Assembly: GCA_049516875.1 (NCBI GenBank)
Contig: JBEKSS010000006.1
Location: forward strand, 32,001 to 96,000
Reading direction: 5' to 3'
DNA from: Candidatus Bathyarchaeia archaeon
Lineage (GTDB): Archaea; Thermoproteota; Bathyarchaeia; Bathyarchaeales; Bathycorpusculaceae
DNA: 64,000 nucleotides
Made by a program: the position numbers and the translations under genes. A model generated the notes under the pieces. The model was given only the letters and a program-made list of their open reading frames with translations. It ran no database searches and was not told where the DNA came from. This document shows, piece after piece, positions 1 through 64,000 of the stretch (positions within the stretch are counted from its first letter, which is position 1; every line of letters starts with the position of its first letter).

Positions 1-214
1 ACTGGGCGGAAGAATACCTGTGAACACGAGTGGCGGGTTGAAAGCTAAGGGGCATCCTGTTGGGGCTACGGGCACAGGCCAGGCCTACGAGATCTATTTG
101 CAGTTGACTGGGCAAGCGGGTAAGAGGCAAGTTAAAGATGCAGAAATCGGTTTGACGCATAACGTCGGCGGTTCAGGTGCAACTGCTACGGTTCACATCT
201 ACAGGAGAGGATGA
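1..214 (+). CDS. Thiolase-family protein (acetyl-CoA acetyltransferase/SCP2 type), 3' end only
   Basis: Frame open from window edge: ...[23 protein letters not shown]...[10 protein letters not shown], the thiolase C-terminal motifs; overlaps a DUF35 gene. Confidence 0.92.
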
Positions 215-618
215 GAACGACCGAACAAGCGCCATTCACGATAGAACAGTTCTACAAGCATATCAACCAAGGGAAGCTGTTAGGAGGCATGTGCACGAAG
301 TGTGGGAAGGTGCATCTTCCGCCGAGGCCTCTGTGCGACAATTGCTATTCGCAAGACTTCGAATGGACCGAAATTCCTGCAAGAGGAAAGCTGTTAACTT
401 ACACGGTCATCCACATTGCTCCGGTCCAATTTCAGTCAATGGCTCCATACGCAATGGGCATCGTCCAACTTACGGATGGCTTAAAGATGCCAGGGATGAT
501 CAGAGGGATAGCGCTGGAACAGATTAAGATAGGAATGGAACTGACGATGGACTTTGGAACATGCGCGGCTACTCAGCCTTGGCCGCAATGGCCTAGATAC
601 TACTTCAAGCCAGCCTAA
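211..618 (+). CDS. DUF35 Zn-ribbon/OB-fold protein (thiolase partner)
   Basis: CxxC...PPR..CxxC rubredoxin-like ribbon followed by OB fold; ATGA overlap with thiolase. Confidence 0.9.
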
Positions 619-1337
619 CTTGATGTTAGGTTTGCCTGCCTTTTTCGGTTCTGTTTTGCGACCAGTTTGGTGGTTTTTATTAGGCTGGGCAGGTCCGCAA
701 TTGACGTGACAAGGTAGTTCGCTCCAGCGTTCATCAGTTCTTTCTGAGTAGAAACTCCGGTTGACAAACCGACGGCCATGACCTTCAGTTCTCTGGCACA
801 TTCCATGTCGCGTGTTGCGTCTCCGACAAGCAACGCTTCTTTGGGACTGAGTTTCAAAGCTTTCAAAACAGCTTCCAAATGTTCACCGCTAGGTTTAACA
901 TGTTTCACCTTGTTGCGGGGAATTACTACATCAAAGAAATCGGCGATTCCAAATCGTTTCAGGATGTAACTCGTGGATTTTTCGCTATTAACCGTGCACA
1001 GCCCGATTTTTAAACTCATTTCCTTCAGAATTTTCAATGTTTCAACCACGCTTGGAAGCAGACTCGTGGTCTTTGCTGACTCCAACTCATGTCTTTCAGC
1101 TATGGCCAGAGCTTCGTTGCGCACTTTCTCTATTGTTCTCGTGGATTTGCCACTGTTCTTCAGGAAAATCTCAGTTTTGTTTAACATATCGAATATGCTC
1201 TCATTCACGAACAGAACCGATCCCGGCACACCAGTTCTTATGAGGAAACTTCTGACTTCTGACCTTAACGTCATGTAATCAAGGTTGAAGGCTGCAATAG
1301 TCCCGTCCAAATCGAAGATCACGGCCTTTGTGGTCAT
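615..1337 (-). CDS. HAD-superfamily hydrolase (phosphoglycolate phosphatase-like)
   Basis: FDLDGT motif I, KP motif III, GDxxxD motif IV. Confidence 0.88.
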   Translation of the reverse strand: MTTKAVIFDLDGTIAAFNLDYMTLRSEVRSFLIRTGVPGSVLFVNESIFDMLNKTEIFLKNSGKSTRTIEKVRNEALAIAERHELESAKTTSLLPSVVETLKILKEMSLKIGLCTVNSEKSTSYILKRFGIADFFDVVIPRNKVKHVKPSGEHLEAVLKALKLSPKEALLVGDATRDMECARELKVMAVGLSTGVSTQKELMNAGANYLVTSIADLPSLIKTTKLVAKQNRKRQANLTSS

Positions 1338-1480
1338 TGATTCTCACTTAAGCCTCATGAATTTGGAGGCTCTAATCACTTTTCTGTCGAGATATACTTT
1401 ATGGTAACAACATAGGCGCGCAGTGCCATTGAGGGCAAACCGAATATTCCTCTCCAAACGTAAATTGTTGTTGATGCGCT

Positions 1481-1705
1481 ATGAACCTTGAAGATTGCGT
1501 GAAAGAGACGCTGTGGCCGATATTGATTGAGACAGTACACTCGCTGGTTATGTATCCAAATCACAAGGCCTACACAAGAGAAGTCATTCTTTCCGAAAAG
1601 CCTGAGACAATGCCTACGGATTTGGCGGCTAGGTTGAAGATTTCATTAGGTGAGGCTCTGGTAATATTGTACGAACTGGCCGAGGAGAAGAAGGCTGCCC
1701 CTTAG
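1481..1705 (+). CDS. Small hypothetical protein, probable HTH
   Basis: 74-aa ORF ending DLAARLKISLGEALVILYEL, an HTH-like pattern. Confidence 0.65.
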   Translation: MNLEDCVKETLWPILIETVHSLVMYPNHKAYTREVILSEKPETMPTDLAARLKISLGEALVILYELAEEKKAAP

Positions 1706-1832
1706 AGGCTGGAGTTCGAGTTTGCCTACAGACGTGATTTAGCAGGTTTTGTGCCTTCTGGTTACTTTGTTGAGTCGAGTGCCTTGATCATACTCTGCAC
1801 GCACGAATATTATTCGTTCAATAGATTCATTC

Positions 1833-2178
1833 TCATGACACTGCAATCTGTTTTTCGCGGCAAACGGCTTCAGCCTCAATCTTATTTGCAGTGTATCCAA
1901 ACACTCCGAATAGAGTTTCACCGGTAGAAAACAGCATTCACATATTCCTTTGCATCATAACGCCTATTAGGCTTTAGCAGCTAAACAGCGGTAACCCTCT
2001 CCTCAATCCATCCAGATTCAGCGTTGGTAATCACATATTGAACTGTCCTTCCCAGATGCACTTCAAAACCAGTCTTTTTCAATCGTGGCTATAGCGTGAA
2101 GCAGACTTTGAAAGTCATTTGGCAATCAATAGCTCTAGCACATCAACCTTACCTTCAACCAGCTTGTCAGCACAGTTT
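1833..2178 (-). pseudogene. Degraded C-terminal (thumb) fragment of a family B DNA polymerase, PolB2-like
   Basis: Manual translation across stops and frameshifts: KLVEGKVDVLELLIAK*LSKSASRY / LKKTGFEVHLGRTVQYVITNAE...ERVTAV*LLKPNRRYDAKEY / ETLFGVFGY. Confidence 0.7.
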
Positions 2179-2315
2179 CATGGCCCGCGCGAAAACAGAT
2201 AAGCGTTTGCCGGAGAAATGCCTCGCAAAACTTGGAGAGAATAGGTTAAAGCAAACAATCATAGCTTCAAAAAGAAAACGTAAACATTCTTAAAACCAAT
2301 GGGTAGTAATGTTTT

Positions 2316-3701
2316 GTGGCTGAGCAAATGAAAAAACCGCAGTTTGACTTTGTCGACGAGGCAAACATGAACCTTCTAACTGATTTTTACGAGCTGACAA
2401 TGTGCGCCAGCTATTTTGGAAACAGAAGAAACGAAACTGCAACCTTCGACCTGTTCATAAGAAAATTGCCGCCGAACAGATCCTACTTTATCTTCGCTGG
2501 GCTTGAACAAGTGCTGCTTTTCCTCGAAAACATGAAATTCAGTGAAGAACACATCAACTACCTGAGGGAGAAGAGACTAAGCGAGGAATTTTTGCAATAT
2601 CTACGGGGCTTCAAGTTCACTGGGGAAGTGTGGTCTGTTTCCGAAGGAACAATAGTTTTTCCTGAGGAGCCATTAATCAGAGTGACTGCGCCGATAATAG
2701 AGGCTCAGCTGATTGAAACCTTCATCCTGAACACGGTGAACCTTCAAACCATGATTGCTACCAAAGCTTCAAGGGTTGTCTGGGCGGCAGGGGGCAGATC
2801 CATAATAGAGTTCGGCTTGAGAAGAACGCAGGGAACAGACGCTGGGATGAAAGCCGCGAGATGCAGTTACTTGGCAGGAGCCGACGGAACTTCTAACGTG
2901 CTGGCAGGCATGAGATACGGTATTCCCATGTTCGGGACGATGGCGCATTCCTATGTAATGTTCTTCAATAAGGAGATAGATTCGTTCAGAGCCTTTGCCA
3001 AAACCTTTCCGCAGACTTCCACTTTCTTGATAGACACTTATGACGATTTGAAGGGTGCGGAAAACGCAGCCGTAGTTGCGAAAGAACTTGAGAGAAAAGG
3101 TTACAGGCTAAACGCGGTCAGGCTGGACAGTGGGAACCTGCTGAGCACAAGTGAGAAGGTCAGGCAGATTCTTGATAACTACGGCTTGGATTACGTGAAG
3201 ATATTTGCAAGTGGCGACTTGGACGAATACGTCATTGAAAAGCTTGTGAGAGAGGGAGCGAAAATTGATGCTTTCGGTGTGGGAACGAGGATGGGCACGT
3301 CCCTCGATAGGCCCTACGTGGACGTTGTCTACAAATTGTCGGGCAAGGTTGAAAAAGGAAGCTTTGTTCCAGCGATGAAATTAAGCAAGGGGAAAGTAAC
3401 GTTGCCAGGAAGGAAACAAATCTTCCGACAGAGAGACAAAAACAGAAGATATGCCAAGGACATAATAGGGTTGGAGGATGAAGAGATTGAGGGAGAGCGT
3501 CTTCTGGGGAAAGTCATGATAGGCGGTCGGATAACCTATGAAATGCCCACGTTGGAACAAATGAGGAAGGCAACGCTGAAGAATCTCTCAGAGCTTCCAG
3601 AGAAGTACAAAAGGTTGAGAGATCCATCCTCGTACCCTGTTGAACTGAGCCGCAGGCTAAGCAATATCAGAAGCCAGGTCGTGAATCGGCTAAGAAGCTA
3701 G
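2316..3701 (+). CDS. pncB: Nicotinate phosphoribosyltransferase
   Basis: LLTDFYELTM, EFGLRR, GTMAHS (phospho-His), LIDTYD, VRLDSG motifs. Confidence 0.95.
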   Translation: MAEQMKKPQFDFVDEANMNLLTDFYELTMCASYFGNRRNETATFDLFIRKLPPNRSYFIFAGLEQVLLFLENMKFSEEHINYLREKRLSEEFLQYLRGFKFTGEVWSVSEGTIVFPEEPLIRVTAPIIEAQLIETFILNTVNLQTMIATKASRVVWAAGGRSIIEFGLRRTQGTDAGMKAARCSYLAGADGTSNVLAGMRYGIPMFGTMAHSYVMFFNKEIDSFRAFAKTFPQTSTFLIDTYDDLKGAENAAVVAKELERKGYRLNAVRLDSGNLLSTSEKVRQILDNYGLDYVKIFASGDLDEYVIEKLVREGAKIDAFGVGTRMGTSLDRPYVDVVYKLSGKVEKGSFVPAMKLSKGKVTLPGRKQIFRQRDKNRRYAKDIIGLEDEEIEGERLLGKVMIGGRITYEMPTLEQMRKATLKNLSELPEKYKRLRDPSSYPVELSRRLSNIRSQVVNRLRS

Positions 3702-3876
3702 GGAAGCATTGCCATTGCGGCGAAGCCAGTGTTGCTGGTTTGGCTTCAGTCGAAAAAACTTGTGCGTGAGGGTTCGACTGTTGTTTGTGAGGGTTGCATG
3801 GTTTCAGCTTGGAACGGCTTCAAGGTCGCTGGGCCTTTCATGTTGCGGGACATTAAAAGAGTGGGGGGTGGGACTT

Positions 3877-4293
3877 TTAGATTATTGGTTTCGGCTCTTC
3901 GAGTTTTCTTAGAAAGGGACGTAGAGCTGAGTGGTGAACGCTCTCTTCTGGCAAATCGTTCTTGGATATTCCGGGTGTGCCTATTTTTCTGCATATGAAG
4001 TTGAGCGAGTCTTCTGTGAAGTTTAACAGGTTTTGGCCTTCAGTCGTCAGTTTGTATACTTTTCTAGGTCTTTCAGTGCTCATGTTCCATTCGCTTTTGA
4101 CAAATCCCTTTTTCTCCAGCGTTCCCAGAAGAGGATAGATGGTGCTTGGTCCGAAGTACACTCCGAAGGCTTTTCGGATTCTTGTGATTATTTGGTAGCC
4201 GTGCATGGGCTGTCCGTTTAGGAATTGGAGTATTATCAGGTCCAGCAGGCCTTTCATCAGTTTGGCCTGAACTTCTTTTGTGTTGTTTATCAT
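3877..4293 (-). CDS. PadR-family transcriptional regulator
   Basis: PMHGYQI...STIYPLLGTLEKKG...RKVYKLT; start refined to ATG 4293. Confidence 0.9.
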   Translation of the reverse strand: MINNTKEVQAKLMKGLLDLIILQFLNGQPMHGYQIITRIRKAFGVYFGPSTIYPLLGTLEKKGFVKSEWNMSTERPRKVYKLTTEGQNLLNFTEDSLNFICRKIGTPGISKNDLPEESVHHSALRPFLRKLEEPKPII

Positions 4294-4352
4294 GGTGCCT
4301 TTCCTTCTTTTGTGTTGTTTTGTCCAACAGTATTGTTGTTGGACGTGGATAC

Positions 4353-4376
4353 GACATGTCCTCTGTATGACATATC
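4353..4376. promoter_or_regulatory. Candidate PadR operator between the divergent padR genes
   Basis: GACATGTC-N8-GACATATC dyad containing ATGT-N10-ACAT; beside TATA-like TTTATA (4384) and TATAAA (4405). Confidence 0.55.
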
Positions 4377-4494
4377 TTGAGTCTTTATAGAGACTAAACA
4401 ACGATATAAAGCTTCATGCTTACGTAAGACATAAGAAAGCATAAAGAAGCATACTGAAAAGTCCACTTCGAACATAACTCTAATAAGCCGAAGC

Positions 4495-4863
4495 ATGAAC
4501 CAGTACAGAATGAGACACAAGAAGAACGTGAAAGAATTGGCAGAAGCTTACAAAGAAGGAATTGTACAACGCATCACCAGAAACCTGCTCGACATCCAAA
4601 TGCTAAGACTCATCCAAACGCAGCCGATGTGGGGCTACATGATAAAGAAACAAGCAGAAACAAGATTCGGCGTAAAACTGAGGCATGGGGCACTGTACCC
4701 GTTGCTAAATGCCTTGGAGCGTGAAAGCTTCCTGACAAGCCAAAACCAAAGACAGGGCGGAAGAACAAGAAAAGTGTACACGCTGACCAGGAAGGGACAA
4801 CAATACATAGAAGCGTACAACAGCGTCCTGAAAGAACAACTAGAACGTCGAGACATGAAGTAG
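4495..4863 (+). CDS. PadR-family transcriptional regulator
   Basis: PMWGYMI...GALYPLLNALE...RKVYTLT. Confidence 0.9.
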   Translation: MNQYRMRHKKNVKELAEAYKEGIVQRITRNLLDIQMLRLIQTQPMWGYMIKKQAETRFGVKLRHGALYPLLNALERESFLTSQNQRQGGRTRKVYTLTRKGQQYIEAYNSVLKEQLERRDMK

Positions 4864-4926
4864 ATGTTATGCTTTTGAAGCCGTTGCTGTCAGGTCTTAA
4901 ATAGAACTAGTAGCTAACATAAAATC

Positions 4927-5925
4927 ATGGGACCAAAAAAAGGCAGAAAGCTATCCGTAGTTGTTATGGAAGAGCTTCAGGAAAGAAGCAACAGGGGGCT
5001 TGAATTCGCAAAGAAAACCATGCTGGCAGAAAGGATTGAATACGAAAAACTGCGGAAGGCATTAGAGCATTATGTTAAGAACTGGAATGATTTCACTCAT
5101 CCAGGACTGTTTTCATTAGCTTGTGAGGCAGTTGGAGGGCGTCCGGACAACGCAGTGCAGGTTCAAGCAGCTATCGCCCTGTTGGCTGCAGCCTTTGACA
5201 TACATGACGACATCATCGACGGATCAGAACAGAAACATGCCGTACCCACGGTTTTTGGAAAATATGGAAAAGACATAGCGCTTCTATTGGGAAACGCGTT
5301 CCTGATAAAGGGATTTGCACTATTCTGCGTGTCAACAGAAGCCTTAGCTCAGAAAGACGCTCGGAAAGTCATTGAAGCGTTACAAGCATCTCTGTTCGAA
5401 CTTGGCAATGCTCATGCTATGGAGTTGAACCTGAAAGGAAGAATTGACGCCGAACCGGCAGAATACATGCGAGTTGTGGAAATGAAAGCCTCAGGCATCG
5501 AGGCTGACATGTGGATTGGAGCCAAAGTCGGAGGAGGGGCAGACAAAGAAGTTGAAGCATTGACAAAATATGGGAGAAACTTGGGGACTCTGGCCACGTT
5601 GAGAGAAGAGTTCGTCGATGTTTTCGAGGTTGAAGAGTTGAATCAACGGATTCGTGGCGGATATTTGCCCATTCCGATTCTATACGCTATGCAAAATGAA
5701 GAAACGAAGGAAAGGCTGAACAAGCTGATTGCAAAAGGAAAAGCGACAAGGAGTGATACTGATGATATCGTCGGAACAGTTTTCGACGACAAAGAAGTAA
5801 TAAAGCTCAGAAAAGTTATGGCCGACCTTGTGAATGAAAGCGTTCATCTAACCTCAAGCATACGCAACAGAAAGTTAAGGACGCAACTCGCCAACCTAGC
5901 TTCCTCTACGATAGAAGACTTGTAG
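4927..5925 (+). CDS. Divergent trans-polyprenyl synthase-fold protein
   Basis: FARM intact (HDDIID); SARM replaced by EEFVD; the usual KRxR and RRG are absent. Confidence 0.85.
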   Translation: MGPKKGRKLSVVVMEELQERSNRGLEFAKKTMLAERIEYEKLRKALEHYVKNWNDFTHPGLFSLACEAVGGRPDNAVQVQAAIALLAAAFDIHDDIIDGSEQKHAVPTVFGKYGKDIALLLGNAFLIKGFALFCVSTEALAQKDARKVIEALQASLFELGNAHAMELNLKGRIDAEPAEYMRVVEMKASGIEADMWIGAKVGGGADKEVEALTKYGRNLGTLATLREEFVDVFEVEELNQRIRGGYLPIPILYAMQNEETKERLNKLIAKGKATRSDTDDIVGTVFDDKEVIKLRKVMADLVNESVHLTSSIRNRKLRTQLANLASSTIEDL

Positions 5926-6257
5926 GATCTATGGGAACAAGATTCTTACAGGAACGTCTCTTTTCTTTGCCTTCTTCATCTCTATCCCTCACAAGTATAT
6001 GTGTAGAACACATCTACTACTTAAGAGTTGCTCTGAACATGAATCTGAGCTGGTCCATTTTGAAAAATGTTTTTTTTCCAAAAGCAGTTGGCACGCGCGT
6101 ATGAAGTCAAACTCGTGTCTTCGAACGGTAACACGTTCCTCAGAACCGGCATAGCTCCAGCTTGAGCGCGTGCTATTGTCTGATTGTGTTTTGTCGGACG
6201 TGAACCTATAATCTTATTTGTCAAGCTACCAACCTAATACGAAGGAGGTGGTTTCGA

Positions 6258-6569
6258 ACGATCTTAACATTACTGCTTCTTCTAGCAGAGGTCTCAGATC
6301 AAGAAATTCTTGATGCTCTACATCAAGTCACGAATGAAATTGCCATGTTCATGTGGATGTATGCGGCAATCTGGATTCCTATGTTCGGGGCTCTCATAGC
6401 GATTTCTGTCCTGAATTACTTGCAGTACAAGAGGATGCTGCAGAAATCAAATGAGGAGGAAGCGCGGAATATTGTGTTGAGAAAGGACCTCTATGAACGT
6501 ATGGTTGAAAGAGGGGGGGACATTGAAACATACGTGAACACCGTTGTTGAAAAGTCTTTGAAGAAGTAG
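6258..6569 (+). CDS. Small membrane protein with possible C-terminal ribbon-helix-helix; start uncertain (ACG 6258 or ATG 6345)
   Basis: GGAGGTG SD at 6244-6250 precedes an in-frame ACG; one TM helix; C-terminus NIVLRKDLYERM...IETYVNTVVEKSL. Confidence 0.6.
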   Translation, partial: TILTLLLLLAEVSDQEILDALHQVTNEIAMFMWMYAAIWIPMFGALIAISVLNYLQYKRMLQKSNEEEARNIVLRKDLYERMVERGGDIETYVNTVVEKSLKK

Positions 6570-6759
6570 AGCTCAAGAAGTAAGAAATAGAGCGAGAGCA
6601 AACGATGATCTATAATGATGGGTATCTACATGTAGGCGAAATGCTGTTTGGTTAAGTGAGCGTCTTATTTTCTAAGAGTTGTGTAGACCGCGAATAAAGA
6701 TGCTGCCTAAGAAATGTTTTATCTATGAAACGTGATTCATTAATGGGTCGCATCAAGGA

Positions 6760-7980
6760 ATGCGTTTCACAGAGGTCTTCAGATCAAAGATCAACTTGAA
6801 ACAGTTTGCTCCCGCATTTGTCATCGTGTTGAACACTTTCATATGGTACACGTTGACCTATCAAATGTTCAGCATCGCCGTAGACAGTCTAGCTGTATCC
6901 GGTACTGAAAAATTAATGATTTTTGCCATGTACTTCATAGGAACTGCCTGTTCTGCACTTCTGGGAGCCACGTTCCTACGGTGTACTCGAAAGACCTACC
7001 TCTTATTGTGGATGCTTGCAGGGGCACTGATGACAGCATCGTTGATCACTATCCCAAACAACAGTACCCTATTCAATGGCCCTATCTTGTTCTTCCTAGG
7101 AGTCTCTCTTGGAACAGGCTTCCCATCATGCTTGGCCTATTTTGCTGATGCAACGACTGTCGAAACCCGAGGGACTTGTGGAGGAATAACATGGGCCGCT
7201 GTCGGTGTAGGCACCCTTATTTTGGCTTTGTTTGTAAGCAGTCTCGACCTTTACCTAACCTTTCTGACCCTTGCAGTCTGGAGAGCGCTTGGCTTCGTGG
7301 CCTTCTTCCTCATGACAAGGAGAACCAGAAAAGTCCAGCAAACGCGAACTCCTGTTACCTATTATTCTATTCTCGCCAGAAGAGACATGATTCTGTATTT
7401 GATTCCTTGGATCATGCTTTCGCTGGTCAATTTTACGGAAACCCCAATTCTGGAGAGATTGTTAACGGATTCCTATGTTTTGGTAGGATTCGTCGAATTC
7501 GCATTAGCAGGAATCTTTGCACTAGTAGGTGGCATCCTGGCAGATATCGCAGGCAGAAAACGCGTCATAATAACAGGTTTCGTCATGCTAGGCATCGGAT
7601 ACGCTGTGCTAAGCTTCTCTTCGGGACTGCCCTTTTCTTGGTATTTGTACACTGCTTGTGATGGAATCGCCTGGGGAATGTTCAGCTCAGTTTTTTTCAT
7701 AACCTTATGGGGAGACCTTGCTCAGGACCATGAGAAAGCTAAGTATTATGTACTTGGTGGTCTTCCTTTTCTTGTCTCTGGTTTTTTGGCAGTAGTAGTC
7801 AAACCCTATGTTGAGCTTATAAGCACAATTGCATCATTCTCTCTGGCTAGCTTCTTTCTTTTCTTGGCCGTCTTGCCGCTAATGTACGCGCCCGAAACCT
7901 TGCCAGAAAAGGAGATCAGGGACAGGGAACTGAAAGACTACATTGAGAAGGCGAGGAAGGTCAAGGAGAAATATGATTAG
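6760..7980 (+). CDS. MFS transporter
   Basis: About 12 hydrophobic segments; motif A GILADIAGRKR; YAPETLPE after last helix. Confidence 0.9.
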   Translation: MRFTEVFRSKINLKQFAPAFVIVLNTFIWYTLTYQMFSIAVDSLAVSGTEKLMIFAMYFIGTACSALLGATFLRCTRKTYLLLWMLAGALMTASLITIPNNSTLFNGPILFFLGVSLGTGFPSCLAYFADATTVETRGTCGGITWAAVGVGTLILALFVSSLDLYLTFLTLAVWRALGFVAFFLMTRRTRKVQQTRTPVTYYSILARRDMILYLIPWIMLSLVNFTETPILERLLTDSYVLVGFVEFALAGIFALVGGILADIAGRKRVIITGFVMLGIGYAVLSFSSGLPFSWYLYTACDGIAWGMFSSVFFITLWGDLAQDHEKAKYYVLGGLPFLVSGFLAVVVKPYVELISTIASFSLASFFLFLAVLPLMYAPETLPEKEIRDRELKDYIEKARKVKEKYD

Positions 7981-8070
7981 GGTATAGTGCTCCTTTGTGC
8001 TGTTAGGCGAGAACCTCTCATTTCACATATTTCTCGTTGCTCGCGCACATTCTAGGCGAAAGATATATCA

Positions 8071-8502
8071 ATGCTTGCTAGCAGTCTACAGAATGGAAGT
8101 TCAATGCCATCCGGGCAGTTAAGAATTTTCGCGGTTGCTTGGAACATGATGTGGGGCTTATGTTACATCTTAGTGGCAATTTTTGCGCCAGGCATCGCTG
8201 GAGAGGAGCCCTTAATTGGAGGCATTTTCTATGGGTCGGTGGGGGTTTTTGTTTTAATAGCTGTATGGTTATTGTTTGGGTCACATGCAACAATTGGGCG
8301 AATGGCCTTATTTATATTAGCTGTCTTTGAGGTTTGGGGTGGTGTTGTGTCATGGACAGGCATAGTACTATGGCAGGTGCCTTTCCCAAACAAGGAATTC
8401 TTTCAAGTTAGTATGGCTTTTGCTGATCTGCTCAGCGCTACTTTTATGTTCACTTTGTGTCTGAGCAATGATTCTGGCAGGGTAGCTCACCCTGAACCAT
8501 AG
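8071..8502 (+). CDS. Hypothetical 4-TM membrane protein
   Basis: 143-aa ORF with four hydrophobic stretches. Confidence 0.6.
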   Translation: MLASSLQNGSSMPSGQLRIFAVAWNMMWGLCYILVAIFAPGIAGEEPLIGGIFYGSVGVFVLIAVWLLFGSHATIGRMALFILAVFEVWGGVVSWTGIVLWQVPFPNKEFFQVSMAFADLLSATFMFTLCLSNDSGRVAHPEP

Positions 8503-8766
8503 GAGATAATTTTGTAAGTCATAAGTGCATGTTTCCTTAAGTAAGGCAAATGAGGGCTGCAAAACATTGAACAAATCAGCTAGGATTCTCTATGTCCGAA
8601 TTGCATTATCTTTTGCCATTTTCTTTTTTGGGAATGAGCTTCCGCTGACGTAGGCTCTTCAGAAAAAAGATCAGGGATAGAGAACGGTGGATATATGGAG
8701 AAAGGCAATGATTAACGAAAAATAGGTTTAAAAACAGGGGCCTTCTCTTTCTTGAATCGGAGAGGC

Positions 8767-8901
8767 ATGTTCTTTCATGTTATACTGACGACTAAGTGTA
8801 ATTCGCAGTGCATGTACTGCTTTGGCGAGGCATGTGAAGATGTTGATGAAGATTTTTCGGATTTTGAAGTCGACTATTCATTGCCAACCAAGATTAACTA
8901 G
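8767..8901 (+). pseudogene. Truncated 44-codon copy of the 5' end of the radical SAM gene at 9932
   Basis: MFFHVILTTKCNSQCMYCFGEACEDVDEDFSDFEVDYSLPTKIN* versus MFFHVILTTECNSQCRYCFGEALDDLDEDFSDIEVDYSLPRNMSY. Confidence 0.9.
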
Positions 8902-9428
8902 CGCGCATGGTTGTTCCTAAATTGGCTAAAAAATGGTTTTTATTCTTCTTTTGGAGTTTGGGGACAGTTTCAGGTTTCGTGCGCGCGCGCCTTACTTCAC
9001 AGACTACCCGACCTTGATAATCATGGATAGCCTACTCCATGCAATGATTGAACAAGATCCAAAGACAAGCATGAGCAAGTTCGTCAAGTACAACGTTCCA
9101 AAGTTCCTAGAAAGCCTGACAAAAAATAGAAAAGCCCGCGCCAGCCGATAATAACCGCGTTCGAATCAGATTGACAAAGCCCGTGCAATTCAAACATGAT
9201 TAGCTAAGAACGTACTTAAATGCGATAACCATTTTCAGCGCGCGCGCCAGTAACTCTGATAGGGTTCGTTCCCTTGCGCTTTGCGATGAGCCATTTTCGT
9301 TTTAGCCAATTATGTGAGTAAGTCATGTGGGCTCAAAAGAAAAATCGTGAATGACGCACAGGACTCACTTTGAGAACCGAAGATGCAACAAACCATTTAT
9401 GGTAATACTCACATGATTCTTTCGGTGA

Positions 9429-9812
9429 TTGGAAATGGTTCTGTTGGTCAAGGACATCAATTGGGAAAAGTGGAAACAAGAAATACTGAAACAAAAGAGT
9501 TTCATTGACAAATATGGCGATGAATATAAAGAAATAATCCTTGGCGAAGTGTCCGATCTCACTCCTTCTGGTAGCCATCGTGACTTTGGTAGACCTGCTC
9601 GCAATCTCCTAGCGACAGGTTCGTATGGAGGTTATCTAAAGACATCTCAACTTGGTTCTCGCCCGCCTACTCAGGATGAGCAAGAAGATAGTGCTTGGTG
9701 GAGAGACTTGCGTAATGAGGGGAAAAAACATCAAATCTACATAACACCTTCAGACAAAGACCGCAAGATCATCGTGGCTGGAATGAAGATAAAAGATAGA
9801 TCAGAAACGTGA
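9429..9812 (+). CDS. Hypothetical protein, start uncertain
   Basis: 127-aa ORF with protein-like composition, AT-richer than neighbours; no recognised motif. Confidence 0.5.
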   Translation: MEMVLLVKDINWEKWKQEILKQKSFIDKYGDEYKEIILGEVSDLTPSGSHRDFGRPARNLLATGSYGGYLKTSQLGSRPPTQDEQEDSAWWRDLRNEGKKHQIYITPSDKDRKIIVAGMKIKDRSET

Positions 9813-9931
9813 TTCATTTCTCTTAGTAGTCATCCGACGATTTTTTACATGAACCCAAATCCGACGGAGACTTTACAGAACCAAGGAAAAATACACTTAA
9901 GAGCCGGAATTCTTACTTCCAGGTGGGAAAC

Positions 9932-11056
9932 ATGTTCTTTCACGTGATACTTACCACCGAATGCAATTCACAGTGCCGATACTGCTTTGGCGAAGCATTG
10001 GACGATTTGGATGAGGATTTCTCAGACATTGAAGTTGATTATTCCCTTCCTAGAAACATGAGTTACGACGTTGCTTTGCTGGACAAGCTGTGCCAGCGAG
10101 ACAATGACTGTGTCTTGACGTTCTACGGTGGAGAACCTTTGATCTGTGTTGACAAGATCAAGCAGATCATGGATAACGTTAGGGCCAAGCTCTTCATGGT
10201 TCAAACTAACGGCCTGCTCCTAGACCGCTTGGAACCAGAATATGTGAACCGCTTTCACACGATCCTGGTTTCCATAGACGGTGATGAGGCGTTGACTGAC
10301 TTCTACCGTGGAAACGGAACGTTCAAGAAGCTCATTAGCAACTTGAAGCTGATTAAACGAAACGGTTTTCGCGGTGAACTAATAGCCAGAATGACGGTGA
10401 TGGAGCAGACCGAAATATACAAGCAGGTCAGATGGCTCTTGGAGAATGACGAGTTTCCATTCACTTCAGTGCACTGGCAGTTGAACGCGGGATTCTGGAA
10501 GAACGATTTCTCAAGGAGAGATTTCAAGCGGTGGAGCGAAGAAAACTATGATCCCGGGATCAGGAAGTTGGTCGGATTCTGGGTTGACACCATGGAAGAG
10601 GAGGGCGTTGTGTTGCGCCTTTATCCGTTCCTGGGGATAGCTGAATCGCTTCTTTCAGGCGAAGAGAAGACCCTTCTGCGGTGCGGGGGAGGATGGATAA
10701 ACTATGCCATACAAACAGACGGTTACATTGTTCCCTGTCCAACAATGTGGGGAATGAAAGACTACTATCTCGGGCACGTCGCCAGCGCAGACCCTTTGAA
10801 ACTGAAAAAAGTCCATATTGGTCAACCATGTACTAAATGCGACGCCTTCAATTTATGTGGCGGCCGATGCCTATATGCAATCGTGACTAAACGTTGGAAC
10901 CCAGAAGCATACGGACAGATATGCAGTACAGTTCGCAACCTGATACAAACAGTCTCTAGCGAAGTTCCTAGGATAAGAGAACTTATCGATATGGGGAAAG
11001 TCATACCCACGGATTTTGAATACATGAAATACAATGGATGCGAGATAATTCCCTAA
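9932..11056 (+). CDS. Radical SAM/SPASM protein, AF0577 (TIGR04084)-like
   Basis: CxxxCxxC, FYGGEP, C-terminal CxxCxxxxxCxGxC SPASM cysteines, ends YNGCEIIP. Confidence 0.9.
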   Translation: MFFHVILTTECNSQCRYCFGEALDDLDEDFSDIEVDYSLPRNMSYDVALLDKLCQRDNDCVLTFYGGEPLICVDKIKQIMDNVRAKLFMVQTNGLLLDRLEPEYVNRFHTILVSIDGDEALTDFYRGNGTFKKLISNLKLIKRNGFRGELIARMTVMEQTEIYKQVRWLLENDEFPFTSVHWQLNAGFWKNDFSRRDFKRWSEENYDPGIRKLVGFWVDTMEEEGVVLRLYPFLGIAESLLSGEEKTLLRCGGGWINYAIQTDGYIVPCPTMWGMKDYYLGHVASADPLKLKKVHIGQPCTKCDAFNLCGGRCLYAIVTKRWNPEAYGQICSTVRNLIQTVSSEVPRIRELIDMGKVIPTDFEYMKYNGCEIIP

Positions 11057-11116
11057 GAAACGATGTCTGGAAAACCATTATTAGGTTAGTTTCACAAATC
11101 ACTACTGGTGGTTTGC

Positions 11117-11443
11117 ATGTCTGTGACTTTGCGTGATGCTCAGCATTTGTGTTGGAAGAATTTTAAGAAAATCAATGAGAAGCTTGACCCTGAGCGGGGT
11201 AAGATGTGGACACCATTTGTCATGGTCACTGACTTGCTTGAGGAGGCTGGGGAGGCGGCTGCCGTGGTTAAAGGGCTGGAAGGGTTCAAGCCGCCTGAAA
11301 AACCCAAGACAAAGGAGATGCTGGCCACCGAACTCTCAGACCTGCTCTACATAATATTCGTTCTGGCAGAACACTACGGCATAGAACTCGAAGACTCGTT
11401 TCTCCAAACCGTAAACGATTACATACTCAGGTTCATAAAATAA
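11117..11443 (+). CDS. MazG-like NTP pyrophosphohydrolase
   Basis: EEAGE...ELSD acidic metal motif. Confidence 0.85.
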   Translation: MSVTLRDAQHLCWKNFKKINEKLDPERGKMWTPFVMVTDLLEEAGEAAAVVKGLEGFKPPEKPKTKEMLATELSDLLYIIFVLAEHYGIELEDSFLQTVNDYILRFIK

Positions 11444-11599
11444 GATTGTATGAACGCACGCTGTGTACGCCTGCAGTACGTATCGAATCTCGACATATGT
11501 CAAGCTGCGAAACAAGCTCTATATTAAGTCATACGATATGATATGTAGATAAGTACAACTTGAGAACAGTTGAACACAAATACAAAAGGTGTAAGTCAT

Positions 11600-12040
11600 A
11601 TGGAGAATCTGTCCCCATCAACCAAGTACAAACACAAGGCATGTTCAGATCCAGATTTGATAGAAGTGCAAAGCGTTTCTTGTGAAGTGCATGCATCAAA
11701 GGAGTCGTCGCTGCTCAATCGTGGTTTCGAGAAGCTGTTGCTGGACGCGGTAGATGAAGGGCTTGCTTGGCTTGGTGAGTCGGCAAGTCGGGCGATCTAC
11801 TATCATTTAGAAAACGATTTCAACATCAAAAGGCAGGACATTCCCTGCAAGATTGAAGGGTTCGCAGATGCGATCGAGAAAATTTTTGGGGCCGCAGCCG
11901 GGCTTCTTGAGATTGAAATAATGAAGAAGCTACATGAGAAGGTTGGAGACTCTTTCAGATATTTTCCAGAACAAAAAAACTTGGTGTTCACCGAGTACAT
12001 TAAGACCATTAAATTTTTGGATCTGAACAAGCTCCTTTGA
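11600..12040 (+). CDS. NitrOD5/DUF3227-domain protein
   Basis: LLLDAVDEGL..LGES...IYYHLE...FADAIEKIFG...LEIEI pattern. Confidence 0.72.
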   Translation: MENLSPSTKYKHKACSDPDLIEVQSVSCEVHASKESSLLNRGFEKLLLDAVDEGLAWLGESASRAIYYHLENDFNIKRQDIPCKIEGFADAIEKIFGAAAGLLEIEIMKKLHEKVGDSFRYFPEQKNLVFTEYIKTIKFLDLNKLL

Positions 12041-12237
12041 TTGACCATTCTTGCTTGGCTCGTGGATGCTGATCTGTACGTCTAACATTCTACGCCTACT
12101 CATCGACACAATACCTATTCTATTAAGCACGTATCTCTAGTTTCTTTTGCTTTTGAGATAAGATGGCTTCACAACTGTTCGCACAAACTAGCGAGCGCGA
12201 AACGATTACGTACTGAGGTTCATCAAGTAGAATTGCA

Positions 12238-12984
12238 TTAAACCTTTATGCCTGAAAATGTTTGCAGCGCAGGGTATTTCATACCGTACCTTTCTATCAG
12301 CAGGCCGAGGCTTCTCTCTACAGCCTCATCGAACCAGACTTGAGCGAACCCCAGGTCTTGTTTTGCCACTTCTGGCGAAAACCAGATGTTTGTATCAACG
12401 ATTTTTGTTTGAATTTTTGTTAGCTTGGCGTTTTTCATTGCTTCAACTATTTCATCTGGTCTGAAAAAGCAGTCTCCACTTTCCTTGTGAAGCCTTATGT
12501 AGATTTCTTCAGCCTTGTTTCTTGCCTTCGTACTCAACTCAGTGAGGCAAACCTTTCCGTCCTTCTTGACGATGCGAGCCATCTCTTTCACAATTTTGGC
12601 CATGTTCTCTGGATGCCTTAGCTCCTCAAGAAGGCGGTAACTCACAACCATATCGGCAACTCCGTTGGATATGACGCCTTTGAGATCAGCTGCATCCTTC
12701 TTAACGAGAGTAACTTTTTCCTTGACCTTATATCTATCCAGTCGTGCCCTAAATTCTTCTAGGTGCTCATCCGAATCATCAACAGCGGTCACTTGTCCGC
12801 TTGCGCCGACGGCTCTTGCTACTGAAGCGGTGAAGCCTCCTTGTCCACAGCCTACGTCGACAACTGTCATGCCTCTCTTTGCACCGATTTCTCTTGCAAG
12901 CTTCAGTTTTAGGTTAAATATGGCATCTTCAAGGCTTTTTGAATTAGTAATAGTCCACATCATCCACACATTCTTGCACTTCAA
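12238..12984 (-). CDS. Class I SAM-dependent methyltransferase (UbiE-like)
   Basis: VVDVGCGQG motif I; EMARIVKKDG. Confidence 0.88.
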   Translation of the reverse strand: MKCKNVWMMWTITNSKSLEDAIFNLKLKLAREIGAKRGMTVVDVGCGQGGFTASVARAVGASGQVTAVDDSDEHLEEFRARLDRYKVKEKVTLVKKDAADLKGVISNGVADMVVSYRLLEELRHPENMAKIVKEMARIVKKDGKVCLTELSTKARNKAEEIYIRLHKESGDCFFRPDEIVEAMKNAKLTKIQTKIVDTNIWFSPEVAKQDLGFAQVWFDEAVERSLGLLIERYGMKYPALQTFSGIKV

Positions 12985-13015
12985 AGAACTGCAGAACCGA
13001 AAAAAGGAGAAGAGT

Positions 13016-13285
13016 TTATGCCTTCTTGTATACCATATCGGTTTCTCTGACGCGTTGCATCACTTTCAGGCCTATGCTTTGTCCTGGCTCAGCCCTCTGG
13101 ACATTCTCATGCTCAATCTGCATCGAATCAACGCGTTGCTCAAAATCCGTTGTCGGACCCTTAATGGCTATAGTGTCACCTACGCTCAAGGCAGCCTTAA
13201 GCTCGATAACTGCGACGTTGATCTTTGAGAAGAAGTGCGTTATTCGTCCAACTTCTACAAATTTCTCTTCGCCCAAACATTTCAA
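13016..13285 (-). CDS. Small beta-barrel protein (EF-Tu domain II / U32 C-terminal-like)
   Basis: VGRITHFFSKINVA...LSVGDTI...SMQIEH...GQSIGLKV. Confidence 0.8.
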   Translation of the reverse strand: MKCLGEEKFVEVGRITHFFSKINVAVIELKAALSVGDTIAIKGPTTDFEQRVDSMQIEHENVQRAEPGQSIGLKVMQRVRETDMVYKKA

Positions 13286-13322
13286 CCTCTACAAGTACTA
13301 GGAGCATTTTATAATAAATAAC

Positions 13323-14612
13323 TTATTGAATGACGCTGCTTTCGAGGTATGTTGGAAAGGCTCTTATGATTTTTGCGGGCACGAACTTGCCAATCAGCTT
13401 GGAAGCGCACTTAACCGCAACCGGTTTGTAGGAAAAATTCCGACCAACCCAAGAACCTGGAACCTTGCCAACTTCGTCTACCAGAATCCCCCCACTCCAA
13501 CCAACCCAACGCTGATTGTTCATAAGCGAAAGCCTCTTGGCCAATGTGCTTGCCATGGTGCTTCTGCGTTTGATTTCTGACAAGGGCACAGAGTCCTTTT
13601 GCATTTTAGCTGCAGCTGTCTTCGGTCTCGCGAAGAACTTCGAGACGTTCACTATGTCAGGCGTAACCTCTTCTATCAACTGCAAAGTCCTTTGGAAAGC
13701 CTCTTCGGTTTCACCCGGAAAACCGCAAATCACATCCGTAGCCAAGGTTATGTCGGGGAACCTTGCTCTGAAAGCTTCTACTACCCTTTTGAAGTCGTTA
13801 ACACAGTAGAATCTTCGCATGCACTTCAAAACGTCATCGTCTCCGCTTTGCACAGGCAGGTGAATGAACTTGAAGATTCTATCATCCTGAAAAGCTTGGA
13901 CCAGCTCTTCTAGGATGTCTAAGGCATTGTTAGGAGTCATCATACCTACGCGAACCCTGAAGTCCTCATCAATCCTGCATAAGGCGTGAAGCAACGTAGC
14001 AAGGTTCGCTCCTTTGTCTTTACCATAGCACGCAGTGTCCTGTGAAGTGATCCAAAACTCTCGCAAACCCGAGGCCAGGTCTTCCCTAACCCTTCCTACG
14101 ATGTCTTGGATGTCGTAACTCCTCAAACGCCCTCTGGCAAAAACCACACAGCAATAAGCGCATGAGCCCAAACAGCCATAGTTTATGGGAACGATGCTTG
14201 TCACCGGATTTGACTGCAATCGAGGAAGATTTAGCTTGGGAAGGTCATTCAGAGTTTCTTCAAGGGCAATTACCTTCTCACCTTTTGAAACACGATTCAC
14301 AACTTCAACAATTCCTTCACCTGCCGCTGGACCCATAGCTCCGCTGAAGGACACCTCCTGCTGCAACCTTTCAAAATTGATCAAGGGCAAGCACCCAGCA
14401 ACGATCAATTTTTTTTCCAGAGGAATCCGCTTGGAAATCTCAATCATGCGATTCTCAGTGGGTCCCTTAACCGCACAAGTATTCAAAACAATCACGTCAG
14501 CCGATGAAACAGAACCTACCAGCTTGTACCCTGCACGCGCAAGACAGCCTGCTAGGATGGCCCCATCAGCGAAGTTTGTTGAACAACCGAAACTCTTGAC
14601 AAGAACTCGCAT
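13323..14612 (-). CDS. mtaB: tRNA t6A37 methylthiotransferase (archaeal e-MtaB/CDKAL1 type)
   Basis: UPF0004 (SFGC, NTCAVK, AGC), CLGSCAYC radical SAM motif, C-terminal TRAM. Confidence 0.9.
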   Translation of the reverse strand: MRVLVKSFGCSTNFADGAILAGCLARAGYKLVGSVSSADVIVLNTCAVKGPTENRMIEISKRIPLEKKLIVAGCLPLINFERLQQEVSFSGAMGPAAGEGIVEVVNRVSKGEKVIALEETLNDLPKLNLPRLQSNPVTSIVPINYGCLGSCAYCCVVFARGRLRSYDIQDIVGRVREDLASGLREFWITSQDTACYGKDKGANLATLLHALCRIDEDFRVRVGMMTPNNALDILEELVQAFQDDRIFKFIHLPVQSGDDDVLKCMRRFYCVNDFKRVVEAFRARFPDITLATDVICGFPGETEEAFQRTLQLIEEVTPDIVNVSKFFARPKTAAAKMQKDSVPLSEIKRRSTMASTLAKRLSLMNNQRWVGWSGGILVDEVGKVPGSWVGRNFSYKPVAVKCASKLIGKFVPAKIIRAFPTYLESSVIQ

Positions 14613-14818
14613 TGTATTCCCATCACGATACGTTAAATGCTTCAACAAGAAATAAAAACATAAGGGTTGGCGCTTAGAGGAATTTACAGAAATCTGAAAT
14701 GGAGCGTACACAAGCTTTAAAAAGGCATGGCTAGGCATATCTGTCACATATTTATAGCATGTTATACAGCACTATAAGTTTGAAAATCGCTTTTCATGCT
14801 GCCTTGGAGGGAGATGAG

Positions 14819-14974
14819 TTGAAGCTAATCACTCTTTACGTGCCTGAGACCTATCTTAAGGCGTTGGATCAGCTTGTAGGCGAAAGGTTTTACCCGAACA
14901 GGGCGGAGGCAATTCGCGTGGCTATCCGTGACCTGATCAATGATGAGCTTTGGCGGAGGAACCGAGTTGGCTGA
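14819..14974 (+). CDS. cdrS: CopG/RHH regulator, CdrS-like
   Basis: MKLITLYVPETYLKALDQLV...YPNRAEAIRVAIRDL; TTG start after GGAGGG; overlaps ftsZ. Confidence 0.85.
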   Translation: MKLITLYVPETYLKALDQLVGERFYPNRAEAIRVAIRDLINDELWRRNRVG

Positions 14975-16079
14975 AATGCACCCTGCTGAAAACGCTTTGA
15001 AGTACAGTTGGCATTTTTCTGGAAGTGAAGGGATCAGGCAGCCTGGTTACTGTCGAATAGTGGTTATTGGTGTCGGCGGGGCGGGAAACAACACGGTGAC
15101 GCGACTGATGGAAGCTGGCATAACGTGCGCGGAGTGCATTGCAATAAACACGGACGCCCTTCATCTGAACGTCTCGAAAGCAAATCAGAAGATGCTGATA
15201 GGCGAGAAACTCACTAAGGGACTAGGAGTTGGTGGCGATCCGAAACTTGGCAAGGTAGCCATCGAGGAGTCAAAGAAACGTGTTGAAGATATGCTTTCAA
15301 ACGTCGACATAGCGTTCATAACAGCTGGTTTGGGTGGCGGAACGGGGACAGGTGCAGCTCCAGTTATCGCTGACATAGCTAGGCGGAAGGGAGCAATCAC
15401 TGTCGGCGTTGTAACCACGCCATTCCGTATTGAAAAGGGGAGAAACGAATATGCAGCCATCGCTCTGAGCGAAATGCGGAGAAGATGTGACACAGTGGTG
15501 GTTATTGACAACAACAAGCTCATGCAACTCGTACCACAGCTGCCGATAAGTGAAGCTTTCAGGGTTGCAGACCAAGTCCTAGCAAACATGATCAAAGGCA
15601 TTGTTGAGACAATCTCAACTCCTAGTTTGATTAATCTAGACTTTGCAGACTTCAAGACAATCGTCAGCCGCGGAGGAGTAGCCGTCGTTGGAGTAGGCGA
15701 ATCTGATGCACCAAACAGGGCAGAAGAGGCAGTGCGTAATGCCCTGAGGACACCATTGTTGGACGTCGACTATGCAGGAGCCACAGGAGCCTTGGTGCAC
15801 GTTACTGGTGACAATCAGATGACGATCGAGGAGGCAAATCGTGTTGGTGAAATAGTGACCGAGATGATGGACTGCAATGCTCTGGTCATCTGGGGGGCAA
15901 GGGTGAATCCGCAGCAAAACGGCAAACTGAAAGTGATGCTAGTCATGACAGGGGTAAACTCACCTCACATACTGAGTGGCTTCGGGACAATAGCGCCACG
16001 GCTCTTTAACTTGGAACCCTACGCAGAACCCGAAAAACCACTTAACGTGGACATAGGCCTTTACCAGATGGAAAACTAA
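14967..16079 (+). CDS. ftsZ: Cell division protein FtsZ (FtsZ2-like context)
   Basis: GVGGAGNN, GGGTGTG, LINLDFAD T7 loop. Confidence 0.97.
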   Translation: MAEMHPAENALKYSWHFSGSEGIRQPGYCRIVVIGVGGAGNNTVTRLMEAGITCAECIAINTDALHLNVSKANQKMLIGEKLTKGLGVGGDPKLGKVAIEESKKRVEDMLSNVDIAFITAGLGGGTGTGAAPVIADIARRKGAITVGVVTTPFRIEKGRNEYAAIALSEMRRRCDTVVVIDNNKLMQLVPQLPISEAFRVADQVLANMIKGIVETISTPSLINLDFADFKTIVSRGGVAVVGVGESDAPNRAEEAVRNALRTPLLDVDYAGATGALVHVTGDNQMTIEEANRVGEIVTEMMDCNALVIWGARVNPQQNGKLKVMLVMTGVNSPHILSGFGTIAPRLFNLEPYAEPEKPLNVDIGLYQMEN

Positions 16080-16113
16080 GTAATCCGTCCTTTTTTCCTT
16101 TCACTCAGGAAAA

Positions 16114-16755
16114 CTAGAGCTTTCTTTTGTTGATTGCAATTATTCTTTTCAGCCTAATCGCCAATGGTATTGATCTGCCGAAAGGTTGACACTGGCCTTC
16201 ACTTATCGCCTTGATAACGTCATCCACATCAGGCTCGGCATTTACCACAGTGTACGCACATCCAATTTCAGGACCATAGTGAGCGTCACTGCCCGCCAAA
16301 CGCGGCTTTCCAAGACGGGAAGCGATTTTCATGCTCTGCTTCACAGCATAGCTGAACGGAATTGCTGAGGAATTTATTACCTCGACAGCATCAAAACTGG
16401 AGTTGGTGTGTTTTCCCAAACTCCCTTTGAAAAGACCTATTGGGTGACAAGCTACTGCAATGCCGCCCGCATCGTGAATCCTGTTGACAGTTTCACTCGC
16501 GCTTAACTTTCCCGAGACTCGTTCGGTAACATTGAGCGCAACGACATGACCGTCTGAACTTGAAATCTCAATCCCTGGAATGATCAGAAAATCTGTTTCA
16601 GCAGCTATCTTTAATGCGCCGTCAAGCCTGTCATGATCTGTTATTGCCACTCCATCCAAACCGCGTTTCTTGGCGTAGAAAACAAGCTCTTCGGGCGTGA
16701 TCAACGAGTCGACCGAGTAGCAAGTGTGCACGTGCATGTCAATTTTCAATTGCAA
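16114..16755 (-). CDS. PHP-domain metal-dependent phosphoesterase
   Basis: DMHVHT, AITDHD, GSDAH. Confidence 0.9.
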   Translation of the reverse strand: MQLKIDMHVHTCYSVDSLITPEELVFYAKKRGLDGVAITDHDRLDGALKIAAETDFLIIPGIEISSSDGHVVALNVTERVSGKLSASETVNRIHDAGGIAVACHPIGLFKGSLGKHTNSSFDAVEVINSSAIPFSYAVKQSMKIASRLGKPRLAGSDAHYGPEIGCAYTVVNAEPDVDDVIKAISEGQCQPFGRSIPLAIRLKRIIAINKRKL

Positions 16756-16777
16756 GAGTTCACAGCCCGATTCTGCC

Positions 16778-18475
16778 TCAAGCAGCTTTTGCCAAGTTGG
16801 CTCTAATCTTCTCTAGTCTTTTTTCCAGTTCTTCTCCGTTAACATCTATCTTTTTGAACAGAGGCTTTGGCTTGGTTATTTTGTGGTTGGGCGGCAACGG
16901 TTTTAAGGCTTCATCCCACTCCTGTTCATGGACAGTTCCTGACAGGTTAAGGGTTTTCCAGATCTCTTCCGCAGCAAACGGAATGAAGGGGGCCGAAACT
17001 ATCGCCAAGGCTTTGGCTATCTGTGCCGCTACGTTGAAGATGTTTGCCGCCTCACGCCGATTATCTTTAAAAAGTTTCCATGGTTCTTTCTCGTTCAGAT
17101 ATTGGTTTCCAATGCGGCTGATGCCTATCATGAGGTTTGCGGCAGATTGCAGCCTGCAGTTCTCAATCTCGTTGGCGACTGTCTCCACCTTGTCCTTCAG
17201 AGTGTTGAGGGTTTGCTCAGCATCTTTATCAGGCGTTTCGAGTTTCGGAATTTCTCCGTTGAACTGCGTGCTGATGAATGTCAGTGTTCGGTGAACAAAG
17301 TTGCCGAAAGTGTCGTTCAGGTCTCCGTTGACCTTCTCAATGAATAGCTCCCATGAGAAGTTTGAGTCCTTAGTCTCAGGCCTCGTTGACATCAGGTAGT
17401 AACGCCAGTAATCTGCTGGGAAAAGCTCCAGCGCTTCGTCTACCCATATGCCGATTCTTTGGCTCTTTGAAGCTTTTTCGCCTTTGAACTGGAGGAATTC
17501 GGTTGTGGAAACGTTCCACGGCAAATTGTAATCTTCACCCGAAGCTAAGAGTAACGCCGGAAGGATTATCGTATGGAACGGAATGTTGTCTTTACCAATG
17601 AAGTACAGGGTCTTGGCTTCCTTGTCAAACCAGTATTGCTTCCATTGATCTGGTTCGTCACGGTTTTTGAAATACTCGATTGTCGCTGAAACGTAGCCTA
17701 AGACAGCCTCAACCCAGACGTACACTCTCTTGTCTTCAGCTCCTGGGAAAGGCGCTACAATGCCCCAGCTAATGTCTCTGGTAACCGCTCTAGGTTTCAG
17801 GCCTTCTTTCACCATGTTCAAGCTGAAGTTCTTGGCGTTGTCTGGCAACTGTTTATTGCCTTTCAAGTAGCTGCTGATTTCTTTTGAGAATCTTGGCAGA
17901 TCAAAGTACCAGTGAGTGGTTTTTCTTGTAACCGGCTTGCTTCTGCAGATTGCACAGTGCGGTTCAATTAGAAGTGTTGTTTCCAGTAATCGTCCGCACG
18001 CTTCACATTGGTCTCCGCGTGCGCGTTCATAACCACAGTATGGGCACTTACCTCCAACGTATCTGTCTGGCAGAAAGCGGCTACACTTCTCACAATAGAG
18101 CATTTCTGTTTCCTGAGTGAAAATGTAACCTTTGTTGTAGATTTTCATCAGGTGCTGTTGCACAAACTCATTGTGCACGGGGTTTTCGGTGCGCGTGTAA
18201 TTATCGAAAGAGAGACCCCATTTCTTGAACAATTCAACAATCTTCGCATGGTTCCTGTCGGTCAACTGCTTTGGTGAGATACCGAGTTTTATGGCTTCGA
18301 CTTCTGTTGGCGTTCCATGCTCATCCGACCCACTGACCATCAGCACCTCTTCGCCTTTCAACCTATAGTATCTGGCAACAACATCAGCAGACAAGCATTG
18401 CAAAACCGTACCTAGGTGGGGAAGGTAGTTCGCGTACGGCCAAGCAGAGGTTACCAAGATTTTTTCTCGTTTCAA
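16778..18475 (-). CDS. metG: Methionine--tRNA ligase (no C-terminal tRNA-binding domain)
   Basis: TSAWPY..HLG, GSDEHG, Zn knuckles, GKDNIPFH, KASKS. Confidence 0.96.
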   Translation of the reverse strand: MKREKILVTSAWPYANYLPHLGTVLQCLSADVVARYYRLKGEEVLMVSGSDEHGTPTEVEAIKLGISPKQLTDRNHAKIVELFKKWGLSFDNYTRTENPVHNEFVQQHLMKIYNKGYIFTQETEMLYCEKCSRFLPDRYVGGKCPYCGYERARGDQCEACGRLLETTLLIEPHCAICRSKPVTRKTTHWYFDLPRFSKEISSYLKGNKQLPDNAKNFSLNMVKEGLKPRAVTRDISWGIVAPFPGAEDKRVYVWVEAVLGYVSATIEYFKNRDEPDQWKQYWFDKEAKTLYFIGKDNIPFHTIILPALLLASGEDYNLPWNVSTTEFLQFKGEKASKSQRIGIWVDEALELFPADYWRYYLMSTRPETKDSNFSWELFIEKVNGDLNDTFGNFVHRTLTFISTQFNGEIPKLETPDKDAEQTLNTLKDKVETVANEIENCRLQSAANLMIGISRIGNQYLNEKEPWKLFKDNRREAANIFNVAAQIAKALAIVSAPFIPFAAEEIWKTLNLSGTVHEQEWDEALKPLPPNHKITKPKPLFKKIDVNGEELEKRLEKIRANLAKAA

Positions 18476-19036
18476 AGTAACTCCCCAACATAATGTTTAG
18501 TTACAGATTACAGGATCTGTTACTTATGTACTGCGTTTTCAACGTAGAATACTGGTTTCCTAAGGTTTCTCGTTCACTTGGGCTTCCTCACCGCTTCACG
18601 TTCAATGTGCTACAGGAGATTTGAACACGGATTTCATGCTGTGAGCAATGTCTTTTTTTCACAGAATTTTGGGTTTTCTGAAGATAAGAATCAAGAGTCA
18701 CACGCGCAACTTGAACGAAATGTCTGGCGAACAAAAGGTCATTAAATGGCATTACCACAAAATAGGATGAAATGATGTGGATTTCGGTAGGCATGTTTCT
18801 AACTGAAATCACTCTGCTCAGCCTGCCCGAGCGCACTTGGATCATATTTGACCCATATACTGAACCCGAGGTAGGGCAGGTGTGTACACACTTGCGAAGT
18901 GCGCTCTGGATCCGCTGAAATGTAACCCGCGCGAGGTGATACAGTTTGGTTATTAAGCATCTATTTCCTTGCTCCATATGTGTTAAATATGGCGGTTTCG
19001 TTAGTCTCGACGTGCCATGGTGGTGTAATAGACAAA

Positions 19037-19369
19037 ATGTTAGATGTGTTGATGTGGATTTTTTGGTTCCTTTTCGGTGCGTACAGCTTCTGGTTTTTGA
19101 CGCACGCCAAAAGATCGCAACCTTTGACATTGGATGAACTTGTTATTCTTTGGAAAATACATAAGCAACAAGCAAGATGCAACACACCACTGTCAAGAGT
19201 GAAGCCTATCATAGACTCGCGTTCGAACGAGTTTTCGGGGTTCAGGTGCGAGTGCGGCTACGAATATCAATCGAAACGCCTAATACTTCAGAGGCATGCA
19301 CTTGACAATAACATGTTTGCTGCAGTGTCTTCCAGCAACGGAGAACGATCGTCGCTTCTAAAGACCTAG
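19037..19369 (+). CDS. Hypothetical membrane-anchored Zn-binding protein
   Basis: N-terminal TM helix; H...C and CECG residues. Confidence 0.65.
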   Translation: MLDVLMWIFWFLFGAYSFWFLTHAKRSQPLTLDELVILWKIHKQQARCNTPLSRVKPIIDSRSNEFSGFRCECGYEYQSKRLILQRHALDNNMFAAVSSSNGERSSLLKT

Positions 19370-19617
19370 CCTTGACTCGGACGGCTATGGATAAATTCAA
19401 AAGTGTCATTTGAACACTGTATCACTAGATCATGTTTAGGTTCGCTATTCTTCACACGGGTCAAGACGTCCAACCTGCTCAAGAAGGCGGTGACCAAATC
19501 ATCTACGAGAATTTCCTGCATTTCCCTTGAAAGCGTACTAATGTTCGCCTTGAAGACTTTGCCCATCTCAGTTGCAAGTGCTTTTCTCTGTTTGGCCGAA
19601 ATGTTCTGCCTCAACAA
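19366..19617 (-). CDS. Small hypothetical protein
   Basis: 83-aa helical ORF after GGAGGAAGG SD. Confidence 0.65.
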   Translation of the reverse strand: MLRQNISAKQRKALATEMGKVFKANISTLSREMQEILVDDLVTAFLSRLDVLTRVKNSEPKHDLVIQCSNDTFEFIHSRPSQG

Positions 19618-20116
19618 CCTTCCTCCATTTTAAGTCAAATGAGACCTGCGGCATTTAATTGGCTTATGAAGATGAAATATGAATTACCGATTAGGATGGC
19701 AATTCCTCTCCTAGGCTTCATATTCTTCTGTTCATTTTGGCTGTTCTCTTAGATGAAAAGGCTACGTTTTGACCAATGTAGTCCAAGCTTGTTTGTTCTG
19801 ACTTAAACAACACAACAGACAAGGCAATAACGTACATAGAATTGAGAGTAAGCATGAATCCGAGACCAAGAAATCGCCACTTCTCTGAATACTAAATGCA
19901 CTTCGTGTGCATTAGGCGATTATCCAAGCGTCTGGATTCTGATATCTGACTTTAACAGTTCCATTCCAGATTATGTCTGCTAAGGCAAGAAAATCTCTGC
20001 TTGCGAGTCTTCTTTTTCTGTTCATTTCCAGACACTGATAGACCTATTCGTAAATCACAATATTAACAAAATTTCAAGCATGCAAATATGTCGCAAATCG
20101 ATACGTCGAGTAGAAA

Positions 20117-21358
20117 TCAAGGCCGATTCTGCTTAATGCTCTCTTTCGCCAAACTAGGCAAAATTTCCCTTATTTTGGAAGCAGGGGCATTTGACCTAAT
20201 CCCTCGTGAACTGAAATGTGTTAGAGAAGCTTGAAAGCCTTCTCGTGTCAAGGCTTCAACCACTTTCTTGACGGGTGGAACTGGAAGGTTCAAGGAGTCG
20301 CACAGTCTGTCGACTACGTAATAAGTAATCGGCGCTTCAACTTCGGTTCTGATGACGGCGAGAATTCTTTGTATTTTATGCGCAAGCCCAAGTCTTCGCT
20401 GGTGGACTTCGTTTTCCATGAGTTCACAAAAACGCGAATCAAATAGTCTGCCAAGCCACAGAGGCCCGGCGATGTTGAGTTTTGACCCGCATTCGCTGCA
20501 TCTATCTGAGCGATGAACCATAAACATTTTGTCCACTTTTTCTCTGTGGAAACATTTGAAGCAGTGCAGTATGTACCCCATGTTTGTGATGCTTTCATCA
20601 GCGTTCTTGGCGCCATATTGTATGGTCGCATAGGCTCTGACGTAGTGTTCTGCTCGGTGACTGAAAACCAAGTTCACACCGATGTCGTGTTTTGCTGCCG
20701 TTGTGGTCAGGCAGCCGGCTAAGAGTCTTACGGCCAATTCATGGCAGTACTCCGTTCTCAGCGGTTTTCCTCCGTACTTTCTGATGCATGCCCTCGGATG
20801 TACTCCGCACAGAGGTGCCATGTCTGTTGCAGTTAGGGCTAGGAGGCCTCCGTTGCGTAATGCTCGGACGGCAGAGTCGAGGAAGCGCACTGGAGAGCCA
20901 AAGGGATCTATGTCTATTGCGTCAAATCGCCTGTGCGGTGCGCTGTGGCGGCTCAGAAGAAGATTTGCTTCTTCATGCTTCACAGTTACCTTTTCAGCTA
21001 ATCCGTTTAATCGCACGTTCAAGCTGGCGAGCCGGAAGGCTCTCTCGCTTATATCATTCATCACGGCCTTCTTGACACCTTCTACCTCCGCTGCGAAACG
21101 AATCCCTCTAAGCCCGCAGCCGGTCAGAGGTTCGCAAACAATGATTTCGCGGTTGACTATCCTTTGGTAGGCTTGCAGGGCTAGAACAGCTAGATCACGG
21201 TTCAATTCCATAACTGGGTTGTAGAACACGGGAGCTTTTGAGGGCGCGTAATCGGAGGGCAGCCTTACAAATGCTTCAAGCCTCGGGACGAGTGTCTCAA
21301 CCCTGCCTTCTTTGACTGTTACTGTTGGAAAATCAGGCTTCAAATCCTCGCGAGCCAT
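20117..21358 (-). CDS. trm1: tRNA (guanine26-N2)-dimethyltransferase
   Basis: VFYNPVMELNRD, DIDPFGSP, TATD, GPLWLG. Confidence 0.95.
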   Translation of the reverse strand: MAREDLKPDFPTVTVKEGRVETLVPRLEAFVRLPSDYAPSKAPVFYNPVMELNRDLAVLALQAYQRIVNREIIVCEPLTGCGLRGIRFAAEVEGVKKAVMNDISERAFRLASLNVRLNGLAEKVTVKHEEANLLLSRHSAPHRRFDAIDIDPFGSPVRFLDSAVRALRNGGLLALTATDMAPLCGVHPRACIRKYGGKPLRTEYCHELAVRLLAGCLTTTAAKHDIGVNLVFSHRAEHYVRAYATIQYGAKNADESITNMGYILHCFKCFHREKVDKMFMVHRSDRCSECGSKLNIAGPLWLGRLFDSRFCELMENEVHQRRLGLAHKIQRILAVIRTEVEAPITYYVVDRLCDSLNLPVPPVKKVVEALTREGFQASLTHFSSRGIRSNAPASKIREILPSLAKESIKQNRP

Positions 21359-21436
21359 GATTTGTCTATTTCCTAGTTAAGATTACGAAAAACCCTTTTA
21401 GGCCAATATTAGACTTCTGGTTGCAGGGCGGGACTG

Positions 21437-21994
21437 TTGACGAAGAGAATATTGTTATTAACTGGCACCCCGGGCGTGGGAAAGACGTCGGTTCTGCTGA
21501 GAATCGTTGAGTCTTTGAAGGCCAAGGGCTACAAAGTTGGCGGTATGGTGAGCCGCGAGGTCCGAGTGGGGGGCGGTCGAGTGGGCTTCGAAATCCTTGA
21601 CCTGAACACGGGCAGAAAGGGTTGGCTTGCCCATGTGGGTCAAAAACAGGGTCGACAAGTTGGCAGGTACCGAGTGAACCTTGGAGATCTTGCCGGCATC
21701 GGCGTGGAAGCGATAACGAATGCTGTTACTAGATCTGACGTAATTATTATTGATGAAATCGGGCCGATGGAGCTTTGCTCTCCGAAGTTCAAGGAGGCTG
21801 TCAGAAAGGCTGCTGAGAGTCCGAAGCTCATAATAGGCGTTGTTCATTGGAAGGCAGCGGATAGCCTAATAGCTGAAATAAAGGGGAGGGACGATGCTGA
21901 AGTGCATTTGGTCACTCTTGAAAACAGGGGAAGCTTGCATGGGTTGGTGTTTGGACAAGCTCTTGATTTCCTTTCAGGAACTGCGCGAGAATAA
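21437..21994 (+). CDS. Nucleoside-triphosphatase, THEP1 family
   Basis: GTPGVGKT, IIIDEIGPME. Confidence 0.92.
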   Translation: MTKRILLLTGTPGVGKTSVLLRIVESLKAKGYKVGGMVSREVRVGGGRVGFEILDLNTGRKGWLAHVGQKQGRQVGRYRVNLGDLAGIGVEAITNAVTRSDVIIIDEIGPMELCSPKFKEAVRKAAESPKLIIGVVHWKAADSLIAEIKGRDDAEVHLVTLENRGSLHGLVFGQALDFLSGTARE

Positions 21995-22047
21995 AGCATT
22001 ATTACTCTAAAGTTGAGATAGGCTTCTGAGAGACGAGATGGATTTCG

Positions 22048-22710
22048 ATGCTGATTGCTGGTGTGGACGACGCGGGACGCGGCGCCGTGATCGGGCCGTT
22101 GGTTATCGCTGGAGTTCTGGTAAAGGAAGAGGATTTGCCGAGGCTCAAGGAGTTGGGAGTCAAGGATTCGAAGCTGCTGTCTCCTCGTAGACGTGAGATT
22201 CTTGCTGTTGAAATCAGAAGGATTGCTGAGAACTTTAACGTGATGAAGCTTTCGCCGAGAGAAATCGATGTCGTTGTTAACAGCGGCAGAAAACTTCACA
22301 AGCTTAATTATCTGGAGGCACAGACGATGGCCAGGGTTATAGAAGCGCTCAGGCCGGACATTGTTTATGTTGACGCCTCGGATGTTCTGGAAGAGCGGTT
22401 TAAGCAGCACATTTTGGAGTGCATGTCTTTCAAGGTTAACATCATTTCGGAACACAAGGCTGACAGAAACTACGTTGTTGTGTCAGCAGCTTCGATAATC
22501 GCCAAGGTGGAGAGAGACGAAGCGATTGCAGAACTGGCGAAGACTTTGGGAGATTTTGGATCGGGTTATCCTTCAGACCCAAGAACGATGAGTTTTCTGA
22601 AAGAGTGTTGCGAAAAACTGGAGGAGTACCCGGATTATGTCAGAAAATCTTGGAAACCGGCCAAGAGAGTCAAAGACGAGAAAGGTTCTCAGCAGACAAG
22701 GCTTATCTGA
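22048..22710 (+). CDS. rnhB: Ribonuclease HII
   Basis: GVDDAGRG, DSKLL, SAASIIAKV, GSGYPSDP. Confidence 0.96.
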   Translation: MLIAGVDDAGRGAVIGPLVIAGVLVKEEDLPRLKELGVKDSKLLSPRRREILAVEIRRIAENFNVMKLSPREIDVVVNSGRKLHKLNYLEAQTMARVIEALRPDIVYVDASDVLEERFKQHILECMSFKVNIISEHKADRNYVVVSAASIIAKVERDEAIAELAKTLGDFGSGYPSDPRTMSFLKECCEKLEEYPDYVRKSWKPAKRVKDEKGSQQTRLI

Positions 22711-23653
22711 CGCTTGCGAGTAGATCTTCAGGGTTCTTGATTCTGGAAGCGTCCTCGCTGCTAATGCAAGGGATGTTTTTTTCTGGTTGCTGCTCGTCCT
22801 CCGTTATGAGTATTGGACGTGCCCGGGTGACTCTGCTGACACTCAGTATTTCATCCACCCTTTTGTCCAGTTCCAGTTCTTTCCTGTTTGCGATACCGCC
22901 GATTATCCTCATTCTCTCTTCTGGAGCGCTTATTACGAAATCAAAAGGTGCCCTCTTAACCGCTGTGACGTGATAGTGGACCCATCTTCTGAGAATCTTG
23001 CTGAGAATCCTGTTTCTTGCAAGCATAAGCTTTGCTGTCGTCAGCACGCACGATTTGCGTTGATTCTCTGGCTTCTCAAGAATGTTCACTGATTTTGCGA
23101 CTGGGATTCCCAGCGCCCAAATCAAGTTGTAAGCTGCCGTCACTGAGGCTTTCGCCATGCCCCGCTCGTAGCCGTAAATCGTTCTTCGGGACGTGCTCAC
23201 CATCTCAGCCACTTCACCTGCTGACAACCCTAGTTCCTGTCTTCTCCGTTTCAGTGCCTCGCGGTCAATCTCGACGTAGTAGCCGCCAGGATTGGCTTGA
23301 ATCAGTGGGCGTATGTTGTGAAGCACGACGTTCTTGAAGGTTCTTGGGGTGACGGCCAGAATATCGTGTCTCGTGTATACTGTGTCGTCTTGCAGGGGTT
23401 TTTCACGTGCTTCCTCGCCTATTAACAGGCAAGGCGCTGAGAAAGTTTCGGATATAGCTTTCAACTCTGTTGAATCGTTTGTTGAGAGGCTTCCGATGTC
23501 GGGTTGAACCCTCATGAAAATGAGAGTTTCACCTTTGCGGGCTGCAAGGTCGAAGCAGCTCGGCCGCGAACGGCAGGGTTCAGAAACAGTAAACCCGGCT
23601 TCTCTTAGTGTGGATTCTGCGGCTCTTAAGCCCATCCTCACCAAGCAAGCCAT
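22703..23653 (-). CDS. Archaeal Cro/C1-type HTH regulator (COG1395-like)
   Basis: SCFDLAAR N-terminal nuclease-like domain; GGYYVEID followed by HTH (LGLSAGEVAE...IYGYE). Confidence 0.85.
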   Translation of the reverse strand: MACLVRMGLRAAESTLREAGFTVSEPCRSRPSCFDLAARKGETLIFMRVQPDIGSLSTNDSTELKAISETFSAPCLLIGEEAREKPLQDDTVYTRHDILAVTPRTFKNVVLHNIRPLIQANPGGYYVEIDREALKRRRQELGLSAGEVAEMVSTSRRTIYGYERGMAKASVTAAYNLIWALGIPVAKSVNILEKPENQRKSCVLTTAKLMLARNRILSKILRRWVHYHVTAVKRAPFDFVISAPEERMRIIGGIANRKELELDKRVDEILSVSRVTRARPILITEDEQQPEKNIPCISSEDASRIKNPEDLLASVR

Positions 23654-23895
23654 GGAATCGCCACGTAGGATAACCCAGTGCAGTGAAGGATATAAACTAT
23701 ATGACGAGTATCACAATGGGAGGATGCCTGTGGTTAGACAGAAAGTGAACATATTTCACTGTCGAGCCATTTCAGAATCAAATGCAACAAACCTGAGTCG
23801 TGAATCTGGGCAGAAAGAAATAACAGTTACAAGAATGTTTTGAAGGTTGTCCCCATTTGTCAACACAATGAGCATGATTTGGTTGGCTTCCCAGG

Positions 23896-24597
23896 TCATG
23901 TATTGCTTTGAGCCACTATCATTGCGTGTGCCTTGTCGTAGGGTTCCAGGTACACAGTCTGTTCCGTGCGGAAACCGCGTTTTTCCAGCACTTTGATTTC
24001 GCGTTTGTAGATTTCTGATGGCTCTTTTGTCACGTCTATGCTTTGGGCTTTCACGGCCAGCATTATCCATCCTGAGTTCTTGAGGAACAGGTCGGCGTTG
24101 TCTGCTAAAATTTTTGCTTGCTCAGACTGGGCTATGTCGCAGTAGATGTCATCGACCTTTCTGGTGATGAATATCGCATATTTTTCTGGAAAGCGTGCAT
24201 CTTCGAGTATGGGCGACATGTTTAGCCTGTAATTGCACACGTTGTCCACTAGATCCCTTATTGATCTTGAAGCAAACTCTACGCAGTACACGTGGCCTTT
24301 TTCGCCTATTATGTCTGAAACGTGGCTGGCCGTTGTCCCTGAGGCTGCGCCCAGGTAAAGGACTGTGTGCCCCGGTTTTATCGGGATTGTGTTTAAACCT
24401 TTCAGAATTGCCGCGGCAAGTTTGCTTCTGAACGCGTCCCATACGCGGTATTCTGCGCCATCAAACCTTACGAGCCTTTCTCCGTAGACGTTCCTTCCGT
24501 GCGACAGGTTTTTTGTCGCGAGCCGTTGTGCACCTTCTTCAAGCATCACTTGATATACAGCTTGAAACTGGGGGTGTGGCTTTACCTTAACGTTCAC
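23896..24597 (-). CDS. flpA: Fibrillarin-like rRNA/tRNA 2'-O-methyltransferase
   Basis: VYGE, RSKLAAAI, VLYLGAASGTT, LEPYDKAH. Confidence 0.96.
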   Translation of the reverse strand: MNVKVKPHPQFQAVYQVMLEEGAQRLATKNLSHGRNVYGERLVRFDGAEYRVWDAFRSKLAAAILKGLNTIPIKPGHTVLYLGAASGTTASHVSDIIGEKGHVYCVEFASRSIRDLVDNVCNYRLNMSPILEDARFPEKYAIFITRKVDDIYCDIAQSEQAKILADNADLFLKNSGWIMLAVKAQSIDVTKEPSEIYKREIKVLEKRGFRTEQTVYLEPYDKAHAMIVAQSNT

Positions 24598-25816
24598 GCT
24601 TATGCTTTCTCCACTTGTCCGTTCTAGGTTTCTCACTCCTAGTTTTCACAGCTGGCATTGGCGGAGGCTGATCGTATTTCTTGTGGATTTCGTCGATTCG
24701 TTTGTCCAGGACGGCTTTCAGTTCTGCTCCTATTTGCCTTCTTCCGAAAGCGTCCGCTCTCGTGGCTATGGCCAACTTCCCCGCCAGTGCCCTGGCAATT
24801 TTCCCCCTCTGCCATCTTTTCGCGTCATGTATCATGGTGTGCTGGAAGATCATGCCGTGTTTTGGCGGTCTTGTCCCTGTTTTCAGTGAACGGAACAGGG
24901 CTTTCTCGGCACCCAGTATCTGGATTGTGCTTGCAGGTCTTTTGGCAAGGTTTGTCAAACCTCCAGCTACTGCTATCAAACGTGCTCCTAGGAGGGAGCC
25001 TACCATGTACTTCGTGTTCGGTGCTACCTCCTCCATGGTTGAGTCAAGGTAGCCCTCCAGGTTTTGCCTCAACTGATACAGGCGAGTTACGTCTCTGCAG
25101 AGGGCTTGAATCTGGGCTAGGTCTGCTTCTGCGAGATCTGCGCCCATGGATTTTTCAGCCACTTTGGCGATTCCCTCAGCTTTCGCCTTCGGAACTTCCT
25201 CTTTTTCAAGTCTTTCAACCGTGAAATTCTCTTTGCTGCCAAGATCCACAACCAGGCGAGCGTAAGTCTCATGCTTTTCCAGCAGCCTGTCGAGTTCTGG
25301 AAAGTGTATTCCGTACCATTCTCTCACGCGTGCCATGAGCATGTTTATCGTCTTGTCCAGCTCATCGAGAGTCTGGATGGCTTGAGCTACAACCAGGTCT
25401 CTCTTCTCCACAGCGCCCTTAACCCGCAACTTGGCGGTTTCCACCGCGAAATCGTGCATCCACAAGCCGAAGTCCTTGGAGTTTCTTACGAAGCCTGTTT
25501 CTACCGCAATTGTTTCAGTTTTTGAACGAACCAGTTCTCCAGCTGGCGAACGTTTGTCAACCTCAACACTGACGTTGAATCTCCTTTCAACAGTTTTGGC
25601 AAGGCTCGGGTTCTCGAAAACGAAGGCGTCATAGCCTTTGTCCTTAAGAGTGTCCATCAGGCTTTGAATCGCATCAACCATTTTACCGGCCTCAATGTCC
25701 AAAAGCGTTTGGGCCGCGACCTGCGGTTTCTTTTGGAACAACGCCTTGTCGACGAGCTCGTTTTCTTCGTTGAAAGCCAGTATGCCGAAGGAACACTCAA
25801 TCAGCGTCACTTTCAC
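24587..25816 (-). CDS. nop5: C/D box sRNP protein Nop5 (Nop56/58)
   Basis: REWYGIHFPEL, PASTIQILGAEKALF, PPKHG. Confidence 0.96.
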   Translation of the reverse strand: MKVTLIECSFGILAFNEENELVDKALFQKKPQVAAQTLLDIEAGKMVDAIQSLMDTLKDKGYDAFVFENPSLAKTVERRFNVSVEVDKRSPAGELVRSKTETIAVETGFVRNSKDFGLWMHDFAVETAKLRVKGAVEKRDLVVAQAIQTLDELDKTINMLMARVREWYGIHFPELDRLLEKHETYARLVVDLGSKENFTVERLEKEEVPKAKAEGIAKVAEKSMGADLAEADLAQIQALCRDVTRLYQLRQNLEGYLDSTMEEVAPNTKYMVGSLLGARLIAVAGGLTNLAKRPASTIQILGAEKALFRSLKTGTRPPKHGMIFQHTMIHDAKRWQRGKIARALAGKLAIATRADAFGRRQIGAELKAVLDKRIDEIHKKYDQPPPMPAVKTRSEKPRTDKWRKHKRER

Positions 25817-26072
25817 AACTTGTCCCTCAGCATCAACTAACCTCAGCTTTGTCTTTAATAAGGTATCGCAGCCTAACCTTGTTCGTCAGAGTCTTTTCTT
25901 TGTTGTTTTTGCATGGACTAGTGGCTGAGACTGAGGTAGAAAAATCTATTAAACCTAGGTTTAAACCACCGATGCAGCTTCCTTCACGCATTCTCATGGA
26001 AAAGCTAAAATAGGTTAAGCTCCGAGCTAATTTCCTACTTGTAAAGTGTTGTAGAGGAGGCGACAAGAGAAT

Positions 26073-26270
26073 TTGGATAAGAGGATTCTTGCTTTGGGCA
26101 TAGTGCTGATCATCATTGCTATAATGCTAGGCGCAGTTCAACATTTCGTCATGAACCTCTATGGCAGCACAGACAACAGATGGTACTTCTGGGGTTTGGT
26201 CGGAATCATCGGATTGATCGGCATCATCCTTGCAGCTTGCTCCTACATGAGGAATCCGAAGAAGCAGTAG
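26073..26270 (+). CDS. Small 2-TM membrane protein
   Basis: Two hydrophobic helices; GGAGG upstream. Confidence 0.65.
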   Translation: MDKRILALGIVLIIIAIMLGAVQHFVMNLYGSTDNRWYFWGLVGIIGLIGIILAACSYMRNPKKQ

Positions 26271-26483
26271 CGTCCTTGCTGTCGTTTGACAGTGAGGGAC
26301 GTCCAGCATTTTTTTAGTCTTAACATCCAGAAGGAGTAAAGCCGGATTTCCTCGGATATGTCTGTATTTCACGGAAAACTGGGTTTTGAGGCTCTTAGAA
26401 GTGCAAGCGATATATGCTTCGTCCGCAGAAAACAATGCTTTAATAATGAATATGTTATCGTTACTGAAAAGATGCTCGCGGGG

Positions 26484-27410
26484 ATGGGGTTGAAAGAAAG
26501 CGGTCTAACAATTGATCTGGCAGGTCTGCAACTTGCTAACCCGACTGTGCTGGCTTCAGGAATCTTGGGCTACTCCACAGAAACGTTGGAAAGGCTTGTG
26601 AAAGGCGGCGCTGGAGCAGTGGTCACGAAATCCATCGGACTAAGAGCGAGGAAAGGCTACGCAAACCCAACAGTTGTTCAGGCAAGCTGCGGCTTGATCA
26701 ACGCGATGGGACTGCCCAATCCTGGAATCGACGAATATGTCAAGGAATTTCGTCAGGCCAAAGACGTTCTTAATGTCCCCTCGATCATGAGCGTCTATGG
26801 CTATACAGCAGAAGAGTATGCAACCCTTGCCAAGAAAGCCACGGCTGCAGGTGCCGATGCTGTGGAACTCAACGTGTCGTGCCCTCACGTTAAGGATACT
26901 GGTTCAGAGATCGGACAATGCCCAGAAGTTCTCGATGAGGTTGTCAGAAAAGTCAGGGCCTCTGTCAGCAAGCCTGTTTTTGTCAAGTTGTCCCCTAACA
27001 TCACAAGCATGGCAGACGTCGCTGAAGTCGCAGTTAAGGCTGGTGCCGATGGTCTGACGATTATGAACACCGTTAAGGCGATGGCTATAGACGTTGAGAC
27101 TGCCATGCCGATTCTGGGTAACAGGGTTGGGGGGCTTTCAGGTCCGGCAATAAAGCCCATAGCGCTCAGGTGCGTGTACGACGTTTATGAACGCGTCAAG
27201 GTTCCAATCATGGGATGTGGGGGAATCGTGGACTGGCGTGACGCAGTGGAGTTTCTGCTTGCTGGGGCCTCGGTCGTTCAAATCGGCACAGCCATATCCT
27301 TCAAGGGGGCGAACGTGTTCAGAGGGGTCGCGCTCGGAATAGAAAGATATCTCCAGAGCAAACATTTCGAGAAGGTGGAGGAGATTGTCGGTTTATCACA
27401 TCGCAGCTAA
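26484..27410 (+). CDS. pyrD: Dihydroorotate dehydrogenase 1B catalytic subunit
   Basis: NAMGLPNPG, ELNVSCPH, VKLSPN, GGLSG. Confidence 0.95.
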   Translation: MGLKESGLTIDLAGLQLANPTVLASGILGYSTETLERLVKGGAGAVVTKSIGLRARKGYANPTVVQASCGLINAMGLPNPGIDEYVKEFRQAKDVLNVPSIMSVYGYTAEEYATLAKKATAAGADAVELNVSCPHVKDTGSEIGQCPEVLDEVVRKVRASVSKPVFVKLSPNITSMADVAEVAVKAGADGLTIMNTVKAMAIDVETAMPILGNRVGGLSGPAIKPIALRCVYDVYERVKVPIMGCGGIVDWRDAVEFLLAGASVVQIGTAISFKGANVFRGVALGIERYLQSKHFEKVEEIVGLSHRS

Positions 27411-28215
27411 TCGACTAAGGACAACATCAATTTTGGCCGTCAAGGCCGAGAGTCCAACCGTAAAGACTTTCACCTTCAAAGACGCGCAGTGCGCCAAGGC
27501 CCAACCTGGCCAGTTCGTGATGCTTTGGATTCCCGGTGTGGATGAGATCCCCCTGAGCATACTTGACGCTAACGAAGACGGTCTAGTATCAGTGGCGGTC
27601 AAGAGGGTGGGCGAAGCAACACAAGCGTTGCACGAGGCAAAGGCAGGCCACTTCCTAGGAGTCCGCGGACCCTTCGGCAACAGGTTCGCCATGGTTAAAG
27701 GAAGGGTGCTCATGGTTGCAGGGGGTACAGGCACAGCCCCCCTGCTGTTTCTAGCCAAAAGACTGGGGCCCAGAATGGCGAGGGGTGTCTTCGTTCTGGG
27801 CGCAAAAACCATGAATGAAATGCTCTTCATGAATCAGCTTCAACAGATTCTGGGCAAAAGCCAAACCCAGCTCATAGCCTCGACCGAGGACGGCAGCTGC
27901 GGTGTCACAGGCTTGTGCACAGAGCCCGTGGAGCAGGTTTTGGCCAAAGAGAAATTCAACATCATCTACGCGTGTGGGCCCGAAAAGATGATTCGGGAAG
28001 TGTTCGAACTCGCAGAAGAAAATCGAACAAACCTAGAAGCAAGCCTTGAACGCCTGATGCGCTGTGCCATAGGCCTCTGCGGAAGCTGTACAATAGGCAA
28101 GTACCGCGTGTGCACAGACGGCCCAGTATTCACTTCAAAACAATTCAGAGAAGTCAAAACAGAGTTCGGAAACTCAAAACGCGATCCCACTGGACGAAGA
28201 ATACCCCTAGACTAG
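27385..28215 (+). CDS. pyrK: Dihydroorotate dehydrogenase electron-transfer subunit
   Basis: PGQF, RGPFG, GGTG, CAIGLCGSC...C 2Fe-2S motif. Confidence 0.95.
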   Translation: MSVYHIAANRLRTTSILAVKAESPTVKTFTFKDAQCAKAQPGQFVMLWIPGVDEIPLSILDANEDGLVSVAVKRVGEATQALHEAKAGHFLGVRGPFGNRFAMVKGRVLMVAGGTGTAPLLFLAKRLGPRMARGVFVLGAKTMNEMLFMNQLQQILGKSQTQLIASTEDGSCGVTGLCTEPVEQVLAKEKFNIIYACGPEKMIREVFELAEENRTNLEASLERLMRCAIGLCGSCTIGKYRVCTDGPVFTSKQFREVKTEFGNSKRDPTGRRIPLD

Positions 28216-28431
28216 ACAAGGGAGCGCAGACAAACCGCCTGCAAAACGTCCTCGCAGTGAACGATTTCCGGCCTTGTCCAAACAAAGATGCACCAAGATT
28301 GAGTATTCAGAGAGGTTTCCGCCGAGACGATCAAGCACAGAAGCTCTGTCACTCGTGTTTAGGAGCGATAAGTAAAGGTTATATGTTGCTGGCGCTATTC
28401 TGATGTGTTTGCGGGTGCAATGTGATGAAAG

Positions 28432-31400
28432 GTGACCGCCAAATTCGGAACTACTTCTGAAAAAGGCTTGACGGCAGATTATCGCCCGCTTGAACTTGAG
28501 AAAGAAATACGTGAATTCTGGGAAAGAAACCGTGTGCAACAGAAGCTGACGCTTTTCAAAGAGAAGAACAACAACGGCGTCTTGGGCTACGTGGAAGGGC
28601 CGCCTACGCTTAACGGCATACCCCATGTGGGTCATGCGAGAGGCCGCGTTATGAAGGATCTTCGCTACCGATGGAAAACGATGCAGGGCTACTACGTACC
28701 TTTCTGGGCCGGATGGGACTGTCAAGGCTTGCCAGTGGAGTTAGAAGTGGAAAAGCTGCTGGGAGTGAAGAACAAGCGGGAACTGCTGGAAAAAGTGGGA
28801 ATGGAACACTTCATACGGGAATGCAAGAAAGCCATAATGAAATATCATAAGGAATGGGTGGCAGTTGACAGCAGACTCGGCGTCTTCATGGATCATGGCA
28901 AGGCGTACTGGACCTACAAAGATGAGTATATTGAAAGGGAATGGCAAATCCTCAAGCGTGCTTGGGACCAAGGCCTGCTGGAAGAAGGATACTATGTGGT
29001 CGCCTACTGCCCAGGCTGTCAAACAAGCTTGAGCAGCGCAGAGGTAGGCTACGAAGGCGCATACAAAGTAGTCGAGGATCCGAGCCTGTACTTCAAATTC
29101 AAACTCGCCGGCAGGCGGGACGAGTACTTCCTCGTCTGGACGACTATGCCTTTCACCCTCATAACCGACACGATGCTGGCCGTGCATCCTGAAGCAGAAT
29201 ACGCGAAAGTCAAAGTCAACGAAGAAAAATGGATACTTGCCAAGCCACGCGTTCAGCCAGTCATGCAGGAGTTAGGAATGGAAAAATACGAAATGATAGA
29301 AACTGTGATGGGAAAAGACCTTGAAGGAACGGGGTATGACTATCCGTTCAAGGACATAGTTCCTGAACAAGCAGAGCTTGAGAAAAAACATCCACTTGTA
29401 CATAAGGTAATACTTGAAGACTTCGTAGACGTGAACACCGCAACAGGAGTCGTGCACCAATCGCCAGGAAACGGTGAAGAGGACTTTTTCGCTGCACAAA
29501 AAAGAGGCGTTCCAATCTTCGCACCCTTCGACGACGAAGTCAAGTTCACAAAAGAAGCGGGGGTTTTCAACGGCAAATTCGCAAGAGACACGGACGCCAT
29601 TGTGGTTGAGGAACTGCGAAAGAGAGGCCTACTCGTTTCAGCTGAAACCCTGAAACATGAATATCCAACGTGCTGGCGTTCCCACCACAAGCTTGTGTGG
29701 TTAGCTAGAAAAGAGTACTTTCTGAGGACTGACAGAATAAGCTCGAAAGTCTTGGAAGCGGCTGAGAGAGTGAACTACTTTTACGAAAGCCCAAGAAACC
29801 GTTTCATATCCTTCTTGAAAGAAGGCAAACCGTGGTGCATATCCCGAGAGCGAGTCTGGGGAGCACCATTGCCTGTATGGAAATGCGAAAAGTGCGGAAC
29901 ACAAACACTTGTGGCAAGCAAGAAAGAACTTCTCGCGAAAGCTCAAGAGGAGCCACAGGCAGACTTTGAACTGCACAAACCATGGGTAGACCGCATAACC
30001 TTCAAATGCGAAAAATGCGGAGGGGTAATGCGCAGAGAAGATTTCGTGCTCGACGCTTGGCACAACAGTGGAGCGTCACCCTACGCCAGATTCACGGATG
30101 AAGAATTCAAAAAGTACGTGCCAGTCGACTATCTCACAGAAGCCATGGACCAGACAAGAGGATGGGCAAACACGCTGCTCTTGGAATACGTTATACTGAC
30201 CGGAAAAGCAGAACCGCCCTACAGGGCGTTCCTGTTTCAGGGTCTAACCCAGGATGCCCAAGGCAGAAAAATGAGTAAGAGCCTCGGAAACGTGATAGAG
30301 GCAAATAAAGCACTGGAGAAATATTCCTCGGACGTTTTCAGATTTTACGTGCTGAGAAAATGTCCTCCGCCGGATTCAAACGATTTTGATCCTCAAGAAC
30401 TGAGCCGGCGTCCGTATCAAGTGCTGTCCACGTTGTACCATCTCAGTAGATTCTTCGCTCAAAACTCCGAATTCGACGGCTTTGATCCTGAAGAACACAC
30501 GCTTGAATCTGCAAAACGTGGAAAGCAGTTGAAAAGCCCAGACCTGTGGCTCCTTTCAAGGCTTCAACTAACAATAGAGACCTATACGGCAAAGCTGGAA
30601 TCATGCGAATTCAACGTAGCCCTCGCTGCATTGGAAGATGCGGTAATAGAAGATCTGAGCAGACTTTACGTGCCCATGGTTCGGAAGGAACTGTGGACAG
30701 ACGACCCAGAGACTCTGGGCAGAAGGCTCGCGGTGTACTCGACACTATGGTATGTGCTCAAAACTATAACGCTGCTCTTCAATCCCGTTACGCCTTGCCT
30801 CAGTGAGGCGCTGTATCAGAAGGTCTACAGACAACTCGACTCAACGCTTCCCGAAACAGTGAATCTTGAAGACTGGCCGAAACCCGACGAAAGACTTCGT
30901 GACAGGGCAACAGAGGAGGACTTTCAGACACTGTTCAGCACAGTGTCACTGGTCTATTCCGCGAGGCAGAATGCTAAGCTGAAGAGAAGATGGCCTCTCA
31001 GCAAGATAGTGATAGTGGCTCCTGAAAGAGTCCGCAGGGCCCTCAAGAACGTCGAAGACCAGCTCCTAGAACTGACAAACGTCAAAACCGTCGAGTACCC
31101 TGAAACGGCCCCTCAATATGTCGCCGCAGAAGGTTGGACATCCGCGTCCGAGCACGATACACAAGTCTTCTTAGACGCCCATCGTGACCAGAAACTACTT
31201 GGCGAAGGATTGATGCGAGACTTGGCCAGAAGAGTACAGGTCCTTAGGAAAGAACTCGGGTACATGCCAACCGACGTGCTAGACGCCGTCCACATAGCTG
31301 AACTTGACCAGGAAACCATCCAACTCCTTCAACCCTACCTGCAACACATGAAGGAGCTTACACGCACAAAGAACATCCATCTGCGAATCAAACGCGAAGA

Positions 31401-31488
31401 AACCGAGACAGAATGGCACGAGTCACAATTAGACGAAAAGAGAGTCTACATTGCAATCCGTGCGGAAAGCAGCAAGCAGTCGACATGA
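28432..31488 (+). CDS. ileS: Isoleucine--tRNA ligase (archaeal type)
   Basis: EGPP, HVGH, GWDCQGLPVE, WTTMPFT, WCISRER, KMSKS. Confidence 0.96.
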   Translation: MTAKFGTTSEKGLTADYRPLELEKEIREFWERNRVQQKLTLFKEKNNNGVLGYVEGPPTLNGIPHVGHARGRVMKDLRYRWKTMQGYYVPFWAGWDCQGLPVELEVEKLLGVKNKRELLEKVGMEHFIRECKKAIMKYHKEWVAVDSRLGVFMDHGKAYWTYKDEYIEREWQILKRAWDQGLLEEGYYVVAYCPGCQTSLSSAEVGYEGAYKVVEDPSLYFKFKLAGRRDEYFLVWTTMPFTLITDTMLAVHPEAEYAKVKVNEEKWILAKPRVQPVMQELGMEKYEMIETVMGKDLEGTGYDYPFKDIVPEQAELEKKHPLVHKVILEDFVDVNTATGVVHQSPGNGEEDFFAAQKRGVPIFAPFDDEVKFTKEAGVFNGKFARDTDAIVVEELRKRGLLVSAETLKHEYPTCWRSHHKLVWLARKEYFLRTDRISSKVLEAAERVNYFYESPRNRFISFLKEGKPWCISRERVWGAPLPVWKCEKCGTQTLVASKKELLAKAQEEPQADFELHKPWVDRITFKCEKCGGVMRREDFVLDAWHNSGASPYARFTDEEFKKYVPVDYLTEAMDQTRGWANTLLLEYVILTGKAEPPYRAFLFQGLTQDAQGRKMSKSLGNVIEANKALEKYSSDVFRFYVLRKCPPPDSNDFDPQELSRRPYQVLSTLYHLSRFFAQNSEFDGFDPEEHTLESAKRGKQLKSPDLWLLSRLQLTIETYTAKLESCEFNVALAALEDAVIEDLSRLYVPMVRKELWTDDPETLGRRLAVYSTLWYVLKTITLLFNPVTPCLSEALYQKVYRQLDSTLPETVNLEDWPKPDERLRDRATEEDFQTLFSTVSLVYSARQNAKLKRRWPLSKIVIVAPERVRRALKNVEDQLLELTNVKTVEYPETAPQYVAAEGWTSASEHDTQVFLDAHRDQKLLGEGLMRDLARRVQVLRKELGYMPTDVLDAVHIAELDQETIQLLQPYLQHMKELTRTKNIHLRIKREETETEWHESQLDEKRVYIAIRAESSKQST

Positions 31489-31728
31489 CTAGCGAAAGCT
31501 TCGAGTCTTCAAACCGCGCGGTTTATCTCACGGACAGGTCGGAAACTGCTGCCCAGACATGGCTCGTAGGGCCTCAGAATGTCGGTGTGAGGTCGTGTTT
31601 AGTGAACCAAGGCTGCATACGATACGCACGGAGGTTTGTAATGTTACAGAGTGGGAACATGCCTTTTAAAGCTCGCCTACGAGGAGTGAATTGGCGATGA
31701 AGTTCATTGGGCTTGGCGAGGGAGAAGC

Positions 31729-31848
31729 GTGGCTAGAAGAATTTTCTGCGACAAATGTGGACGCGAGTTGAAGTCTTCCGAGGTCGTTCAATTGCTGGAA
31801 TACGATTTGTGCACTGCATGCTGTAAGAAGGTTCTCGGAAGCAAATGA
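31729..31848 (+). CDS. 39-aa C4 zinc-finger microprotein (not in ORF track)
   Basis: MARRIFCDKCGRELKSSEVVQLLEYDLCTACCKKVLGSK; GAGGGAG SD upstream of GTG. Confidence 0.6.
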   Translation: MARRIFCDKCGRELKSSEVVQLLEYDLCTACCKKVLGSK

Positions 31849-32386
31849 TCCCAGAGACATGTAGACTTGCGTGCCTGTCCTAGCGCTTTCTCGTTAGACG
31901 CGGTCAATGTAGAATAGGTCCGCCGTGACATAGTTTGTTTGCGAGTGTAGAAAAGGGCGGCTGACTAGAACATTGTTTCATAAATTATTTATGAGAGGAA
32001 GAGGCAAAATATCATTCTGTAATGTAGAGAATGGCAGAGTGTTCATCAGTAGCGGGAAAGGAGAGAAGGGACTAAAAGACCCGAGCTTCGCATACCACTC
32101 TCACATAATATCAATGAAATGTGCTACTATTAAAGTTTGACGGAAAACTTCAAATATGAATGATTCTGTCCACGTCTCAATCCATTGAAGTTGAAAAGCT
32201 TGCTGACGTTTTCACGGAAGCTGCCGGTTAAATGATATAGCATGGCCTTAAAGAGCATCAAAGTTTCTTAACATTAGACGAGTATACGCAGCTATCTCGC
32301 CTCAACCTTGGAATACATTCCTTGAGAAACTGCAACCGAAAGCTCTATATCGTTTCCTAGTCGAGGTTCTTTTCCTATAGAAAGTC

Positions 32387-32461
32387 GGGCCGGTAGTTCA
32401 GCTTGGTATGAACGCCGCATTCGCAATGCGGAAGTCGTGGGTCCAAATCCCGCCCGGTCCA
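32387..32461 (+). tRNA. tRNA-Ala (anticodon CGC)
   Basis: Acceptor GGGCCGG/CCGGTCC with G3:U70; anticodon arm CCGCA-TTCGCAA-TGCGG; no intron; CCA not encoded. Confidence 0.95.
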
Positions 32462-32498
32462 CTCCCATTTTTGGGTTCAAGTCTAACAAATCAGCCCC

Positions 32499-32992
32499 CT
32501 AGCAAAGCTGCGGTTTCAGTGTAGGAATACGCAACTCGATAGCGGCTACCATGGCCCCTAGTAAGTCACGGCAACTGGTCCTTTCTCTATAAATTATCCA
32601 TGCCACCGGGATGATGATAACTGACATCAAGGAAATCAATGTTTGAGGAATGCCTGCTTGAGTGTAGGTTGCGGTGACCATGAAAAACGCCTTGTCTGCG
32701 AACGGTCCGAAAGCGCGGGCGTTTCGTTACTAGGAAGACGTAGACGACTGCGGTAAGTAGCCGGCCCAGAAAAGAAGTCAGAAACTTTACGCGAAACAGA
32801 TAATTGATACGACAGGAAGGATGAAGCCAAATCTCACGCAACAGAAAACGATGGTTCAACATCAAAGTGGCTGCCAATCTTGAGGAAACATGCAAGCTGT
32901 GGAGGCAGGTTATGCGTATGTCACTGATATGGACGGCCAAAAACTATTCAGAAAACGAAAGTAGAAACAACATGGACACGGATGGAGCCATG
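32499..32992 (-). pseudogene. Degraded EamA/DMT transporter
   Basis: Frameshifted hydrophobic pieces ending TQAGIPQTLISLMSVIIIPVAWIIYRERTS..LLGAMVA, typical of EamA C-termini. Confidence 0.65.
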
Positions 32993-33135
32993 AAAACCGC
33001 ACCTTATCGTAAAATTCCGTACCTTATTCTCAATAAGTACGGATAGCTCTTCACATGGATATGTTTTGAGGATTCGCTACGTTTATTTATCAAGGACGGG
33101 TACTTACTAGCTCAAGAAGAAGCGGAGAGACAGGA

Positions 33136-33696
33136 ATGTCTAAGAAGATGCCATCGAAAGACGAGGCATTGGAAGCACTGGACTTCATAGTTAGCGTTCT
33201 GAAGGAACATGAAAAGGACCTGGATCGCTTGATAAACGAGCTTGGAAGCGTGACTGAGAAGATGGGCGACACTGGGGAATTGAGCGGTAAGGTGGAAAGA
33301 GTTGAGGAACGACTAAGTACGCTGCAGAACGAGATAACGAACCTCATAACGTACCTTTCAGCCCCACATGAGGCGTCGCCTGCATCGTCACCGCAGCCAG
33401 TGCCTGTCGCTCAGAAGAGCGAGGGCTTGCAGGTCAGGGAGACACGTGGGCCCCCTGTTATCCTTCGTTGCAAGCAATGGGAAGACTTTCAAGCAATGGC
33501 CGCGGAGGCTCAGACACTGTCTTTCATGTACCGAGAGGCTGAAAAAACGTTCCAAGTCGATGCGGTGAAAGACAGCCAGATCATGACCTACAGCGGCGAA
33601 CTGCCGAAATACAACTCGCTACTAAAGGCATGGCTCTGCAAACAATTGAACGTTCCGGAGAAAAAAGCTCTAGAAGGCGTCTTGGCTATAGGCTAA
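33136..33696 (+). CDS. Hypothetical coiled-coil protein
   Basis: N-terminal heptad repeats, Pro/Ser linker, globular C-terminus; SD present. Confidence 0.8.
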   Translation: MSKKMPSKDEALEALDFIVSVLKEHEKDLDRLINELGSVTEKMGDTGELSGKVERVEERLSTLQNEITNLITYLSAPHEASPASSPQPVPVAQKSEGLQVRETRGPPVILRCKQWEDFQAMAAEAQTLSFMYREAEKTFQVDAVKDSQIMTYSGELPKYNSLLKAWLCKQLNVPEKKALEGVLAIG

Positions 33697-33771
33697 TGTC
33701 ATCCCTTGAACGTTTGTAGCTGACTGTGATGCAGTAACCTTTTTATAATCGACTTGTATCTTAAGTCTTAA

Positions 33772-33919
33772 GACGGTATGAAGGGGCGCGAGGTTGAAGG
33801 TTAACCACATCTTGCCAAAAATGTCTTTTTTCCGTTTTTCGAAGCCTTCTCCTTTCTCCTCAATAACGGAAAATGGCTGTGTGGCTACCCAAAAAACGAT
33901 GAAAGCCCTCCATCTCGTC
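33772..33919 (+). ncRNA. Candidate structured RNA or long 5' leader
   Basis: Four nested helices found by hand; TATA-like TTTTATAA about 30 nt upstream. Confidence 0.5.
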
Positions 33920-33945
33920 CATGAGTTTTTCCCAAGGTGAAATCA

Positions 33946-34092
33946 ATGAAGGGGAACACTCTAATCCCACAGAAACTTCATGAGGAATTCACAGACTTCC
34001 AGAAGACGATGGAGGAACTGTATCTTCTGAAACGCGTGGCTGCAGACTTAAAAAGCTACAGAAGAATGATTCACCTGAAACGCTACGACTAA
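33946..34092 (+). CDS. 48-aa hypothetical microprotein (not in ORF track)
   Basis: AAGGTGA SD; MKGNTLIPQKLHEEFTDFQKTMEELYLLKRVAADLKSYRRMIHLKRYD. Confidence 0.6.
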   Translation: MKGNTLIPQKLHEEFTDFQKTMEELYLLKRVAADLKSYRRMIHLKRYD

Positions 34093-34265
34093 TAGGCACC
34101 ACAACATAGCAGCACCTTGTATTCGACTTGTTGAGGACATTGTTCAAACCGAAAAGCGCCGAGTCTCTGAGGATATGGTTTTTGCACCAAGGAAGGCCAA
34201 ACCCTGGACGGTATGCTTAAAATATCGGTTTCAAAATTCTGATAAACGCCTACAGAGGGTTATCA

Positions 34266-35687
34266 GTGGACGGCGCTGCGAATTTCTCCGGAAAGGAAGA
34301 AATCCTCAAGTTGATTTCAAACAACAACGTAAGAATCCTCAACCTTTGCCATGTTCCCGAAGACGGAAGATTGAAGACCCTGAGTTTCTCAATCGCAAAC
34401 AGAGATAGAGTCAACGAGATTTTAGATTTCGGTGAAAGAGTTGACGGTTCAAGTCTGTTCTCGTTTGTGGAGCCTGGCAAAAGCGATATCTACATAATGC
34501 CCGGCACGGATAGAGCTTTTGTTGATCCATTTTCAACCTTGCCCGCAGTAAACATCATGTGCGACTATTTGGGTGAAAACGGGAAACCCTTGGATATAGC
34601 TCCGAAAACTGTTTTGGTGCGGGCTGAAGAACAGCTGAGTTCTTCAGCACATATCACTCTGAAAGCCCTGGTCGAGCTTGAGTTCTACATAATTGCGAAA
34701 CAGCAGACTGAAGTTCTTTTTCCAGCATGGTCGGACAAGAACTATCATGAATCTGCGCCCTTCGCCAAGTTTCAGGACTTGAGGAATGAAGTTTTAGCGA
34801 CTTTAGACCTTGTGGGCATACCCACAAAATACGCGCATGGAGAAGTCGGTCTAGCTTATGACAAGAACGACACCCTTATGGAACAGCATGAAATAGAGTT
34901 CAAACCACAGAATCTTACCAAGATGGCGGAAACATTAGCGATTGCAAAGTGGGTTATCAGAAACGTTTGCTCCAGACACGGGGTATCTGTCTCTTTCATC
35001 CCCAAGATTGACTTGAACCACGCTGGAACAGGGATGCACATACACGTGTGTGGGCTTAAGAACGGCAACAACGTGGTTTCCAATCCTGACGGAACTCTGA
35101 GCCTTGAAGCGTTGAAGATCATAGGAGGCTTATTGAAGCTCGCACCAAGTCTTGCGGCCTTTGGAAATCCCACGCCGGTATCATACCTGCGGTTCATTGC
35201 ACGCAAAGAATCACCGATGCACATCTGCTGGAGCGCCCGAAACCGTCTGGCTCTAATACGCATACCATTGTGGTGGAGCTTCAAGAAAGCAAGCGAAAAA
35301 GCAGAGAGCTGCAGAGAAACCTTCGAATACAGGGCCCCAGACGCCTTTGCCAATGCTTACCTCCTCTTTGCTGGACTGACCGTGGCAGCGGGTTATGGGC
35401 TGAAGAACTCGAAAGAATCGCTGAAGCTTGCTGAAGACTTGCACATTGAAGCAGCTGAAAACGAAGGCAAGAATCTTGAGGTCTTGCCACGCTCATGCAG
35501 CGAAGCAGTCGAAAATCTTGAGAGAGACAGGCATTATTATGAAGCAACCGGGGTCTTCCCAAAGAGACTCATCGACGAAACTGTGAGAAAACTGAGAGCT
35601 TTCGAAGATAAGAACATTTGGAAAGAGTTGTCCAGCAACCCAGAGAAAATAGAAAAGACAATAATGGAATACATTCACTACGGCTAG
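34266..35687 (+). CDS. Glutamine synthetase-family protein (divergent)
   Basis: VDGSS, ELEFY, EQHEIE, GTGMHIH, RNRLALIRIP, EYRAPD. Confidence 0.9.
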   Translation: MDGAANFSGKEEILKLISNNNVRILNLCHVPEDGRLKTLSFSIANRDRVNEILDFGERVDGSSLFSFVEPGKSDIYIMPGTDRAFVDPFSTLPAVNIMCDYLGENGKPLDIAPKTVLVRAEEQLSSSAHITLKALVELEFYIIAKQQTEVLFPAWSDKNYHESAPFAKFQDLRNEVLATLDLVGIPTKYAHGEVGLAYDKNDTLMEQHEIEFKPQNLTKMAETLAIAKWVIRNVCSRHGVSVSFIPKIDLNHAGTGMHIHVCGLKNGNNVVSNPDGTLSLEALKIIGGLLKLAPSLAAFGNPTPVSYLRFIARKESPMHICWSARNRLALIRIPLWWSFKKASEKAESCRETFEYRAPDAFANAYLLFAGLTVAAGYGLKNSKESLKLAEDLHIEAAENEGKNLEVLPRSCSEAVENLERDRHYYEATGVFPKRLIDETVRKLRAFEDKNIWKELSSNPEKIEKTIMEYIHYG

Positions 35688-35776
35688 TTCAGACGCGCAC
35701 AACTATCTACAGAATCAAAACGAAACCGTAAGCTCTAAATCTCTTAATGAACGTTCTCTTCAGAGAGAAGGCTAGT

Positions 35777-35854
35777 GGGCCCGTGGCTCAGTCAGGCTAG
35801 AGCGGCGGACTCTTAATCCGTAGGTCGCGGGTTCAATTCCCGTCGGGCCCGCCA
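35777..35854 (+). tRNA. tRNA-Lys (anticodon CTT)
   Basis: GGGCCCG/CGGGCCC acceptor; loop CTCTTAA; GGTTCAATTCC T arm; encoded CCA. Confidence 0.96.
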
Positions 35855-36002
35855 GACCCTTTTTGGAAAAGAGACTTCAAAGAGAAACTGAGGGTTCCAG
35901 CGTTTGGGCATTTTGTTTGTTGGCGATATTGAGGACGCGAAAACCATAAATGCCTTCACCTTGGTCTAATACAACATCGCTGTGTCAAACCATGTGAAAG
36001 AG

Positions 36003-36662
36003 ATGAGCGGTTTGGTTAAAGTGATATGGCACGGTCATGCGTGCTTCGAACTGCAGGGAGAAGGCGTCACAATAGTGACTGATCCTTTTAAGGGAATTGG
36101 TATTCCGGAGCCTAAAGCGGCTGCTGACATCGTGCTTTGTTCCCATAGCCACCAAGATCACAACAACGTCAAACCGGTCTTGGGGAAAGAGGGACAGATG
36201 CTGGAAAGTTTCGTAGGCTCCAAAAAAGTGAAAGGAGTGTCCATGAAAGGCGTTGCTGCTTTTCATGATGAAACGAAGGGTTCCAAACGCGGGAAAAATA
36301 GCATCTACACCTTCAGCTTGGATGGCGTACAGTTCTGCCACCTCGGAGACTTGGGACACGAGTTATCCTCTGCAACTGTTGAGGAGATAGGAAAGGTCGA
36401 TGTATTGTTTGTCCCTGTGGGAGGATACTTCACCATAGGACCCGAAACTGCCACCAATGTCTGCGAAAAGTTGAAGCCCAAGATAATATTTCCCATGCAC
36501 TATCGGATGCCAAGGCTTCCCTCTATGTTTGACCTGTTGAAGACGGTTGATGATTTCTTGGAGGGAAAGAAAAACATAGAGAGGAATAAAGGGCCTGTCG
36601 TGAACATCGAAGAGCATAAATTGCCTAAGGAAACAAAGATAATTGTTCTGTCCCTAGAATAG
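36003..36662 (+). CDS. MBL-fold metallohydrolase
   Basis: WHGHACF, SHSHQDH, HLGDLG, PMHY. Confidence 0.9.
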   Translation: MSGLVKVIWHGHACFELQGEGVTIVTDPFKGIGIPEPKAAADIVLCSHSHQDHNNVKPVLGKEGQMLESFVGSKKVKGVSMKGVAAFHDETKGSKRGKNSIYTFSLDGVQFCHLGDLGHELSSATVEEIGKVDVLFVPVGGYFTIGPETATNVCEKLKPKIIFPMHYRMPRLPSMFDLLKTVDDFLEGKKNIERNKGPVVNIEEHKLPKETKIIVLSLE

Positions 36663-36764
36663 TCGAGCCCTTCGTTATCTTACAACCTGCGCCGCTTAGG
36701 GTTGCTTGATCATGACCGAGTGGACAAACGATTCGGAAAAAAACGAGCGCTGCTAAGCCGAGGC

Positions 36765-37799
36765 TCACAGTTTGTCTCTTGCTGCTTTCACCGCTTTCAC
36801 TGTCCTAGCTAGGAGAAGCTGTGCCGCCTCCTGTGTGGGCCATCCTCCCAGGCCGCAGTCGGGCCCTGTGAATGTCATCCTGTCTCCGTACTTGTCTTTG
36901 GCGGTTTCAAACCTTTTTCGTATGATTCTCTCGTCTTCGACCATTTGCTCGGCGTTTGGTTTCGTTATTCCCTTGTCATAAAGCTCTGCCATGATTGAGT
37001 TTATGTCTGTCCTGGATACACCTACTCGTATCTGCTTGTCTGCTTGATCAAGCATGTTTTTTGACACGCTGTCAATGTTTTTCGGGGATGCCGCATATTC
37101 AATTGATAGGACATCGATGTTCCTGACGTTGAGCAGATCGGTGATCTTGGATGGTGAATGAAGGTGAATCTGTCTTGTTGCGCCATCGAAGTTGAAGGCT
37201 GTTTCCAGAGCACTTTGAATTACTTCTTTGTCTGTGAAGATGTCTTGAAAGCCAAAACTCGGCTCGTCCAAAGAGACAGCGACTGTCTGGACGTATTTTG
37301 AGTTTAAGGTCGAGTTTTTCGCAAACCGCTTAACGTTCTCTGCGAACATTTGGAGGATGTCCTCGTGGACGACAGACCCGATTTCCTTCAAGTATAGCTC
37401 GACTGGTCCCATCATACACACCCTGAGCCGCACCTTTTCTCCTGTTTCTTCGTAGAGTCTTTTGGCTTCACAGCCGATGACATACACCTCCGGCAGTACT
37501 GCGCGTTCTGTGTTGATCAAGTATGTTCCTTCATTCATCGAATCTCTGAGAGGGTCTGCCAACTGTCTGTGCATATCGTAATGCTGTGGATAGTTAACGA
37601 TATCGAGTCCTGCCTCGACTTTTTTCATGAAAGAGCCTATCACTACTTGATTGAAATTGTTCAACAAGAATTCGTCCTTGCCAAGGTGTTTTCCCTCGAT
37701 TATTGCTTTTCTTGCAACGCGATATGCCTCTTCAAACACTTTACTATCGGTATACGCAGGCAGGGGAAAACTACCGACATCATCAACAAGGGTTGCCAT
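36765..37799 (-). CDS. Core (single-barrel MetE-like) methionine synthase family protein
   Basis: DDVGSFP, GPVEL, LDEPS, GPDCGL. Confidence 0.8.
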   Translation of the reverse strand: MATLVDDVGSFPLPAYTDSKVFEEAYRVARKAIIEGKHLGKDEFLLNNFNQVVIGSFMKKVEAGLDIVNYPQHYDMHRQLADPLRDSMNEGTYLINTERAVLPEVYVIGCEAKRLYEETGEKVRLRVCMMGPVELYLKEIGSVVHEDILQMFAENVKRFAKNSTLNSKYVQTVAVSLDEPSFGFQDIFTDKEVIQSALETAFNFDGATRQIHLHSPSKITDLLNVRNIDVLSIEYAASPKNIDSVSKNMLDQADKQIRVGVSRTDINSIMAELYDKGITKPNAEQMVEDERIIRKRFETAKDKYGDRMTFTGPDCGLGGWPTQEAAQLLLARTVKAVKAARDKL

Positions 37800-37897
37800 A
37801 AAAACATGTTAAAACGCCAAGCGATTTAAAGCTATTTTGACGCGCGCTTGAACAAAAAAGGCAGGTTAGACATTGGTAGCGCTCTTGCTTGATCCGG

Positions 37898-38506
37898 CTA
37901 ACTGATGAATTCTGCTTTTATCAACGTCACGTTCGTCAATGGTTTGCCATCATTCGCGGGATAAATAGGCACTTTGCTAATTGCGACAACGACGTCCATG
38001 CCTGCCACTACCTTGCCGAAAACCGAGTAATTGCTGTCCAAGACGGCAGGGTTCGTGTCCTTCAAGTTTATGAAAAACTGGCTCGTAGCAGAGTTGGCTG
38101 CGACCGATCCATCGGGGTTACTTGCTTTCGCCATGGCCACGTATCCCGCCAAGTTGCTGTGCTTGTTGGGGAGCTCATCCTGAATCGTGGGCACTGTTAT
38201 TCCCTTTGACGTGACGTCTCCGCCTTGGATCACGAAACCCGGAACAACTCGATGAAAGATTGTTCCGTCGTATGCGCCTATTTTTGTGAGGTTTTTGAAG
38301 TTCGCCGTTGTGATAGGCATGTCACCATACAGCTCAATCGTTATGTTTCCCATACTTGTCACGAGGAGAACCGTGTTTGACTCCGTGTCCGCTGGCTTGC
38401 CACTATTCATCTGATAGGCCACGACCGCACTGATGATAACCATCAGGACGATTATGGCTATTATTGCATTTCTGACGTTATGAGACTTCTTACGCCTGTG
38501 CCGCAT
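37898..38506 (-). CDS. Membrane-anchored cyclophilin-type peptidyl-prolyl isomerase
   Basis: Basic N-terminus plus TM; FHRVVPGFVIQGGD, SQFFIN, YSVFGKV. Confidence 0.93.
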   Translation of the reverse strand: MRHRRKKSHNVRNAIIAIIVLMVIISAVVAYQMNSGKPADTESNTVLLVTSMGNITIELYGDMPITTANFKNLTKIGAYDGTIFHRVVPGFVIQGGDVTSKGITVPTIQDELPNKHSNLAGYVAMAKASNPDGSVAANSATSQFFINLKDTNPAVLDSNYSVFGKVVAGMDVVVAISKVPIYPANDGKPLTNVTLIKAEFIS

Positions 38507-38589
38507 GGTAGAACCTTAGACACAAGAACATATAAACATTAGATCCCAAAAAGGGCCGAAACAACAATTGAAACACCTGCAAAAACAGG

Positions 38590-38687
38590 GGTTCTGGCTG
38601 TGTGTTGAGCAAGCTGACTAGGTGGGCGACGTTCTTCAAGTCAGCCTTTCCATCATAATTCCCTGGTACCCTGCTGGAAACGTCCGC
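38590..38687 (-). pseudogene. Isolated dockerin-like fragment
   Basis: ADVSSRVPGNYDGKADLKNVAHLVSLLNTQP aligns with GDVSGTTPGVYDGITNMKDIAYLVSVFNTKP of the 59941 gene. Confidence 0.6.
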
Positions 38688-39106
38688 GTGCGTATAGGCT
38701 TCTTTCTGAACAAGAGTGTCCCCTGCCTTCATGAGCTAGCGAGCCGCCCAATCGTCAGGGTTTTTGTATTCAGTTCTTGGCCCTTCCTGCCACAATGCAT
38801 CAAACAATTCAAGAAATTTCTTTCTTGGAAGTGGCTTGATCATCTTAAGACATCACTTGCAACATTCTGGAGCAGTATTACCATATATACCCGATTTCGA
38901 ATGTTACAATATATCAAAAAACGATATGTGCTATTGAATACATATGCTGCACGTTCTGGTGCAAAACGGTTTCCCAAGATTTTGAGCGCAGAGCGAGGGT
39001 TCTATGATACATGCGGAAAGAAATATACCTTGAGCCGGGTTTCTTGCTGCAAGAAGCAATATATCTTGGGAGCTGCCCTATCACAACTTGAAGACTGGGT
39101 TCAACC

Positions 39107-39421
39107 GTGGGATTCTGGGGAAAAGTCGCCTTGTTTCTGATGCTGCTGTCGGCTGTCGACTTTTTTGTCGCTCTGTTTTTGCACGTACGCTTCACAGACG
39201 TGATGTTCATGGAGGGGATATTGATCTTCGCGTTTGGAGCGGTCATCGCTTCGGGAATCGGAAACCTTCGCAGAGAGACATGGACAACGTTGAAAACGGA
39301 TCCCCAAGGTCACACAGAATACTTGGAGGATCAACGTTCAAAAGAAGATAGAGACGGAATCATACTAATGATCGTAGGTGCGATTATCATAAGCTTGTCC
39401 ATCGCCGCAGCTCTATGGTAG
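39107..39421 (+). CDS. Small 3-TM membrane protein
   Basis: Three hydrophobic helices. Confidence 0.7.
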   Translation: MGFWGKVALFLMLLSAVDFFVALFLHVRFTDVMFMEGILIFAFGAVIASGIGNLRRETWTTLKTDPQGHTEYLEDQRSKEDRDGIILMIVGAIIISLSIAAALW

Positions 39422-39647
39422 AGAGCCAGCGCGCTGAAAGCAGTCACAATTCTTCGGCAACGGCAACGAGCGCGGTAGAGGAAATGAAGCTCGCGGAAGG
39501 TGGGCTTGAATATGCATACACAGCTCAAGAAGCTATGACGCTGTTCAAGAAAGGAAAGTAAAATGAACGGAACTTCGTGTTGATAATGAAAAACACAGAG
39601 TAACAAATATAAGCAAGAATTGTCCCATGGAACTCGATCGGTGTATC

Positions 39648-40625
39648 ATGATGAGTATCTGGAAGCTTCGTTTGTCTATGGCTGGGACGCTTGCCCTAAT
39701 ACTGGGTTTGTCAACACTGTTCTTCACGGTCATTCTGAGTCTGACCGGAGCTTTTGATTCTGGAAATCTTGGGTTCTTGATGCTAGGTGTTCTGGTTGCA
39801 GGGTTTAACGTTGTCCAGTGGCTTGTTTCACCCTACATAATCGATGCTCTGTACCACGTGCGTGCGATGTCTGCAACTGAGGAGCCGAAGCTTCATGAGG
39901 TTGTTGATGACCTCAGCAGGAAGAGTAACATTAGCAAGCCTAGGCTTATGCTTGCGCAAATCCCGATACCAAACGCTTTTGCCTACGGTTCGCCAATAGC
40001 TGGAACTCGCATAGCCGTTACGAGTGGGCTTTTGAAAACGTTGGACCAAGGTGAGGTTGAAGCTGTCGTCGGACATGAACTTGGACACCTAAGACACAGG
40101 GACGTGCAGATCATGATGTTCGTTTCATTGTTGCCTGCAGTGGCCTACTTCATAGGTTACTCCCTCATGCTTTCAGGCATGTTCGGAGGAAACCAAAAGA
40201 ATCAAAGCAGCGGCGCAGTGATAGGCATAGTCTTCATGGCTTTTTCATTTATAATGAACCTGTTCATACTTAATCTCAGCAGGCTACGCGAATACTACGC
40301 TGACAGACACAGCGCGTCAATTGTCGACGGCGGCTCAGAGAAACTCTCGACAGGACTGGCAAAAATAGTAAGTGCAAGCAAGAACATGGGAAGGATGAAA
40401 CAGCAAACAAAGAACCTGAACGGCTTCAAAGCGCTGTTCATCACCGACCCTGACCGCGCAAACGTTGATTCTGCTGAATTATCCGCTATGTCAGTCGGAG
40501 ACAAGCAAAAGCTAGTTCAAGAGATAATGTCAAAGAAGCTGACAACTGGCGATCGGATCCTTGAGATCCTCTCAACACACCCCAACATAGTCAAGCGACT
40601 GAAAGCCTTACAAGAGCTGGCCTAA
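39648..40625 (+). CDS. htpX: Zinc metalloprotease HtpX (M48)
   Basis: PNAFAYG, HELGH, SRLREYYAD, STHP. Confidence 0.95.
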   Translation: MMSIWKLRLSMAGTLALILGLSTLFFTVILSLTGAFDSGNLGFLMLGVLVAGFNVVQWLVSPYIIDALYHVRAMSATEEPKLHEVVDDLSRKSNISKPRLMLAQIPIPNAFAYGSPIAGTRIAVTSGLLKTLDQGEVEAVVGHELGHLRHRDVQIMMFVSLLPAVAYFIGYSLMLSGMFGGNQKNQSSGAVIGIVFMAFSFIMNLFILNLSRLREYYADRHSASIVDGGSEKLSTGLAKIVSASKNMGRMKQQTKNLNGFKALFITDPDRANVDSAELSAMSVGDKQKLVQEIMSKKLTTGDRILEILSTHPNIVKRLKALQELA

Positions 40626-40727
40626 CAGCCTAGATATTTCTCCAATTCTTGCCTTTCTCTCCTTTTTGTTACAGCAAAAGTTAAAGGTCACAGGCCAGCC
40701 TACTTGCACTCAACAGGCGTGATCTCC

Positions 40728-41954
40728 ATGCAGGCTCAGAAAGTTTTCTCAGAGATAGAAGAATTGAAGACCGACATGACCCGTGTTCTGATGGAGCTAA
40801 TTCGCATACCCGCAGTGTCTCCTGAAAACGGTGGAGAAGGAGAACTAATGAAGGCTGAAAGACTAATCAAAATTCTTGACGACGTGGGGTTTGACAAGAT
40901 AGAACGGCACGATGCAACGGACGAAAGGGTGCCGTCGAAGAAGAGGCCTAACATAATCGCCTACTGTCAAGGGGAGAAAACCGCAGAAAAACTCTGGATA
41001 GTGACACACCTAGACATAGTCCCGCCTGGGGAAGACTCATTCTGGACCGTAACCAAACCTTTTGAACCTCTAGTCAAAGACGGCCGAGTGTACGGTAGGG
41101 GCAGTGAAGACAACACGCAGTCGACGGTTGCCTCCATTTTCGCAATGAAGGCCCTGAAGAATCTAAAGGTGAAACCGAAAAGAACAGTAGCCCTGTGTTT
41201 CGTTGCGGATGAAGAACAAGAGAGCACGTACGGCATCCGACACCTAATAAAGCAGCACCTTTTCAAGGCCGAAGACTTGGTGGTTGTGCCCGACGGCGGA
41301 AGAGAGGATGGAAGCTTCATAGAGATTGCCGAGAAAAGCGTTCTGTGGCTAAGAATGCGCACGATTGGAAAGCAGACTCATGCAAGCCGACCTGAGACTG
41401 GCCTCAATGCCAACCGCATCGGAATGCAGTATGCGTTGGCGCTCGACAAGATCCTGCACAAGGAATACCCTGCTAGGGACAAGAGTTTCGACCCGCCAAC
41501 GTGCACCTTCGAACCAACGAAGAGGGATAGAAACGTCGACGCCGTGAACATCGTTCCCGGTGAAGACACGAACCATTTTGACTGCAGAATACTGCCACGC
41601 TACAGCCCAGACGAAGTGCTAGGCACCGTGCGCAGAGTTGCGGCAGACTTTGAAAAGAAAACTGGAGCGAAAATAGAAATCGAAGTAGTGCACAAAACCG
41701 TTGCTCCCAAACCGACAGACGCTGACGCCCGCGTGGTCGTCATGCTGAGAGAGGCAATAAGAAAGAGTCTGAAGGTAAGGCTGAAAGTCGGGGGAATAGG
41801 TGGAGGAACATGCGCTGCATACTTCCGTGAAGTTGGTATCCCGGCGGTTGTTTGGGGCGCAATGGACGAAGTTGCACACGCGGCTAACGAGTACGCGAAA
41901 ACAGAGAATCTCGTCAAAGAAGCCAAAGTGTTTGCTTATCTGGCGACCCTGTAG
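40728..41954 (+). CDS. M20-family metallohydrolase (ArgE/DapE-like)
   Basis: HLDIVPPG, GRGSEDN, DEE, AH..NE. Confidence 0.92.
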   Translation: MQAQKVFSEIEELKTDMTRVLMELIRIPAVSPENGGEGELMKAERLIKILDDVGFDKIERHDATDERVPSKKRPNIIAYCQGEKTAEKLWIVTHLDIVPPGEDSFWTVTKPFEPLVKDGRVYGRGSEDNTQSTVASIFAMKALKNLKVKPKRTVALCFVADEEQESTYGIRHLIKQHLFKAEDLVVVPDGGREDGSFIEIAEKSVLWLRMRTIGKQTHASRPETGLNANRIGMQYALALDKILHKEYPARDKSFDPPTCTFEPTKRDRNVDAVNIVPGEDTNHFDCRILPRYSPDEVLGTVRRVAADFEKKTGAKIEIEVVHKTVAPKPTDADARVVVMLREAIRKSLKVRLKVGGIGGGTCAAYFREVGIPAVVWGAMDEVAHAANEYAKTENLVKEAKVFAYLATL

Positions 41955-42132
41955 TTGCAACTGCCAAATCAGCCAGTGCTCAAGCACTTTTGTCTAGGTA
42001 GTGTCACAGCAGCTTCAGGCCTCTGTGATGAAAATTCAAGGCGCATTCTGCAACTTGTCTGAGTCACGCTTGATATAGCAAAATCATTTTAAGCCATATT
42101 GTTTGTTTATCTCCAACACGGAGCTGTGGACT

Positions 42133-42828
42133 TTGAAAGAGACTTCTCGCATATTGTCTCAGGCATGCAAAGAGGGACGAAAGTCTCTTCTTGAAACCGA
42201 AGCGGAGACTGTCTGCATGGAGTACGGCATACCGGTCACAAGGTTTGAGTTAGCAAGAAGCGAAGGGGAAGCAGTCAAGTTCGCAAGTGCAATCGGCTTT
42301 CCTACGGTTTTGAAGATTGTTTCGCCGGACATCATCCACAAGTCGGACATAGGCGGTGTTATCATCGGCCTGAAGAACGCAGACGACATACGCCACGGTT
42401 ACAACCAGATATTGCAGAATGTCAAGAAGCACGATCCAAAAGCCAAGATTGCAGGCATCTTGGTCCAAGAGATGGCCCCGCCTTCAACAGAGGTCATAGT
42501 GGGCGCCATCAAGGATCCGCAGTTCGGCCCTGCAATAATGTTTGGGCTGGGCGGAGTCTTCGTCGAAGTTTTGAAGGACGTAGCCTTCAGGATTGCCCCT
42601 ATAACAGAAGATGACGCTCGTGAGATGATAAGCGGAGTGAAAGCTTATCCGCTGTTGAAAGGTTACCGAAATACGCCTCCAGCAGACGTAGACGCGATAG
42701 CGAAGATTCTGCTGAGCACTTCGAAACTGGTCACTGACCATCTGGAAATCAAAGAGTTAGATCTGAACCCCGTTATCGTCTACGAAAAAGGGGCAAAAAC
42801 CGTCGATGCACGGATAATACTGGAATAG
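42133..42828 (+). CDS. ADP-forming acetate/acyl-CoA ligase beta subunit (ATP-grasp)
   Basis: LKIVSPDIIHKSDIGGV, DPQFGP, ELDLNP. Confidence 0.93.
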   Translation: MKETSRILSQACKEGRKSLLETEAETVCMEYGIPVTRFELARSEGEAVKFASAIGFPTVLKIVSPDIIHKSDIGGVIIGLKNADDIRHGYNQILQNVKKHDPKAKIAGILVQEMAPPSTEVIVGAIKDPQFGPAIMFGLGGVFVEVLKDVAFRIAPITEDDAREMISGVKAYPLLKGYRNTPPADVDAIAKILLSTSKLVTDHLEIKELDLNPVIVYEKGAKTVDARIILE

Positions 42829-42925
42829 ACTTGGAACCCAATTTGTCGATGTGACTTCTGACAGGAACAGGTGGTCGAGACTATCAAACGGTTTTTGCGT
42901 TGCGAAACTAAAGGGTTGTGAACCT

Positions 42926-43801
42926 TTGTCACAGCGTAAGAAAACTGAAATAATCGCAGAGTTGAACGAGAAGCTTTCGATACTGAAAGACCAGCAGAAT
43001 AGACTGGAAGCTGAAGCACGCGAACGGGCGGAGAAGCGCAATAAGCTTCATGGACGGATGAAAACGATGCGAGACGAGGCTCTTGAGCTTCGGGGTCAAA
43101 GAGACGAACTGAACAGCAGAGTCAAAGAATTGAAGCAAAAACGAAACGACGTGACAGCCAGAATCCATGAAAAACTCGAAGAAATGGAGAAGCTTAGAGA
43201 AGAGAGCAAGGCTCTAGCAAAGAGAAAACCTTCGAGGAGCCATGTAACTCTGCAGAAAGAGGTTGAGAGCATCGACTGGACGATTCAAACGACTTCCTTG
43301 ACATTGCAAGAGGACAAGGAGTTGGTGGAGAAAGTGAAGCAATTGGAGACACAGTTGGCAATCTATAGGAAGCTCGAACGACTGAGTAAAAAAACCGCTC
43401 AGCTGCGAATCGAGGTGAGGGCGATGAAGTCTGAAAGCGAGCTTTTGCACGGGCAATTGACGGAAAACGCACAGAAAAGTCAAGAAACTCACGGGAAGAT
43501 GCTTGAAAGAATCGAGGAATCAAAAGCAGTCAAAACGGAGGCCGACGGTATGCACAAGCAATTCTTGCAGGCGAAAGAAACAACTGGACCGCTGCAAGAA
43601 GAGGTGAAAGTGCTGTTAACTCAAATCAGGCAGTTAAAGGGAGAAGTGCGGGAGGAAGTGCAGAAGGAAAAAAAGGAGAGCCAGGATGCTCTTCGCGAAA
43701 CTCTTGAAAAGCAGGCAAAGGAGAAGTTGAAACATGGCGAAAAGTTGAGCTGGGAAGAATTTCAACTTCTCGCAGAAAAGGGAATGACAGACCAAGATTG
43801 A
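42926..43801 (+). CDS. Archaeal long coiled-coil protein (COG1340-like)
   Basis: Continuous heptads; IQTTSL..EDKELV; C-terminal KLKHGEKLSWEE. Confidence 0.85.
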   Translation: MSQRKKTEIIAELNEKLSILKDQQNRLEAEARERAEKRNKLHGRMKTMRDEALELRGQRDELNSRVKELKQKRNDVTARIHEKLEEMEKLREESKALAKRKPSRSHVTLQKEVESIDWTIQTTSLTLQEDKELVEKVKQLETQLAIYRKLERLSKKTAQLRIEVRAMKSESELLHGQLTENAQKSQETHGKMLERIEESKAVKTEADGMHKQFLQAKETTGPLQEEVKVLLTQIRQLKGEVREEVQKEKKESQDALRETLEKQAKEKLKHGEKLSWEEFQLLAEKGMTDQD

Positions 43802-43835
43802 AGTGGCCGTCTGTTACAAGCAGGGTTGAGAAACC

Positions 43836-45107
43836 TTAGTCTACTATTCTTCCTTTCTCTGCCACTAGTTTTCCGTCTTTGAAGACTTTCTCTGCTAGGT
43901 TAATGCCGTAGTGATATGCAAAGAACTTGTGATTTGGTGCATCAAAGATGACTATGTCTGCCTTTTTTCCCTCCTCCAAGCTTCCTATTTCATGGGCTCT
44001 CTCTATAGAGTGTGCAGCGTTGATTGTTGATGCTGTAAGCGCCTCCTCTGTGGTCATTCTCATCTGGAGAATTGCAATAGTTATCATCATCTGCATTGAT
44101 TCGCACATGTCTGCCGCGCTCAGATCGGTTCCTAGCGCTATGGGCAGTCTTTTGTTGATGATTTCTCTCGCTTTTGCATACGTGCCCAAATAGCAGAATG
44201 GGGTTGTTGGCAAGAATGTTCCGATTATGCCTTTTTTCACCAGAGCTTCGATTTCCTCGGGTGGTGTGAAGATTAGGTGGTCAGCGGAGATGACTCCCAG
44301 CTCTGCGCCTAGTTTTGCTCCTCCGCTATGAGCCAGCCAGTCAGCATGAATTCTCAACTTCATTCCGTATTTTCTGCCCGCCTCGAGTATTCGCCTAGAC
44401 TGCTCTACGTTGAAGTATCCTTTCTCGCAGAACACGTCACAGTATTCAGCCAGTTTTCTCTTCGCAACTTCTGGAATCCATTTTTTAACTACTTCATCTG
44501 TTAACTGATCAACCTTGTTTTCGTATTCGAAGGGAATGCCTTGAGCCATGAAAGTTGGAATCAAGTCGACTGGATGCATCTCGTTAAGTGCTTTGATTAT
44601 TTCTAGTTGTCTGATTTCGCCTTGAAGCGTCATTTCATATCCGCTTTTCGCTTCTATCGTTGTCGTGCCGTGCAGTAGCATCGTGTCAAGTATTCTGATG
44701 GTTTTTTTGAGCAGTTCTTCTGTGGATGTTTCGCCAGTCTTTTTTAGGGTTGTCGGCATTCCTCCTCCTCTTGCTTTGATTTCCAAGTACGGCGTACCTT
44801 TCACAGCCATCTGCTCAAGTTCTTCCTCTCTTGAACCGGCGAAAACCAGGTGGACGTGAGGATCGATGAGTCCCGGCGTGACGAGTTTACCGCTTGCGTC
44901 TATGACTTCAAACCCTTTTTCAAGCCTGTCCAAGACCTCCTTCGTAGTGCCGACGGCCACTATTCTTCCATCTTCGACTGCGACTGCTCCGTCTTCTATT
45001 ATGGCCAGATCATTCATTTCCTCTTTGATCTGGGGTTTGCAGCTTTTTCCCCTCAGAGTCGCTAGCTCATTTGCGTTGATTATTGCGAAATCAGCTCTTA
45101 TCGCCAT
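43836..45107 (-). CDS. hutI: Imidazolonepropionase-like amidohydrolase
   Basis: PGLIDPHVHLVFAGSR, GTTTIEAKSGY, DVFCEKG, IHAD, SADHL, ALGTD. Confidence 0.88.
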   Translation of the reverse strand: MAIRADFAIINANELATLRGKSCKPQIKEEMNDLAIIEDGAVAVEDGRIVAVGTTKEVLDRLEKGFEVIDASGKLVTPGLIDPHVHLVFAGSREEELEQMAVKGTPYLEIKARGGGMPTTLKKTGETSTEELLKKTIRILDTMLLHGTTTIEAKSGYEMTLQGEIRQLEIIKALNEMHPVDLIPTFMAQGIPFEYENKVDQLTDEVVKKWIPEVAKRKLAEYCDVFCEKGYFNVEQSRRILEAGRKYGMKLRIHADWLAHSGGAKLGAELGVISADHLIFTPPEEIEALVKKGIIGTFLPTTPFCYLGTYAKAREIINKRLPIALGTDLSAADMCESMQMMITIAILQMRMTTEEALTASTINAAHSIERAHEIGSLEEGKKADIVIFDAPNHKFFAYHYGINLAEKVFKDGKLVAEKGRIVD

Positions 45108-45138
45108 GTTTTCTCCTCTTTTCACGGGTATGCGAGCG

Positions 45139-46467
45139 CTACACGTCTAGATACTTCTTTCTTTCCCACTCGTGCACGGTGGCGTTGTAGTCCTTCCACT
45201 CCTTAGTTTTGAGTTCCAGGAATTTTTCGCAGAATGCTTTTCCCAAAGCGTCTTGCAAGCACTTGTCTTTAGAGAATTCGTTCAAAGCATCTCCTAGAGT
45301 TCCGGGAAGCACTCCTATGCCTTTCTTGGCTCTTTCTTTTTCGCTCATCTCGTAAATATCCTCTTCGACAGGCTCTGGAAGCTCAGTTCTTCTTTTGATG
45401 CCATCCAAGCCGGCGGCCAGGATAGCGGCAAACGCAAGGTAGAAATTGCAAGATCCATCCGTGGGCCTGTACTCCAACCTGGTTCTCATCCCTTTTCCAG
45501 GTGGAACCCTGACGAGAACTGACCGGTTATACTTGGCCCACGAAAGGTAGACTGGGGCCTCCCACCCTGGTACAAGCCGTTTGTACGAGTTAACGGACGG
45601 GTTAGTCACGGCTGCTAAAGCCTTTGCGTGAGCTAACAACCCGGCTATGAAATTCAGGGCAGTCTTGCTCAGGCCATAGCTTCCTTTTGGATCATAAAAC
45701 AGATTCTGAGCCTTCTTATCGTTTGTAAGACTGACGTGAGTGTGCAGTCCACATCCATAGCCGCCGTGAAAAGGCTTCGGCATAAAAGAGGCAAAAAGTC
45801 CCCTTCTGGCCGCTGTCATCTTCACAACAAACTTGACCAAGTAAATCGTGTCAGCCATTCTCAGTGCATCCGCATAGGCCAGGTTCAGCTCGGATTTTCC
45901 CGGAGGCACTTCATGATGATGCTTTTCAACCAGAACACCGGCGTTTCTAAGATTCTCCGTAATCTCAAGTCTCAAATCAGCGCCAACATCTGCTGGAGGA
46001 CTAGCCAAATATCCTGCTTCATCGATTAGTCTTATGCTGCCGTCTTCGCCCTTTTTGAAAACGAAATACTCTATCTCGCTGCACGCGTTATACTTGACAC
46101 TGGTCCCCAGGTTCTTCTTGGAATCGTTCACAACCTTCTTAAGTATGAACCTTGGGTCAAGCTCAAAAAGTTTATCTGATTCCGGCTCGTAAATGTCACA
46201 AACCACTCTTGCCACTTTCTGAGGGAAAAGACTGGTTGGCAGAATGGCGAACGTGTCCACGTCCGGCACGAGTTTCAAGTCGCTTTTGCTTATGTCTACC
46301 ATGTCGACGGATGAACCATCCGTGTGTATGCCGTCTTCAGCAACCTTTGACAACATCTCAGAGGGAATCCAAAGAGAGTGCAAGATGCCAGACAAGTCCG
46401 TAAACTGTAACACTATCTCCTTCACGTTTTCCTTTTCAACTATCTTCACAACCTCAGACATGCTCAT
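45139..46467 (-). CDS. Glutamine synthetase type I-like protein
   Basis: DGSS, EIEYF, HHEV, FMPKP..GLHTH, SYKRLVPGWEAP, NRS..RVP, RLEYR. Confidence 0.92.
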   Translation of the reverse strand: MSMSEVVKIVEKENVKEIVLQFTDLSGILHSLWIPSEMLSKVAEDGIHTDGSSVDMVDISKSDLKLVPDVDTFAILPTSLFPQKVARVVCDIYEPESDKLFELDPRFILKKVVNDSKKNLGTSVKYNACSEIEYFVFKKGEDGSIRLIDEAGYLASPPADVGADLRLEITENLRNAGVLVEKHHHEVPPGKSELNLAYADALRMADTIYLVKFVVKMTAARRGLFASFMPKPFHGGYGCGLHTHVSLTNDKKAQNLFYDPKGSYGLSKTALNFIAGLLAHAKALAAVTNPSVNSYKRLVPGWEAPVYLSWAKYNRSVLVRVPPGKGMRTRLEYRPTDGSCNFYLAFAAILAAGLDGIKRRTELPEPVEEDIYEMSEKERAKKGIGVLPGTLGDALNEFSKDKCLQDALGKAFCEKFLELKTKEWKDYNATVHEWERKKYLDV

Positions 46468-46579
46468 TCCAATCCCTCACAGAACATCACCTCTTCTTTT
46501 ATATTATTTTTCTTCTGCATGCGCGCTAGACTTATATTTCGCTGGAATCAGAGCTCCTAGAAGGATTGGAGATTACTGA

Positions 46580-47485
46580 ATGGAGTTTAGGGTAAACGGG
46601 ATTCCAATTGAAGATACTTTCTGTGAGACGTTTACAGTTCGAATCGCCAGGATACTTGTAACCTCTGTAAACAGAAAATGGGCTCTGGAATCAGCCTTGG
46701 AAACCAAAGGCCTTGGCAGATCAGCCACTATTCCACCTTCAGAAGCCTCCATAGAGGCTGAAGCTAAGCCTGAAGAGACTCCCGACGGCAGACCGGGTTT
46801 CATAATCCAGTTCATTGACAGAAAGCCGGAGCCGTTGAAAGAATGGCTCGTAGTCAGAATAAGGAAGGGAATCATGCCCTATCCTAAGACTAGCGTGTTT
46901 GATGTTTTGCCATCGGGAATGGCTGAGGAATTTGTGGATATCAAGGGCACAATCATACAGACCTTCGGAGACGGATTTGAAGAGGAAACCGAGGTTTTCG
47001 GAAAGAAGGTTTTCAAGATACCGAGGATGGACGGTTATTTTCTTGTTGAAAGAAGATTCGGAATCGCGAAAGGCGTGGCTGGTGGCATGTTCCTGATTCT
47101 AGCGAGGTCGGATGAAGCCGCGTTGAAAGCTGCTGAACGGGCTGTTGAGGACACGAAAACCGTTCCTTATGTAGTCGGGAAGTTTGCTGCTTCCGGAACC
47201 AAGGTCGGAGGGAAAAACTACAAGGATGCTATAGCCACAACCAATGATGCATACTGTCCTTGCCTGGCGGGAAACGAGGGGAGCAAGATCCCTGAGGGCG
47301 TGAAATGCGTCTACGAAGTCATAGTCAGTGGATTAAGGCTGGAGGATGTAAGTAGAGCAATGAGAGTCGGCATAGAAAACGCGACAAAGGCTCATGGAGT
47401 GACGAGAATAACCACAGCAAACTATGGTGGAACCTTGGGTAAAGGCAAAATTCATCTACAAAGCTTGTTTGACCTCAAAAGTTGA
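46580..47485 (+). CDS. ftr: Formylmethanofuran--H4MPT formyltransferase-like protein (divergent paralogue)
   Basis: NGIPIEDTFCETF, ETPDGRPG, FGDG, GVAGG, SGTKVG, VYEVIVSG, ANYGGTLG. Confidence 0.85.
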   Translation: MEFRVNGIPIEDTFCETFTVRIARILVTSVNRKWALESALETKGLGRSATIPPSEASIEAEAKPEETPDGRPGFIIQFIDRKPEPLKEWLVVRIRKGIMPYPKTSVFDVLPSGMAEEFVDIKGTIIQTFGDGFEEETEVFGKKVFKIPRMDGYFLVERRFGIAKGVAGGMFLILARSDEAALKAAERAVEDTKTVPYVVGKFAASGTKVGGKNYKDAIATTNDAYCPCLAGNEGSKIPEGVKCVYEVIVSGLRLEDVSRAMRVGIENATKAHGVTRITTANYGGTLGKGKIHLQSLFDLKS

Positions 47486-47577
47486 AGACATCCTGCGACA
47501 TGAGCGAACCTAGCGCGTGCTAGAAACAGAAGATTAAAGTGGGCATTCATCAATTATACTCACGTAACGAGATACCT

Positions 47578-48744
47578 ATGAAGGAAAGCGAAGAAAAAGA
47601 GCAGAAGAGAATCCTCGTTCTGTGCGTGGATAGAGACGCGGATTTGGAAGCCAAAGCTGGGGTGAAAACCCCCCTTATCGGAAGAGGAGAAAATCTTGAC
47701 GCCGCAGTCGCGTTGGCTCTGAGAGACCCTGAAGAGCCGGACGCAAACGCTATGTTTGAAGCAATACGGGTATACGATCGCTTGAAAGCAGAGAACAACC
47801 CTACAGAGACTTTTGAGATTGCCACGTTGTCAGGTTCTGAGCTCGGCGGTGTCGGCGCGGACAGAAAAATCGTAGCCGGGTTGAAGGAACTACTAGATTC
47901 CTTCTCTGCCAGTGAAGTCATCTTGGTGACGGACGGGTATTCGGATGAAGCGGTTTTGCCGCTTGTCCAGTCAAGGGTGCCCGTTTCATCAGTCAGAAGA
48001 ATCGTTGTGAAGCACAGCGAGTCAATTGAAGAGACCGCTGCTCTTCTTTCACGGTACCTTCGAACAGTGATGAATAACCCTCGCTATTCACGTGTGGCCT
48101 TAGGCCTGCCCGGACTGCTCATTCTGATTCTGGGAATCCTGTCCATCTTCGGATGGGTTCAATACTACTTGATCGCGTTTGCACTTGTCCTAAGCGTTTT
48201 CCTAGTAGTCAAAGGATTTGGAATTGACAAGTCTGCCAAAGACTTCTACAGGTGGGTGAAAGAGTACTCTCCGCCCCCGCTGAGAGTGCAGATATCAAAT
48301 TTCTCCTTGGTCGCCGGGGGATTGTGCGTTGTGCTTAGCGTATACTTAGGATGGACAAATATTCCGCCCGCAGAAGTTGCAGCTTGGCTAGGTAACGTCC
48401 CGCGAATTATCGGTTTCTTCATAGGAGGTGCAGCAACCTTAATAGTGGTCGGATTCTGCCTGCCACTCTTGGGTAGGGGTATCCGATGGTACATTGAGCG
48501 TGACGCTAGGTTGTTGCGAAACGCGGTGCTAATCGTCATTGTCGGTTGGTCGCAGCAGATTCTCATTGCAACCTCTGAGCTGCTCATTACTCCGGAAATC
48601 GGCTATGGGAGGATCATTTTCGCTATCGTTGTCGGCATCTTGATGGGCATAGCTTCAGTGCTGGTTATTTTCGCGGTTCACAGGGCTAAGAGAGGCTTTT
48701 TCGCGGAGACAGAAGAGCAGGCTGAAGAGTTTGGGGATTCTTGA
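47578..48744 (+). CDS. DUF373-family membrane protein
   Basis: LVLCVDRD.DL, DPEEPDAN, VTDG..DE, then multiple TM helices; adjacent to uppS. Confidence 0.88.
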   Translation: MKESEEKEQKRILVLCVDRDADLEAKAGVKTPLIGRGENLDAAVALALRDPEEPDANAMFEAIRVYDRLKAENNPTETFEIATLSGSELGGVGADRKIVAGLKELLDSFSASEVILVTDGYSDEAVLPLVQSRVPVSSVRRIVVKHSESIEETAALLSRYLRTVMNNPRYSRVALGLPGLLILILGILSIFGWVQYYLIAFALVLSVFLVVKGFGIDKSAKDFYRWVKEYSPPPLRVQISNFSLVAGGLCVVLSVYLGWTNIPPAEVAAWLGNVPRIIGFFIGGAATLIVVGFCLPLLGRGIRWYIERDARLLRNAVLIVIVGWSQQILIATSELLITPEIGYGRIIFAIVVGILMGIASVLVIFAVHRAKRGFFAETEEQAEEFGDS

Positions 48745-48876
48745 ACGCCCGGCAATGAATGTCTTCAAACAGATTATGCTTGGAATGGAGAAAGTCTTAA
48801 TTGAGACTATTGGAAGTTAACTGACACGAGGACGATTATTGGTGCACCAGTGTGACTAGGCCACGAGGTTTGAGCA

Positions 48877-49659
48877 GTGATTAAATCGTTGCTTTCTGCA
48901 ATCGGTGCCTATAAGGTTTATGAGGGATGGCTTTGGCGTCAAGTTGAAAACGGCGACAAACCAGAGCATATAGCGATAATTCTGGATGGAAACCGAAGGT
49001 GGGCTTCGGAAAAGGTGCTTAACCCGTGGTTTGGCCACGAAAAAGGAGCAGAAAAGGTCGAGCAACTGCTTGACTGGTGCCTGAAACTCGATGTCAAATC
49101 TGTAACTCTCTACGCCTTCTCCACCGAAAACTTTAGCCGCCCAGAAGATGAAGTCAAGGAAATAATGCGCATCGCCGAGGAACGATTTCGGGAGCTCTTG
49201 ACAGATGAGCGGATACGTAGAGACAAGATACGCGTCAAAGTCATCGGCAGAGTAAATCTCCTGCCTGAAGGTTTGCGGCAGCTCATAGAAGACGTCGAAA
49301 AATCAACGCAGGATTATGACAAGCATTTCTTGAATTTTGCTTTTGCTTACGGTGGAAGAGCCGAGATTGTGGATGCTGCGAAGAAAATTGCCGAGGAAGT
49401 GCACGAGGGAAAACTGGATCTTGAAAAGGTTGATGAGCAGGTGTTTGAACAGCATCTCTACACCTCACACATGCCTAATCAAGATCCCGACCTAATCATT
49501 AGAACCTCGGGTGAAGAGAGACTCAGCGGCTTCTTGCTGTGGCAGTCTGCCTACAGCGAGCTCTGCTTCTTAGACGTCTACTGGCCTGATTTCCGCTCAA
49601 TCGACCTGCTGCGCGCGGTCAGAACCTTTCAGAAGCGTAAGAGACGTTTCGGCGAGTAA
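48877..49659 (+). CDS. uppS: cis-Prenyltransferase (undecaprenyl-diphosphate synthase)
   Basis: IILDGNRRW, YAFSTEN, YGGR, RTSGEERLSGFL. Confidence 0.96.
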   Translation: MIKSLLSAIGAYKVYEGWLWRQVENGDKPEHIAIILDGNRRWASEKVLNPWFGHEKGAEKVEQLLDWCLKLDVKSVTLYAFSTENFSRPEDEVKEIMRIAEERFRELLTDERIRRDKIRVKVIGRVNLLPEGLRQLIEDVEKSTQDYDKHFLNFAFAYGGRAEIVDAAKKIAEEVHEGKLDLEKVDEQVFEQHLYTSHMPNQDPDLIIRTSGEERLSGFLLWQSAYSELCFLDVYWPDFRSIDLLRAVRTFQKRKRRFGE

Positions 49660-49665
49660 GCATCG

Positions 49666-50889
49666 TCATGCTCTCTTGCGGGCGCTAACTATCGAGACGA
49701 CATCTCTATCCTTGAGTATGTAATCTTCGCCTACTCTTTTCTTCTCTCTAGCCTCAACCGCGTAGATGAAGCCTTCTCCGAGTTCCGTGTGAATTATGTA
49801 AGCAAGTTGGCGTGCAGTCGTTCCGTAGGGCACAAGATAAGCGTCTGGCAAAACTCTGCCCATGTGATCTGCCAAATGTTCCAAATCCTCAACGGGATAC
49901 ACGGTAATCATGCTTAAGAGCTTGAAATAGGCCGTGTTGATGGCTTCTTGAACGCCCGTCGTGCCAAAATTGAGGAGTATTTTCTCTCTTATGGTCTCCA
50001 AGGCCTTTGCTTGACTTTGACTGAGGCTTTCTGGCTTGCACACTTTGAAATTGCAGTCTCCCGGTCGGTAGTCTATCAGCTGCTTTTCAGCAGCTCTCCT
50101 GAGGGCAAGCTCCGCTTCTGCGCAGCAGGGGACGACGAGGCGGTTGGATTCTTTCAGCCGTTCAAAGTTTTCTTGGGAGGGCGACATGTCCATTTTGTTC
50201 GCCACAATCAGCATTGGCTTCGCAACTTGCCTTAACGTGTCAACGAACCTGAGAAAGTCTTCATCGCTCCAGAATGTGGGTTTGTCAGCGTTCAACCCTG
50301 CCTTTCTTATCGCGTCAAAAACGTGGCTTCTTCTCATGGATAGGCCGCTTAATCGTTCTTCGAGTATCGAAAGCAGGTCTTTGGATTCAGCTTCAACAGT
50401 TCTTGCAATCTTGGGCCAGTCTTTTTTGAGTATGTTCGCCATCCACATGGTTATTTCACGTTCGAGGAATTTCACGTCTTCCATAGGGTCGTTTTCGCCT
50501 GGCTTGCAGAGTCTGCCCTCGCAGTCCGTTCCCCCCGAAGCGTCAACTATGTGGATTAACGCGTCAGCCTTTCTGATTTCGTCCAGGAACTGGTTGCCCA
50601 GGCCTCTTCCTTCCCAAGCTCCGGGCACAAGCCCAGCGCAATCGATAAACTCCACAGGGATGAGTCTGACGCCGTCCAGGCATATCGAATTAGCCGGGTT
50701 GTCACTGACGCCAAATTCCTTGTGCACACACGCTGTCCGAACGTATCCGACTCCTCTGTTCGGCTTTATGGTCGTGAATGGATAGTTTGCTATCTCAGCA
50801 GGCGCCAGAGTCGCTGCACAGAAGAATGTCGACTTGCCGGTGTTAGGTTTTCCAACTATACCCAACAGTTTTGAATAGGATTTCTGCAT
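49666..50889 (-). CDS. ychF: YchF/OBG-family ATPase with TGS domain
   Basis: GKPNTGKST, YPFTT, DCAG, GLGNQFL, NKMD, C-terminal TGS. Confidence 0.93.
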   Translation of the reverse strand: MQKSYSKLLGIVGKPNTGKSTFFCAATLAPAEIANYPFTTIKPNRGVGYVRTACVHKEFGVSDNPANSICLDGVRLIPVEFIDCAGLVPGAWEGRGLGNQFLDEIRKADALIHIVDASGGTDCEGRLCKPGENDPMEDVKFLEREITMWMANILKKDWPKIARTVEAESKDLLSILEERLSGLSMRRSHVFDAIRKAGLNADKPTFWSDEDFLRFVDTLRQVAKPMLIVANKMDMSPSQENFERLKESNRLVVPCCAEAELALRRAAEKQLIDYRPGDCNFKVCKPESLSQSQAKALETIREKILLNFGTTGVQEAINTAYFKLLSMITVYPVEDLEHLADHMGRVLPDAYLVPYGTTARQLAYIIHTELGEGFIYAVEAREKKRVGEDYILKDRDVVSIVSARKRA

Positions 50890-51359
50890 CCAACTCTTCC
50901 CACCAAAATTCTGGGTGCCAGCCAGATTGCACTGTGTTTTTCCCTCGAGTACTTTATGATACGTTGCTCTATATGGCTTGCGCTGTTCAATAATCCGCAA
51001 AAAAAACAGGCAAGACGTTTTGTGAAAAACGTCGCTTTCTCCCTTTACTCAGCGTGCATTTACTGTTTCTCGACCTCACGTCTGCTTAGCGAAAACGTGA
51101 GGTGAAGCCTAGACGTTTTAATTGCAAACCAGCGCTTTCACCCGCAAAACGATAGTTCTGGCGAGAGTTTTAGGCTCGCACCTTGAATTCTGAGTGTTTT
51201 TACCAGCAGAGTCGCGCGATAGTGATCAAGCATAAGAAAATCGCAGACTTCTCACGTTTTTAGTTCATATATGTTCCTTTCAACTCTTGGCAATCATAAA
51301 TTAATATAAAAGCGTCAAGGCTATAGGAAGTAAACTGAAACCTCAAAGGACATGAAAAC

Positions 51360-52325
51360 ATGATGTCAAAATTGGCTAAAGAGAAGCTTGCTGAGATGTA
51401 CGAGAAAATGCTTGAAATTCGGTGTTTTGAAGAGAAGGTTTTCGAGCTTTACGGTCAAAATCTTGTTCCAGGCACCATACACCTCTACGCTGGAGAAGAA
51501 GCCGTGGCGGTTGGGGTTTGCAGCTGCCTGCGTAAGGACGATTACATCACAAGCACACACAGAGGCCATGGACATTGCATAGCGAAAGGCGCCGAACTGA
51601 AACGTACGATGGCGGAAATTCTTGGGAAGAAAACCGGTTATTGCAAGGGCAAAGGCGGCTCGATGCACATCGCCGATTTCAACATAGGTATGCTCGGCGC
51701 AACTGCAGTCGTGGGCGCTGGATTGCCAATAGCTGTGGGCGCTGGTCTGTCGGCCAAGCTCAGAAAGACGGATCAGGTCGTGGCATGCTTCTTCGGCGAA
51801 GGAGCTTCCAACCAAGGAACCTTTCACGAAAGCATAAACATGGCTTCAACATGGTCCCTGCCCGTGATTTTTGTCTGCGAGAACAACCTTTACGCCATGG
51901 GAACGTGTCAGTCAAGAGTAATGAAAATCCAAAACATAGCCGACCGCGCCGTGGCCTACGGAATCTCAGGCGTGACGGCGGATGGAAATGACGTTTTGGC
52001 GGTTTTCGAAGCCTCGCAAAAGGCTGTTGACCGAGCTAGAAGCGGCGCTGGGCCGACGCTTATCGAATGTAAAACTTACCGCCACAAAGGCCACTCGCGG
52101 GTTGATCCCGCCAAGTACAGGCCGAGGGAAGAAGTTGAGCAATGGTTAGCCAAAGATCCCATCAAACGCTTCAGAGAAACACTACTGCAAAATAACACTT
52201 TTTCACAAGCCGAAATCAAGAAGATTGAAGAAAACGTTGCCGCTGAGATCGAAGAAGCCGTAAAGTTCGCGGTCGAAAGCCCCTATCCTGCCCCGGAAGA
52301 AGCCTTAGAAGACGTTTACGCCTAG
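51360..52325 (+). CDS. Pyruvate/acetoin dehydrogenase E1 alpha
   Basis: STHRGHGH, GKGGSMH, GEG...ENN ThDP motif, YRHKGHS. Confidence 0.94.
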   Translation: MMSKLAKEKLAEMYEKMLEIRCFEEKVFELYGQNLVPGTIHLYAGEEAVAVGVCSCLRKDDYITSTHRGHGHCIAKGAELKRTMAEILGKKTGYCKGKGGSMHIADFNIGMLGATAVVGAGLPIAVGAGLSAKLRKTDQVVACFFGEGASNQGTFHESINMASTWSLPVIFVCENNLYAMGTCQSRVMKIQNIADRAVAYGISGVTADGNDVLAVFEASQKAVDRARSGAGPTLIECKTYRHKGHSRVDPAKYRPREEVEQWLAKDPIKRFRETLLQNNTFSQAEIKKIEENVAAEIEEAVKFAVESPYPAPEEALEDVYA

Positions 52326-52339
52326 GAAAGGGACATATC

Positions 52340-53314
52340 ATGAAGAGAACAACCTATCGAGAGGCACTGCGTGAAGCGTTGAGAGAGGAGATGCGCCGGG
52401 ATTCTTCAGTATTCCTCTTGGGCGAAGACATCGGCAGACAATGGGGTGGAGCCTTCAAGGTTACAGATGGTTTGGCTCAGGAGTTTGGAGACGAAAGAGT
52501 CAGAGACACCCCGATATCAGAATCAGCGATAGTGGGCGCGGGCGTGGGTGCTGCGATAACGGGCATGCGTCCCGTCGCCGAAATAATGTTCGGAGACCTA
52601 ACTGCACTGGCCATGGATCAGATAGCGAACCAAGCAGCAAAAATCAGGTACATGTTCGGCGGCCAAGCATCATGTCCATTGGTAATCAGAACGCCGTTTG
52701 GCGCGGGCGTCAACATCGCCTCCCACCATTCACAGAGCCTAGAAGCATGGTTCATGCACGTTCCCGGCCTCCAAGTCGCTGTACCATCAACCCCGTACGA
52801 TGCTAAGGGGCTCCTGAAAACAGCCATACGCGGAAACAACCCCGTCTTCTTCTGCGAACACAAACTGCTCTATCCAGTCGAAGGTGACGTTCCACAGGAG
52901 GAGTACACGATTCCATTCGGAGTAGCCGACGTCAAGAGGAAAGGATCGGACGTTACCGTCGTCGCCACCCTATACATGGTTCATAAAGCGCTAAACGCTG
53001 CTGCAACGCTTGAGGAGGAAGGGGTAAACGCTGAAGTCATCGACCCGAGAACACTAACCCCGCTGGACAAGAAGACTATAATTGATTCGGTGAAAAAGAC
53101 TGGGAGGCTGGTTATCGTGAGTGAAGACTGCAAGACCGCAGGTGTAAGCGCTGAAATCGCTTCAGTGGTCGCTGAAGAAGCCATAGACTATCTGGATGCC
53201 CCGATAAAGAGAGTAACATGCGCGGACACGCCTATACCGTTCAGTCCACCCTTGGAACAGTACGTGATTCCGAACGAAAAAGCCATAATCAAGGCAGTCA
53301 AGGAAGTTGTCTGA
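52340..53314 (+). CDS. Pyruvate/acetoin dehydrogenase E1 beta
   Basis: GEDIG, DTPISE, HSQSLE, FCEHK. Confidence 0.94.
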   Translation: MKRTTYREALREALREEMRRDSSVFLLGEDIGRQWGGAFKVTDGLAQEFGDERVRDTPISESAIVGAGVGAAITGMRPVAEIMFGDLTALAMDQIANQAAKIRYMFGGQASCPLVIRTPFGAGVNIASHHSQSLEAWFMHVPGLQVAVPSTPYDAKGLLKTAIRGNNPVFFCEHKLLYPVEGDVPQEEYTIPFGVADVKRKGSDVTVVATLYMVHKALNAAATLEEEGVNAEVIDPRTLTPLDKKTIIDSVKKTGRLVIVSEDCKTAGVSAEIASVVAEEAIDYLDAPIKRVTCADTPIPFSPPLEQYVIPNEKAIIKAVKEVV

Positions 53315-53315
53315 A

Positions 53316-54422
53316 ATGGTGACTAAGATCGTGATGCCTAGGCTCAGCTTAACGATGAAAGAGGGCACGGTCGGCAAATGGTACAAGAAAGAGGGCGAAA
53401 GCGTTGAAAAGGGCGAACCGATCGTTGAAGTGGTGTCAGAAAAGGCCACGTACGATCTCGAAGCGCCATCCTCGGGTATCCTGAGGAAAGTCCTTGTGCA
53501 AGAGGGCGTTGATGTCCCTGTCAACGCAGTCATAGGCGTCATAACCGCGCCCGACGAGCCCTTCTCAGAAGCTGCAGCAATAACAGAAACACAAGAAACA
53601 GTTGAGGCTGAAAGTGAGAAGCGATTTCCAGCCTCACCCGCCGCCAAACGCTTGGCAAGAGAATACGGCATAGACCTGTCAACCGTCAAGGGCAGCGGGC
53701 CTGAAGGACGAATAGCGGAAGAGGATGTCCAACGCCTCATCGAAGAGAGGGCCGGGACCGGCCCAAAGGTCAGGCAGACAATCCCGCTGAGCGGCTACAA
53801 GAAGACGACGGCTGAACGGCTCTCCATAAGCTTCAGAACAGCCCCGCACAGCACGATAATCATGGAAACCGACGTTTCCAAAGCAGCCGAACTGCACCAC
53901 AAAACCCAAGTCTCCTACACGACCATCATCGTGAAAGCCGCCGCCAAAGCCCTAAGCGAAATACCCCTGCTAAACTCGACGCTTGAAGGCGACCGAATAA
54001 AAATGTTCGAAGACGTGAACGTCGGCGTGGCCGTCGCCACAGAAAATGGCCTAATTGTGCCCGTCATACACAACGCCGACAAAAAAACGCTCAAAGAAAT
54101 AGACGCCGCCATCAAAGAGCTAACCGAAAAAGCTCGACAGGCAAAACTCACAAAAGAAGACCTAACAGGAGGAACCTTCACCATCACCAACCTAGGCATG
54201 TACGACGTCGACTTCTTCACCCCCATAATCAATCCCCCCGAAGCCGCCATCCTCGGCATCGGAAAAATCACCGAAAAACCAGTTGCCTCCAACTCAAGAA
54301 TCGAAATCAAACCCGTGGTGATGCTAAGCCTGTCATACGACCACAGAATCGTAGACGGCGCACCCGCAGCCCAATTCCTTCAACGCGTTAAAGAAAGAAT
54401 CGAAAGTATAACGGAACAATAA
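53316..54422 (+). CDS. Dihydrolipoamide acyltransferase E2
   Basis: Lipoyl domain (SEKA), peripheral subunit-binding domain (ASPAAKRLA...GSGPEGRI), DHRIVDG. Confidence 0.94.
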   Translation: MVTKIVMPRLSLTMKEGTVGKWYKKEGESVEKGEPIVEVVSEKATYDLEAPSSGILRKVLVQEGVDVPVNAVIGVITAPDEPFSEAAAITETQETVEAESEKRFPASPAAKRLAREYGIDLSTVKGSGPEGRIAEEDVQRLIEERAGTGPKVRQTIPLSGYKKTTAERLSISFRTAPHSTIIMETDVSKAAELHHKTQVSYTTIIVKAAAKALSEIPLLNSTLEGDRIKMFEDVNVGVAVATENGLIVPVIHNADKKTLKEIDAAIKELTEKARQAKLTKEDLTGGTFTITNLGMYDVDFFTPIINPPEAAILGIGKITEKPVASNSRIEIKPVVMLSLSYDHRIVDGAPAAQFLQRVKERIESITEQ

Positions 54423-54451
54423 AACTGAAAATGGAGAGTTGATCGTCGCGT

Positions 54452-54674
54452 ATGGTTGTCAGGGATATGAAGGATGAAGATATTCCCTTGATCAAGAAGT
54501 TCAATGTGGAAACTCGTTGGAGAGATGTTCCAAGAAGTCAAAAAGGCGAGCTTGATAGGCATGAATTTGGCGCGCGTGGATCACGTAGACATCGCCCTGA
54601 TCAAACCCGGAAAGATAGTCGAAGAACGGGTCGAGTTTGACATGATGAACATTCTCCAAATCCAGCGCTCGTAA
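54452..54674 (+). pseudogene. Chimeric remnant: GNAT-like N-terminus joined out of frame to a SnoaL/ester-cyclase-like C-terminus
   Basis: MVVRDMKDEDIPLIKKFN... then, after GGCGCGCG (54569-54576), VDHVDIALIKPGKIVEERVEFDMMNILQIQ*. Confidence 0.5.
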
Positions 54675-54785
54675 CAACCAACAATGACTGCAACCTTTGC
54701 GCACGCGCACTCTCCTTTTATCGAATGTTTCAAATTGTGAGGTCAAACACGATAACGTTCCCCAACACACTGCAGGACCTGACCA

Positions 54786-54848
54786 GTTTTGAGTCTCAAG
54801 AAAATCACGGATTGAGTACTCAAACACAAGGGCTCACAAGCCAACATG
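54786..54848 (-). repeat. Palindromic repeat family, inverted copy
   Basis: Reverse complement matches 58041-58103 at 59/63 nt. Confidence 0.92.
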
Positions 54849-54895
54849 CTCTACGCTGAAGCCATGGTCATGCAGGTTTTAACACGCGCGATTCG

Positions 54896-55549
54896 CTAGC
54901 CGAGATCTACGAAGTTGTCAGGCGGCAAGCCGCCCGGAATCTCCCTCTGAATCATCAAAGCCGCCCCCGTGCCGGTCCGTATCTCTATCTTCACCTTCGA
55001 GTAAGGCAAGAGCCCGTAAGAGTCTCCCAGCTTTATGACGAGGTAGGCCTTGGCGTTTTCTTTGAGAGCCGTGTCCGTGCTGAACTGACTGTTGTAGATA
55101 AAGCACGTCGCATTGGGTTCACCGGTCACGCTTGCCATGAGGTTAGCGATGGACGCATCGCCCGTCGTGCGCACGCCACCGTAGATGTTAGCGAGCGAAA
55201 AGTTCCCGCACTGCACGGCAACGACCACGGTGCTGTTGGACAAGTCCACCTGCTCCTGACCCACAGCCAGCTTCAACGGGATTGCGAGATACGTTACGCC
55301 CACGGTGGAAGAGTTTGTCTTGCCCGTGACGAAACCGTCAATCTCCAAAGCGGCTGTAGCCTCCTGGATGCCCTTACCTATAGTCGATTTAGCCGTTTGA
55401 GCCGCGAAGAAACCCATGTTAATCACGACATAAGCCATGGACGCAGCGATGACCACAAACGCGATGAGCACAATCGCAGCCTCTATACCCACGATACCGC
55501 GACTCCGCTTTCGAAGCTTCCTCAACAAACTGTTCATCTTGGCCTTCAC
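54896..55549 (-). CDS. arlB: Archaellin
   Basis: Class III signal KRSRG|IVGIEAAIVLIAFVVIAA..AYVVINMGFF..Q.AKSTI.KG. Confidence 0.88.
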   Translation of the reverse strand: MKAKMNSLLRKLRKRSRGIVGIEAAIVLIAFVVIAASMAYVVINMGFFAAQTAKSTIGKGIQEATAALEIDGFVTGKTNSSTVGVTYLAIPLKLAVGQEQVDLSNSTVVVAVQCGNFSLANIYGGVRTTGDASIANLMASVTGEPNATCFIYNSQFSTDTALKENAKAYLVIKLGDSYGLLPYSKVKIEIRTGTGAALMIQREIPGGLPPDNFVDLG

Positions 55550-55744
55550 CCTTATCCGCGCTCAATATTCAGAATGTTGAGATATAATCTATTGTGCGTC
55601 ACAAAAAATGCAGACTCGACAGACGGACAAGGAAAAACGGTGACGTTTGCTTTTCACGTTGAAGTAGACGGTTAGGCCTCATCCCGATGGGTTCAATGTG
55701 ACGCGCGGCGGCTTGCAGCGTGAACGGCGACGTGCACCAGCGTC

Positions 55745-56860
55745 TTATCTGTTGATTTCCTCCTCGTACATTATTGAAACAAGTTCAGCGATTGCTGGAG
55801 CAGCAGTCAAGCCTGGGGACTCTATGCCTATCAGGTTTATGAGTCCGAACAAGTCTTTGTCGGCTTCGTGTCTTATCACGAAATCTCTGAACCCTTCTCC
55901 AGGACCTTGAAGTTTCGGTCTCACCCCGGCCGAGTCCACTTGAACCTGATGTTCAATGATGGAGGGCAAGAACCTTCTCACGTCTTCACGAAACTCCTTC
56001 TCAGCTGATTCAACTTCATAGTTGATGTCGTTAACGTAGTAAGCGTTCGGTCCCAGCCTCACCGAGCCGGACATATCCGGAGTCAGATGGATCCCGAGCC
56101 CCGGTCCCTTTGGGACGGGGTACACGAGCATCTTTACAGGGGGTTTTCCGCTCAGCCTGAAATAGTCTCCTTTGCAGTAGTGCAGTCGGTAGCCGAGCTG
56201 GTCGATGTCCAATCCTAGCATGGAGGCTACCTTGTCTGAGTGTAGGCCTGCACAGTTTATGACGGTGTCTGCTCTGACGGTGAACCTTTCGTTGATGCTG
56301 GTTCCGTCTACTTCATAGCCCTCGCCGATTTTTTTTGTGGTCGTGACCTCGGTTTTTGGGACGAACAGGGCGTTGTTCTTCTGTGCCTTCGCGTAGAAAT
56401 GATTCATCAGCTCGTCGGGTTCCACGATGCCTGTTGAGGGTGAATAGAGCGCCTTTTCAACTTCAACGCCGGGTTCCAGTCTTTTGACTTCTTCCCTTTC
56501 AAGCATCTTCAGGTCTTCCACGCCGTTTGCTTCTCCCTGTCGCATCAGCTTTTCAAGCTCGTCCGTTTCCTCGGGTTCGATGGCCACTGTCAGTTTGCCC
56601 AGTTTCTTGTGGGGAACAGCGTATTTTTCGCAGATGTCATACGTCATCCGGTTGCCCTTCACGCACAGCTCGGCTTTAAGAGAATCGGGCGGGTAGTGGA
56701 TGCCCGAGTGGATTACTCCGCTGTTGTGGCTACTGGTCTCTTGTCCGAACCTCGCGTTTTTCTCGAGAACGTACACGTCTTGGTTTTTTTCGGAGACTTT
56801 TGCGGCCACGGCCAGGCCTACGACGCCGGCTCCGATGATGATGATTTTGGCCTTTTCCAT
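55745..56860 (-). CDS. FAD-dependent oxidoreductase, LhgO (L-2-hydroxyglutarate oxidase)-like
   Basis: GAGVVG, ETSSHNSGVIHSG, LVYPVP, GIESPGLT. Confidence 0.9.
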   Translation of the reverse strand: MEKAKIIIIGAGVVGLAVAAKVSEKNQDVYVLEKNARFGQETSSHNSGVIHSGIHYPPDSLKAELCVKGNRMTYDICEKYAVPHKKLGKLTVAIEPEETDELEKLMRQGEANGVEDLKMLEREEVKRLEPGVEVEKALYSPSTGIVEPDELMNHFYAKAQKNNALFVPKTEVTTTKKIGEGYEVDGTSINERFTVRADTVINCAGLHSDKVASMLGLDIDQLGYRLHYCKGDYFRLSGKPPVKMLVYPVPKGPGLGIHLTPDMSGSVRLGPNAYYVNDINYEVESAEKEFREDVRRFLPSIIEHQVQVDSAGVRPKLQGPGEGFRDFVIRHEADKDLFGLINLIGIESPGLTAAPAIAELVSIMYEEEINR

Positions 56861-56957
56861 TCGTGACTATCAAAAAGTGTTCGTTAATAAGTCTTTAGTC
56901 GGCTGGGCCGGTGCGGGTCGCGACGTTTTTTGGAGGGGTCTCGTGTTACAGGCGGGT

Positions 56958-57980
56958 TCAGTTTGTGATGATGATTTTTAGGCTCTCTTTTGATTCCTGG
57001 GCTGTCTTGAAGGCTTGGGATGTTTGCGTGAGCTTGTAACGGTGGGTTATGAGCTTTTTGACGTTTAACCTGTTTGTCTCCAGGAGCTGCAGTGCTGTTC
57101 TTGTTTCCAGGTGTGAGGCTGAGTATGAGGGGATTATCTGAAGTTCGGAGAAGAACAGTTCCTTCGGGCTTATCTGCAGGTGTTTTTCAGGGTCGGTGGG
57201 TGCGAAGACGCAAAGTTTGCCGCCTTTTCGAAGGATGTTGATGCCCGCCTCGTAGGCTTCCAAGCTGGGCGCGGTGACGAATGCCACGTCTACGCCTATT
57301 CCTTCGGTTTCCGTCTTGACGGTTGTGGTTAGGTCTTTGTTTTTCGGGTTGACTGTGACGTCGGCTCCGAACTGTTCGGCCAGTTTGAGTCGAGAGTCGA
57401 TGAGGTCGCTCACGATTGTTTTTGTGGCTCCGTAGATTTTTGACAGTGCCGTGTGAATGAGGCCTGTTGCTCCGGCGCCGATTACTGCTACGGTGTCGCC
57501 GGTTTGTACGTTGCACTTTTTTATGGCTCTTATGCAGCAGGCGACGGGTTCGATGAGGGTTGCCTCTTCATAGGACAGCTGCTCCGGGATTTTTAGGGTG
57601 TCCGTTTGGACGTTGGTGGCTGGGACTTTGAAGTACTGGGCGAAGCCGCCGGGTTTGATGTTTGTTTTGTGGAACTGTTTGCAGAGGGTGTAGTCGCCGT
57701 GGAGGCAGTAGTGGCATGTTAAGCAGGCGGCGTGGTGGTGGACGAAGACTCGGTCGCCGACGCTGAACTTTTTGATTTTGCTTCCTTTTTTGGCCACGGT
57801 TCCGGCTGGTTCGTGTCCTAGGACGAGGGGGGCTCGGGGTTTGAGGTACCAGTCCATGAGGTCTGAGCCGCATATTCCGCAGGCTTTCATTTGGACGAGG
57901 ATTTCATCGTCGTTTATTCTTGGCGTGGGCATCTCTTCTATTCGTATGTCCTGTTGCCCGTGGTACATTGCGGCTTTCAT
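56958..57980 (-). CDS. Zn-dependent MDR alcohol/polyol dehydrogenase
   Basis: CGICGSD, GHE, CxxCxxCx7C, GAGATG. Confidence 0.93.
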   Translation of the reverse strand: MKAAMYHGQQDIRIEEMPTPRINDDEILVQMKACGICGSDLMDWYLKPRAPLVLGHEPAGTVAKKGSKIKKFSVGDRVFVHHHAACLTCHYCLHGDYTLCKQFHKTNIKPGGFAQYFKVPATNVQTDTLKIPEQLSYEEATLIEPVACCIRAIKKCNVQTGDTVAVIGAGATGLIHTALSKIYGATKTIVSDLIDSRLKLAEQFGADVTVNPKNKDLTTTVKTETEGIGVDVAFVTAPSLEAYEAGINILRKGGKLCVFAPTDPEKHLQISPKELFFSELQIIPSYSASHLETRTALQLLETNRLNVKKLITHRYKLTQTSQAFKTAQESKESLKIIITN

Positions 57981-58040
57981 GGGGGTTCAATGGTTTCTTT
58001 GTGGCTTCGCACTTAAGACTTTCCCGAGAGGCTGCATGGT

Positions 58041-58254
58041 CATGTTGGCTTGTGAGCCCTTGTGTTTGAGTACTCAATCCGTGATTTCTTTGAGTGTCAA
58101 AACGTTGTTGAAGCATGTTGTTTCCGTGCTTTTTTTACTCAATTCCGCGAGGTTTTTGAGTGTCAAAAGTTTCGGCACGCCGAGTTTCTCATGTAGGAGC
58201 TGGCGTCCTCATGTTTGAGTACTCGATGCGCGATTTCTTTGAGACTCAAAACTG
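58041..58254 (+). repeat. Three clustered copies of the palindromic repeat (58064-58103, 58137-58168, 58213-58252)
   Basis: Core TTTGAGTACTCAA-N12-TTGAG(TG/AC)TCAAAA; middle copy lacks part of the left arm. Confidence 0.9.
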
Positions 58255-58609
58255 TTGCATGGGCATGCTGTGGTGAGGGTGCTTGGCCGTTTCCTATGCC
58301 GTTATTCTTGTGCCGTTGTAAGTGTGCGTTGGGTTCTGGGTCGGGCGTTCGCGTCTCTTTGTTTTTCCCTCATGTGTTTTCTGTGTGCATCAAGGAAGAG
58401 TCTGTTCGAGCGCTCTTTTGGGCGGAAGGTTAGCCAGTCGTCGTGCAACGCTGGAGGGCTGGCTCATTTTCGTGTGGTTGTGCAGTTCTGAAGGCGGGCT
58501 TTTTGCGTGTGTGTTTCCTTTGATTCTGGTTTTTGACAGGGGAATGGAGCGGGTGTGGGAGGGAAATCTCCATATACGTGCGTTTACAGTTTCAACTGCG
58601 TGGGTAAGG

Positions 58610-59638
58610 ATGAAGGCTGCGTTGCTTTATGGCGTGAGGGACTTGAGGGTTGAGGATGTCGATGTGCCTGGGGTTGAGGTCGGAGAGGTTCTTGTCAAGG
58701 TCAAGGGAGCTACAACATGCGGGACGGATCTGAAAATCTTTCAGAGGGGCTATGTTGAGAAGATTATAAGGCTTCCAACGATTTTTGGGCACGAGTGGGC
58801 TGGGGAGGTGGTTGAAGTCGGCGAAGGGTTGGAGTGGCCGCGGAAGGGCATGCGCGTCCGCGCGGGCAACAGCGCGCCGTGCTTGCATTGTGCGATGTGT
58901 CAGAAGGGCAAGTACAATCTCTGTGAAAACATGATTTGGCTTTGGGGAGCGTACGCCGAGTACGTCAAGGTGTCGGCTCGTATGGTGTTGGTGAACATGC
59001 AGGAGATTCCGGAGCACGTTTCCTACTTGGAGGCTGCGGTTACAGAGCCGTTGGCGTGCGTTCTGCACGGTGTCGAAAAGGCTGGGGTGAAGCTTGGCGA
59101 CACGGTGGCCATCATAGGGGCGGGGCCAATAGGGCTGCTGCACCTGTTAACCGTCAGAAGAATGGGCGCCGAAAAAACGATAATGATTGACCTTGTGGAT
59201 GAGAGGCTGGACGTTGCGGCGAAACTCGGCGCTGATGAGACGATTAACGGTGGAAAGGAGGACGTTGTTGAAAGAGTTCGACAATTAACTGCTGGGTACG
59301 GTGCAGACGTGGTGATAGAGGCTATAGGTTTGCCCGCCACTTGGGAACAGGCCCTGAAGCTTGCGAGGAAAGGCGGTGTTGTCCTAGAGTTCGGCGGGTG
59401 TCCTCCGGGAACCGAAGTCAAAGTCAACGCGGAACAGATTCACTATGGCGAGTTGACAGTGCTGGGCACCTTTCACACAACCCCCTTGCACTTCAGAAAG
59501 GCCCTTAACTTCATAGCCTCCCGAACCGTAGACGTGAGGCCCCTCATAACGCGCGAAATGAGGCTGGAAGACATTCACAAAGCGTTCGAGGTGCTCTCAA
59601 CTTCCAAGAACGAAATAAAGATAGGAATAATCCCTTAA
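58610..59638 (+). CDS. Zn-dependent MDR alcohol/polyol dehydrogenase
   Basis: Start refined to MKAALLYG; TCGTD, GHE, CxxCxxCx7C, GAGPIG. Confidence 0.93.
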   Translation: MKAALLYGVRDLRVEDVDVPGVEVGEVLVKVKGATTCGTDLKIFQRGYVEKIIRLPTIFGHEWAGEVVEVGEGLEWPRKGMRVRAGNSAPCLHCAMCQKGKYNLCENMIWLWGAYAEYVKVSARMVLVNMQEIPEHVSYLEAAVTEPLACVLHGVEKAGVKLGDTVAIIGAGPIGLLHLLTVRRMGAEKTIMIDLVDERLDVAAKLGADETINGGKEDVVERVRQLTAGYGADVVIEAIGLPATWEQALKLARKGGVVLEFGGCPPGTEVKVNAEQIHYGELTVLGTFHTTPLHFRKALNFIASRTVDVRPLITREMRLEDIHKAFEVLSTSKNEIKIGIIP

Positions 59639-59640
59639 TC
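59619..59640 (+). repeat. 22-bp direct repeat, copy 1 (3' end of the dehydrogenase gene)
   Basis: AGATAGGAATAATCCCTTAATC, identical to 63486-63507. Confidence 0.92.
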
Positions 59641-59680
59641 CTCAGCATATTACCTTACTTCTTTTCCTCAGGAATACAAG

Positions 59681-59729
59681 ACCAACACGAATAACCCCAC
59701 TTTTTGTTCACCTGTCACTTGTCTATTCT
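59681..59729 (+). repeat. Orphan copy of the surface-protein stop region and terminator
   Basis: 45/49 match to 63338-63385. Confidence 0.9.
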
Positions 59730-59940
59730 ATTTTGACTGAGGAAAAACCGATTGATTGGTAGGCACCGAGTGCGAACTCGGTCGTTTAATTTGATTCAAT
59801 ATTCCTGGGCATGTAATGTAGGCTGGTTCAGCAGAACTGTTGATATGAAGAACAATTGTCGACGTGGATGATGATGGAAGATTCTTTCACAAACTTTTTA
59901 TCGGAACAAGTTGAATTAGATCCTAGCGAAAGGAGTTGAA

Positions 59941-62900
59941 ATGGAAGGGAAACTCGCTTCCATATTACTACTGATTTTACTCTTGGTGAGCACCATAGTA
60001 TTGGCGCATAACGTTCAACCAGTCAAGTCCGATTATGCTTGGACCGAAACCATTTACATACGGGCCGACGGAAGCATACAACCGTCAACAGCACCGATTT
60101 CCAGCGTTGACAACGTGACTTACACGCTAACAGACAACATCACGGGAAACGTTCCAGCCTTTTCCAGCGCAATCAGCATACAAAGAGACAACATCACAAT
60201 AGACGGAGCAGACCACACGCTAAAAGGCACAAACGCTTCACACTCTGAAGGAATATACCTGTCGGGAAGAAGCAACGTAACAATCAAAAACATGAAAATC
60301 ACGGCGTTCTTTTATGGCATCTATCTCGATTCTTCTTCTAGCAACAGCGTAAGCGGAAACAACATAACAGCAAACAACGGGACTGGCATCTATCTCTATT
60401 CTTCTTCTAATAGTAACAGCGTAAGCGGAAACAACATAACAGCAAACAACGGGTATGGCATCTTGCTCTACTATTCTCCAAACAACACTGTTAGTGGGAA
60501 CAACGCATCAGCAAACAGCCTAGAAGGCATCTATCTCAGCCTTTCTTCAAACAACACTGTTAGCGGGAACACTGCAATAGCGAACGAAGCTGGCATCATG
60601 CTTTACTCTTCAAGCAACAACATAATTAGTGCGAACAACGCAATGGCAAACGTCTATCAGGGCATTGAGGTTGACTCTTCTTCAAACAACACTTTGATCG
60701 GGAACAACGCATCAACAAACAGCCAATATGGCATCTTGTTCGACTCTTCTTCAAACAACACCATATACCACAACAATTTCATGAACAACACTTATCAGGT
60801 CAGTATTTACAACTCGACGGATACTTGGGATAATGGCTATCCTTCCGGAGGGAATTACTGGAGTGACTACAACGGGACAGACTTGCATGGAGGGCCACAC
60901 CAGAATGAGACGGGCAGCGACGGGATAGGAGACACACCCTATTCCATAGACGTGGAAAACAAAGACAACTATCCACTCATGCAACCATGGAGCCCACACT
61001 ACACACGGTATTCATGGCCCACGTTCCATCACGATGAAAGTCACTCGGGCTACAGCGAAAGCCCTGCGCCAGGAACAAACAACAAGCTGTGGAACTACAC
61101 GACAGGCAACGGAGTGGATTCTTCTCCTGCAGTTGTTGGTGGTAGGGTTTATGTGGGCTCGGGCGATTATAAGGTTTATTGTCTTGATGCTTCAACGGGA
61201 GCACAGGTGTGGAACTACACAACGGGTAGCGCGGTGTATTCTTCTCCTGCAGTCGCTGATGGTAGGGTCTACGTGGGCTCGGACGATTATAAGGTTTATT
61301 GTCTTGATGCTTCAACGGGAGCACAGGTGTGGAACTACACAACAGGTAACTATGTGGGTTCTTCCCCTGCAGTTTCTGATGGTAGGGTTTATGTGGGCTC
61401 GTACGATGGCAGGGTTTATTGTCTTGACGCTTCAACGGGAGCACAGGTATGGAACTACGTGACAAGCGGCGTGGTGGATTCTTCTCCTGCAGTTGTTGGT
61501 GGTAGGGTTTATGTGGGCTCGTACGATGGCAGGGTTTATTGTCTTGATGCTTCAACCGGAGCACAGGTGTGGAACTACACAACAGGTAACTATGTGGGTT
61601 CTTCCCCAGCAGTTGTTGGCGGTAGGGTCTACGTGGGTTCATGGGATAACAGGGTTTATTGTCTTGATGCTTCAACGGGAGCACAGGTGTGGAACTACAC
61701 AACGGGTAGCGCGGTGTATTCTTCTCCTGCAGTCGCTGATGGTAGGGTCTACGTGGGCTCGGGCGATTATAAGGTTTATTGTCTTGATGCTTCAACGGGA
61801 GCACAGGTATGGAACTACACAACGGGCAACATTTTGGCTTCTGCTCCTGCAGTTGCTGGTGGTAGAGTTTGTGTGAGCTCGTACGATGGCAGGGTTTATT
61901 GTCTTGATGCTTCAACGGGAGCACAGGTGTGGAACTACACAACAGGCAACTATGTGTTTTCTTCCCCTGCTGTTGCTGATGGCGTGCTTTACGTCGGCTC
62001 TGGAGATGGTTCTGTGTATGCGTTTGGGAAAGTTCTTAGGGTTCCAGAAGATTATGCCACGATACAGGCTGCGATAAATGCAGCTACTCCAGGAGCCACG
62101 GTATGGATTGCCCCGGGCGTCTACCACGAGTCCCTGGTGATCAACAAGACGATAACGCTCATCGGCAAGCCTGGAAGTGAACCAATCTTCAATGGCGGCG
62201 GAAGCGGAATCGCCATAACAATAGTTTCCAGCGGCTCTGGATCAACCATTGCCGGGATAACGATAACCAGTTGGGATCAAGGTATACTCGTTGACGGCGC
62301 GAACGGCTGCAAAATCTACGATAACATAATGTCCCTTATCAACAACAACGGCGTCGTCCTTCAAGGAACCGGCGCCGTCAGCAACCAGGTTTGCGGCAAC
62401 ATGTTCGAACAAGACGCCGTTGCCATCGATGTGACCTCTTCGTCAAGCAGCAACGTCATTTCGCAGAACATCATCAGCCTCAGCTCCATAGGTCTACGAA
62501 TAGAGACGAGTGGAAACACGATATGTGAAAACATGATATCCGAGAACCAGCTGGGAATCAACATCGTGAACTCCAACAACAACGCCATCTACCACAACAA
62601 CTTCATGGACAACACCATCGCCTTCCAGCTGTCCAATTCAACGTCACCCGGCAACAGCTGGGACAACGGCTATCCCTCAGGCGGAAACTATTGGAGCACG
62701 TGGACTGGCCCAGACAAGAACAGTGGCCCAGACCAGAACATTCTGGGCGTCAGCGACGGCATAGTCGACACGCCATACACTGTTGCCGTCAACAACAAGG
62801 ACAACTATCCACTCGCAAAACCGTTCCAACTGCACAACGTCGGCATCGCCACCGTAACCTTGGGCAAGACCGTCGTCGGCAGAGGCTACTGCTGCAACAT

Positions 62901-63351
62901 CACCCTGATAATCGTGGACTACGGCTTGTGCGGTGAAACCTTCAACATGGCAATCTGGGTCAGCCAGTTAAGGATTGACCTGCAACCAGTTGTTCTGGCG
63001 GACAGGAGCTCCACCGAGATCAACTTCACCTGGGACACTACAGGCTTTCTCTACGGCAACTACACCGTCGCCTGTGTGGCAGACGTTGTTCCAGACGAAA
63101 CCCTGACCGCGGACAATGACTACGTGTTCAATGTTCCAGTCCACGTGGGCGTTCCGGGCGACGTTTCTGGCACGACTCCTGGAGTGTACGACGGAATCAC
63201 GAACATGAAGGACATAGCCTACTTGGTCAGCGTGTTCAACACTAAGCCGAGTTCGCCGAACTGGCAGCCCAACGCGGACGTAAATAACGATGGCCTCGCC
63301 AACATGAAGGACATAGCAGTAGCCGTCTACTACTTCAACCAACACGAATAA
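59941..63351 (+). CDS. Large secreted surface protein: NosD/CASH beta-helix, 8-blade PQQ-like propeller, second beta-helix, Ig/CARDB-like domain, dockerin-like domain
   Basis: Signal peptide; GIxL..SSNN repeats; WDNGYPSGGNYW twice; 40-aa SSPAV..GRVYVGS.D..VYCLDA.TG..VW repeats; ADVNNDG..NMKD. Confidence 0.93.
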   Translation: MEGKLASILLLILLLVSTIVLAHNVQPVKSDYAWTETIYIRADGSIQPSTAPISSVDNVTYTLTDNITGNVPAFSSAISIQRDNITIDGADHTLKGTNASHSEGIYLSGRSNVTIKNMKITAFFYGIYLDSSSSNSVSGNNITANNGTGIYLYSSSNSNSVSGNNITANNGYGILLYYSPNNTVSGNNASANSLEGIYLSLSSNNTVSGNTAIANEAGIMLYSSSNNIISANNAMANVYQGIEVDSSSNNTLIGNNASTNSQYGILFDSSSNNTIYHNNFMNNTYQVSIYNSTDTWDNGYPSGGNYWSDYNGTDLHGGPHQNETGSDGIGDTPYSIDVENKDNYPLMQPWSPHYTRYSWPTFHHDESHSGYSESPAPGTNNKLWNYTTGNGVDSSPAVVGGRVYVGSGDYKVYCLDASTGAQVWNYTTGSAVYSSPAVADGRVYVGSDDYKVYCLDASTGAQVWNYTTGNYVGSSPAVSDGRVYVGSYDGRVYCLDASTGAQVWNYVTSGVVDSSPAVVGGRVYVGSYDGRVYCLDASTGAQVWNYTTGNYVGSSPAVVGGRVYVGSWDNRVYCLDASTGAQVWNYTTGSAVYSSPAVADGRVYVGSGDYKVYCLDASTGAQVWNYTTGNILASAPAVAGGRVCVSSYDGRVYCLDASTGAQVWNYTTGNYVFSSPAVADGVLYVGSGDGSVYAFGKVLRVPEDYATIQAAINAATPGATVWIAPGVYHESLVINKTITLIGKPGSEPIFNGGGSGIAITIVSSGSGSTIAGITITSWDQGILVDGANGCKIYDNIMSLINNNGVVLQGTGAVSNQVCGNMFEQDAVAIDVTSSSSSNVISQNIISLSSIGLRIETSGNTICENMISENQLGINIVNSNNNAIYHNNFMDNTIAFQLSNSTSPGNSWDNGYPSGGNYWSTWTGPDKNSGPDQNILGVSDGIVDTPYTVAVNNKDNYPLAKPFQLHNVGIATVTLGKTVVGRGYCCNITLIIVDYGLCGETFNMAIWVSQLRIDLQPVVLADRSSTEINFTWDTTGFLYGNYTVACVADVVPDETLTADNDYVFNVPVHVGVPGDVSGTTPGVYDGITNMKDIAYLVSVFNTKPSSPNWQPNADVNNDGLANMKDIAVAVYYFNQHE
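61090..62025 (+). repeat. Intragenic 120-bp tandem repeat, about 8 units
   Basis: Period 120; units at 61201 and 61681 differ at one base. Confidence 0.95.
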
Positions 63352-63361
63352 CCCCCTTTTT
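63352..63361 (+). terminator. Pyrimidine/T-tract terminator candidate
   Basis: CCCCCTTTTT immediately after the stop codon. Confidence 0.5.
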
Positions 63362-63485
63362 GCTCATCTGTCACTTCTCTATTCTGTCCCGATAGCAAAG
63401 GCATTCTTAACTAATGTCAACACGCTCTAGGATTTTGACGCAGAAAAAAGGGGTTTGTGCGGGAGATGCCGGGTGGCGAAAGTTG

Positions 63486-63507
63486 AGATAGGAATAATCC
63501 CTTAATC
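63486..63507 (+). repeat. 22-bp direct repeat, copy 2
   Basis: Identical to 59619-59640; reads ...IGIIP* with no gene attached. Confidence 0.92.
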
Positions 63508-63799
63508 TGCGGCGTGAACACTTCGCTTTTTCCAGTGCTTCATTCTTTCTGTTGCGCTCCCAAAGAATAGACTTCAGCTATGAATTATAGATTCATAATT
63601 CTTTTCTAGCATGAACTTCCTGATATACAACAAGTGAGAAAATGAAAGTGCATGGATACAATCGATCCAAACCAGGCGGAAAACATAAGATAGTTCATGT
63701 AAAGGGTTACGTGAGAAGAAAGTAGAGCAGCTTGCTTCTTGCTATGTCTTACACGGCCCCCTTATTTCTGAACGAAAAAGCCCTATAGCGAACGCTATA

Positions 63800-64000
63800 T
63801 CAAACCTGTTCCTTCGGCACTTCGCTTGGCTCATGTCCAGAGACATAATGCAATCCATATTCCTTGATGCGTCTGACTACGTGAGGGTACAAAATCAACT
63901 CTTCAATCTCCAACTGTTCTGCCATATCTGAACGTATTTGTTTGAGCTTTACCTTTAAGTCTCGCAAGTTTTCCTCGCTTGAAAAGGATACCATCACAGA
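63800..64000 (-). CDS. 3' end of a helical protein, hemerythrin-like
   Basis: EQLEIEELILYP resembles the hemerythrin HxxxEExxLYP helix but lacks the His; truncated by window edge. Confidence 0.45.
   Translation of the reverse strand, partial: SVMVSFSSEENLRDLKVKLKQIRSDMAEQLEIEELILYPHVVRRIKEYGLHYVSGHEPSEVPKEQV

Follow-up and report, generated by a model that had tools for sequence, protein, structure and literature searches.

Here we describe a locus within a 64,000-nt stretch of Bathyarchaeia DNA (the window) in which genes for two PadR-family regulators, a prenyl-synthase homologue (PT) and an MFS transporter lie side by side. The gene positions of the original prediction all held, and Pfam agrees with the names given there. 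PadR1 (minus strand; Pfam PadR, 68.1 bits) probably occupies 3877..4293, starting at ATG 4293 and encoding 138 aa; the longest ORF (3877-4401, TTG 4401, 174 aa) is the less likely call because 4294-4401 belongs to a conserved operator region and because in 16 of 31 loci the similarity does not begin before query residue 24. PadR2 follows on the plus strand (4495..4863, 122 aa; Pfam PadR, 67.8 bits), then PT, an enzyme of isoprenyl diphosphate synthase (IDS) descent (4927..5925, plus strand, 332 aa; Pfam polyprenyl_synt, 80.6 bits, cut-off 27), with a TATA-like box, CTTAAATAGAAC, about 20 nt 5' of its start codon (4896..4907, plus strand) as a putative promoter. The MFS transporter (6760..7980, plus strand, 406 aa; Pfam MFS_1, 57.8 bits) carries a conserved Lys-rich cytoplasmic tail, and its AF2 model (pLDDT 84) has the 12-helix MFS fold, with TM 0.6-0.74 to many MFS transporters. 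Further downstream on the plus strand lie a pseudogene piece copying the N-terminal part of a radical SAM gene (8752..8901; it agrees with residues 4-47 of the full-length copy at 34/44 positions) and the intact gene itself (9923..11056, 377 aa), a radical SAM/SPASM protein with a CNSQCRYC cluster motif that belongs to TIGR04084 (rSAM_AF0577; 305 bits vs cut-off 225).

The PT-MFS gap measures 834 nt in the window vs the usual ∼130-200 nt, having been widened by a window-specific insertion (6086..6671) that is evident from gap lengths across loci and is spanned with 0 differences by contigs from two other runs. Alignment of 45 such gaps defines a conserved non-coding element, whose upstream copy (5945..6085) contains a terminator-like run rich in T and, at 6003-6017, the palindrome GTAGAACACATCTAC; a second, degenerate site lies at 6030-6049. 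Rfam holds no family for this copy, and a search for RNA structure within it returned nothing beyond a 5-bp palindrome. A promoter-proximal copy (6672..6730, plus strand) includes a match to the element at 6681-6702 followed by a BRE/TATA-like AAGAAATGTTTTATCT at 6709-6724, ∼35 nt 5' of the MFS start, which would be the promoter of that gene. Two small ORFs fall in the gap. The 74-aa ORF (6345..6569) lies inside the insertion and encodes one hydrophobic segment, predicted as a single helix. The other, a Trp-containing 57-aa ORF (5931..6104, plus strand) put forward earlier as a candidate peptide gene, is an artefact overlying the conserved element: tblastn matches occur in just 2/55 loci, and the aligned gaps show conservation at the DNA level together with 1-nt indels and stop codons in each frame. 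More generally, no ORF of at least 30 aa in the gap was conserved in at least 12 of 56 sequences (55 loci and the window).

Between the two regulator genes, which are divergent in 31 loci, the control region (4294..4494) shows nucleotide-level conservation in 31 loci and holds the palindrome ACATGTC-N8-GACATAT, three GCATA(A/C) repeats and TATA-like boxes. It also contains, at 4336-4357, a 22-nt operator-like element common to the PadR and MFS promoter regions, an arrangement that fits the regulated make-and-export circuit envisaged at the outset. A PWM for this element, built from 41 PT-MFS gaps, gives 12.8 bits at 4336 and matches the PadR1-PadR2 region in 21/35 loci, at 4.17 hits/kb vs 0.094/kb in the background. 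Genome-wide, 20 matches were found vs 10-15 in shuffles; the element is therefore short and of limited specificity. Closer loci share a recurring T/C-TTAAATAGAAC-like box in their PadR2-PT spacers.

The AF2 model of PT (pLDDT 92) has the trans-IDS fold, and its closest relatives in both fold and sequence are archaeal type-I GGPP synthases (IdsA), among them P. horikoshii GGPPS 1wy0 (VIA Z 32.7; 22% identity, 69 bits) and the canonical copy in the same genome. Among NCBIfam models, too, archaeal IdsA scores best (114.7 bits vs cut-off 468), and none of the 16 models matched reaches its own cut-off. The genome's canonical GGPPS lies on another contig (C1), retains GGKRWRP, RRG, GQ, KT and DDVLD, and scores 210 bits against PF00348 vs ∼81 bits for PT; a canonical IDS is also present in every genome examined. 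Motif states were read residue by residue against 1wy0 and this canonical GGPPS, and both alignments bear out that the FARM is kept (HDDIID, H93-D94-D95-I-I-D98) and that the GGKRxRP, RRG and GQxxD positions have changed, to NWNDFTHP, KHA and AHAME respectively; KT reads KA. Taking IPP-binding motifs as defined in Table 1 of PMC10108439, PT resembles archaeal GGPP synthases in its length, FARM and K187 but lacks GGKRxR, RRG, the helix-D His/Gln, GQ, FQ, the GK..D..KT block and a basic C-terminus. Its further residues include K103, E166, R241, L247-P248-x-P250 and a C-terminal EDL. The SARM, at the DDxxD position, reads EEFVD (E227-E228-F-V-D231); it is indeed substituted, but “degenerate” was the wrong word, since the change is conservative and 117-120 of 120 close homologues keep the three acidic positions. 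By eye, the same region in 108 aligned family representatives is mostly RD(D/E)xxD or REExxD. We identified no NSE/DTE motif of classical terpene synthases in PT.

These features characterise a family rather than one genome. H93, D94, D95, D98, K103, H163, E166, K187, R226 and D231 are found in 120/120 close homologues, and W53 and H58 each in 119/120. A broader comparison set 86 family members against 8 canonical synthases. All family members have D94/D95/D98, E166 and D231 (86/86), and K187 is kept in 82/86, while W53 (79/86), D91 (81/86), K103 (76/86) and R241 (85/86) replace the G, L, R and K, respectively, found in all 8 canonical enzymes. A branch with 100% SH-aLRT support separates the family from the canonical synthases, and its profile scores place it with archaeal IdsA-type synthases, the tree having been built without a ComQ sequence. 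Judged from these alignments, the substitutions reflect purifying selection and decay in a single genome is excluded; the proposal of a non-canonical IDS derivative that has lost its IPP site and remains under selection is thus borne out. A literature search found no paper on any member of the family.

Gene linkage was compared in three sets of loci: 55 close loci, 20 from other families and paralogues, and 10 from another class of the same phylum. An MFS gene lies directly 3' of PT in 55/55 of the first set and within 2.6 kb of it in 19/20 of the second; the pair recurs in 5/10 of the third, where all five f41 loci with enough room carry an MFS gene by PT. The flanking genes vary between lineages, and tandem PT duplications retain the transporter (PT-PT-MFS in L082 and L100). 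The conserved core is PT plus the MFS gene, and the expected linkage between them is confirmed across many lineages. The tie to PadR holds only in part: the divergent pair stands 5' of PT in a sizeable minority (20/55 and 9/20 loci), with PadR2 ending 50-85 nt 5' of PT in most of these, and is absent from more than half. A ParA-like/wHTH pair adjoins PT-MFS in several lineages of both classes, and because it accompanies the two genes, some of their conservation could be old synteny rather than function.

In the taxonomic family to which the window belongs, the operon has a third conserved member, the radical SAM gene, which lies no more than 5 kb downstream in 47/55 loci and is usually separated from the MFS gene by ∼25 nt. 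The next-best models for its product are peptide maturases (PapB, 97 bits). Its linkage to PT-MFS is restricted to this one family: 140/301 genomes of the class pass the TIGR04084 cut-off, which exceeds the number with PT, and in other families no PT or MFS gene lies nearby (18/18 loci). We found nothing relevant on TIGR04084 function in the literature. A geranylgeranyl-reductase-like (GGR-like) gene joins the operon in 8/55 loci, at three different positions. Both genes had been overlooked in the original prediction.

Could the neighbouring genes share no pathway at all? PadR-regulated efflux pumps of the LmrR type are common in bacteria, with PadR-family repressors beside the transporter in LmrR-LmrCD modules, and the locus resembles these in having PadR beside a transporter and palindromic ATGT...ACAT-like boxes in its control region. 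PadR and MFS might then form an ordinary efflux system for hydrophobic toxicants, with PT as an old syntenic neighbour, in keeping with the promoter-like element of the MFS gene itself and the unrelated ParA-like/wHTH pair that travels with PT-MFS in several lineages. A contig from two metagenome runs, read at a 90% likeness setting and with a side of just 94 nt, weakly suggests a direct junction of PadR2 to the radical SAM upstream region with PT-MFS absent. We nevertheless regard this account as unlikely: PT-MFS adjacency persists despite changing flanks, in tandem PT arrays and in another class as well. The locus departs from LmrR-LmrCD in having two divergent PadR paralogues, an MFS instead of an ABC transporter, an enzyme gene between regulator and pump, and an archaeal host. 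A non-catalytic subunit was the alternative raised originally; PT might in that case regulate canonical GGPPS or modify its chain length, or, in another non-catalytic role, be a prenyl-diphosphate-binding sensor. Heteromeric IDSs with degenerate partners are known, the sequence matches of PT include the mint GPPS small subunit 3kra_B, the IPP site is lost, and a canonical IDS that could be the partner is present in every genome examined. Known non-catalytic subunits have lost their Asp-rich motifs, however, whereas in PT the invariance of D94, D95, D98, E166 and D231 and the near-invariance of K187 weaken this idea; PT is also linked to a transporter rather than to isoprenoid core genes, with the canonical synthase elsewhere, and we consider such a role rather improbable. 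It is more doubtful still that PT elongates chains through a remodelled homoallylic site, using IPP via other residues or isopentenyl phosphate, an archaeal intermediate. Two intact metal-binding motifs, and some distant members that retain Arg in the xRP motif and Lys/Arg following the FARM, would suit this, but in the close family all six classes of IPP ligand are replaced, several by conserved non-basic residues (W53, H58, A162/H163, P248), and synthase models score far below cut-off.

Least probable of all, in our judgement, is a ComQ-like system, first suggested in a form without the radical SAM gene. In it PT would prenylate a Trp or other residue of a ribosomal peptide, the radical SAM/SPASM enzyme of the window's family would add a second modification, and MFS export and PadR would complete a signalling loop, so that the peptide would be an archaeal RiPP or pheromone. 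The exporter and regulators exist, and the SPASM affiliation and peptide-maturase likeness of the radical SAM protein are suggestive. A kept FARM with a lost IPP site also recalls trans-IDS-like prenyltransferases as described in section 2.4 of PMC13290415, in PMC12510300 and in the preprint 10.64898/2026.08.29.745113. PT shares the all-alpha trans-IDS fold with ComQ, PalQ, the ChrPC P domain, StheQ and the small-molecule enzymes Ord1 (9v4h, Z 27.7) and XiaM; like tryptophan prenyltransferases it would not elongate chains with IPP, and it probably makes a hydrophobic, prenylated molecule that ends up outside the cell. Yet the Gln immediately upstream of the SARM, which according to section 2.4 of PMC13290415 characterises known tryptophan prenyltransferases, is absent from the PT family, where A-T-L-R stands instead. 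The SARM position reads DDxxA in Ord1 and NDxxD, with no metal bound there, in StheQ; unlike these pseudo-SARMs, that of PT has three acidic residues. The partner gene is an MFS transporter rather than comX/comP, and no conserved peptide gene adjoins PT, the gap being conserved at the DNA level with stops in every frame and the PadR2-PT spacer being just 50-85 nt. The radical SAM gene, for its part, occurs in more genomes of the class than PT does and in other families stands apart from PT and MFS.

Enzymes with a comparable history are known from insects (Phyllotreta, Murgantia and termites), where IDS-derived terpene synthases are described in PMC10108439 (see also PMC13143122); PMC10108439 proposes loss of IPP-binding motifs as the step from synthase to terpene synthase. 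Like PT, these descend from a duplicated primary-metabolism IDS, keeping two acidic metal motifs and losing the IPP motifs. PT differs in its independent archaeal origin, its replacement residues (W53, D91, E166, LPxP) and its operon with a transporter and regulators.

We therefore favour, at a probability of roughly 45% for the reading as a whole, an undescribed family that branched off archaeal short-chain IDSs and in which PT is an active, non-elongating derivative, either terpene-synthase-like or a prenyltransferase acting on an acceptor other than IPP; the MFS protein would handle what it makes. PT would still bind and ionise an allylic prenyl diphosphate through the FARM (D94/D95/D98), the SARM (E227/E228/D231), K103, K187 and R241. 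Because all basic ligands of the IPP diphosphate are gone, it is probably unable to bind IPP, and the prenyl cation would therefore be captured by something else: water or an internal double bond, as in terpene-synthase chemistry, or, as in prenyltransferase chemistry, an acceptor that carries no diphosphate and is hydrophobic or aromatic. Nothing in the neighbourhood provides a source of such an acceptor. The adjoining MFS protein would export or flip the hydrophobic product. Where present, the two PadR regulators may act on their own promoters and on that of the MFS gene through the shared operator. The signal is probably what PT makes, or a hydrophobic compound related to it. The TIGR04084 enzyme of the window's own family is probably transcribed together with the MFS gene, as is, in some genomes, the GGR-like enzyme; both may modify the product further. 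Taken together, the conserved gene pair suggests that these archaea make and export an isoprenoid not yet described, and does not point to a ComX-like peptide pheromone.

The 2.43-Mb genome to which the window belongs (C6:32001-96000) contains two PF00348 genes. One encodes a canonical synthase (L001 1348-2418; 209.6 bits) that carries GGKRWRP, DDIED, RRG, GQAMD, KT and DDVLD, and the other, at 81.3 bits, encodes the 332-residue protein considered here (PT; 4927-5925 on the forward strand, polyprenyl_synt PF00348, 80.6 bits in the window). Because strict regular expressions for the motifs that bind isopentenyl diphosphate (IPP) (PMC10108439) fail even on this canonical geranylgeranyl diphosphate synthase (GGPPS), we aligned PT position by position to it and to the Pyrococcus horikoshii GGPPS 1wy0. 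In that alignment the first Asp-rich motif (FARM) is intact as HDDIID and the second (SARM) reads EEFVD, with NWNDFTHP at the position of GGKRxRP, KHA at RRG, AHAME at GQxxD, KA at KT, AT at the FQ before the SARM, ...RIRGGYLPIP at the Gly-Lys...Lys-Thr block C-terminal to the SARM, and an acidic C-terminus (IEDL) where that of the synthases is basic. The replaced positions are the IPP-binding motifs as formalised for isoprenyl diphosphate synthases (IDS) in Table 1 of PMC10108439, and the basic ligands of the IPP diphosphate, together with the His/Gln and FQ contacts of chain-elongating synthases, are missing by positional alignment. The motif reading put forward in the original prediction is thereby confirmed: the residues for the allylic diphosphate and metal are conserved and those for IPP are replaced, and PT has therefore kept the allylic side of the active site and lost the IPP side. 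The protein also falls well short of the curated synthase cut-offs, the best of 16 NCBIfam models being IdsA at 114.7 bits against a required 468.

These substitutions are shared by a large family. A word-indexed search with PT returned 1317 proteins at E<=1e-3, and the best 120 of these are 51-100% identical to it and nearly equal in length, with Bathyarchaeota/Bathyarchaeia labels on the close homologues. Among the best 120, H93, D94, D95, D98, K103, H163, E166, K187, R226, D231 and P248 are invariant, W53 and H58 are present in 119, the DDIID FARM in all 120 and a C-terminal LEDL in 86, and each of the three SARM positions is acidic in 117-120. Searched exhaustively, 1.84 billion cluster representatives contained 7252 matches at E<=1e-3, of which 118 reached E<=1e-30; when 109 full-length representatives were aligned, query counted, 108 had the family pattern (xWxDxxxP, HDDIID, Lys at the RR place, G-x-A-(E/H)-x-x-E, K187, R(D/E)(D/E)xxD and NRxxNExLPLP), with a SARM that, read by eye, is mostly RD(D/E)xxD or REExxD, and the remaining one (P0261) was a canonical synthase. 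When 86 family members were counted against eight canonical synthases from the same class, D94, D95, D98, E166 and D231 were found in every family member, and the signature residues W53 (79/86), D91 (81/86), K103 (76/86) and R241 (85/86) were replaced in all eight canonical enzymes by G, L, R and K, respectively; K187 (82/86) is shared with the canonical enzymes. The residues that hold IPP are thus replaced, in part by new conserved residues. In a quick maximum-likelihood tree of the 94 sequences, rooted at the midpoint only, a branch with 100% SH-aLRT support splits the eight canonical enzymes from all 86 family members. Decay of the PT gene, raised at the outset as one outcome that would overturn the proposal, fails since the substitutions are conserved across the family, which is under selection. 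Members turned up in 54 of the 401 genomes sampled from the phylum (E<=1e-40), and the name that automatic annotation gives them, “geranylgeranyl pyrophosphate synthase”, is almost certainly wrong for their function.

The AF2 model of PT (28-row alignment; mean pLDDT 92.0, pTM 0.89) predicts an ordinary trans-IDS fold, because its best structural match is the P. horikoshii GGPPS 1wy0 (Foldseek TM 0.83; VIA Z 32.7, rmsd 2.8 over 318 residues), followed by medium- and long-chain synthases, with the indole prenyltransferase Ord1 lower at Z 27.7. A search of the ESM Atlas with PT returned only its own kin.

In the window PT lies downstream of two divergent PadR-type regulator genes, PadR1 on the reverse strand (3877-4401 as the longest ORF) and PadR2 on the forward strand (4495-4863), both with a winged-helix PadR domain above the Pfam cut-off of 27 bits (68.1 and 67.8 bits). 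It is followed on the forward strand by an MFS transporter gene (6760-7980; MFS_1, 57.8 bits against a cut-off of 33.4) and a radical SAM/SPASM gene (rSAM, 9923-11056; Pfam Radical_SAM, 37.6 bits). We compared this arrangement across three sets of loci: set A, from a pattern scan with one genome per species (55 loci, of which 54 carry Bathyarchaeota, Bathyarchaeia, MCG or Thermoproteota labels and the other is on a contig from a Caldiserica bin; 46 with at least 3.5 kb downstream), and, from sampled genomes, set B (20 loci from other families of the class and second paralogues) and set C (10 loci from families f41, f53, f56 and f63, outside the class). The MFS gene adjoins PT on the same strand within 2.6 kb in 55/55 set A loci, lies within 2.6 kb in 19/20 set B loci (16 of them downstream on the same strand), and is present in 5/10 set C loci, namely all five f41 loci with room for it, the sixth f41 locus stopping at a contig edge. 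The PadR pair is found upstream within 1.8 kb in 20/55 set A loci (any PadR in 23), in 9/20 of set B and in none of set C. The rSAM gene occurs downstream within 5 kb in 47 set A loci, in two set B loci and in no set C locus; the corresponding counts for a geranylgeranyl-reductase-like FAD enzyme (PF22578), which sits at three different operon positions in set A, are eight, one and none. Flanking genes vary by lineage (NAPRTase, LeuRS, H+-PPase, ABC transporters, or a ParA-like ATPase with a small winged-helix protein). PT and the MFS gene are thus the conserved core of the neighbourhood, and the proposed linkage of PT to its neighbours stands for the transporter and, in part, for the PadR pair.

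Several loci depart from the simple arrangement. PT occurs in tandem before the MFS gene (PT-PT-MFS) in L082 and L100, and a second copy lies downstream in L007 and L053; the two tandem copies fall in different clades of the family tree and might form heterodimers or make two products. A ParA-like ATPase (AAA_31) and a small TrmB-like winged-helix protein are encoded convergently to the MFS gene both in Bathyarchaeia (L084-L087, L091-L093) and in the other class (L108, L109, L113-L115), so that the four genes form a conserved neighbourhood in both classes; the pair presumably resembles the archaeal SegAB partition genes. In the other class PT is preceded by a 328-aa gene, which was considered as IDS-like and rejected (hhalign probability 0.2%). 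The 5-kb contig assigned to the bin “Caldiserica bacterium UBA646” (L009) is probably misbinned, as its PT groups tightly with Bathyarchaeia sequences.

The gap between PT and the MFS gene, usually about 130-200 nt, is more conserved as DNA than are the proteins encoded on either side. Within it are a T-rich tract 3′ of the PT stop, the palindrome GTAGA-N5-TCTAC, a second site TTGTTGAACA-N2-AATACAGAAT and, about 35-45 nt before the MFS start, a BRE/TATA-like AANAANNGTTTTATCT. The PadR1-PadR2 spacer is conserved likewise in 31 loci, with an ATGTC-N8-GACAT palindrome, three GCATA(A/C) repeats and TATA-like boxes, and this conservation suggests that PadR1 starts at the ATG at 4293. Candidate operator sites TGTTGAACA...ATAC lie in both control regions of the window (4294-4494 and 6672-6730). 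A 22-nt weight matrix built from 41 PT-MFS gaps only, with sites called at 10 bits or more, finds matches in 21 of 35 PadR spacers, often as an overlapping inverted pair, at 4.17 per kb compared with 0.094 per kb elsewhere in the same loci; in the window its sites are at 4336 and 6681. Loci that lack an adjacent PadR pair also have the element. We interpret it as a putative operator that would tie the promoters of the regulators themselves to that of the MFS gene. GCATAA boxes in the PadR2-PT spacer are not conserved, as they were found in only 3 of 26 loci.

A genome-wide scan with the matrix gave 20 matches of at least 13 bits, against 10-15 in shuffled sequence, and a wider regulon is unconvincing. 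The highest-scoring sites precede genes for secreted proteins and an ORF at window position 11570. The two best, in the genome of the window (G000) at C1:457743 (L103) and C2:81100 (L104), score 23.7 and 22.5 bits and stand 100-220 nt upstream of genes for secreted proteins that both read ...AQSSS after the signal peptide. The best match within the window (21 bits, 11567-11588) falls at the start of the 156-aa ORF 11570-12040, which matches no family and has homologues near the module in nine other loci.

Two other explanations for the conservation of the gap were considered, a small peptide gene and a structured RNA. A conserved peptide is excluded because of one-nucleotide indels and stops in all frames, and no forward-strand ORF family of at least 30 aa is common to at least 12 of the 56 sequences (55 loci and the window). 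The 57-aa Trp-containing ORF noted in the original prediction, considered here as a ComX-like precursor, was matched by tblastn in only 2 of 55 loci; it simply overlies an element conserved as DNA, and we have dropped it. As for RNA, Rfam assigned no family to the gap (a chance mir-129 match elsewhere had an E-value of 0.065) and RNAalifold recovered only a 5-bp palindrome at -2.8 kcal/mol, with no consensus fold; on these two results a structured RNA was rejected in favour of a DNA operator.

The window is atypical in this region, as an insertion at about 6086-6671, which duplicates the promoter-proximal part of the element, extends its PT-MFS gap to 834 nt. The insertion contains a 74-aa ORF (6345-6569) with one predicted membrane helix, no family match and no counterpart in the other loci. 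Contigs from runs not marked as the source of the assembly cover 4793-8925 and 5575-6824 with zero differences, and the arrangement is therefore not a misassembly. The MFS and rSAM genes are separated by a membrane ORF of 143 aa, a copy of the rSAM N-terminus 49 codons long (8752-8901, 34/44 identical) and a stretch at about 8.7-9.4 kb that recurs very often in metagenomes. Its summed depth (8680-9400) is 100 to 650-fold in three metagenome runs from peat, against 4-8-fold for the flanks, and its edges interrupt many contigs (loose ends at 8896, 8899, 8932 and 9303); the stretch resembles a repeat or a small mobile element placed between the rSAM copy and the intact gene. In each of two runs a single contig, derived from a relative of higher abundance, joins position 4781 at the end of PadR2 to 9880 just upstream of rSAM and skips PT and the MFS gene (5098 nt), a weak join with a side of 94 nt at a 90% likeness setting. 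The PadR pair and its control region (3800-4780) are covered 140 to 1320-fold in summed depth by sequences 90-99% alike, compared with 4-8-fold for PT and MFS, and are thus either much more conserved at the nucleotide level or more widespread in co-occurring relatives than the adjoining genes. Downstream of rSAM, a 111-aa protein (11108-11443) with a weak match to MazG/HisI-like pyrophosphatases is 89-92% identical in most PadR-bearing loci (64-81% in four of them). Across that group PT has only about 46-59% identity, so the protein is unusually conserved by comparison.

The MFS model (pLDDT 84; 12 long helices and a C-terminal helix) matches many MFS transporters in Foldseek (E down to 3e-9), and a sequence search of the PDB gave no match at E<=1; the predicted fold is generic and silent on substrate. 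The rSAM protein is a member of TIGR04084 (305.1 bits, cut-off 225) with a CxxxCxxC motif (CNSQCRYC, residues 14-21); after TIGR04084 it scores best against models for peptide maturases (PapB, 97 bits), and among solved structures its best relatives are the SPASM enzymes 5wgg and anSME 4k37. Where it follows the MFS gene, the two are typically about 25 nt apart. A TIGR04084 gene above the cut-off is present in 140 of 301 genomes of the class, more commonly than PT, and in the Sulfolobus acidocaldarius control, and in 18 of 18 loci from other families neither PT, nor MFS, nor any conserved neighbour lies near it. By eye, no more than about 4 kb separates PT from rSAM in 27 genomes of the window's own family (f1), and the two are at least 15 kb apart or on other contigs in f4, f5, f6 and f29. 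Because the gene is widespread and unlinked outside the window's own family, we treat it as a probable lineage-specific addition to PT-MFS. A role as an archaeal lipid enzyme was set aside because the lipid radical SAM enzymes, as described in a preprint (10.1101/2025.10.20.683597), bind B12, have 500 aa or more and belong to another family. Our literature search on TIGR04084 found nothing in print.

Besides the chain-elongating synthases, three kinds of non-elongating IDS relative are on record. With the chain-elongating trans-IDS it shares the all-alpha fold, the FARM and an acidic SARM, but not their basic IPP ligands. The non-catalytic small subunits of heteromeric IDS lose the acidic motifs, and PT is unlike them, since D94, D95, D98 and D231 are present in 86/86 family members. 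The Trp prenyltransferases ComQ, PalQ, ChrPC-P and StheQ, and Ord1/XiaM, which act on free indole or tryptophan, are described as keeping the FARM, having a pseudo-SARM without bound metal and, where they modify peptides, adjoining their substrate gene (PMC13290415, PMC12510300, 10.64898/2026.08.29.745113), and as sharing a Gln that immediately precedes the SARM (PMC13290415, section 2.4). The archaeal family resembles them in fold, FARM and loss of IPP binding. It differs in lacking the Gln, for the residues before E227 in PT are A223-T224-L225-R226 (R226 in 80/86), and in keeping three acidic residues in the SARM (EExxD or DDxxD), which points to metal binding; moreover, the PT-MFS gap of the 55 loci and the window contains no conserved gene for a Trp-containing substrate peptide. 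A circuit built on a ComQ/ComX-style peptide is accordingly not upheld. The motif pattern of PT is instead that of the insect IDS-type terpene synthases, in which, as described in PMC10108439, both acidic motifs are kept and the IPP-binding motifs are lost, and we rate terpene-synthase-like chemistry no less likely than prenyl transfer onto an external acceptor. The PT family is set apart from the recently reported archaeal terpene synthases by their description as having no Pfam domain (preprint 10.1101/2024.01.29.577750). We found no paper on the PT family or its gene arrangement in a search that lacked most subscription journals.

We propose, with a probability of roughly 0.45, that PT is an active, non-elongating IDS derivative and that the MFS transporter handles its isoprenoid product under PadR-type control. 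The fuller circuit, in which Bathyarchaeia and a second class use an IDS-derived enzyme without IPP to make a terpene or prenylated small molecule that the transporter releases and the PadR pair senses, is a speculative extension that we consider rather unlikely. Bathyarchaeia rank with the most abundant archaea of peat and anoxic sediments, and to our knowledge almost nothing is known of their secondary metabolism and cell-cell chemistry. If the circuit exists, its product would be a diffusible signal or chemical weapon of these abundant sediment archaea, and PT would be the first archaeal prenyl synthase of primary metabolism recruited to non-elongating chemistry, in parallel to ComQ in bacteria and the IDS-type terpene synthases in insects. 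The clear signature, fixed transporter partner and candidate operator make the question directly testable by experiment. Should PT prove active, it would represent a third, independent case in which an IDS has become non-elongating, and would provide a handle on an archaeal metabolite.

Follow-up and report, generated by a model that had tools for sequence, protein, structure and literature searches.

One machinery, the splicing endonuclease EndA together with the ligase RtcB, removes tRNA introns and excises pre-rRNA. The intron of euryarchaeal pre-tRNA-Trp carries a C/D box guide, an excised bulge–helix–bulge (BHB) segment that guides in trans or in cis by base pairing. Pairing is also the working principle of U3 snoRNA, in which a pyrimidine-rich loop binds a purine-rich pre-rRNA spacer site, and of RsaE/RoxS, which bind ribosome-binding sites. 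To our knowledge, archaeal BHB-excised circles are known only as by-products (tRNA introns and one 5′-UTR intron) or as rRNA intermediates.

BHB splicing is treated in parts of PMC7714728, PMC12918454 and PMC4536317. The 5′-UTR intron, that of HVO_1309 in Haloferax volcanii, is presented in the relevant section of PMC7714728 as a 46-nt segment that is always part of an mRNA and has no known function of its own. Circular C/D box sRNAs are, in the corresponding section of PMC3326292, whole sRNAs with their ends joined by an ATP-dependent ligase, and the passages of PMC12918454 on this subject place a circular 16S stage in some Bathyarchaeia and its absence in others.

The segment described here, residues 33741–33925 on the plus strand of the window (the whole 64,000-nt stretch of DNA analysed), is strongly supported as a stand-alone non-coding RNA gene of an uncultured Bathyarchaeia lineage. 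The explanation that best accounts for the locus as a whole, and in which we place considerable confidence, is a gene of its own from whose transcript a 97-nt circular RNA is excised at a BHB motif. The excised circle would then itself be the conserved product of its own gene. Neither the literature on Bathyarchaeia non-coding RNA or archaeal BHB circular RNA nor a search by loop sequence yielded a description of this RNA.

The RNA gene and its conserved rod structure

The RNA gene and its surroundings comprise the following features:

33136–33696 (+), gene of a 186-aa protein with an N-terminal coiled coil and a C-terminal alpha/beta domain, a candidate RNA partner
33741–33748 (+), TATA box TTTTATAA, the putative promoter of the RNA gene
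33759–33774 (+), element TCTTAAGTCTTAAGAC between the TATA box and the first helix, near-invariant (alignment positions T4–A18)
33783–33787 (+), GGGGC, 5′ strand of the outer helix P1, on the exon side; partner 33905–33909
33828–33873 (+), apical hairpin of a 9-bp helix, a short upper helix and a loop, its core near-invariant between genera
33843–33859 (+), 17-nt loop AGCCUUCUCCUUUCUCC, the presumed working end, predicted to be antisense to the pre-16S trailer
33897–33925 (+), 3′ flank, exon side: CGAUGAA, the P1 3′ strand (33905–33909) and more pairing to the 5′ flank in the minimum free energy (MFE) fold
33946–34092 (+), conserved 48-aa microprotein ORF from ATG 33946 to the stop at 34092 (listed as 51 aa from GTG 33937)
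34266–35687, 473-aa glutamine synthetase (GS)-like ORF with Gln-synt_C (3.4e-63) and Gln-synt_N matches

The TATA-like motif ([T]TTATA or TTTATA) occupies one and the same column in all 19 aligned relatives that reach the region. The element downstream of it, retained as UAAGUCUUACGACGG in diverged sister-family copies, is probably the initiator region together with the start of the 5′ flank, and transcription would begin near 33770. Conservation of the DNA reaches its maximum at 33725–33913 in 23 of 41 related genomes. The resulting transcript of about 150 nt is strongly indicated to adopt a rod-like fold.

The MFE fold of 33765–33925 (+) returned all four nested helices where the preliminary description, made from the letters of this DNA, had placed them. 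The outer helices pair 33772–33776 with 33915–33919, 33778–33780 with 33911–33913 and 33783–33787 with 33905–33909; further inwards follow 33805–33810/33879–33884, the GCCA/UGGC helix (33814–33817/33874–33877) and a perfect 9-bp helix, UUUUCCGUU/AACGGAAAA (33828–33836/33865–33873). Folded as a single sequence, this 161-nt plus strand has an energy of −39.8 kcal/mol (z −1.01), which 36 of 200 shuffles equalled, so that the test by folding z-score suggested beforehand went against the prediction. As a circle, the inner 97 nt fold at −16.5 kcal/mol (z −3.0); shuffles average −7.6, and only one of 200 mononucleotide shuffles reached the native value.

The conserved and covarying homologues that had been predicted are present. 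A covariance-model alignment was built from 100 loci (99 distinct rows), in which 92.8% of paired cells are complementary compared with 84.8% in shuffles, a value reached by none of 500 shuffles; slid-register controls paired in 29–47% of cells. Compensatory changes on both sides occur in 21 of 33 pairs across the 99 distinct relatives, a count biased towards the structure by the fitting of the alignment to the covariance model. In P1 (helix 1 of the alignment) they occur in seven of seven pairs. In the apical hairpin stem the letters themselves are invariant, beyond what pairing asks for, which suggests sequence-specific recognition. The apical helix contains U-G pairs, at one position in 67 rows, that are consistent with the plus strand only. 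An RNA from the minus strand, although it folds slightly better (z −2.16), was rejected, since neither these pairs nor the BHB cleavage rule nor the TATA box fit that strand. RNAalifold, run on a plain MAFFT alignment, did not recover the rod. It gave instead GAGG-UU-GAAGGC with the loop GCCUUC-U-CCUU, an unexplained complementarity that is not taken as structure.

The view of the element as a structured RNA outside the known families was borne out by the Rfam scans. With gathering scores the window contained two tRNAs and nothing at the RNA; by E-value, the best matches in 33600–34300 were BsrC (25.8 bits, cut-off 38) and mir-316 (15.1 bits), both rejected as chance. Identity with SRP RNA, RNase P RNA or 5S rRNA was dismissed, all three being above cut-off elsewhere in the genome. 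In box C/D RNAs the C and D boxes lie at the ends and recur internally, together with guides, and H/ACA RNAs have a pocket hairpin with ACA at a fixed distance. Here, an Rfam match of snoRNA type is absent and, by inspection, the C-like and D-like words are misordered and lie outside the mature circle, while an ACA follows P1 in some relatives only, about 21 nt from the internal loop; both classes were set aside.

Among the genomes searched, the RNA is restricted to one Bathyarchaeia family and three sister families, with 131 distinct genomic places carrying it. In four genomes of one genus the pattern is broken: one (G128, same family, 96% complete) has the 16S motif described below and yielded no RNA, and the others (G136, G159 and G164) gave weak model matches only, one of which, read through, lacks the BHB strands. 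By tblastn, 121 of the 131 places have the 186-aa gene upstream and 84 have the microprotein ORF downstream, in both cases on the strand of the RNA. This conserved neighbour, upstream and not downstream, and the circular processing are points beyond the preliminary description.

Because no small ORF stands behind the RNA at the remaining 47 places, the element is considered a stand-alone gene and not merely a leader of the microprotein, and the suggestion of a pure translational leader falls. The microprotein has 54 homologues and no Pfam family. The 48-aa ORF probably shares the promoter of the RNA gene, and where it follows without an obvious terminator the transcript probably doubles as its mRNA; in this class the circle would formally be a 5′-UTR intron, a reading that is plausible at the 84 ORF-bearing places, which have no clear terminator, and impossible at the other 47. 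Both the 48-aa ORF and the GS-like gene behind it were found as foreseen, and the proposed tie to nitrogen regulation was abandoned: a GS match is present at 4 of 20 long loci, and at two of these it lies upstream on the opposite strand.

The bulge–helix–bulge motif and the circular product

The internal loop between P1 and P2 contains a BHB motif, from which a mature product is released:

33793–33796 (+), GUUG, 5′ strand of the BHB central helix, GUUG in 91 of 96 distinct full-length rows
33797–33799 (+), AAG, bulge 1, predicted 5′ cut 33798|33799; AAG in 83 of 96 rows
33890–33893 (+), CAAA, 3′ strand of the central helix (CAAC in 50, CAAA in 33, CAAU in 7 and others in 6 of 96 rows)
33894–33896 (+), AAA, bulge 2, predicted 3′ cut 33895|33896; A-N-A in 86 of 96 rows
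33799–33895 (+), mature product, a 97-nt circular RNA with the rod P2–P5 and the 17-nt loop, as indicated by back-joints in RNA contigs and the circular fold

The strands read G-[GUUG]-[AA|G]-GC on the 5′ side and GC-[CAAN]-[NA|A]-C on the 3′ side. All four pairs of the central helix form in 58 of the 96 rows, three in 37 and two in one. Bulge 1 is 3 nt long in 95 rows, and bulge 2 is read as the three bases following the 3′ strand of the central helix; the base after it is C in every row and pairs with the G preceding GUUG in 94. Across the 96 distinct rows the motif thus has the two opposed 3-nt bulges around a 4-bp helix that define a BHB. BHB substrates are bounded by helices h′ (intron side) and h (exon side) of two or more Watson–Crick pairs each. 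On the intron side the helix h′ (P2 onward) is present and covaries. On the exon side, loci without the microprotein have a closing G-C pair, an A-A mismatch and then 5 bp, and the microprotein-bearing class, to which the window belongs, has one G-C pair followed by mismatches up to P1. From its letters, the BHB of the window's class appears to be of the relaxed form, and its weak exon-side helix would need an endonuclease of broad specificity.

The GATGA and TTGA words of the internal loop had earlier been likened to a K-turn, the L7Ae-binding motif in which a 3-nt bulge adjoins tandem sheared G-A pairs; the likeness is not supported. UUGA belongs to bulge 1 and the BHB central helix, where the RNA would be cut, the GAUGA strand is absent wherever the microprotein is lacking (L022, L028 and L112–L114 are examples), and the strand from P2 to GAUGA measures 6–7 nt, not 3.

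RNA data were available as Logan contigs of four runs (X1–X4) from four metatranscriptome studies. These are assembled contigs from relatives 90–99% alike, not raw reads of this organism, and neither the strand nor the 5′ and 3′ ends nor the true abundance can be read from them. In all four runs coverage was confined to 33797–33895, with zero depth at the flanks (33600–33788 and 33915–33998). A back-joint from 33893 to 33797, with two ambiguous bases, occurs in X1 and X4, and X2 and X3 have back-joints from 33886 to 33797 and others. The contigs measure 127, 127, 127, 125 and 124 nt, equal to circles of 97, 97, 97, 95 and 94 nt plus 30, the excess expected of a closed cycle if Logan unitigs use 31-letter words (a word length taken from the run-finder index).

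If each bulge is cut behind its second base, the circle expected from the window has 97 nt. The junction letters of three relatives, interpreted through the most similar loci and not their own genomes, are those predicted: GCCGAC-AA-GG (read against L002/L003), GCCAAC-UA-GGC (L036) and GCC-AAAAA-GG (L026). Those of a window-like relative also equal the prediction. A further junction, AAAA+GGGCUAACC, fits only with one extra G-C pair, which is absent from the loci examined. A register that keeps the P2 GGC/GCC whole as h′ was discarded, its predicted junctions being 1–2 bases too long, and processing by RNase P/tRNase Z, by exonuclease trimming with an Rnl-type ligase or by a ribozyme was dropped, as the GUUG/CAAN register fits all checkable junctions. 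No exon–exon joint was seen in the contigs of the four runs, and none of them covers the 3′ flank at 33897–33925.

Together, these data strongly support a pathway in which the inner 97 nt would be cut at both bulges and their ends joined, giving a circular rod closed by a small loop on one side and capped on the other by the invariant CU-rich loop of 17 nt. That it is the circle which accumulates is equally strongly supported. EndA would be the enzyme that cuts and RtcB the one that joins. The genome holds one RtcB gene (598.7 bits) and two ORFs with an EndA domain (tRNA_int_endo), of 190 and 187 aa (101.7 and 77.3 bits), and an ATP-dependent RNA ligase domain appears below cut-off only (24.1 versus 27 bits).

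The invariant loop, the pre-16S trailer and rival readings

UUCUCCU occurs twice in or at the loop, at 33847–33853 and 33854–33860, in agreement with the preliminary description. Allowing two mismatches, a 22-mer around the loop is found in 94 of 103 same-family genomes and, one sister family excepted, in 0 of 296 genomes of other families. The loop is taken to be the working part of the RNA because it is retained in sister-family copies whose stems have diverged.

In the 24 same-family 16S loci examined, the leader always contains CUCC-AA(A/U)-UCCA and the trailer UGGA-GGAG-(A/C)AA, and the two strands form the 16S BHB 18–35 nt beyond the mature 3′ end. The loop is antisense to the 3′ strand of this BHB in all 24, its complement there being GAGGAGAAAG (10 nt) or GAGGAG-c-AAGGAGAA. 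At most 10 of 200 shuffled loops match the real loop in 15 of 20 16S loci, and shuffled CU-rich loops equal it in up to 44 of 200 cases. The contiguous match between loop and trailer spans 8–12 nt, against a shuffle mean of 7.0–8.7 and a shuffle maximum of 10–15. The motif GAGGAG[AC]AA is found in 0 of 23 other-family trailers and is absent from three sister-genus genomes that do not have the RNA. Three sister-family genomes with a diverged circle gene have the trailer GGAGGGGAAAG, which still pairs with one G-U, and at the three sister-family loci the real loop does no better than shuffles (159, 25 and 72 of 200). As the families are kin, the co-occurrence of RNA and motif amounts to about one independent contrast.

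Elsewhere, the loop was no better than shuffles against five of the six 23S leaders and trailers of three genomes, the remaining flank, a leader, scoring 19 of 200. Mature 16S rRNA was rejected as a target: the best duplex, near the 515 region, has −29.1 kcal/mol, and shuffled rRNA reaches −26.6 to −30.1. The five best complements genome-wide are one of 17/18 in a deacetylase-like ORF (contig C2) and four of 16/18.

It is possible, if short of probable, that the loop (UUCUCC-UUU-CUCC-UC) pairs with the 3′ trailer of pre-16S rRNA, antisense to the 3′ strand of the BHB with its bulge included. The 16S leader strand would then have a competitor, by which the processing site would be masked or remodelled. 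The likeness between the loop and the 16S leader could also reflect ancestry rather than function. Because the statistics are modest, we infer, rather than demonstrate, a role in 16S maturation. The fuller proposal, which we advance only tentatively, is that of a dedicated circular antisense RNA, made by EndA and RtcB, that fills the pre-16S BHB bulge and serves as a trans-acting regulator or chaperone of small-subunit maturation. If true, this would be a regulator made by the same machinery on which it acts and an archaeal functional counterpart of the snoRNAs that bind pre-rRNA. It might also explain why a circular 16S stage is present in some Bathyarchaeia and not in others.

The upstream 186-aa protein has no Pfam or NCBIfam family above cut-off, and its 2591 homologues are labelled hypothetical or carry non-specific automatic names. 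Full-length matches occur only in the four RNA-holding families (f1, 11/15; f2, 1/1; f6, 4/4; f7, 5/5). In the AlphaFold model (mean pLDDT 78), the C-terminal domain ranked first with chain Ae of the Pyrobaculum calidifontis 50S subunit, presumably eL38 given the adjacent eukaryotic L38 rows, the chain being unnamed in the output (61 of 66 residues, r.m.s.d. 2.2 Å, VIA-align Z 7.9, a value within the range that the tool itself calls common). Foldseek places the domain with SRP9/14 and eL38 chains (E 0.017, probability 0.99–1.0), and at the sequence level it matched no solved chain. From gene order and modelled fold, the RNA may act as a particle with this protein.

Several other readings bear on these results. 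That there is no circle, the back-joined contigs arising from a de Bruijn cycle artefact, DNA contamination or tandem copies in other strains, is scarcely credible. The use of contigs instead of raw reads and the position of the junction in an A-rich stretch would allow it, but the same joint occurs in all four runs from four studies, in several sequence variants and at the homologous place each time, exactly where the conserved BHB predicts it; the 2-base repeat is too short for a 31-mer to bridge the joint, none of the 131 genomic places has a tandem copy, and DNA carry-over is unlikely because the flanking DNA has no coverage. Quite improbable, too, is a mainly cis-acting 5′-UTR BHB intron whose removal would adjust the translation or the stability of the 48-aa ORF, the circle being a by-product only. 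It would find a precedent in the circle-yielding BHB intron of HVO_1309, as portrayed in part of PMC7714728, and it would suit the ORF-bearing places: the same-strand ORF match starts 76–140 nt past the conserved loop word, most genera lack a consistent oligo-T terminator in the stretch that separates the 3′ flank from the ORF, and in this class only, a start codon (AUG or GUG) lies within the CGAUGAA of the 3′ flank. Yet the RNA occurs without the ORF at 47 places, the excised part is far more conserved than its flanks (the 22-mer being invariant over about 35 genera) and is kept in sister families despite changed stems, and the summed depth of the circle reaches up to 416, against 2.2 for the ORF in the one RNA contig of a relative that covers it (34004–34091), contig depth being a poor measure.

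The remaining two readings accept the circle and concern its action. The preliminary description had seen an anti-Shine–Dalgarno (anti-SD) loop, and the likeness holds, since CUCCU, the pentamer with which the 16S rRNA of the relatives ends (...GGAUCACCUCCU), is present twice in the loop; that the RNA is a general trans-acting one, repressing or sponging the AGGAG-type sites of many mRNAs, seems unlikely to us. A circular form would fit a long-lived sponge, and two of the five best genome-wide complements overlap start regions (C9:16594, 16/18, immediately before an ATG; and one on the minus strand of C1, over the start of a PhoU-type regulator). Such start-site matches are, however, expected of any CU-rich oligonucleotide, one of the two concerns a doubtful 51-aa ORF, the invariance of all 17 nt exceeds the needs of an anti-SD pentamer, and the start region of the 186-aa gene offers no special match (10 or fewer of 200 shuffles were as good in 0 of 19 loci). 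Rather doubtful, and compatible with the main explanation, is the idea that the circle serves above all to bind protein, as a scaffold or a decoy, for example the 186-aa protein or a factor that otherwise recognizes the CU-rich 16S 3′ end, with RNA pairing secondary. The synteny at 121 of 131 places, the confinement of RNA and protein to the same four families, the invariant apical stem and the modelled resemblance of the C-terminal domain to the RNA-binding eL38 and SRP9/14 would all suit it. Set against this are the common range of the fold score, the separation of the two genes in all three genomes of sister family f6 that hold both (on different contigs in G150 and G039, about 0.9 kb apart on opposite strands in G156) and four genomes of one genus that have no match to the protein, three of them with a weak RNA match and one with none.

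Comparison with known systems

As a gene whose excised circle is its product, the locus makes the idea of an archaeal RNA gene that is functional and 'intron-only' concrete and testable. Over 100 species-level genomes, from a major uncultured lineage of soil, peat and sediment, carry its loop unchanged, and the circle is abundant enough to be assembled in metatranscriptomes of four studies. It supplies a missing RNA family for Bathyarchaeia genome annotation and puts forward an unannotated protein family as a possible RNA-binding partner. The hypothesis of action at the pre-16S processing site is specific, and three recombinant parts, EndA, RtcB and a mini pre-16S substrate, would suffice to test it in vitro.

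The resemblance to U3 snoRNA and to the bacterial CU- or C-rich anti-SD sRNAs RsaE/RoxS is one of working principle only; there is no homology in sequence or structure, and the RNA here is circular, BHB-made and archaeal. Unlike the guide intron of pre-tRNA-Trp, it has no C/D architecture, and its proposed target is a pre-rRNA spacer and not a modification site. The circular C/D box sRNAs and other non-coding RNAs of Sulfolobus, Pyrococcus and Thermococcus are likewise small, abundant, circular and archaeal in the accounts given in parts of PMC3326292 and PMC9014305, whereas the present circle has no C/D boxes, its junction lies at a BHB, and a ligase of the kind that closes those sRNAs is below cut-off in the genome.

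The circular pre-16S and pre-23S rRNAs, as outlined in the pertinent passages of PMC12918454, arise by the same cut-and-ligate route. The 16S gene of the same family has a canonical BHB, and the outer helices of both the 16S and the RNA gene begin with GGGC/GCCC. At 97 nt and with no rRNA content, the circle differs from these pre-rRNAs (1.5–3 kb by that account), and its loop is antisense to the 16S processing stem, not part of it. With the HVO_1309 intron, going by its portrayal in PMC7714728, it shares a BHB-flanked segment upstream of an ORF in a transcript that is neither tRNA nor rRNA, released as a circle; unlike that intron, the circle gene also occurs without a downstream ORF (47/131), and the circle is its most conserved part.

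In the motif itself the locus is like archaeal tRNA and rRNA BHB introns and metazoan tricRNAs: both bulges are of 3 nt, the helix between them is of 4 bp, and each bulge is cut behind its second base. As with the archaeal introns, EndA and RtcB are encoded in the genome, and the excised part is likewise circular and stable. Unlike them, the host transcript is neither tRNA nor rRNA and its flanks are short and poorly conserved, and the 'intron' is here the conserved product, with an invariant loop and a putative promoter of its own.

The rod-shaped RNA and its conserved fold

The non-coding RNA gene lies at window positions 33741–33925 on the plus strand. The elements named in the preliminary description (TATA-like word, helices, repeated UUCUCCU, 48-residue open reading frame (ORF) and glutamine synthetase (GS)-like ORF) are all present at the locus.

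Features of the locus and its neighbours (window positions)
28432–31488: 1,018-residue ORF, assigned by eye from its sequence as resembling isoleucyl-tRNA synthetase
32387–32462: tRNA-Ala(CGC), ordinary neighbour
33136–33696, plus: 186-residue upstream gene
33741–33748, plus: TATA-like TTTTATAA (sequence reading of 33400–34500)
33783–33787/33905–33909, plus: outer helix, with extensions 33772–33776/33915–33919 and 33778–33780/33911–33913 (computed fold)
33805–33810/33879–33884, plus: inner helix (computed fold)
33814–33817/33874–33877, plus: helix GCCA/UGGC (computed fold)
33828–33836/33865–33873, plus: 9-bp helix (computed fold)
33843–33859, plus: 17-nt apical loop, UUCUCCU at 33847–33853 and 33854–33860
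33946 (ATG) to 34092 (stop), plus: 48-residue ORF (ORF listing)
34266–35687: 473-residue GS-like ORF (Gln-synt_C, 3.4e-63)
35777–35854: tRNA-Lys(CUU), ordinary neighbour
35982–36662: metallo-beta-lactamase-fold protein, ordinary neighbour
36765–37799, minus: 344-residue ORF, no Pfam family matched

A DNA search found the RNA region in 23 of 41 related genomes (19 of 24 in its own family, Bathycorpusculaceae), with similarity centred on 33725–33913. The TATA-like motif occurs in all 19 alignment rows that extend to it, TCTTAAGTCTTA(A/C)GA(C/T) is nearly invariant, two single-strand words, GGUUGAAGGC and GCCAA(C/A)AAAC, are kept, and nearly every letter of the apical hairpin is unchanged. The outer helix carries compensatory substitutions, for example GGAGGGC/GCCCUCC versus GAAUGGU/ACCAUUC, and the same rod was obtained when 19 relatives were folded one by one.

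A covariance model was built from 10 sequences and 100 of 140 loci (L001 and L022–L120) were aligned to it, 98 at full length and 2 as the hairpin only. Pairing was found in 92.8% of cells, compared with 84.8% for shuffles (none of 500 as high), with double changes in 21 of 33 pairs, and fell to 29–47% when partner columns were slid by 1–3; an alignment fitted to the model is biased toward its structure, although the margin is large nonetheless. U–G pairs, found for example in 67 rows at one apical-helix pair, assign the structure to the plus strand only. Folding energy, the measure proposed in the preliminary description, did not set the RNA apart: the plus strand of the 161-nt segment gave a z-score of −1.01 against shuffles, 36 of 200 being equally good, and its minus strand −2.16. 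In agreement with the earlier remark that the RNA falls outside recognised families, the only Rfam matches at gathering score in the window were two tRNAs; the best sub-threshold match near the RNA was BsrC (25.8 bits, cut-off 38). Because SRP RNA, RNase P RNA and 5S rRNA were located at other places of the window's genome, which holds one copy of the RNA, a diverged universal RNA was ruled out.

A circular product and its bulge–helix–bulge motif

A search of sequencing runs identified four metatranscriptomes (X1–X4), from four studies, that share a few words with this stretch, and their contigs were placed on 33600–34200 at 80% likeness; these contigs come from relatives 90–99% alike and carry no strand, end or level information. 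In all four runs they span 33797–33895 alone, with depth 0 on both flanks, and each run contains a back-joined contig. The joint is 33893 to 33797 in X1 and X4, with 2 bases fitting either side, and X2 and X3 contain 33886 to 33797 with 7 other letters, 33894 to 33826, and others. The sequences differ, so the variants come from several relatives; the joints nonetheless fall at the homologous place. The back-joined contigs are 127, 127, 127, 125 and 124 nt long, equal to cycles of 97, 97, 97, 95 and 94 nt plus 30 letters if Logan unitigs use 31-letter words, 31 being the word length of the run-finder index. Tandem genomic copies were absent from the 131 distinct places surveyed. Because the joints are homologous, the flanks, which carried-over DNA would cover, are bare and tandem copies are absent, our conclusion is that the RNA accumulates as a circle.

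The circle is bounded by a motif of the bulge–helix–bulge (BHB) type. Its 5′ strand reads G, GUUG (33793–33796) and bulge AAG (33797–33799) before the inner helix, which is followed on the 3′ strand by CAAA (33890–33893; CAAC in most relatives), bulge AAA (33894–33896) and C. Among 96 distinct full-length rows, all four pairs of the central helix form in 58, three in 37 and two in 1. Bulge 1 reads AAG in 83 of these rows and bulge 2 A-N-A in 86; a C follows bulge 2 in all 96 and pairs with the G preceding GUUG in 94. The K-turn suspected in the preliminary description dissolves into this motif, since its UUGA is BHB helix plus bulge 1 and the conserved A-rich strand is BHB helix plus bulge 2.

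In tRNA introns each bulge is, as a rule, cut behind its second base, as in the canonical 37/38 intron. Applied here, this rule gives a circle of 33799–33895, 97 nt, matching the observed size. In relatives it predicts the junctions GCCGACAA+GG (L002/L003-like loci), GCCAACUA+GGC (L036-like) and GCC+AAAAA+GG (L026-like), and contigs read identical letters; to fit, a further junction, AAAA+GGGCUAACC, would require one additional G–C pair in its relative. The window's genome encodes RtcB and two ORFs with EndA domains, of 190 and 187 residues, presumably subunits of the heterotetrameric, broad-specificity type; ATP-dependent RNA ligase domains were found there below cut-off only. We infer that the circle is cut out by EndA and closed by RtcB.

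The 5′ BHB strand, GAGG-UU-GAAGGC (33790–33801), is also complementary over 10 pairs to GCCUUC-U-CCUU of the loop (33844–33854), a pairing that RNAalifold chose as consensus on the plain alignment; both partners are invariant, which precludes a covariation test. By this complementarity, base pairing might arise between a finished circle and the precursor it came from, or from circle to circle.

Distribution and neighbouring genes

A scan of one genome per species found the exact 22-base loop word in at least 120 stretches. Among the titles listed for these matches, 78 of 80 are Candidatus Bathyarchaeia or Bathyarchaeota metagenome-assembled genomes; the other two, Acidiferrales and Acidoferrum (Acidobacteriota; L027 and L045), carry the RNA with a Bathyarchaeia-type upstream protein and the microprotein, and are probably misbinned contigs. 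With up to 2 mismatches allowed, 94 of 103 members of the window's family contain the word, as does 1 of 1 genome from a sister family, against 0 of 296 others in the class. Among 151 genomes sampled, the covariance model, run with strict filters and 20 candidates scored per genome, matched 20: the window's own and 19 more, all of which belong to four families within a single order (14/15, 1/1, 3/4 and 1/5). Sister-family copies differ in their stems and keep the loop, GAGGUUGAAGG, CCAACAAGCGAUGAA and the leader word.

Some genomes hold 2–3 loop-bearing copies or variants, such as AGAAGCCTTCTCCTTTCTTCTC (loci L041, L043, L037/L117, L056/L083 and L028; genomes G349, G223 and G244), the extra copies being without the upstream 186-residue gene; L041 keeps the apical hairpin alone, with different lower stems, and L043 the 5′ half alone. 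Weak model matches (E 1e-8 to 1e-10) are all that was found at L148–L150 in a single large genus belonging to the window's family (G136, G164 and G159), whose genomes gave no match to the 186-residue protein. L148, read through, keeps the apical hairpin and may escape circularisation, since the GGUUGAAGG/GCCAAC strands are missing.

Neighbours were surveyed by tblastn on 140 loci, or 131 distinct places, which were picked by RNA similarity, so that the counts describe that set. In 121 places the 186-residue gene precedes the RNA on the same strand (median 145 nt from the end of the match to the conserved loop word), and in 84 the 48-residue ORF lies downstream; both occur in 82 and neither in 8, a group made up largely of extra copies and of contig ends. 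Where the ORF is missing (for example L022, L028 and L112–L114), loci have another promoter context, no CGAUGAA and a 5-bp exon-side helix instead, and so the RNA counts as an independent gene. In loci that do carry the ORF, the interval has no consistent terminator, so there the circle may double as a 5′-UTR intron, of which one case is known, in Haloferax (PMC7714728).

The possible tie to nitrogen regulation proposed in the preliminary description was not supported, GS matches occurring at 4 of 20 long loci only. The GS-like ORF itself has both GS domains, yet scores 253 bits against the NCBIfam GlnA equivalog cut-off of 429 and falls under those of the type III and gamma-glutamylputrescine synthetase models; its product is predicted to be a GS-family enzyme that has diverged and whose substrate is unclear. 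For the microprotein, 54 homologues were found, and it belongs to no family.

The 186-residue protein has 2,591 homologues, hypothetical or with non-specific automatic labels, and no family model above cut-off. Its predicted structure begins with a confidently modelled helical hairpin and ends in an alpha/beta domain, the latter nearest to eL38 (Z 7.9, within the range the tool calls common; rmsd 2.2 Å over 61 residues) and also near SRP9/14 (Foldseek probability 0.99–1.0, E 0.017), which is suggestive of RNA binding. Full-length matches are confined to the four RNA-holding families (11/15, 1/1, 4/4 and 5/5), and in one of these, f6, the gene is not adjacent to the RNA in 3 of 3 genomes holding both. 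Outside them the N-terminal motif alone recurs: ALEALDFI..VL.EHEKDLD (33136–33260, residues about 7–48) starts ORFs of mostly about 160–230 residues in other Bathyarchaeia families, with unmatched C-terminal parts, and may mark a wider family with a common coiled-coil head.

The apical loop, its possible partners and known systems

The anti-Shine–Dalgarno (anti-SD) letters noted earlier in the loop are indeed there, CUCCU occurring twice and matching the last letters of relatives' 16S rRNA. Complementarity between the loop and mature 16S was not significant, and no match was found to the start region of the neighbouring gene in 19 loci or to the 23S flanks of three genomes. A general anti-SD or sponge role appears improbable. 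A mainly protein-bound RNA, for which the 186-residue protein would be a candidate partner, is somewhat less improbable. Ahead of both, still tentatively, we place action of the loop at the pre-16S processing site. These roles are mutually compatible.

Because the 16S gene is unassembled in the window's genome, where contig C17 ends within the 23S gene, the pre-16S comparison was made on relatives, using 24 same-family loci (20 plus L212, L215, L216 and L220; all that could be fetched). The leader is CUCC-AA(A/U)-UCCA in 24 of 24 and the trailer, 18–35 nt past the mature end, UGGA-GGAG-(A/C)AA-G; together these words form a BHB around 16S, in agreement with PMC12918454, which describes such motifs in many Bathyarchaeia. 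The loop, UUCUCC-UUU-CUCC-UC, is antisense to GA-GGAG-AAA-GGAGAA on the trailer strand, its UUU facing the bulge, and matches 10–12 contiguous bases in the AAA type and 6+8 around one mismatch in the CAA type. Against 150-nt trailers, at most 10 of 200 shuffled loops were as good in 15 of 20 loci, and 11, 17, 21, 22 and 44 in the remaining 5; the contiguous match of 8–12 is a small excess over the shuffle mean of 7.0–8.7 (maximum 10–15). None of 23 trailers from other families contains GAGGAG[AC]AA, and the word is also missing from three genomes in a sister genus that lack the RNA. In the three genomes from sister families whose circle gene has diverged, the trailer contains GGAGGGGAAAG, which still pairs through one G–U, though not better than shuffles. 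Against action at pre-16S, one same-family genome (G128) has the 16S word and the RNA was not found there, three more genomes of its genus have weak model matches, one read through without BHB strands, and the groups compared are kin.

A 17-of-18 complement to the loop also lies outside the window on contig C2 (plus strand, 174737–174754), in an ORF resembling a histone-deacetylase/acetoin-utilisation family protein; a random genome of this size should contain about 0.004 matches as good, a figure that purine-rich codons inflate.

A literature search, loop letters included, found no description of the RNA. Its biogenesis, by BHB excision and ligation, is of a known kind, and the nearest cases are the Sulfolobus circular non-coding RNAs of unknown function (PMC3326292) and the Haloferax 5′-UTR BHB intron (PMC7714728). 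What is new is a gene whose conserved product is the excised circle, with its own putative promoter and an invariant loop.

What the first reader, a model, noticed from the sequence alone, without database searches (positions are those of the whole stretch)
43836..47485. hutI-like, glnA-like and divergent ftr cluster: possible H4MPT-linked imidazole/histidine C1 salvage
Seen: the glnA-like and hutI-like genes are separated by 31 bp, and an Ftr paralogue is transcribed divergently from a 112-bp spacer. No hutH/U/G/F, fwd or mch genes are in the window. The Ftr reads GRSATIPPSEA and RIRKGIMPYP where canonical Ftr has roughly TSVIxCxxEA and RxGQCVLTxP. The HutI reads IHADWL and GTDLS rather than HAEQL and TDxNPG. 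Known: HutI yields N-formiminoglutamate, which folate users pass to THF through a formiminotransferase; Ftr moves formyl groups to H4MPT. Inference: this Ftr is a formimino/formyl-glutamate:H4MPT transferase feeding amino-acid carbon into the archaeal Wood-Ljungdahl branch, with the GS-like enzyme recapturing ammonia or glutamylating the substrate. I know of no described pathway like this.
Basis: partly seen in the sequence, partly recalled or inferred. Interest (0 to 1): 0.76.

Follow-up and report, generated by a model that had tools for sequence, protein, structure and literature searches.

The report
Histidine breakdown module using an Ftr-like transferase
A conserved three-gene set in Bathyarchaeia and Asgard archaea seems to finish histidine breakdown by passing the one-carbon fragment to the archaeal cofactor H4MPT, using a recruited Ftr-family enzyme instead of the usual folate-type formiminotransferase.

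Summary
Window 43836-47485 holds a HutI-like amidohydrolase (HutIX), a type-I glutamine synthetase (GSX) and, divergently across a 112-bp spacer, an Ftr paralogue (FtrX). All quoted motifs are present.

The genome is a Bathyarchaeia MAG. It has two further Ftr genes, a second more canonical hutI next to hutU, and FwdA, Mch and CdhC. I found no FTCD, HutF, N-formylglutamate amidohydrolase or true HutG.

- **Phylogeny:** FtrX falls in a strongly supported clade apart from canonical Ftr.
- **Synteny:** of 29 other loci with FtrX at 70% identity or more (Bathyarchaeia and Asgard), 27 have GSX adjacent, 24 have HutIX, and 14 have hutU and/or hutH in the fetched stretch. One is a co-directional FtrX-GSX-HutIX-HutU-HutH operon.
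- **Gene slot:** FtrX sits where FTCD sits in relatives (X-HutI-HutU).
- **Distribution:** FtrX and FTCD never co-occur. In Bathyarchaeia all 4 FtrX genomes are among the 6 hutU+ FTCD- genomes. In Asgard 0 of 11 FtrX genomes have FTCD, against 112 of 190 others.

Best reading: FtrX is a non-homologous replacement of glutamate formiminotransferase that delivers the histidine C1 unit to H4MPT. The donor (formimino or formyl) and the role of GSX remain open. No biochemistry exists, and eight literature searches found no description.

The parts
43836..45125 (-). HutIX: imidazolonepropionase-family amidohydrolase with an altered substrate pocket. An alternative ATG start lies at 45107.
   Evidence: TIGR01224 scores 401.6 bits against a cut-off of 298. 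Aligned to B. subtilis HutI 2BB0 (339 bits), it keeps H80, H82, R89, Y102, Y152, H249 and D324. It changes H185 to Q, E252 to W, and DFNPGS to DLSA-A. This signature (AQG, HADW, TDxSAA) is present in all 11 HutIX sequences aligned. The FTCD-linked HutI2 type keeps HADE and TDFNP in 9 of 9, and GAHA in 7 of 9, with N for H in L023 and L036. HutIX is the only HutI found in G151 and in the complete genome G152.
45139..46467 (-). GSX: type-I (I-alpha-like) glutamine synthetase of a clade that travels with FtrX.
   Evidence: TIGR00653 scores 464.6 bits against 429.15. Best solved relatives are GS-I-alpha enzymes at about 400 bits, and the DGSS, ExE, HHE, NRS and ExR motifs are kept. Clade signature: PGKxE, Y/F in place of the N/A of xGSG, PGWEAP, YNRS and a shortened loop. 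It is 37-42% identical to the other canonical GS genes of the same genomes. It lies next to FtrX in 27 of 29 loci.
46468..46579 (.). 112-bp divergent spacer between GSX and FtrX, with A+T-rich TATA-like boxes facing each gene.
   Evidence: Sequence read. TTTATAT-like boxes about 40 nt upstream of each start recur in the spacers of 15 related loci. A GCATGCG...CGCATGC inverted repeat is seen in L036, with a related one in L023. No function was tested.
46580..47485 (+). FtrX: divergent Ftr-family transferase, the proposed formimino/formyl-glutamate:H4MPT C1 transferase.
   Evidence: PF01913 plus PF02741; TIGR03119 scores 295.5 against 292.6. It aligns over its full length to M. kandleri Ftr 1FTR (264.8 bits) and keeps the catalytic Glu245 position. 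It belongs to a separate clade of 26 rows with SH-aLRT 100, whose core of 17 rows has support 96. Clade-specific residues are K43, R47, P52, W89, K96, Y101, K103 and K201. It is complementary to FTCD in two phyla.

Best explanation
The three genes are the distinctive part of a variant histidine-utilisation (Hut) pathway found patchily in Bathyarchaeia and Asgard archaea.

Proposed steps:
1. HutH and HutU make imidazolonepropionate.
2. HutIX, a HutI-family amidohydrolase with a remodelled pocket, opens the ring.
3. FtrX, an Ftr-family enzyme that has diverged from formylmethanofuran:H4MPT formyltransferase, takes the formimidoyl (or formyl) group from the glutamate-bound product. It puts that group on N5 of tetrahydromethanopterin and releases glutamate.
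4. The C1 unit then enters the H4MPT Wood-Ljungdahl branch through Mch.

FtrX thus does the job of the unrelated folate-type glutamate formimidoyltransferase (FTCD). GSX, a fully equipped glutamine synthetase that co-evolves with FtrX, most likely traps the glutamate and ammonia released as glutamine.

Shown: gene identities, synteny, phylogeny and the complementary distribution.
Inferred: donor, acceptor, direction and the GS role.
My split for the donor is about 2:1 for formiminoglutamate over an N-formyl amide.
For: **1. Physical linkage.** Among 29 other loci with FtrX at 70% identity or more, GSX is adjacent in 27, HutIX in 24 (3 more are cut by a contig end), and hutU and/or hutH lie in the fetched stretch in 14.
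- L025 is a co-directional FtrX-GSX-HutIX-HutU-HutH operon.
- The complete Atabeyarchaeia genomes hold all five genes within about 10 kb.

**2. Same slot as FTCD.** L023 and L036 read FtrX-HutI2-HutU. FTCD-type relatives read FTCD-HutI2-HutU(-HutH). The flanks of L023 (RLI, asparaginase, THUMP / Sua5) match the own genome's hutI2-hutU locus, where no FTCD remains.

**3. Complementarity.**
- In 151 Bathyarchaeia, hutU occurs in 28 and FTCD_N in 24. The 6 hutU+ FTCD- genomes include all 4 with FtrX at 57% identity or more, and none of the 22 hutU+ FTCD+ genomes has it. The switch occurs inside three families.
- In 201 Asgard genomes, 0 of 11 FtrX+ have FTCD_N, against 112 of 190 others. The hypergeometric probability is 9e-5, which is overstated because relatives are not independent.

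**4. No other known ending.** All 11 FtrX genomes have hutU. None has FTCD_N or FGase, and none has a HutG match over the cut-off. HutF and FTCD_C were not found in the own genome.

**5. H4MPT context.** Mch is present in 10 of 11 FtrX genomes and FolD in 1 of 11. The own genome has FwdA, Mch, CdhC and a canonical Ftr.

**6. FtrX is a distinct clade that keeps the catalytic Glu**. It carries invariant basic residues where canonical enzymes have T, Q or G. R47 and K/R201 are shared by both hut-linked subclades but not by the subclade without hut genes. That would fit a dicarboxylate donor, which is an inference.

**7. A more distant FtrX-like subclade also links to hut genes.** At 57% identity, in family f29, it again sits beside hutU and a GSX-like GS.
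Against: - No enzyme assay, transcript or metabolite data exist.
- **Exceptions in Bathyarchaeia:** two hutU+ FTCD- genomes (G118, 97% complete; G103, 84% complete) have neither FtrX nor FTCD.
- **Loci without the partners:** two FtrX loci (L021, L033) lack GS and HutIX. G157 keeps FtrX with only a truncated hutU.
- **No hut genes nearby in about half:** 15 of 29 loci show no hutU or hutH in the fetched stretch, as in the window itself.
- **hutH:** it was not found in the own genome (97.5% complete) nor in 4 more of the 11 FtrX genomes.
- **Cofactor argument is weaker than hoped:** most FTCD-type Bathyarchaeia also have Mch and lack FolD. The FTCD/FtrX switch is therefore not simply a folate/H4MPT switch.
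- **Missing step:** no cyclodeaminase or deiminase candidate is in the cluster, so the step after a formimino transfer is unexplained.
- **Still scores as Ftr:** FtrX passes the NCBIfam Ftr equivalog cut-off, if only just.
- **Unmapped residues:** I could not map the clade-specific residues onto a structure.
- **GS is unexplained:** a GS in a catabolic operon has no mechanistic explanation, and it is the only GS in two of the genomes, so it could simply be the housekeeping enzyme.
Confidence: 0.6

Rival explanations
1. FtrX is an ordinary formylmethanofuran:H4MPT formyltransferase isoenzyme that is merely co-regulated with hut genes. The histidine C1 unit leaves as formamide or formate through an unrecognised hydrolase (possibly HutIX or another amidohydrolase). 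It re-enters through Fwd and methanofuran.
For: FtrX passes the Ftr equivalog cut-off (295.5 against 292.6), keeps the catalytic Glu, and aligns end to end with solved Ftr enzymes. FwdA is present.
Against: The genome already has a higher-scoring canonical Ftr (373.5 bits). FtrX forms a separate clade with invariant substitutions in motifs that are conserved in canonical enzymes. Its strict exclusion from FTCD genomes, and its position in the FTCD slot, would be unexplained. No formamide- or formate-releasing Hut enzyme was found.
Confidence: 0.12
2. The linkage reflects a nitrogen-scavenging gene island (hut genes, glutamine synthetase, often an asparaginase). FtrX has an unrelated and still unknown role, like other Ftr paralogues of unknown function.
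For: GSX keeps every GS catalytic motif and is the only GS in G152 and G128. Asparaginase_2 genes lie within a few kb of hut clusters of both the FTCD and the FtrX type. Another Ftr paralogue in this genome sits in an unrelated operon. Kaster et al. 2011 (PMC3087415, passages seen) report an Ftr-annotated gene inside the eha operon.
Against: FTCD-type hut clusters carry no GS, so GS goes with FtrX rather than with hut genes in general. A shared nitrogen regulon does not predict the FtrX/FTCD exclusion in two phyla. FtrX-like and GSX-like genes stay together even in the f29 lineage, where HutIX is absent.
Confidence: 0.1
3. FtrX does replace FTCD, but it delivers the C1 unit to tetrahydrofolate or another pterin rather than to H4MPT.
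For: FT-only FTCD genes occur in Bathyarchaeia that have Mch but no FolD, so cofactor use in these lineages is unclear. G151 has FtrX but gave no Mch match.
Against: All characterised members of the family use H4MPT-type pterins (family knowledge). Mch is present in 10 of 11 FtrX genomes and FolD in 1 of 11.
Confidence: 0.06

Closest known systems
Formylmethanofuran:tetrahydromethanopterin N-formyltransferase (Ftr/FhcD; PF01913+PF02741; PDB 1FTR, 2FHJ, 6S6Y)
   Same: Same two-lobe domain architecture and full-length alignment (264.8 bits to 1FTR). The Glu that stabilises the oxyanion is kept (Hemmann et al. 2019, PMC6926001, passages seen). H4MPT is the presumed acceptor.
   Different: It is a separate clade. 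The canonical GTSVI.C and GQCV...T.PT motifs are replaced by GRSATIP and RKGIMPYPK, with several invariant basic residues. It sits in hut clusters rather than C1 clusters. The presumed donor is a glutamate-bound formimino or formyl group, not formyl-methanofuran.
Glutamate formimidoyltransferase (FT domain of FTCD; PF07837)
   Same: Same inferred pathway step and the same gene slot (X-HutI-HutU). The two are mutually exclusive across genomes.
   Different: There is no sequence relationship: FTCD_N is not found in any of the 11 FtrX genomes. FTCD uses tetrahydrofolate in the characterised systems. FTCD clusters have no adjacent GS and carry the HutI2 type of imidazolonepropionase.
Imidazolonepropionase HutI (TIGR01224; B. 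subtilis 2BB0/2G3F)
   Same: HutIX scores above the equivalog cut-off, keeps the metal ligands and R89, Y102 and Y152, lies next to hutU/hutH, and is the sole HutI in two genomes.
   Different: Of the residues I recall as contacting the substrate analogue in 2G3F, H185 and E252 are replaced (Q, W). The DFNPGS loop is replaced by DLSA-A, invariantly within the clade.
Glutamine synthetase type I-alpha (TIGR00653; e.g. 4LNI, 7TDP, 8OOL)
   Same: About 400 bits to solved GS-I-alpha enzymes, above the equivalog cut-off, with catalytic and ammonium-site motifs kept.
   Different: It has a clade-specific signature (PGKxE, Y/F-G-C/A-G, PGWEAP, YNRS, shortened loop). It is embedded in a catabolic operon with FtrX, and extra canonical GS copies coexist in 3 of 5 genomes checked.

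Membership tests
Ftr (formylmethanofuran:H4MPT formyltransferase) | FTR distal plus proximal lobe domains over the full length | tested here: met
   PF01913 scores 128.4 bits and PF02741 148.4 bits. The alignment with 1FTR covers residues 4-297.
Ftr (formylmethanofuran:H4MPT formyltransferase) | Score above the curated equivalog cut-off | tested here: met
   TIGR03119 scores 295.5 against 292.6 and NF002554 scores 297.7 against 297, so both are only just met. The genome's other two copies score 373.5 and 249.9 on TIGR03119, and 386.8 and 353.8 on NF002554.
Ftr (formylmethanofuran:H4MPT formyltransferase) | Catalytic glutamate (Glu245 of M. kandleri) | tested here: met
   VYEV aligns with VYEI. 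The role of this residue is stated in PMC6926001 (passages seen).
Ftr (formylmethanofuran:H4MPT formyltransferase) | Groups with canonical enzymes and keeps their conserved motifs | tested here: not met
   It forms a separate clade with SH-aLRT 100. At 38 positions the core clade is at least 90% conserved and its residue occurs in at most 10% of the 63 canonical sequences.
Ftr (formylmethanofuran:H4MPT formyltransferase) | Formyl transfer from formyl-methanofuran | not testable with these tools
   This needs an enzyme assay.
Glutamate formimidoyltransferase (FTCD) | FTCD_N/FTCD_C fold | tested here: not met
   PF07837 matched none of the 11 FtrX genomes, and PF04961 was not found in the own genome. 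FtrX is an analogue, not a member.
Imidazolonepropionase (HutI) | Equivalog score and the four metal ligands | tested here: met
   401.6 bits against 298. H80, H82, H249 and D324 are aligned.
Imidazolonepropionase (HutI) | Substrate-contact residues H185 and E252 and the DxNPG loop | tested here: not met
   They are Q, W and DLSA-A instead, in all 11 HutIX sequences aligned. The contact list is recalled, not seen.
Imidazolonepropionase (HutI) | Genomic partnership with hutU/hutH as the only HutI | tested here: met
   G151 and G152 have a single TIGR01224 match, of the HutIX type. Both have hutU and hutH.
Glutamine synthetase type I | Equivalog score, catalytic metal, ATP and glutamate motifs, and the ammonium-site DGSS | tested here: met
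   464.6 bits against 429.15. Motifs are aligned. Residue roles are recalled from the GS literature.

The most novel reading that the evidence does not exclude
The three proteins are a co-adapted unit with new chemistry. The remodelled HutIX opens imidazolonepropionate to an N-formyl amide (N-formyl-isoglutamine) or deiminates formiminoglutamate. FtrX is then a true formyltransferase that takes a formyl group from an amino-acid amide to H4MPT. GSX acts directly on the de-formylated product or on the released Glu plus NH3, in an ATP-driven step that makes the sequence irreversible. Both the C1 unit and the nitrogen of histidine would be conserved. This would be the first Ftr-family enzyme with a non-furan donor, and a direct amino-acid feed into the archaeal Wood-Ljungdahl pathway of Asgard archaea.
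Probability: 0.15. Interest if true: 0.85.

Novelty: new variant of a known kind. Interest (0 to 1): 0.72.

Why it matters
**A gap in metabolic reconstructions.** Bathyarchaeia and Asgard archaea are abundant sediment and soil anaerobes, and their metabolism is known almost only from genomes. In these genomes the gene is annotated as a plain Ftr, so the Hut pathway appears to end at formiminoglutamate.

**What follows if the reading holds:**
- Histidine carbon flows straight into the H4MPT Wood-Ljungdahl branch.
- The Ftr family gains a second donor class.
- The case is a clean non-orthologous displacement of FTCD.
- The near-identical module in two archaeal phyla points to lateral transfer of a complete catabolic cassette.

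**Testability.** It can be checked directly with three recombinant proteins and available substrates.

Tried and rejected
**HutIX as a HutF-like formiminoglutamate deiminase working after a canonical HutI.** This is weakened, because HutIX is the only HutI in G151 and G152, and in G124 the single copy is split over two contig ends. It survives only as part of the novel case.

**Cofactor-driven displacement (FTCD in folate users, FtrX in H4MPT users).** Not supported. Most FTCD-type Bathyarchaeia tested also have Mch and lack FolD.

**Further conserved pathway genes (cyclodeaminase, deiminase, transporter) inside the Asgard clusters.** Only unrelated genes turned up: ThiN, an AIRS-like gene, PGI, LysRS, a Macro-domain gene and PfkB.

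**Operator search in the divergent spacer.** I saw TATA-like boxes and one inverted repeat but did not follow them up.

**RNA evidence.** No RNA holder was listed by the look-up of sequencing runs.

**Literature.** Eight searches found no description of an Ftr-type enzyme in hut clusters:
- formiminoglutamate + tetrahydromethanopterin
- Atabeyarchaeia + histidine
- Bathyarchaeota + urocanate
- histidine + formiminotransferase + Asgard + Wood-Ljungdahl
- formylmethanofuran / formyltransferase / Glu245
- urocanate hydratase + tetrahydromethanopterin formyltransferase
- imidazolonepropionase + Asgard
- hutU + hutI + ftr

The one hit (PMC13444090, passages seen) describes an ordinary hutHUIG operon.

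**Residue-level contacts of Ftr with its coenzymes.** These are in the SI of PMC6926001 (supplements closed) and in Acharya et al. 2006 (not held; recalled only). I therefore could not place the clade-specific residues on a structure.

Full report
**What is there.** The window is contig C6:32001-96000 of a 2.43-Mb, 20-contig genome that is 97.5% complete. Close relatives of its proteins are labelled Candidatus Bathyarchaeota or Bathyarchaeia.

The finding's coordinates hold three ORFs:
- 43836-45125 (-), a HutI-family amidohydrolase (TIGR01224, 401.6 bits, cut-off 298). I call it HutIX.
- 45139-46467 (-), a type-I glutamine synthetase (TIGR00653, 464.6 against 429.15). I call it GSX.
- 46580-47485 (+), a two-lobe Ftr-family protein that only just passes the Ftr equivalog model (TIGR03119, 295.5 against 292.6). 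I call it FtrX.

The 112-bp divergent spacer and all four quoted peptide motifs are present. The 31-bp gap holds if HutIX starts at the ATG at 45107 rather than the GTG at 45125.

**The rest of the genome.**
- *Three Ftr genes.* One, on C1 at about 105 kb, scores 373.5 bits on TIGR03119 and sits by a creatininase-family gene and eRF1. One, on C1 at about 486 kb, lies in a PurF-like / PurD-like / HAD / Ftr / PfkB operon. FtrX is the weakest match.
- *Two HutI genes.* The other one (HutI2, 476.8 bits) is followed directly by hutU.
- *Not found:* hutH, FTCD_N, FTCD_C, HutF and N-formylglutamate amidohydrolase. The only HutG-family match is agmatinase-like, at 138.8 bits against a cut-off of 229.
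- *Present:* FwdA, Mch and CdhC, so an H4MPT-type Wood-Ljungdahl pathway is plausible.
- *A second GS-like gene* in the window (34266-35687) is divergent, scoring 253 bits on TIGR00653, below the cut-off.

**Phylogeny.** A search of 1.84 billion cluster representatives shows a tight FtrX group. One representative is 77% identical, the next are 52% and 49%, and the rest about 40%.

I built a quick IQ-TREE of 89 Ftr sequences, with SH-aLRT support only.
- A 26-row clade has support 100. It contains the core FtrX group (17 rows, support 96), a subclade from Bathyarchaeia family f29 (57% identity), a subclade from family f20 (52-56%), and one singleton.
- In the core group, Bathyarchaeia and Asgard sequences (Atabeyarchaeia, Hodarchaeota, Hermodarchaeota) interleave on short branches. 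This suggests lateral transfer.
- The genome's other two Ftr genes fall elsewhere. One groups with other Bathyarchaeia Ftr genes (support 98). The other groups with a Methanobacteriaceae gene.

**Synteny.** I examined 29 distinct loci, other than the window, that carry FtrX at 70% identity or more. Of these, 23 came from the search for related loci and 6 from the genome search. Duplicates were removed: L058=L019, L059=L029, L066=L027, L067=L028.
- GSX is adjacent in 27.
- HutIX is adjacent in 24. Three more are cut by a contig end, and L021 and L033 have neither partner.
- hutU and/or hutH lie in the fetched stretch in 14.
- L025 is a co-directional FtrX-GSX-HutIX-HutU-HutH operon. L044 has the same order up to its contig end.
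- L023 and L036 read HutIX<-GSX<-|->FtrX->HutI2->HutU. L023 is flanked by RLI, asparaginase, THUMP and Sua5, the genes that flank the own genome's hutI2-hutU pair.
- In FTCD-bearing relatives the order is FTCD-HutI2-HutU-HutH, with no GS in the fetched regions.

FtrX therefore occupies the FTCD slot, and GS goes with FtrX rather than with hut genes in general.

**Distribution in Bathyarchaeia.** In an even sample of 151 genomes, hutU is found in 28 and FTCD_N in 24.
- 22 genomes have both hutU and FTCD_N. None of these has FtrX.
- 6 genomes are hutU+ and FTCD-: G000, G118, G124, G103, G111 and G128.
- FtrX at 57% identity or more occurs in G000, G124, G111 and G128 only.
- The FTCD/FtrX switch is seen within three families (f1, f4, f29).
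- The f20 subclade (5 genomes) has no hutU and no hut neighbours. It is probably a different function.

**Distribution in Asgard.** In an even sample of 201 genomes, FtrX (70-81% identity) occurs in 11 and FTCD_N in 112, with no overlap. The hypergeometric probability is 9e-5, but relatives are not independent, so this overstates the case.

**A panel of 11 FtrX genomes**:

| Gene | Genomes with a match |
|---|---|
| hutU | 11 of 11 (truncated in G157) |
| hutH | 6 of 11 |
| FTCD_N | 0 of 11 |
| FGase | 0 of 11 |
| HutG over cut-off | 0 of 11 |
| Mch | 10 of 11 |
| FolD | 1 of 11 |

**The proteins.**

*FtrX.* It aligns end to end with M. kandleri Ftr (264.8 bits) and keeps the glutamate at position 245. 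The equivalent residue is described as the oxyanion-stabilising residue, at an active site on the homodimer interface, in PMC6926001 (passages seen).

I compared 130 core FtrX sequences with 63 canonical ones. At 38 positions the core is at least 90% conserved and its residue is rare (10% or less) among canonical enzymes. They include K43, R47, P52, W89, K96, Y101, K103 and K201. R47 and K/R201 are shared with the hut-linked f29 subclade but not with f20 or canonical enzymes. New invariant basic residues would suit a dicarboxylate donor. This is an inference, because I could not place them on a structure.

*HutIX.* It keeps the four metal ligands and R89, Y102 and Y152 of B. subtilis HutI. It has Q for H185, W for E252 and DLSA-A for DFNPGS. 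This signature is present in all 11 HutIX sequences aligned. All 9 HutI2 sequences keep HADE and TDFNP, and 7 of 9 keep the GAHA histidine, with N for H in L023 and L036. Even so, HutIX is the only HutI in G151 and in the complete Atabeyarchaeum genome G152. It therefore most likely still acts on imidazolonepropionate, perhaps with a different outcome.

*GSX.* It keeps the GS catalytic and ammonium-site motifs and has a clade signature that is partly shared with the f29 GS. It is the sole GS in G152 and G128. It coexists with other canonical GS genes in G124, G151 and G153.

**Interpretation.** FtrX is a non-homologous stand-in for glutamate formimidoyltransferase, and it passes the histidine C1 unit to H4MPT.

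Four things remain open:
- Whether the group transferred is formimino or formyl.
- What removes the imino nitrogen. No cyclodeaminase was found.
- Why a distinctive HutI always accompanies FtrX.
- What GSX contributes. The plainest reading is capture of Glu and NH3 as glutamine in a nitrogen-scavenging cassette. Asparaginase genes nearby fit that reading. The persistent FtrX-GS pairing, even where HutIX is absent (L045: HutU | FtrX-like, MR_MLE, GS, M24), hints at a closer coupling.

**Against the reading.**
- Two hutU+ FTCD- genomes lack FtrX.
- Two FtrX loci lack the partner genes.
- Half of the loci, including the window, have hutU elsewhere or not in view.
- hutH is missing from five of the eleven genomes.
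- FTCD-type Bathyarchaeia are also H4MPT-type by gene content.
- There are no expression or enzyme data.

**Novelty.** Eight full-text searches found no paper linking an Ftr-family gene to hut genes. The library lacks most subscription journals, and supplements were closed. I rate this a new variant of a known pathway with a new function for a known family. Confidence in the core reading is 0.6.

Noticed in passing
window 34266-35687 (+) and 35982-36662 (+): A second, divergent GS-like gene (TIGR00653 253 bits, below the cut-off; 27% identical to GSX) is followed by a Lactamase_B_3 metallo-hydrolase. That hydrolase is 54% identical to the one next to hutU in the f29-type clusters L045 and L046. 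The genomes G128 and G111, which hold those clusters, gave no HutI match at E<=1e-30. This hydrolase could be worth testing as an alternative imidazolonepropionase.
   Followed up: partly
G000:C1 about 482-488 kb (L014 3058-8941): The third Ftr paralogue lies in an operon of PurF-like amidotransferase, PurD-like ATP-grasp, HAD, Ftr and PfkB kinase. It groups with a Methanobacteriaceae gene. Kaster et al. 2011 (PMC3087415, passages seen) note Ftr- and ribokinase-annotated genes (EhaS/EhaT) at the end of the eha operon. This is another Ftr paralogue of unknown role.
   Followed up: partly
L045 (G128:C71) 1125-8317; L046: A more distant hut-linked cluster: MBL<-HutU<-|->FtrX-like (57% identity)->MR/MLE enolase-superfamily protein->GSX-like GS->M24/creatinase-N peptidase. 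It has no HutI.
   Followed up: partly
L047-L051 (family f20 genomes): An FtrX-like subclade (52-56% identity) occurs in genomes without hutU or FTCD. In L047 it sits beside RNA polymerase subunit genes and a CBM96 protein. It lacks R47 and K201.
   Followed up: partly
L023, L036, L024, L022, L031, L019, L034, L026, L052, L057; G000:C1:155124-156131: An Asparaginase_2 gene lies within a few kb of hut clusters of both the FtrX type and the FTCD type, in Bathyarchaeia and in Atabeyarchaeia.
   Followed up: partly
G008, G062, G072, G077, G110, G130, G136, G009: These Bathyarchaeia carry a short FT-only FTCD (about 310-360 aa ORF) next to hutI-hutU. They have Mch but gave no FolD match. Their formiminotransferase may itself work with H4MPT.
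   Followed up: no
L033 / G157 (complete 1.3-Mb chromosome): FtrX (76% identity) stands alone, without GSX or HutIX. The only hutU match is a truncated 252-aa frame, below the cut-off. This may be a decaying system.
   Followed up: no
L069, L070, L071, L028 (hutH); L035 (FtrX): In L069-L071 hutH matches in two pieces, with overlapping query ranges and a gap of about 150-260 nt. L028 shows only the C-terminal piece before its contig ends. FtrX in L035 matches in two pieces about 210 nt apart. These could be insertions, frameshifts or assembly errors.
   Followed up: no
L022 (DATKLC010000087.1): A contig labelled Candidatus Krumholzibacteriaceae bacterium carries the archaeal-type trio at 79-86% identity to the window. 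It is probably a mis-binned archaeal contig.
   Followed up: no
window 46468-46579; spacers of L036 and L023: The divergent spacers share TATA-like boxes. L036 has the inverted repeat GCATGCG-N15-CGCATGC, L023 has a related one, and the window has GCATGCGCGC. This is a possible operator.
   Followed up: no
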